DNA of 19,674 nt from Octopus sinensis (taxonomy: Eukaryota), in assembly GCF_006345805.1 (NCBI RefSeq), contig NW_021824084.1, forward strand, positions 1 through 19,674, written 5' to 3'. This document shows, in pieces, positions 1 to 19,674 of the stretch. A program made the translations under genes and the position numbers. Below the pieces are notes generated by a model. The model saw nothing but the letters and a program-made list of their open reading frames with translations, made no database searches and was not told where the DNA came from. The stretch's first letter is position 1. The number at the start of each line of letters is the position of its first letter.

Positions 1-209
1 CTGCCACTGCCACCTACACTACCCTTATTCGCAGCAGTAGCATCCTCCGCCTCCTCATCCTGTTCCCCCTGTTCGGCTCCATCATCATTATCATCATTAT
101 CATCATCAGCATAGCAGCAGCAGCATAGTCGTCGTCGTCGTTTTCGTTCAATGTCATCATTATCAGCATTGTTATTCTTCATTGTACTCATTATCATCGT
201 CACCACTAC

Positions 210-410
210 CAAGCGGATAGATAAATAGATAGATAGATACATACATACTACTTATGGTACACACACACTACGTATATATATATATATAATATATTCCTCG
301 CTTTTGTAGATAGATACATACATACATACATACATACATACATACATGCATATATACGTACATACATATATAGTGTGTACACACGTACACACACATAAGC
401 ATATATATAT

Positions 411-448
<38 letters not shown>

Positions 449-461
449 CTCGTTTTTGTAG

Positions 462-517
<56 letters not shown>

Positions 518-530
518 AAGATATAGAATA
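210..530. repeat. Compound microsatellite cluster (GATA)n/(TACA)n/(TA)n
   Basis: Directly visible tandem arrays. They contain a duplicated spacer atattcctcg(c/t)ttttgtag at about 291-310 and 443-462. Confidence 0.95.
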
Positions 531-690
531 TATTTCACAATGTCTAAGTGAAATTATTCTAAGACTGTTGGTATATAATTTGGTGGTGATTTATACCCTC
601 CTCGTAACCCCTTTCACTCGTTATAATTACCCACTGCTGCTATCACTGTGAAAAACTTCCAACGTGTCCTTGAATTTCTAGGAGAGTATA

Positions 691-738
691 TGTGTAATTT
701 GAGGGGTAATTTGTCTGCTATTTATTGTAGGTCAAGCG
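691..738 (+). repeat. Unclassified short dispersed repeat, copy 1
   Basis: tgtgtaatttgaggggtaatttgtctgctatttattgtaggtcaagcg aligns by eye to 881-935, 1862-1929 and 4250-4293. Confidence 0.5.
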
Positions 739-835
739 TTGCCCTCTCCTGTTTTTATTGTTATCGCCACTGGAATAATTCTAACAACCAGTGTTTTTTC
801 ATTTTGAAAGTCGGATTCTTTTATTCTTTCGTACG

Positions 836-873
836 TTTCAGCCCCAAGGTTAAGGCCATGTTCGAGCACCGCC
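836..873 (-). mobile_element. Isolated 3'-terminal motif of the CR1/L2 LINE or SINE family B
   Basis: gtttcagccccaaggttaaggccatgttcgagcaccgcc resembles the LINE ends at 9584-9621 and 10321-10358. Confidence 0.5.
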
Positions 874-880
874 AGAAGAT

Positions 881-935
881 ATGTGCAATTTTGTGTAATC
901 TGAAGGCGCTTTGTGCGCTGTTTCTAGCAGATCAA
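881..935 (+). repeat. Unclassified short dispersed repeat, copy 2
   Basis: tgtgtaatctgaaggcgctttgtgcgctgtttctagcagatcaa shares the motif with 691-738 and 1862-1929. Confidence 0.5.
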
Positions 936-1049
936 TCTACTGCTTAAGTTCCCTCTTCATCTTCCTCTCCTCATGTCGTTATGATTACTCAAAGGATTCT
1001 CAGTGCGTTCTTCAGTTTCTAAGACTGTATTTTCTCTTGACATCCTTCG

Positions 1050-1237
1050 CTTGTTTTCAGTCATTGGAGTGCAGCCATGCTAGAGTACCACCTGCAAGGT
1101 TGTAATCGAAGAAAATCGAACACCTGTATATAGTTTTGTAAATCTGGCACATATTCTGTCGGTCTCTAATTGACGTAGACGTAAACAAACCGACGCCGGT
1201 TATCAAATGGAAGGAGAGAAAAACACAAAGACACGTA
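1050..1237 (-). mobile_element. tRNA-derived SINE family B, 3' half of an older copy
   Basis: Reverse complement matches the 3' half of the plus copy at about 1450-1671 (tgtgttt...gataaccggcgtcggtttgtttacgtc...agagaccgacagaata...tagcatggctgcac...tgactgaaaacaag). Confidence 0.75.
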
Positions 1238-1671
1238 CATAAATACATACTCGTAGCTGTGTGGTAAGAAGTTTGTTTTTCAGCCACATGGTTCCGGGTT
1301 CAGTCCCACTGAGTGGCATCTCCGGCAATGGCATTCTACTATAGCCTTGGGGCAACCAAAGCCTTGTGAGTGGATTCGGAAGACGGAAAACTGAAGGAAG
1401 CCCGTTGTGTACATATGTGTATGAGTGTGTGTGTGTGCGTCTTTGTGTATGGGTAAGTCATTTTGTTTGTACTTGTTCCCCACCTCCGCTTGACGTCTGG
1501 TGTTGGTGTGTTTGCAGCCACGTAACTTAGCGGTTTCACATAAAGAACGACAGAGTTTCAAGCTTTAAAAGAAAAAAGAAATTGATGAAGGGCCGATTCG
1601 TTTGACTTAAGTTTTTCAACGGAGTGCCCCTGCATGGCCGCAGTGTAATAACTTGCAACAAGTAAAAGATA
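1238..1671 (+). mobile_element. tRNA-derived SINE family B, near full length (central domain resembles Deu/Nin-type cores, from memory)
   Basis: Shows an A-box-like tagctgtgtgg, a B-box-like gggttcagtccc, the central gccttgtgagtggattcggaagacggaaaactgaaggaagcccg, a (TG)n linker and the tail gtgcccctgcatggccgcag...caagtaaaagataaaa. Flanked by the 11-bp direct repeat aaagacacgta (1227-1237, 1672-1682). Confidence 0.85.
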
Positions 1672-1837
1672 AAAGACACGTATGGCTTCCACACAGTTTC
1701 CGTTTCCCAGATTCATTCACAAAGCAGTGATCAGCCTGGGCCAATAATAGAAGAAACTTGCTCAAGGTGCTGCCTCACAGTAGGACTTGAACCCCAAAAC
1801 ACACGTTTGCAAAGCGAGCATCTTAACCACACAACCA
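1672..1837 (-). mobile_element. tRNA-derived SINE family B-related, 5' half of an older copy
   Basis: Reverse complement reads tggttgtgtggttaag...ggggttcaagtcc...gcaccttgagcaagtttcttct...gctttgtgaatgaatctgggaaacggaaactgtgtggaagcc, i.e. head plus central domain. Confidence 0.8.
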
Positions 1838-1861
1838 AGATTGTATCCGTATGTGTATAGT

Positions 1862-1929
1862 TTGTAATTTTGTGCAATTTTGAGGGAGATTTGTGCGCTA
1901 TTTTTAGCTAGTTAAGTGACCACATAGAG
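1862..1929 (+). repeat. Unclassified short dispersed repeat, copy 3
   Basis: tgtgcaattttgagggagatttgtgcgctatttttagctagttaagtgaccacatagag is the best-preserved copy. Confidence 0.55.
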
Positions 1930-2260
1930 AACACCCCCACTCCCAGTTACCCCCACACATGCACTTCGTGGTTCCCACCCCCACCCCCATCCCCGTCTTA
2001 TCGTTATGGTTACCGCCACAGCTATCATTATGGCGATAATTACGTTTATGTTAGTTATCTCAGGGCAGGTGGTTAATTGACTTCCGTTGCCGCCGAAGAC
2101 ACTTCAACATTATCAGCTCTGACAATAAATAAATAATGTTTACATTATCTCCTTGTTGTTGTATTCTAATTGTTGTTGTTGTTGTTGTTGCTGCTGTTAT
2201 TCTCTTCGTCAACGTCATCGTTGATGGTCTAGCTCTTTCTCTTTTGGACTAACCAATAAG

Positions 2261-2298
<38 letters not shown>

Positions 2299-2410
2299 TC
2301 TCCCTTTCTCTCAATCTCTCCCTCACACTTCTCTCTTTCTCTGTCTCTCTCTCTGTCTCTCTCTTCTCTCTTTCTTTGTCTCCCTCTCTCGTCTCTCTCT
2401 CTCTCTCTAC
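2261..2410. repeat. (CT)n polypyrimidine tract
   Basis: Directly visible. Confidence 0.95.
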
Positions 2411-2579
2411 CTACCCCGCTCTTTTTATCTGGTCAATAACTACAACTATGAAGATGAATGGACACCAAAACTTCCCTTTCCTTGATAATGATGGTTAGGA
2501 TTATGCGATGATGATGGCGACGACGACGACGATGGTGATGAAGACGGATAAGACGATGATGATGATGATGATGGTATTA

Positions 2580-2633
<54 letters not shown>

Positions 2634-2830
2634 GCTTATGTAATCTCAAATTTTAAAACAAACATAATTTTCTTATGGTTTCTTAAACATTCTCTAGAAC
2701 AACACTATGTACAAAACCAAATATATGGCACCCTAGGCATATCATGAAATTCTAACTTGTTGTCTCTTGAGGTCTCTGGGTGAGACTTGGAGCCAACTTG
2801 ACCAAATGCAAAGCAAAAATAAAACATAAC
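2634..2830 (+). mobile_element. Probable 3' UTR of an RLE-type (R4/Dong/HERO-like) LINE, 5'-truncated, within (AAT)n
   Basis: Flanked on both sides by pure (AAT)n. It contains ttgtctcttgaggtctctgggtgagacttgg, which resembles R4/Dong-type 3' UTR motifs from memory. No coding remnant remains. Confidence 0.55.
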
Positions 2831-2875
<45 letters not shown>

Positions 2876-2877
<2 letters not shown>

Positions 2878-3122
2878 TCCTATCATAGTAGGTGCATTAG
2901 GCATGATAAAAAAATATTCAGACAAATACATAACAAAAACACCAGGACTTACAAACACATATAACATACAGAAAATTGCACTACTAGGCACTGCACACAT
3001 CCTACGCAGAACACTTTCCATACAATAACCATCAGAGCATCACAACAAATCACAGCACATACCCAAGGCACACAGAGCTGCGCTCGGTAGTGCAGTGAAA
3101 TCACGCTATAAAAATAAAACTA

Positions 3123-3125
<3 letters not shown>
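2876..3125 (+). mobile_element. 5'-truncated RLE-type (R4/Dong/HERO-like) LINE: ORF C-terminus plus 3' UTR
   Basis: Translates IPIIVGALGMIKKYSDKYITKTPGLTNTYNIQKIALLGTAHILRRTLSIQ* (stop 3026-3028). The PI.vGALG...QK.aLLGTAHILR pattern is typical of the end of RLE-domain LINE ORFs. Flanked by (AAT)n on both sides. Confidence 0.85.
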
Positions 3126-3180
<55 letters not shown>

Positions 3181-3246
3181 TAATAATAATAATAATAAAA
3201 AGAAGAAGAACAACAACAACAAGAACAACAACAACAAAAATAATAA

Positions 3247-3447
3247 TGTCTTCTATTATAAGCACAAGGCTAGAAACTTGGTGGGAGGGCGCCAGTCGAT
3301 TAGTACGCAAGTGGTACTTAATTTATCGATTCGAAAGGACAAAAGGCCAAGTCGATCTCGACGGAAATTGAAATCAGATCATAAAGACAGACGAAATATC
3401 ACCAAGCATTTCGCCCGGCGTGCTAACGATTCTGCCAGCTCGCCGCC
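3247..3447 (-). mobile_element. tRNA-derived SINE family A, monomer (core resembles Meta/MESC domain, from memory)
   Basis: Reverse complement shows the head ggcggcgagctggcagaatcgttagcacgccgggcgaaatgctt, a degenerate B box, the core gacttggccttttgtcctttcgaatcgataaattaagtacc and the tail ccttgtgcttataatagaagac(att)n. Confidence 0.85.
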
Positions 3448-3492
3448 TTAAGGACAACAACAACAACAACAACAACAGAAGTAATAATAATG

Positions 3493-3556
<64 letters not shown>

Positions 3557-3557
<1 letters not shown>

Positions 3558-3937
3558 CCTTTCTACTATTGACACAAGACCTGAAATTTGTGGGGAGGTG
3601 GCCAGTCGATTTGATCGACGTCACTTCGAAGCTGGTACTTAATTTATCGACCCCGAAAGGATGAAAGGTAAAGTCGACCTCGGCGGAATTGGAACTCAGA
3701 ACGTAAAGACAGACGAAATACCACAAGGGGCTAAACACAGAGAGGACAAACAAGGACAGTCAAATGGATTAAGTCGATAATATCGATCCCAGTTTGTAAC
3801 TGGTACTTTATTTAATCGAACCCGAAAGGATGAATGCAAAGTCGACCTCGGCGGATTTTGAACTCAGAAAGTAGCGGCAGACGAAATACCACCGAATATT
3901 TCGCCCGGCGTGCTAACGTCTCTGCCAACTCACCGCC
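3557..3937 (-). mobile_element. tRNA-derived SINE family A, dimer
   Basis: A full head unit (3721-3937) is followed by a second headless B-box plus core unit (3557-3722) ending agtagaaagg(att)n. The core aaagtcgacctcggcgga appears twice. Confidence 0.9.
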
Positions 3938-4120
3938 TAATTTTTTATTATTTTCAACTCATGGTTAGATGAGGCTTCAGAAAAACAAGTCTATAGACTC
4001 ATTAAAATGTTTCTCCCGAGGAAATCCTTAGTAAAAGGCGAAACATTTATCCGCTCGGGGTAACGAGAAACCAGAATCTATGAAAGAATAATTATTTCTA
4101 ATATATATATATATATATAT

Positions 4121-4231
4121 ATTCACCCATAAGGCATTCGTAGGACCAGTGCTATACTAGAAGACATTTTCCAATGTTCCACGGAGACTGATTGTAAAAT
4201 GAGATTCTTGCCCACACATCCATGCCTTCGC
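4121..4231 (-). mobile_element. SINE family B, degenerate 5' fragment
   Basis: Reverse complement gcgaaggcatggatgtgtgggcaagaa...aaatgtcttctagtatagcactggtcctacgaatgccttatgggtgaat matches the family B head and centre with an internal deletion. Confidence 0.65.
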
Positions 4232-4249
4232 TTATACTCACCTACACCT

Positions 4250-4293
4250 GATTTAGCAGATATTTCTAGCAGACAATGTAATCCTATAGAAGC
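4250..4293 (+). repeat. Unclassified short dispersed repeat, copy 4
   Basis: gatttagcagatatttctagcagacaatgtaatcctatagaagc is a degenerate match to 1862-1929. Confidence 0.4.
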
Positions 4294-4441
4294 TTAATGA
4301 AATTACTTTGATTCAAATGCCAGTCTACTTCTCTCTTACTTTCCTTCCTAACACCCTTCCTATCGCTCTCTCTCTCTCTCTTTTCCTAACTCTCTCTCTC
4401 TCTCTCTTTTTTTCTAACTCTATCTCTCTCTCTCTTTTCCT

Positions 4442-4485
<44 letters not shown>

Positions 4486-4935
4486 ATTTCTCCCTTCTAA
4501 CTTTCCCCTGTTCCACAAACGAAAAAGTTTTCTCTTCAATTCGGAACAATTTCAAAATCAGTGATGAACTGCAATGTAACACCAGATGGCAGGCATGTGT
4601 ACTACTAATGCGCAAACAGCATAAACAACAAAATTAAAATGAAAATAAAAACAATAACAAACATGACAACAAAAACAACAACAACAACAATAATAATAAT
4701 AATAGTAAGAACAATAATAAAAACAATAAGAACAATAAGAACGACTATGATAACATGCACATGAAATTACACACGCGCACACACACATATACATTCATAC
4801 ACACACACAAAATTCTATACAATATTATAAGCATATGTATATAGGCCCATGCATTATATATATATACACACACATATATATATATTATGTATTGTGTATA
4901 TATGTATGTGTCATATATAAATATATGCGTGTGTG

Positions 4936-5015
<80 letters not shown>

Positions 5016-5033
5016 CATGCCACATATATATAT

Positions 5034-5148
5034 AGAAGAAGAAGAAGAAGAAAGAAGAAGAAGAAGAAGAAGAAGAAGAAGAAGAAGAAGAGAAGAAGAA
5101 GAAGAAGAAGAAGAAGAAGAAGAAGAAGAAGAAGAAGAAGAAGAAGAA
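5034..5148. repeat. (GAA)n microsatellite
   Basis: Directly visible, with two single-base phase slips. Confidence 0.97.
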
Positions 5149-5164
5149 GGTGCAATAATAACAA

Positions 5165-5339
5165 CCCCGGTACTTATTGTTTTAAAATTCTGGACATCAT
5201 TTGCAGTTCTGTTTAAGATACGAGGACGGAAGTACTCCAACACCGGTTGTTGAGCTGCAGAGGGAGATAAACATAGACACGAAGAAACACACACACAACA
5301 CACACACGACGTATTCCTTTCAGATTCCGCCGACCAAAT

Positions 5340-5340
<1 letters not shown>
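5165..5340 (-). mobile_element. SINE family B, degenerate middle and 3' fragment
   Basis: ccccggtacttattgttttaaaattctgg...caacaccggttgttgagc...aaacatagacac...cgacgtattcctttcagattccgccgaccaaata is the reverse complement of the family B body. Confidence 0.6.
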
Positions 5341-5384
<44 letters not shown>

Positions 5385-6147
5385 CATATAATCGTAAATA
5401 CATAGAATTAGGAGCACACACATAGAGACAAACGTGTACACAAGCAGGCACAGGCACACACGCTACACACATACATAGAGATAAGAGCATACACAGACAT
5501 ATAGACACACAGATAAACATATACGTGGACGCCTACATAAAGCAATGCAACTCTACACATACTTATATTCACATAGATATGCTTACACATGCAAACAATG
5601 CAAGCAAACACATATACATGCATTTATGAAATAACCGGTGGACTGACAGACAGAAATATGCAATGCGGCAAGTAAAATAGAAAATAAATTCATAAAAGAT
5701 ATGAACGACAAAACTCAATAAACTTCACTAAGAGCATTATTGTAGATACAGTGATAACAATGACAACAATGATGATGCTGACGTCGAGGATAGCGAGTAC
5801 TGCGATGACGACGGCGATAATAGCAAGAAACTTTAAACAATGCTCTTTCATGATAGTGAAATAAATAAAATATCAACAAAAATAATAACTTTGACGGGCG
5901 TAACAATGACTATAGAAGCCAGCCAGCAGTAGCATCACAAACATCACCGCTATCTTTCGCCATAAACAACTGGCATAACATTAATGACAGCAATACTAAC
6001 AAGAACAAAAACTGCAATGTTTACGAGGTTGAAAAACATTAGCAATGATCTACACAAGACAAGAAGGATAACTACGGCGAAGATTACGATGAAGGGAGAT
6101 AACAAGAAAATTTAGAGCAGTCAGTAAGGATCTATAAAGAAGATGGA

Positions 6148-6312
6148 GCAGAAGAAGAAGAAGAAGAAGAAGAAGAAGAAGAAGAAGAAGAAGAAGAAGA
6201 AAAAGAAGAAAGGAAGAAGAAAAGAAGAAGAAGAAGAAAAAGAAGAAGAAAAGAAGAAGGAGAAGAAGAAGAAGAAGAAGAAGAAAAGAAGAAGAAGAAC
6301 AACAACAACAAC
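6148..6312. repeat. (GAA)n/(CAA)n microsatellite
   Basis: Directly visible. Confidence 0.95.
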
Positions 6313-6350
6313 TAGAAATACAACAGCAGCATATATATATATATATATAT

Positions 6351-6499
6351 CCGATGGGATTCTTTTAGTTTCGGTCAACCAAAATCAGTCGTCGAGCAGT
6401 ATAGAAAAAGAGATTTGCACAAGCTGTCACGTATTAGGACTGAACTAGAAACCATGTGGTTCGGAAGTAAGCTTTGTACCACGCACTCACTCCTGCGTC
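6351..6499 (-). mobile_element. SINE family B, 5' half
   Basis: Reverse complement reads gacgcaggagtgagtgcgtggtacaaagcttacttccgaaccacatggtttctagttcagtcc...gaccgaaactaaaagaatcccatcgg(at)n. Confidence 0.8.
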
Positions 6500-7069
6500 T
6501 ATGGTTGTGTTAAAAAAAATACAAATGGGCGACGCTTTAAACCGCTACACTGTAGGATCGACTCTACGACCGAGGAAACGAAATACTAAAAAAAAAACAA
6601 AAAAAAAAACAACTCCGTGTTAATCGCAAGAGAACTTTTAACATATAGCCTTGCCTGTTACAGAAATCTAACAAACAATATTTAATTATATCTCCCATAC
6701 GTTCTAACTTCAAAAATCATACCAATTCTTCCTAAATACACGACGAAGCAAACCAACAATAAAACTGAACTCAAGATCTAATTATGTGATAGTTTCCAAT
6801 TCCAATATCACATATATTAGTTGTCCCAAGGCAGTTTCACTAGTACAAGATTAGTCCGCACACAAATATCTTTCCGAGTTCAGCGGACTTCCACTACTCG
6901 ACATTTACAAGGCATATTGACCAATTAATTTAAACAACTGTTTACATTTACACTCGTAGTATTAAATTTGAACTTTGCTCTTTGCTACATACTTTACCAA
7001 GACGCTGTATGTTTCCACTTTGAAATTTCACAGATGCACTTCCTTCAAGCTATTTTTCACCCCTTTGGA

Positions 7070-7080
7070 GTATCTGTCTA

Positions 7081-7114
<34 letters not shown>

Positions 7115-7353
7115 AGTACTGCAACAGACGTACATATTGCATATATAAATGGCAGGTGTGGAATATACATGTACACACACAAACACACGCGCACACACAT
7201 ACAAACGCATACATATGTACATATATATATATACATACACAAAAATACATATTCAGGCACACAAACACTGATATATACACAATGAAATAACTGCTTTTAT
7301 ATATGTATATATATATATGTGTGTGTGTGTATAAACATGTGTATGCGCGCATA

Positions 7354-7386
<33 letters not shown>

Positions 7387-7391
7387 CTCTC

Positions 7392-7440
<49 letters not shown>

Positions 7441-7769
7441 GTGTGTGTGTGTACGTATGTATATATGTAATGTATATGTAATATATATATATATATGTAT
7501 ATTATATATGTATATACCATACATATATATGTATGTGTGTATATAATATATGTTCATGTATATGTATGTTCTTATATATATATCCATATATATCTATGAA
7601 CATTCCTATATATGAATATATTTGTATATATGTACATGTATATATATATGTATATATATACAAATATACATGCATATATATATATACATATATAAACATA
7701 TATAATATATATGTATATACAAACACAGCATATGTTTTATTTATATAATCTATATATACATATTTAAAC

Positions 7770-7809
<40 letters not shown>

Positions 7810-8216
7810 TACACGCATATTTATAATTATGAATATCTGATATTTTGAATTCGATATGTATAGAAATGAGCAAAGAAGAACATGCATATGTGTATATATA
7901 GGTGTGTGTTTGTGTGAGCGGAAGAAATAATAAAAAAGAAAGAGAAATGGAGAGAGATGCATGTGCTTCTTTTTATGTATGCAAATGTACTTGTCTGATA
8001 TGCAGATGCACACACACACACACACAGGTGCACACATATATGTCTATATGCAAAAATCAGTCTCGCTATCTTCGTCATTCTCTCTCCCCCTCTCTTTCAC
8101 TTTATTCATATATACACGAAATATGTGCGTATGTACATACATATATATAACACACACAAACACACACATACGCACACACACACACACACACACACCCACA
8201 CACAAACACACACACA

Positions 8217-8263
<47 letters not shown>

Positions 8264-8650
8264 TGCATATAAAATATGAAATACATATATGATATCAATG
8301 GATGTATATTTGTTGTATATATATATATGCATTTGAAGCTAGATACATAACATACATATAAAATATATATATATATGTATATTACATATATAATATATTA
8401 TATATATATATATAATGTATACATATATATAATATATATTAATATATATATATGTATACACACATATATATATATACATATATACAGACATACATACATA
8501 CATGCATACATACATACATAGAAAAACATAGATGTATGTACATATATATATATATATATATAGATATATTTTATAAATGTACATACATATGAACATATAT
8601 CTATATATATATGTGTGTTGTTTGTTTGTTTGTGTTTGTGTGTGAATGTA
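7070..8650. repeat. Large compound microsatellite field (TCTG, CA, CT, TA, TACA)
   Basis: Directly visible. It accounts for all listed ORFs in this interval. Confidence 0.95.
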
Positions 8651-9290
8651 TGTACATATGTTATTCAAGTTCATGTGTATGTGTGTATATGTTGGTGTAT
8701 AATAAAAGCATGGGAATTGGTACACAGCTGCAAACAAATCGAGATTTTTCATTTTAATTCGATAGCAAATGAATAAATGTATATACGTGTGTATATAAGT
8801 ATGTGACGTTGATGGTTTTTCGTGGCGTGTAGAAAATCGCACATCGATCGACGTAATTTTTGCTTGGTTTATCATAAATCTTCTACATTCATGCAGTATG
8901 AAATGTATGTATGAGTTTGTGTGTGCGTGTATGTGTGTGATTGTGTGTATGTATGCACACACACATACATACATTATATATATATGGCTGATTTTTGAAG
9001 TCCAATGGTACCCTACATACATATTTGATTATGAATATTTACAAACATACTTTCACAGTGAAACTCAATATACCCACCTTTATAGATAATACCAAATGTA
9101 CATTTTCGGATTTTTCATAATTTTATAATGTGATGTAAGTCTTTGGAATAGCAATTGCATGCGGTTGAAGAGAGCTTTAAACCATCTGTTATGTCGATTA
9201 TACATTGATGTAAGAATAGGTTGTTTTATAAAGCTTGAAACATGTGTACCGCGACATCCTTTGTGCTCTGTTTTTTTAATTTCATTTGAT

Positions 9291-9321
<31 letters not shown>

Positions 9322-9410
9322 CCAGAGTAAGCACATAAATACGAAACAAGGTGGAAAAAATAGTTCTCGAATACCAGAGATAGAGTAATAATGCAGCAAA
9401 AAATATCACA

Positions 9411-9456
9411 AAAACTGTTACTCAGAGTATCACGTTCCCGTTTGTCGGACAGTTTT
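9411..9456 (-). ncRNA. Minimal type I hammerhead ribozyme motif (core-mutated copy)
   Basis: Minus strand reads AAAACTGT-CCGACAA-ACG ggaa CGT-GATA-CT ctg AG-TA-ACAGTTTT. Stem I is a perfect 8 bp, with stems II and III present. The core carries G8A and A14U changes. Confidence 0.7.
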
Positions 9457-9467
9457 GTTTCTAAACA

Positions 9468-9512
9468 ATACTGTCCGACGAACGGGAACGTGAAACTCTG
9501 AGTAATGGAGTT
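9468..9512 (+). ncRNA. Minimal type I hammerhead ribozyme motif (intact variant core, weak stem I)
   Basis: Reads ACTGT-CCGACGA(9475-9481)-ACG ggaa CGT-GAAA(9492-9495)-CT ctg AG-TA(9503-9504)-ATGGA. It has a GUA cleavage triplet and a U4C core variant. Stem I is reduced to U-A, G.U, U.G and C-G pairs. Confidence 0.7.
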
Positions 9513-9550
9513 CTTGTCATATTTTTGCTGCTTTTTAATAAAGTATATAT

Positions 9551-10304
9551 TTATTTTATTTTTATTTTATTTTATTTTATCTAGTTTCAGCTCACGATTT
9601 GTGGCATGCTGGGGCACCGCCATTCGGTGTTGCTACATGATTTTACTTCATGAATGCTCTTTAGCAATTGCCATTTGGTGCATGAGAGAGTTCGATGCAG
9701 CTGCCCTCATCTGCACCTCCTGCCGTGAAGTCGGTTCATCTGGGACACCTGATAGGAAGAGATCCAGTTTTATTTTAAAGACATCTGCATCCACCCCATG
9801 CAGGTCTCTCAGGTCCTTCGGGAGGCTATTGAAGAGATGTGGGCCTCTGAAGACCAGGCTATCACAGTATCTTGTCCTACATCTTGATGGCAAATTTAGT
9901 CCTTGGTACTATGCAGTGGCGTCCAGTTCTAGCATTTGTATAACTCTCGATGCCAAAGTTTGGGACAAGTCCTTCTAGGATCTTCCAGATGTATATTATG
10001 GCATATCTTTCTCACCTACGCTCTAAGGAAATAGAGTCTTAATCTCTTGAGTCTTTCCCAGTAGCTTATATACTGCACAGAGGCTATTTTCTTCGTGTAG
10101 CTTCGTTGAATCGCCTCAAGTTCTGTGATTAACTTGACACTGGATGGTGACCATAGCTGAGAGCAATAGTCAAAGTGGCTTAGGACAAGTGTCCCCCAGA
10201 GGACCATCATGGTTTCCTGGTCTCTTGTTCTAAAGGTTCTAAGAATCCATCCGGTCAGCCGCCTACATTTCATTGCCAATTTAGTAACATGTACATGAAA
10301 GGTT
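9551..10304 (-). mobile_element. CR1/L2-group LINE, 5'-truncated copy A (frameshifted ORF2 C-terminus, 3' UTR, (TAAAA)n tail)
   Basis: ORFs 10016-10279 (GWILRTFRTR...LSHFDYCSQLWSP...LEAIQRSYTKKI...YWERLKRLRLY) and 9648-9893 (GPHLFNSLPKDLR...FKIKLDLFLSGVPDEP) match the post-RT region of CR1/L2-type ORF2. The tail is at 9551-9580. Confidence 0.88.
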
Positions 10305-10320
10305 ATATATATACATATTT

Positions 10321-10886
10321 GTTTCAGCTCAGAGTTGCGGCTATGCTAATGCACCGCCGTTTTGTGCTACACTGTTATTACGAAGAGCCTCCTCTAATAT
10401 GTGACAGTTAGTGAAGAATGGAGTTTGATATAGCTACTCTCATTTGCACCTCTGGGACTCTCTGGGTTCATCTGGGACTCTCGACAGGAAGATGTCCAGC
10501 TTTGATTTAAAAACCGCTACATCTACTTTCTGCAGGTTCCTCAGACTCTTTGGGAGAATATTAAAAAGCTGTGGGCCCTTCAAACCCAGGCTGATGCAGA
10601 AGCTGGTCCTGAAGCATGATGGCATTGCTGGGATCTTTGGCACTATGCAGTTTGGTCCCGTTCTAGCATTGGTGTAGCTTAAAATGCCAAAATTTGGCAC
10701 AATTCCTTCCAAGATCTTCCAGATATATATCACTGCATACCTCTCCCGTCTTCTCTCCAGGGAGTAGAGTCTTAGCTGTTTCAACCTTTCCCAGTAGCTG
10801 AGCTGTTGCAAAGAGACGATCTTCTTTGTGAATCTTCTCTGGATTGCTTCAAGGTCCGCTGTTAATTTCACACTGGTGGGTGACCA
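10321..10886 (-). mobile_element. CR1/L2-group LINE, 5'-truncated copy B (related subfamily)
   Basis: ORF 10440-10871 reads LEAIQRRFTKKI...SYWERLKQLRLYSLERRRERYAVIYIWKILEG...GPQLFNILPKSLRN...FKSKLDIFLSRVPDEP. The 3' end ggcggtgcattagcatagccgcaactctgagctgaaac is homologous to copy A. Confidence 0.88.
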
Positions 10887-10994
10887 TATATATATATATA
10901 CTCCAAATAAGAAAACGGGCTAAGAGATTAGCACGTCTTTAATGACCAGTTACAATTATTTCTGAACTACTCTGGTGTTCCACGCAGAAGTTTA

Positions 10995-11212
10995 TACCTA
11001 CCTACCTACCTACCTACCTACCTACCTACCTACCTACCTGCCTACCTACCTACCTACCTACCTACCTACATACATACATACATACATACATACATACATA
11101 CATACATACCTACCTACCTACCTACTTACCTACATACATACATACATTCCTACCTACCTACCTACCTACCTACCTACCTACCTACCTACCTACATACATA
11201 CATACATGCATG

Positions 11213-11244
<32 letters not shown>

Positions 11245-11290
11245 CATACATACAAACATACATATGTATGTACATACATATATACATACG
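10995..11290. repeat. (TACC)n/(TACA)n tetranucleotide array
   Basis: Directly visible alternating blocks. Confidence 0.97.
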
Positions 11291-11819
11291 TTTTGTAAGC
11301 ACAACAGACCTGATATAATGATTTGCGACAGGGAAACTGTGTAGAGTTGTGGAAATAGGCTGCCCAGTGAATGTTAACGTGAAGCTGAAGATCAGTGAAA
11401 AAGAGAGCGCCTATGCTGAACTATTGAGGAGTTCAGGTTTATACCTGTAATTAATGGGGCCCTGAGATACGTAACACACTGCCTAAATACCAATCTTCAG
11501 AAATTAGACTTCGCAAAACCAGAAAGGAGAAAGCTGATTCGAAGACTACAAATCCAATCCATCACTGGAACTGTTAAAATCTGTAAAACTTTCCAGAAGT
11601 TTATCGGTTAAGTATATATGTGCATCTCTAGATATATGAGTATATGCATGAGATGACATACATAAAACAAAACATACAAATCTGCACAAATACATACCAT
11701 ACAAGCATACAAAAAATACCCTGTTGTTAATGTTGAAATTCCAATGAAGGAGCCTCGGATCTAGTTTAGAAACCAGCTCTTTCTCTATTGGCCAAATCTT
11801 GAAATAAAACTGAATAATG
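11291..11819 (+). mobile_element. 5'-truncated RLE-type LINE: degenerate endonuclease domain plus 3' UTR, within (ACAT)n
   Basis: Manual translation across frameshifts gives CKHNRPDIMICDRE / LCRVVEIGCPVNVNVKLKISEKESAYAELLRS / PVINGALRYVTHCLNTNLQKLDFAKPERRKLIRRLQIQSITGTVKICKTFQKFIG* (stop 11609-11611). The RPD...D...E motif is the PD-(D/E)xK-type RLE signature. This remnant is not in the ORF track. Confidence 0.85.
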
Positions 11820-11897
11820 ACATACATACATGCGAATATACGTATGTATGTATGTATGTATGTATGTATGTATGTATGTATGTATGTATGTATATTT

Positions 11898-11971
<74 letters not shown>

Positions 11972-11975
11972 GTAC
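11820..11975. repeat. (CATA)n/(TATG)n/(TA)n array
   Basis: Directly visible. Confidence 0.95.
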
Positions 11976-11999
11976 TTATACCGTATTTATATACATGAA

Positions 12000-12130
12000 T
12001 TGCCTTTTTCAGTCATTTGGTTACGGCCGTGCTGGGGCACAGATTTGGATGGTAGAACAAATCACCCGCAGAACTCATTTTTTTAAAGTCTAGTACTTAT
12101 TCTAACAACCACTTTTGCCGAATCGCAACA
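12000..12130 (-). mobile_element. SINE family B, 3' fragment
   Basis: Reverse complement reads gattcggcaaaagtgg...agaataagtactagactt...gtgccccagcacggccgtaaccaaatgactgaaaaagg. Confidence 0.7.
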
Positions 12131-12547
12131 TATACTTGCTTTTTATGGAACTAGAAACATTTATCAATGAAGCTGACAATGTGGGTGTTTTGGTGAAACC
12201 CTTATGAAGTATTTTGCAATCTGGGAATGGGTTTGCTGACACAAAAAAAAGGAAACTTTATGATAAAATAGTCGATTTGTGTGTCGAATTGTACCATCTT
12301 TCGTAAAAAATTATCCACGATTGCATGTGGGTTGCTTGCATCGGCCTGTTGTTTAATGTTCTTTATTTTATAGTCGTTTGCCAATGTCAAATTGTAGTTC
12401 ATGAAAACCCAGTTTAATATAGTTCCAAATTATGAACATGAAGAAGAATATTTTAGTGTAGTTATTTCTGATAGGTAGTGTGAATTTGTTGGATAAAGGA
12501 AAGCTTGAGTCGTGACATTTCCAGTTTTAATATGTGCCTGGGAAAGA

Positions 12548-13164
12548 GGCGGCGAGCTGGCAGAATCGTTAGCACGACGGGGGAAATGCTTAAATGTATT
12601 TCGTCTGCCGTTACGATCTGAGTTCAAATTCCACCGAAGGCGACTTTGCCTTTCATGCTTTCGGGGTCGATTAAATAAGTACCAGCAACGCACTGGGGTC
12701 GATATAATCGACTTAATCCGTTTGCCTGTCCTTGTTTGTCCCCTCTATGTTTAGCCCCTTGTGGGTAGTAAAGAAACAAGAATCGTTAGCACGCCGGGCG
12801 AAATGCGTACCCGTATTTCGTCTGCCGCTACGTTCTGAGTTCAAATTCCGCCGAGGTCGACTTTGCCTTTCATCCTTTTGGGGGCGATTAAATAAGTACC
12901 AGTTACGCACTGGGGTCGATATAATCAACTTAATCCCTCTGTCTGTCCATGTTTGTCCTCTCTATATTTAGGCCCTTGTGGGCAATAAAGAAATAGGTAT
13001 TTCGTCTGTCATTACGTTCTAAGTTCAAATTCCGCCGAGGTCGACTTTACCTTTCATCATTTCGCAGTCGATAATTTAAGTACCAGTTGCGTACTGGGGT
13101 CGATCCAATAGACTGCCCCCCCTCCCCAAAAATTTCGGGCCTTGTGCCTAGAGTAGAAAGGAAT
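12548..13164 (+). mobile_element. tRNA-derived SINE family A, trimer
   Basis: Three head-to-tail units (12548-12777, 12778-12995, 12996-13164) each contain gagttcaaattcc-type B box, gactttgcctttcat core and ctggggtcgat. Only the last unit has the ccttgtgcctagagtagaaagga tail. Confidence 0.92.
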
Positions 13165-13390
13165 ATGTGCCTAGAACATTACATATTATATTGGTTGTCT
13201 GAAGTACTTTCTCTATTGCGCGCCAGTTTGCGGTTTCCTGTTTATAAAGTAGGTTTTGTGTTCTGGTATTGTTGCAATATATTTTATGTTCGAGCTGTTT
13301 TCTACATACAAAAAACAACTCCAAAAATAAAAGCGAAACCACCACCACCACCAGCAGTAATACAATCATCACCACCATCATCATCATCAT

Positions 13391-13423
<33 letters not shown>

Positions 13424-13427
13424 TAGT

Positions 13428-13790
13428 GGCGCAATGGCCCAATGCTTAGGACAGCGGACTCGCGGTCGGAGGATCGCGGTTTCGATTACCAGACCGGGCG
13501 TTGAGTGTGTTTATTGAGCGAAAGCACCTAAAGCTCCAGGAGGCTGCAGCAGGGGGGGGGGTGATCTCTGTTGTACTCTTTCGCTCCAACTTTCTCTCAT
13601 TCTTTCTTCCTGTTTCTTGTCCCCGACTTCCTACGCAACCGCTGAGCCTGGATGCGCATTCATCCATCCGTCGATGCTCTCGGTGTCGGGGGTTGACCTG
13701 CTTTCTCTTCTGCGGGTCTTACGAATAGCAAAGGACCACGTTTCGGACTTCTCCCATCTTGCGAGCTCTGGGATGAAGACCGCTTAGCTC
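13428..13790 (+). mobile_element. tRNA-derived SINE family C, tail variant 1, within (CAG/CAA)n
   Basis: Has A box tggcccaatgc and B-box-like ggtttcgattacc. The body is shared with 15834-16022 up to ttcttcctgtttct (13617), followed by a distinct GC-rich tail 13618-13790. Confidence 0.82.
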
Positions 13791-13927
13791 AACAGCAACA
13801 GCAACAGTAGCAGCAGTAGCAGCAGCAGCAGCAGCAAGCTTAAATACTACAAGCGAATGGATAAAATGTGAAAACTTGATTATGAAGTTCATTTATGTAT
13901 TTTTTCAACGGTTTTCATGAATTAACT

Positions 13928-14238
13928 CATAGAATCTCGAAGTGGGCGCTACCGCCCTCTGGTGGGCGTTGAGAGGGTCCAGATGGGTGCTGTTGCTTAG
14001 GGGGGGCGGGCAGAGAAAAATGAGGCATTGCGAGGAAGGCAGTGGGTTGGGGAACCCTATAAATTAATAATATTATTATAGTATTGTATACAAATGATAT
14101 TATATTAAGTATCAAATGATTCATAGCATATATAAATTAGTAAAATATAAAATATTTATTTATACATAAATATAGGGGGCGCTGAGAGTATTATGTGGCC
14201 ATGGTGGGGGGGGGACCCCAAAAGTTTGAGAACCTCTG
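13928..14238. mobile_element. Non-autonomous hAT-superfamily MITE
   Basis: Perfect 8-bp TSD aattaact (13920-13927, 14239-14246). The right TIR reads cagaggttctcaaac (reverse complement), typical of hAT/Charlie. The left TIR catagaatctcgaag is degenerate (10/15). Subterminal GC-rich blocks surround an AT-rich interior. Confidence 0.85.
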
Positions 14239-14329
14239 AATTAACTCCACAGATTCATCTGTGGATCGAAACCAGAGAAGTCAATGACTAAATCTCTACC
14301 CATAGCAGTCGCTTTTATTCCAAATACCA

Positions 14330-14846
14330 TGTAGTGACGTCATGTTCCAGTGTGCGCACACACAACGTCATTCTTCAGTGTGCGTGTGCGGAGCGTCCTT
14401 CTTCAGTGTGCGTGTGCGGGGTTGGAACCTTCTGGAAAGGCATAAGGAAGTTCCCTCATGCACATGCGCTAGAGACTGAAGAATAAATTCTATCGCGTTC
14501 TTTAATAGCGTTCGGGGACTTGAGACACGGCGATAGAAGAGAAAGGACGTATTTTTAAACGTGTGATCAGCCTAAACTCCTGTCCCAGACGCTTAGGATT
14601 TAACCTGTTCTATTGCTGCTGAATTGTTGTAAGAAGCTTACAAACGCTTGAATTCAGCCTTGCTGTGTTGAACTAAGTGGAAACCAGTATACCATCGTGT
14701 TTCATTGTTGAAACAGAGAATAAAGAATTGTATATATTTTTAAACTTGCGTTTCGTTCCTGACTGGTAGTTTCTAGAAACAAAAAGAAAGGAAATTGTGT
14801 TGCACCCAAGTTGCACCCCAAAAGTGTAAAGAAGCAACCCTTTACA
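14330..14846 (+). mobile_element. Solo LTR (517 bp), probably Ty3/Gypsy-type
   Basis: Termini TGTA...TACA with a 4-bp TSD acca (14326-14329, 14847-14850). It has three tandem 28-bp units at 14338-14421 and AATAAA at 14719-14724. There is no PBS or PPT in the flanks. Confidence 0.72.
14335..14342. promoter_or_regulatory. Perfect CRE/ATF palindrome TGACGTCA in the LTR U3 region
   Basis: Exact motif match. Half-site CGTCA recurs at 14366-14370. Function is not shown. Confidence 0.35.
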
Positions 14847-14945
14847 ACCAAATTCTCGTTGCAGATGGTCGCCATTATCGAGGTGTTGATTATTGCAAAG
14901 ATATTTATAATTTTTGTTTTGTTTCAATTATCCTAAATTCCATTC

Positions 14946-15350
14946 AGCTCTCTCTCTCTCTTTCTCTGGCTCTATCACTCACTCTCTGGTTCTCTCCCAC
15001 TTTCTCTCTATCTCCTCTCTCTCTCTGTCACTCTCATTTTCTCTCTGTCACTCTCTATTCCATTCTCTCCCTGTCACTCTCTTTCTCTGGCTCTCTCACT
15101 CACTCTCTGGTGCTCTCTATCTTCTCTCTCACCCTGTTTCTCTCTGTCACTCTATTTCTCTCTCTATCTCTCTGTCACTCTGTCACTCTCTTTTTCTGGT
15201 TTTCTCGCTCTGTCTCTGACTCTCTCTCTTTCTCTCTATCTCTCTCCCTCTGTGTCTGCGTCATTCTCAGTCATTCTCTCTCCCTCTCCCTCTGTCACTC
15301 TGTGTCATTCTCTCTCTCTCCTTCTTTCTTTCTCTCTTTCTTTTCTCTTT
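14946..15350. repeat. CT-rich cryptic minisatellite with recurring ctctctgtcact motif
   Basis: Directly visible. Confidence 0.85.
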
Positions 15351-15464
15351 TTACTCCTAATTTCTTTTGCCTTTTTCATCTCCACCACATTTTACTAATC
15401 ATCTTCTTCTTCTTCTTCTTCTTCTTCTTCTTCTTCTTCTTTTCCGAAAGAAAAAACAAAAGAA

Positions 15465-15525
15465 CACGGACGAAAATACCGCTAAAAGTTTTGTCCGGCG
15501 TGTAAACGCTTTCAGCAGCTCTCCA
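15465..15525 (-). mobile_element. SINE family A, degenerate head fragment
   Basis: Reverse complement ggagagctgctgaaagcgtttacacgccggacaaaacttttagcggtattttcgtccgt matches the family A head. Confidence 0.6.
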
Positions 15526-15643
15526 CAACGACAACAAAACAACCACAGCCACAACCGCAAGAACAAAATCATCATCATCAACAACAACTTATAATAAAAA
15601 CGAATAAATAAATAAATAAATAAATCAACTACAGTCCTTATAA

Positions 15644-16022
15644 TGTGGCACTCCGTCGTTTACGACGACGTGGGTTCCAGTTGATCCGGTCAACGTAACA
15701 GCTTACTCGTGAAATTAACGTGCAAGTGGCTGAGCACTCCACAGACACGTGGGTACCCTTAACGTAGTTCTCGGGGAGATCCAGCGTGACACATAGTTTG
15801 ACGAGGCTGGCCCCTTTGAAATACAGGTACAACAGAAACAGGAAGAAAGAGTGAAAGTTGTGGTGAAAGAGTACAGCAGGGTTCGCTACCACCCATTGCC
15901 GGAGCCTTGCGGAGCTTAGGTGTTTTCGCTCAACAAACACTCACAACGCTCGGTCTGGGAATCGAAACCGCGACCCTACAACCGCGAGTCTACCGCCCTA
16001 ACCACTGAGATACTGCGTCTCC
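15644..16022 (-). mobile_element. tRNA-derived SINE family C, tail variant 2
   Basis: Reverse complement shows the head ggagacgcagtatctcagtggttagggc...cgcggtttcgattcccagacc and a body shared with 13428-13617. The tail is gttgtacctg...gtggagtgctcagccacttgcacgttaatttcacgag...cgtcgtcgtaaacgacggagtgccaca. Confidence 0.85.
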
Positions 16023-16559
16023 ACGTTCTTCTAATGAACTACATTGCAGTGACATGTCCCCTACTCAGCAGAATTGTTTGCTCCGACATTCCGTTTGTTA
16101 GCAGCGACAGTTATCAGCAACAACAAACACATTGATTAAGAGGCTGAGAGCATTCTTACGTTATTGTTTGTACATGTTGTTGCTGTTATAGTTGTATATT
16201 TATTTTCTTTCCCTCTTTCGTTACAGCTCACATTACACCCGCATATACATATACACAGACACATATATACACTCACAGTTTGTCTTGTCAGCGCGTTAAC
16301 TAAGAACATTGACAGTACAGATGTACAAATTACTTCCCTTGACGAGCTCTTTCATATTAAGTTTTTCTTCGCTGGCGCATTCAAATATTACTCTTTCTTC
16401 ACGTATCTCTTTCTAAAGCCTCCCTTCTCTCCTACTTAAAGACAAACACGCATGCGCTCATTTGATTTTATTCTTCGTTCTGTCACTTGCTCAAATTTTA
16501 TCGAGTTACCACTCTTGTATCCTCTTCTCTTCCCTCACTCTTTTTAATGCTGTTCCGCA

Positions 16560-16815
16560 ATATATATATATATATACACCCCCCCACCACATACACATAT
16601 ATATAGAGAGATAGAAAGATAGATAGATACGTGTGTGTATGTATTATGTATGCATGTATGTATGTATTAAAATGCATGAATGTGTGTGGTATATATATAT
16701 ATATATATATATAATACATAATAAAATATATATATAATATATATGTATATGCATATTTATATAATATACATATATATATATATATAATATATATATAGAT
16801 ATATATATAGATAGG

Positions 16816-16874
<59 letters not shown>

Positions 16875-16875
16875 A
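16560..16875. repeat. (TA)n/(GATA)n compound microsatellite
   Basis: Directly visible. Confidence 0.95.
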
Positions 16876-17309
16876 TTAACCGTCACCTTTCTGTGCGTTT
16901 ATAGATATCCACACATACAACACACACTCACACACATTTATATACAGGCACACATGCACACGACTGCGTATGTACGTGCGTGCGTGTTTGTCTGTCTGTC
17001 TGTCTGTGGTGCTTGTCCTAGTGTCCACGCGAATACCGTACTCTTTCACACCAACCGTCCACCTCGCTCGCATTCATTAGATTCCCTGTTAAATATTTAT
17101 TTATTTATTTATTTATCAACATTGTCCCTTGAAATCACAAGAGCCAGATGTCTATGCAACGATTACCCAACGTCTGTCGTGTAGTTTTTGACAACTTTTT
17201 CCTATTGTCCCATTAACCTAATATATACTACACAATCTTACTCTCGTACAGTCGACAATTCAATCAAACTAGTCATAGCGTATTCTACTTTTCCTTCCTT
17301 CCTTCCTTC

Positions 17310-17830
17310 CTTCCTTCCTTCATGCATTCATTCATTCATTCATTCATTCCTTCCTTCCTTTCTTTCTGCTCTTTCTTCATTAGCTTCTTCCGTAGTTCTC
17401 TTCTTTATATTTCTTTGTATTTCAATTTCATTCCATTTTCTTTCACAGTTTAGTTATTTTAGCATAACTGTCGTGTGATTATCGTTATTGCTGGTCTTCT
17501 TCTTCTTCTTCTTCTTCTCTTCTTCTTCTTCTTCTTCTTCTTCTTCTTCTTCTTTCTTCTTCTTCTCTTCTTCTTCTTCTTCTTCTTCTTCTTCTTCTTC
17601 TCTTCTTCTTCTTCTTCATTTTTCCTTTCTTTCTTCTTCTTCTTCTTTCTTCTTCTTCTTCTTCTTCTCTTCTTCTCTCCTCCTCCTCCTCCCTCAATCT
17701 TCTTCTCATTATCTCATCATCTCATCATCATCTCATCATCATCATCATCATCATCATGCATCATATTATTATTATTATTATTATTATATATTATCATTAT
17801 TATTATTATTAATATTATTATTATTAATAT
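17310..17830. repeat. (TTCC)n/(TTCA)n then (CTT)n/(CAT)n/(ATT)n arrays
   Basis: Directly visible, with a short unique spacer at about 17365-17495. Confidence 0.93.
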
Positions 17831-17834
17831 AACT

Positions 17835-17975
17835 TGGCGATGAGTTAGCTGAATCGATTACCTGCCGGACAAAATGCTTAGAGTTATTTTGTCCGTCTCT
17901 ACGTTAATTTTGCCTTTCATCCTTTCAGAGAATCCATAAATTAAGAACCAGTGAAACACTGGAGTTGGATGTAGT
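17835..17975 (+). mobile_element. SINE family A, old degenerate copy
   Basis: ggcgatgagttagctgaatcgattacctgccggacaaaatgcttagag...ttttgcctttcatcctttcagag...aaattaagaaccagtgaaacactggag shows head and core with the B-box region deleted. Confidence 0.7.
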
Positions 17976-18007
17976 TTAAGGCCGTATATCTCTAGTATAA
18001 AAGATTA

Positions 18008-18203
18008 TTATTACTTCCGCCTTCGCTAAAGTGGGGGTATCTTTTACAGTCGTATTTGTTTGTTCGTTTGTTTGTCAGTCCGTGGACAAGATATCTCAAG
18101 AAACTCTGGATGGAATCGGATAAAAATTTCAGGGATGTTTGGCCTCGTGACTGACACGAATTGATTACATTGATTACACGAATTGATTATATTTTAATAT
18201 CCC

Positions 18204-18204
<1 letters not shown>
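18008..18204 (+). mobile_element. DINE-1/HINE-like (Helentron-associated) non-autonomous element, 3'-truncated
   Basis: Starts ttattacttccgcc with a nearby degenerate inverted copy (gtgggggt), then a (GTTT)n tract and the core gatatctcaagaaactctggatggaatcggataaaaatttcaggg. This is the recalled architecture of these elements. No 3' hairpin is present. Confidence 0.6.
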
Positions 18205-18260
<56 letters not shown>

Positions 18261-18506
18261 ATTATTATTGAGTGAGAGAGCAGTGCATGCCATCAAAGTG
18301 ACACTGGGGTAAGATATACGAAGCCCAGTATCTCCATTATGACTACCCGTGCATTAACAGTACAACAGGCAAATCTGTGGTATTGAGCAGAATACTTGCT
18401 GTAACACATCTTTTATAACAAGACCAAGAGAACATCAAGCACATGCATCGCAACCATATGCACGTGACATAGTGATCTCATATCAAGATAAACAGCGCAT
18501 GACCCT
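18205..18506 (-). mobile_element. Probable LINE 3' UTR remnant with (AAT)n tail, clade uncertain
   Basis: Minus strand ends ...ccccagtgtcactttgatggcatgcactgctctctcactc followed by a long (AAT)n (18205-18268). Non-coding. It resembles a cephalopod repeat from memory. Confidence 0.5.
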
Positions 18507-18579
18507 GCAAATAGTGGGGATCAAGATACAGAATTGGTGTACTAAGTACCACTCCTATATCTTGACCTCCACTATTTGC
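18507..18579. repeat. 73-bp imperfect palindrome
   Basis: gcaaatagtggggatcaagata and tatcttgacctccactatttgc are 22-bp arms with 2 mismatches. The interior is also partly self-complementary. Confidence 0.8.
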
Positions 18580-18922
18580 CTCTGTGTAGTATTATATGCA
18601 TTATTTTCTGAAATCGTTCTGCCACAGATATAACAAAATGAAACGATGTAATTCTTTTAGTTTCGGTTCTTAATGTAAATTTGTTAAAAATGGTTTATCC
18701 TTTTTGGTTGAAATCTATATAGTCATCTGCCCTGAAGATAGCGATTTCTTTCAAATTGATGTAATGTTTTCAAAGATCAAATAAATGGAGCCGCTTGAAA
18801 CGTCCGTAACGTATTGATACCTGTACAACCTTGTTACTTATTTACATTCTGTTCACCTAACTTGGAGCTGTGCGGACTATACTGAACTGCCTCAATCTAA
18901 GTAACTAATTCAACTGAATCTG

Positions 18923-18924
<2 letters not shown>

Positions 18925-18962
<38 letters not shown>

Positions 18963-18978
18963 ATGTATATATATATAC

Positions 18979-19040
<62 letters not shown>

Positions 19041-19042
19041 TT

Positions 19043-19077
<35 letters not shown>

Positions 19078-19166
19078 CATACGTGTGTTGGCGTGTGTGC
19101 AAGGCTCTTTTATGTATGCATATGTGTGTATGTGTTCGTAGTTATGAAGTATTTATAAATAATATA

Positions 19167-19219
<53 letters not shown>

Positions 19220-19501
19220 GATATATAATATATATGCACATATATCTAAATACTTACATACACTTACGAACACATACACACATATCATACATAAAAGCCT
19301 CTGCACACACGCCAACACACTGAAGTATATACGTATACGTAATCATATACACACATATGTATGTATATATGTAATTATGTCGAGTTTGCAGTTGTCTGTA
19401 TATATTTTATACATGCATTCGCACACAGACACACACATATATGTATACAAATATGTATGTATATAAATATAAATGTGAATATATATATATATATATGCAT
19501 C

Positions 19502-19538
<37 letters not shown>

Positions 19539-19640
19539 TACATTTATACATTTATATATATATGTATATACATATATATACATATATACATACATATATA
19601 TATATAATATAATTATTACATATATGTATGTATGTAATAT
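18925..19640. repeat. (TA)n/(TG)n/(CA)n microsatellite field
   Basis: Directly visible. Confidence 0.93.
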
Positions 19641-19674
19641 ATACAGACAACTGCAAACTCAACCGCTACCAGTC

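What the first reader, a model, noticed from the sequence alone, without database searches (positions are those of the whole stretch)
9393..9531. Palindrome carrying two divergent minimal hammerhead ribozymes with a non-canonical CCGACGA core
Seen: a ~140-bp imperfect palindrome whose inner 36-bp arms differ at only 2 positions. Each arm encodes a minimal type I hammerhead, one per strand, pointing outward. Combining the arms reconstructs AAAACTGT-CCGACGA-ACGggaaCGT-GAAA-CTctgAG-TA-ACAGTTTT (46 nt), with an 8-bp stem I, a 3-bp stem II and a GUA site. Stem III (ACTCTGAGT) is self-complementary at 8 of 9 nt. Established: minimal type I hammerheads with weak, palindromic stem III are characteristic of Penelope-like retroelements and retrozymes and cleave as dimers. 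The canonical core is CUGANGA, so C at position 4 in both copies is unusual. Inference: this is a cephalopod PLE or retrozyme family with a fixed U4C variant. The damage is complementary, since the plus copy keeps the core but has a weak stem I and the minus copy keeps stem I but has G8A and A14U. Read-through RNA would instead fold into one long hairpin hiding both cores.
Basis: partly seen in the sequence, partly recalled or inferred. Interest (0 to 1): 0.85.

Follow-up and report, generated by a model that had tools for sequence, protein, structure and literature searches.

The report
Palindrome with decayed hammerhead-like motifs
A real 144-base palindrome in repeat-rich animal DNA carries, in each arm, a damaged look-alike of a hammerhead self-cleaving RNA; it is most likely a dead transposon relic, and no evidence here shows a working or new kind of ribozyme.

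Summary
The palindrome is real. It spans 9390-9533, the arms are about 84% alike, and the RNA hairpin is about -90 kcal/mol (z = -17). The hammerhead layout is also there, but only the plus-strand copy (9467-9512) fits a type I descriptor, with one core mismatch (U4C). The minus-strand copy has three mismatches (U4C, G8A, A14U). The 46-nt "reconstructed" ribozyme is a chimera that exists on neither strand.

A one-mismatch hit is expected 0.01 times per window by chance, or about 1,400 times per 2.7-Gb genome, so it is unusual but not decisive.

Against a working or Penelope-type hammerhead:
- No Rfam hammerhead model matches, even with single arms at E<=10.
- The hammerhead fold is not the stable fold.
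- Helix II is 3 bp with A10.1-U11.1, unlike Penelope-element hammerheads.
- The window has no RT or GIY-YIG coding remnant and no tandem unit.
- C4 in "both copies" is one observation, because the arms copy each other.

No other copy could be found, because the host genome is absent from every searchable collection. The family test therefore remains undone.

My best reading (about 0.4) is a dead, head-to-head duplicated end of a hammerhead-bearing retroelement. The close rival (about 0.35) is a foldback or MITE element that resembles a hammerhead by coincidence.

The parts
9390..9533 (.). Whole imperfect palindrome (foldback). The symmetry axis lies between 9461 and 9462, with only 2 unpaired central bases.
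   Evidence: arm alignment; hairpin of -89.6 / -91.1 kcal/mol, z about -17.
9467..9512 (+). Plus-strand hammerhead-like motif. Helix I 5' strand 9467-9474; core CCGACGA 9475-9481 (C4 at 9476 where U is expected); helix II ACG-GGAA-CGU 9482-9491; G12-A14 9492-9494; helix III 9495-9503; A17 at 9504, so the predicted cut is 9504|9505; helix I 3' strand 9505-9512. Helix I has only 4 contiguous pairs, 2 of them G-U.
   Evidence: the only descriptor hit in the window, with 1 core mismatch; the hammerhead structure is +2.0 kcal/mol against an MFE of -7.3.
9411..9456 (-). Minus-strand hammerhead-like motif. Helix I 5' strand 9456-9449; core CCGACAA 9448-9442 (U4C and G8A); helix II 9441-9432; GAU instead of GAA at 9431-9429 (A14U); helix III 9428-9420; A17 at 9419; helix I 3' strand 9418-9411 (perfect 8 bp).
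   Evidence: 2 mismatches to the plus core. (fails the descriptor at <=2 core mismatches). (hammerhead structure -5.2 kcal/mol against an MFE of -7.0).
9292..9321 (.). (TA)15 microsatellite about 70 bp to the left, part of the AT-rich setting.
9546..9650 (-). 3' UTR and (ATAAA)n-type tail of a 5'-truncated LINE on the minus strand. The tail ends about 12 nt from the palindrome, so the palindrome lies outside the LINE.
   Evidence: both LINE copies end ...GAGCTGAAAC plus a simple repeat. TTTAT repeat at 9550-9580.
9651..10345 (-). Decayed C-terminal coding tail of LINE copy b. It is not a Penelope-like element.
   Evidence: open stretches; 103 homologues of the sister copy's tail; no Pfam RT or GIY-YIG hit.
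10443..10919 (-). C-terminal coding tail of a second, tandem LINE copy a. Its own 3' UTR (10440 down to about 10300) is not followed by a palindrome.

Best explanation
The locus is a solitary, old head-to-head duplication of a ~70-nt unit. The unit is most likely the extreme 3' end of a hammerhead-bearing retroelement of the Penelope or retrozyme type. It is now a dead relic, not a working ribozyme pair.

Shown:
- The unit carries a type I hammerhead-like three-way junction with 10 of 11 fixed core nucleotides and a GNRA (GGAA) loop on helix II.
- The two copies face outward from the axis.
- Both copies carry C4. The minus copy has also lost G8 and A14, and the plus copy has lost most of helix I.
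- Any RNA crossing the axis folds into a hairpin of about -90 kcal/mol that buries both cores.

Inferred:
- The source element already carried C4 when the unit was duplicated.
- The palindrome arose in one of two ways. Either cDNA synthesis was primed on both strands of an AT-rich target, as a PLE protein does in vitro, or a short cDNA or DNA end snapped back and copied itself.
- The arms have since diverged neutrally by about 15%.
- Neither copy cleaves at a useful rate.
For: - The descriptor hit is unique in the window and rare by chance: 0.010 per window and about 2.5e-7 per nt. That gives roughly 7e-5 for the ~280 nt of distinct arm sequence, my arithmetic from that rate.
- The core match is C3, G5, A6, G8, A9, G12, A13, A14, A15.1-U16.1 and A17, read directly.
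- Helix II is capped by a GNRA-type tetraloop, and the helix III segment is self-complementary at 8 of 9 positions. That matches the published 'small palindromic helix III' of metazoan hammerheads that act as dimers (PMC4209133).
- Published PLE biology fits the arrangement and the setting. An adjacent inverted 5'-truncated copy is common, hammerheads lie near the 3' end, and insertion favours (TA)n or AT-rich targets (PMC8557442). A PLE protein cuts and extends both strands (PMC11167929). (TA)15 and an A/T-rich LINE tail flank the site.
- Penelope elements are annotated in Octopus vulgaris (PMC13282606), if the host is indeed a cephalopod.
- Relic status: there are core mismatches in both copies. 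The hammerhead fold is disfavoured, at +2.0 against -7.3 kcal/mol for the plus copy and P about 0.004 for the minus copy. Single arms fold no better than shuffles. The read-through hairpin is about -90 kcal/mol. U4C is reported to lower activity considerably in vitro (PMC3088659).
Against: - No Rfam hammerhead model matches, even at E<=10 with 61-nt single arms.
- The PLE-type hallmarks are missing: helix II of 6-8 bp, a bulged nucleotide after A9, and a conserved G10.1-C11.1 pair. Here helix II is 3 bp and closes with A-U.
- No RT or GIY-YIG remnant was found in the open stretches scanned across the 19.7-kb window. No tandem unit is present, and no second copy exists in the window.
- Both arms are truncated at exactly the same point, which two independent 5' truncations would not predict.
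- About 1,400 one-mismatch chance hits are expected per genome of this size, so a coincidence is possible.
- No family member could be retrieved, so ancestry rests on this one locus.
Confidence: 0.4

Rival explanations
1. The locus is a foldback or MITE-type DNA element, or a local inverted duplication of unrelated sequence, with no ribozyme ancestry. Two long inverted repeats meet at a tiny spacer, as in human Made1. The hammerhead resemblance is coincidental, and the small sub-palindromes inside each arm have no RNA role.
For: - The palindrome is perfectly symmetric with a 2-nt centre. That is the known shape of short palindromic MITEs such as Made1, a short MITE that gave rise to the mir-548 microRNA genes (PMC1784062, abstract seen). 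That Made1 is two 37-bp repeats around 6 bp is from my own memory of that paper.
- Tc1-mariner elements and MITEs are annotated in Octopus vulgaris (PMC13282606).
- No hammerhead model in Rfam matches.
- The arms alone show no thermodynamic signal.
- Helix II and the 10.1-11.1 pair are atypical for real hammerheads.
- About 1,400 chance one-mismatch hits are expected per genome.
Against: - No convincing target-site duplication or known superfamily terminus is present. TAATAA occurs on both sides but 3 nt out of register, the flanking 8-mers match at 5 of 8 in AT-rich DNA, and the ends read GCAGC rather than the CAGT or YARNG motifs I recall for Tc1/mariner and hAT ends (read).
- No second copy exists in the window.
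- A match of 10 of 11 core nucleotides in register with three helices has a probability of about 7e-5 for this much sequence (derived).
Confidence: 0.35
2. The locus belongs to an active hammerhead family with a C4 core. The family would cleave as dimers through the palindromic helix III, or with protein help.
For: - U4C is a known natural variant that still supports viroid infectivity (PMC3088659).
- A PLE hammerhead has been shown to cleave only when its protein is present (PMC11167929).
- Helix III is self-complementary at 8 of 9 positions.
Against: - The viroid case relies on tertiary contacts that a minimal motif lacks (PMC3088659).
- Neither genomic copy is intact.
- C4 is seen in only one lineage.
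- No family, no tandem partner for dimer formation, and no element ORF were found.
- Inverted copies cannot place two sense hammerheads on one RNA, and read-through RNA forms the -90 kcal/mol hairpin instead.
Confidence: 0.07
3. The locus is a hairpin-RNA gene, either a microRNA-like or an endogenous siRNA precursor, that is processed from the long stem.
For: - The hairpin is very stable on both strands.
- Several Rfam microRNA precursor models give sub-threshold hits, for example MIR400 at 42.9 bits against a gathering score of 83 and mir-2237 at 38.8 against 70.
Against: - All those hits fall far below their gathering scores, come from unrelated plant and animal families, and occur on both strands, which is the behaviour of any long hairpin.
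- From my own knowledge, a stem of about 65 bp with a 4-nt apical loop is unlike animal pri-miRNAs.
- No conservation or expression data are available.
Confidence: 0.05

Closest known systems
Minimal hammerhead motifs in the pseudo-LTRs of Penelope-like elements (Cervera & de la Pena 2014, PMC4209133; Craig et al. 2021, PMC8557442)
   Same: - Type I topology with a small palindromic helix III segment, implying dimer-dependent cleavage.
- Occurrence as isolated motifs from heavily 5'-truncated copies, sometimes paired on opposite strands.
- AT-rich or microsatellite insertion sites.
   Different: - Helix II is 3 bp rather than 6-8 bp.
- There is no bulged nucleotide after A9.
- The 10.1-11.1 pair is A-U rather than the conserved G-C.
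- Position 4 is C rather than U.
- Helix I is 8 bp in the better copy rather than 4-5 bp.
- No RT or GIY-YIG ORF or pLTR is nearby.
- The two copies are 22 nt apart in a tight palindrome rather than 100-700 bp apart.
Metazoan non-LTR retrozymes with type I hammerheads (Cervera & de la Pena 2020, PMC7229834)
   Same: - Type I hammerhead with a weak helix III.
- Low-GC setting.
- Reported in molluscs (about 5,000 copies in a mussel).
   Different: - Retrozymes are direct tandem repeats of about 300 bp, each with one hammerhead.
- This locus is a single inverted pair with no tandem unit.
- The loop nucleotides for helix I/II tertiary contact are absent.
Made1-type palindromic MITEs, the source of human mir-548 (Piriyapongsa & Jordan 2007, PMC1784062)
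   Same: A short element made almost entirely of two inverted repeats around a tiny spacer, which forms a very stable hairpin when transcribed.
   Different: - No TA target-site duplication or mariner-type termini are recognisable.
- No family copies are available.
- Made1 has no hammerhead-like core.
Natural U4C hammerhead variant of a viroid (cited in Perreault et al. 2011, PMC3088659)
   Same: The same core substitution, so a C4 core is not unprecedented.
   Different: The viroid ribozyme is a full hammerhead with tertiary contacts that compensate for the change. This motif is minimal, unsupported by such contacts, and carries further defects.

Membership tests
Hammerhead ribozyme (type I) | Invariant core C3 U4 G5 A6 N7 G8 A9 / G12 A13 A14 / A15.1-U16.1 / H17 | tested here: not met
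   The plus copy has 1 mismatch (U4C). The minus copy has 3 (U4C, G8A, A14U)..
Hammerhead ribozyme (type I) | Three helices radiating from the core, with open ends in helix I | tested here: met
   Plus copy: helix I has 4 contiguous pairs (2 G-U), helix II 3 bp plus a GGAA loop, helix III 3 bp plus a CUG loop. Minus copy: helix I is 8 bp.. The helices are weak, and the hammerhead fold is not the MFE.
Hammerhead ribozyme (type I) | Match to a curated covariance model (Rfam hammerhead families) | tested here: not met
   No hammerhead family is listed at the gathering score. None is listed at E<=10 on 9300-9620 or on each arm alone.
Hammerhead ribozyme (type I) | Compensatory changes in helices I-III across family members | not testable with these tools
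   No other copy was found in the window, in metagenome, viral or prokaryote collections, or in the protein collections through a translated peptide. The host genome is not held.
Hammerhead ribozyme (type I) | Site-specific self-cleavage after H17 | not testable with these tools
   This needs in vitro transcription and cleavage assays, or mapping of 5'-OH RNA ends.
Penelope-like element (hammerhead in pseudo-LTR) | RT plus GIY-YIG ORF, or its remnants, linked to the motif | tested here: not met
   Pfam scans of the open stretches >=45 aa across the window (most low-complexity ones left out) gave no RT or GIY-YIG hit. The only coding remnants nearby are LINE C-terminal tails. Extreme 5' truncation could explain the absence.
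Penelope-like element (hammerhead in pseudo-LTR) | PLE-type minimal hammerhead architecture: long helix II (6-8 bp), unpaired nucleotide after A9, G10.1-C11.1, helix I of 4-5 bp | tested here: not met
   Helix II is 3 bp, there is no bulge, and the closing pair is A10.1-U11.1 (compared with PMC4209133).
Penelope-like element (hammerhead in pseudo-LTR) | Inverted 5'-truncated copy and an AT-rich or microsatellite target | tested here: inconclusive
   An outward-facing inverted pair lies between (TA)15 and an A/T-rich LINE tail, which fits PMC8557442 and PMC11167929. Both arms are truncated at the same base, and no 30-40 bp 'tail' can be recognised.
Non-LTR retrozyme | Direct tandem repeats of about 150-400 bp, each with one hammerhead | tested here: not met
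   Tandem Repeats Finder shows only microsatellites around 9200-9700. Only two core copies exist, and they are inverted.
MITE / foldback DNA transposon | Terminal inverted repeats | tested here: met
   The whole element is an inverted repeat.
MITE / foldback DNA transposon | Target-site duplication of fixed length and superfamily-specific termini | tested here: inconclusive
   TAATAA occurs at 9386-9391 and 9535-9540 but is asymmetric by 3 nt relative to the axis. TA and TAA are frequent in these flanks. The GCAGC termini fit no signature I know (read).
MITE / foldback DNA transposon | Multiple dispersed copies | not testable with these tools
   The host genome is unavailable, and there are no further copies in the window.

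The most novel reading that the evidence does not exclude
The arm is a member of an undescribed family of minimal hammerheads in this animal lineage. The consensus core of that family would be CCGANGA (C4) with an A10.1-U11.1 closing pair. It would still cleave, as a helix III dimer or with help from its element's protein, and would spread on a Penelope-type or retrozyme-type element.
Probability: 0.07. Interest if true: 0.6.

Novelty: new member of a known kind. Interest (0 to 1): 0.27.

Why it matters
If the arm proves to be the end of a hammerhead-bearing retroelement, the locus is an ordinary dead insertion. It would add one small example of the inverted twin structures that Penelope-type integration produces.

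Wider interest would follow only if genome-wide copies showed that C4 and A10.1-U11.1 are the family consensus and that such RNAs cleave. That would widen the accepted hammerhead core for minimal, dimer-dependent ribozymes, and would mean current descriptors miss a class of them.

The practical lesson is about method. A relaxed hammerhead descriptor yields on the order of a thousand chance hits per large genome. Two arms of a palindrome must not be counted as independent support.

Tried and rejected
1. Finding other copies:
- A translated peptide across the palindrome found no candidate in the word-indexed protein search.
- The exhaustive representative search gave only two weak hits inflated by internal repeats. 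P0104 is a perfect 51-aa tandem repeat and P0105 holds four repeats. I judged both uninformative.
- Exact DNA patterns from the core found nothing in metagenome contigs (two scans), viral contigs or prokaryote genomes.
- The core strings occur in no paper text.

2. Recovering the source contig or orthologues: two window ORFs were not on record.

3. Reaching the host genome through the neighbouring LINE tail: the best homologues are 64-66% identical and sit on 0.8-1.3 kb metagenome contigs with no useful flank.

4. Treating the palindrome as part of the adjacent LINE: rejected. Both LINE copies end at ...GAGCTGAAAC plus a simple repeat, and the sister copy has no palindrome after it.

5. Treating it as a microRNA precursor on the strength of Rfam hits: rejected. 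All hits are far below gathering scores, from unrelated families, and on both strands.

6. Looking for Tc1/mariner, hAT, piggyBac or PIF-type termini and duplications by eye: nothing convincing.

7. An alternative register that would give a canonical CUGANGA core or a PLE-style bulge: none works without adding an extra U before G12.

8. The first attempt to scan six-frame translations in Pfam failed on stop codons. I redid it with open stretches.

Full report
**What is there**

Positions 9390-9533 form an imperfect palindrome. The ungapped arms 9398-9460 and 9463-9525 are 81% complementary with 2 nt between them. With two small indels, the match runs from the GCAGC/GCTGC ends to the axis at about 84%. 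The inner 36-bp arms (9418-9453 / 9470-9505) differ at two positions. The 34-nt core occurs only twice in the window, once per arm. Transcribed from either strand, the region folds into one hairpin of -89.6 or -91.1 kcal/mol. Shuffles give about -28 +/- 3.7, so z is about -17 and 0 of 200 shuffles fold as well. The palindrome is therefore real and far beyond chance.

**The hammerhead reading, tested**

The plus copy (9467-9512) reads AAUACUGU-CCGACGA-ACG GGAA CGU-GAA-A CU CUG AG U-A-AUGGAGUU. It has C3, G5, A6, G8, A9, G12-A14, A15.1-U16.1 and A17, with C in place of U4. Its helix I has only four contiguous pairs, two of them G-U.

The minus copy (9456-9411) has a perfect 8-bp helix I but CCGACAA and GAU, which means U4C, G8A and A14U.

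I wrote a type I descriptor requiring the fixed core, helix I >=4, helix II >=3 and helix III >=3, with G-U pairs allowed. It finds exactly one hit in the window at <=1 or <=2 core mismatches, and that hit is the plus copy. The minus copy fails. No other CYGANGA...GAAA with a helix II exists in the window.

Because the arms are copies of each other, the shared C4 is one observation, not two.

**Chance**

In 240 Mb of first-order Markov sequence trained on the window, the descriptor gave 2 exact-core and 59 one-mismatch hits. That is 0.010 expected per window and about 1,400 per 2.7-Gb genome on both strands. For the roughly 280 nt of distinct arm sequence, the expectation is about 7e-5 (my arithmetic from that rate). 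The resemblance is therefore unusual for this one locus. It is not exceptional on a genome scale, and the descriptor was shaped after seeing the candidate.

**Evidence against a functional or typical hammerhead**

- Rfam's hammerhead models do not appear at gathering thresholds. They also do not appear at E<=10 on 9300-9620 or on each 61-62-nt arm alone, where hits of 7-8 bits are listed.
- Single arms fold no better than shuffles, with z from -1.0 to +0.8.
- The hammerhead secondary structure costs +2.0 kcal/mol in the plus copy, against an MFE of -7.3. Its ensemble probability is about 0.004 in the minus copy and 0.007 in the chimera.
- U4C is a known natural variant in a viroid. It is reported to lower activity considerably in vitro and to be tolerated because of contacts outside the core (PMC3088659). 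This minimal motif has no such contacts.
- Any transcript crossing the axis forms the long hairpin instead.

**Context**

The window is metazoan, repeat-rich DNA. It holds a U5 snRNA match, 74 tandem-repeat rows, SINE-like copies, and two tandem 5'-truncated LINE 3' ends on the minus strand just right of the palindrome.

Both LINE copies end ...GAGCTGAAAC followed by a simple repeat. The nearer one's A/T-rich tail stops about 12 nt from the palindrome, and the other copy has no palindrome after it. The palindrome is therefore a separate entity sitting in AT-rich DNA, with (TA)15 about 70 bp to its left.

Pfam scans of the open stretches >=45 aa across the window (most low-complexity ones left out) gave no reverse transcriptase or GIY-YIG hit. 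No 150-400-bp tandem unit surrounds the site. I could not verify that the host is a cephalopod. The closest LINE-tail homologues are 64-66% identical and lie on short anonymous metagenome contigs.

**Comparison with published families**

Penelope-like elements (PLEs) carry hammerheads in their pseudo-LTRs near the 3' end. They are usually heavily 5'-truncated and often have an inverted 5'-truncated copy alongside. They prefer microsatellite or AT-rich targets (PMC8557442). A purified PLE protein cuts and extends both DNA strands at AT-rich sites (PMC11167929). Hammerhead pairs on opposite strands 100-700 bp apart were seen in Schistosoma (PMC4209133). An outward-facing inverted pair of tiny 3' fragments is therefore a plausible product of that machinery.

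However, PLE hammerheads are described with helix II of 6-8 bp, an unpaired nucleotide after A9, a highly conserved G10.1-C11.1 pair and helix I of 4-5 bp. This motif has none of these. Retrozymes are direct tandem repeats of about 300 bp (PMC7229834), which is also not the case here.

On the other side, short palindromic MITEs such as Made1 have exactly this overall shape (PMC1784062). Tc1-mariner elements and MITEs are annotated in octopus (PMC13282606). Yet I found no convincing target-site duplication or known terminal signature.

**Search for relatives**

Every route failed:
- a translated peptide in the indexed protein collection;
- the exhaustive representative search, which gave two weak, repeat-inflated hits;
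- exact core patterns in metagenome contigs, viral contigs and prokaryote contigs;
- exact ORF look-ups;
- paper text.

The host genome is evidently not in any searchable collection. The decisive test, which is family consensus, covariation, whether C4 is fixed, and linkage to an element, could therefore not be run.

**Verdict**

I weighed the rarity of the core match and the fit to PLE insertion behaviour against the atypical helix II and 10.1-11.1 pair, the silence of Rfam, the absence of element ORFs, and the exactly symmetric truncation. My estimates are:
- about 0.40 that this is a dead, head-to-head duplicated end of a hammerhead-bearing retroelement;
- about 0.35 that it is a foldback or MITE-type element, or an inverted duplication, with a coincidental resemblance;
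- about 0.07 that it represents an active C4 hammerhead family;
- about 0.05 that it is a hairpin-RNA gene;
- the remainder unassigned.

None of these readings makes this particular locus functional as a ribozyme.

Noticed in passing
window 3956-4079 (-): A U5 spliceosomal snRNA match above Rfam's gathering score (45.4 against 40 bits, full length). Its 3' end directly abuts a SINE-like repeat at about 3584-3958. It could be a true U5 gene, a pseudogene, or part of a U-derived SINE. U-type SINEs are listed for Octopus vulgaris in PMC13282606.
   Followed up: partly
window 3332-3722 (-), 12547-13134 (+): A SINE-like repeat family. The copies are 82-85% complementary across 9 kb, and a 217-bp unit is duplicated in tandem at 12562-12993 (87% matches).
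   Followed up: partly
window 9546-10345 (-) and about 10300-10919 (-): Two 5'-truncated copies of one LINE family lie head-to-tail. Both end ...GAGCTGAAAC but have different simple-repeat tails, (ATAAA)n against (TA)n-like. From my memory of the C-terminal LxLxSLExRR motif they look CR1/L2-like. Pfam finds no domain in these tails.
   Followed up: partly
protein P0003: A 94-aa 'hypothetical protein, partial [Escherichia coli]' on a 563-bp contig is 70% identical to this animal LINE tail. That suggests animal DNA contamination in a public bacterial assembly.
   Followed up: no
protein P0104: A 310-aa predicted protein made of six perfect 51-aa (153-nt) tandem repeats matched the palindrome peptide weakly (E = 2.7e-5, summed over six repeats). 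It is probably a translated satellite. The relation to this locus is not credible on present evidence.
   Followed up: partly
whole window: Microsatellite load is extreme, with 74 Tandem Repeats Finder rows. They include (AT)n tracts of 200-400 bp at 7396-7811 and 8221-8612, (CT)n, (AAG)n, (TCT)n and (TACC)n. As a result, most long ORFs are low-complexity artefacts.
   Followed up: no
window 9475-9492 and 9431-9448: The hammerhead-like core is unusually CpG-rich for a 31-37% GC neighbourhood. There are 4 CpG in 18 nt of the plus copy and 3 in the minus copy. The G8A difference between the arms is a CpG-to-CpA change.
   Followed up: no
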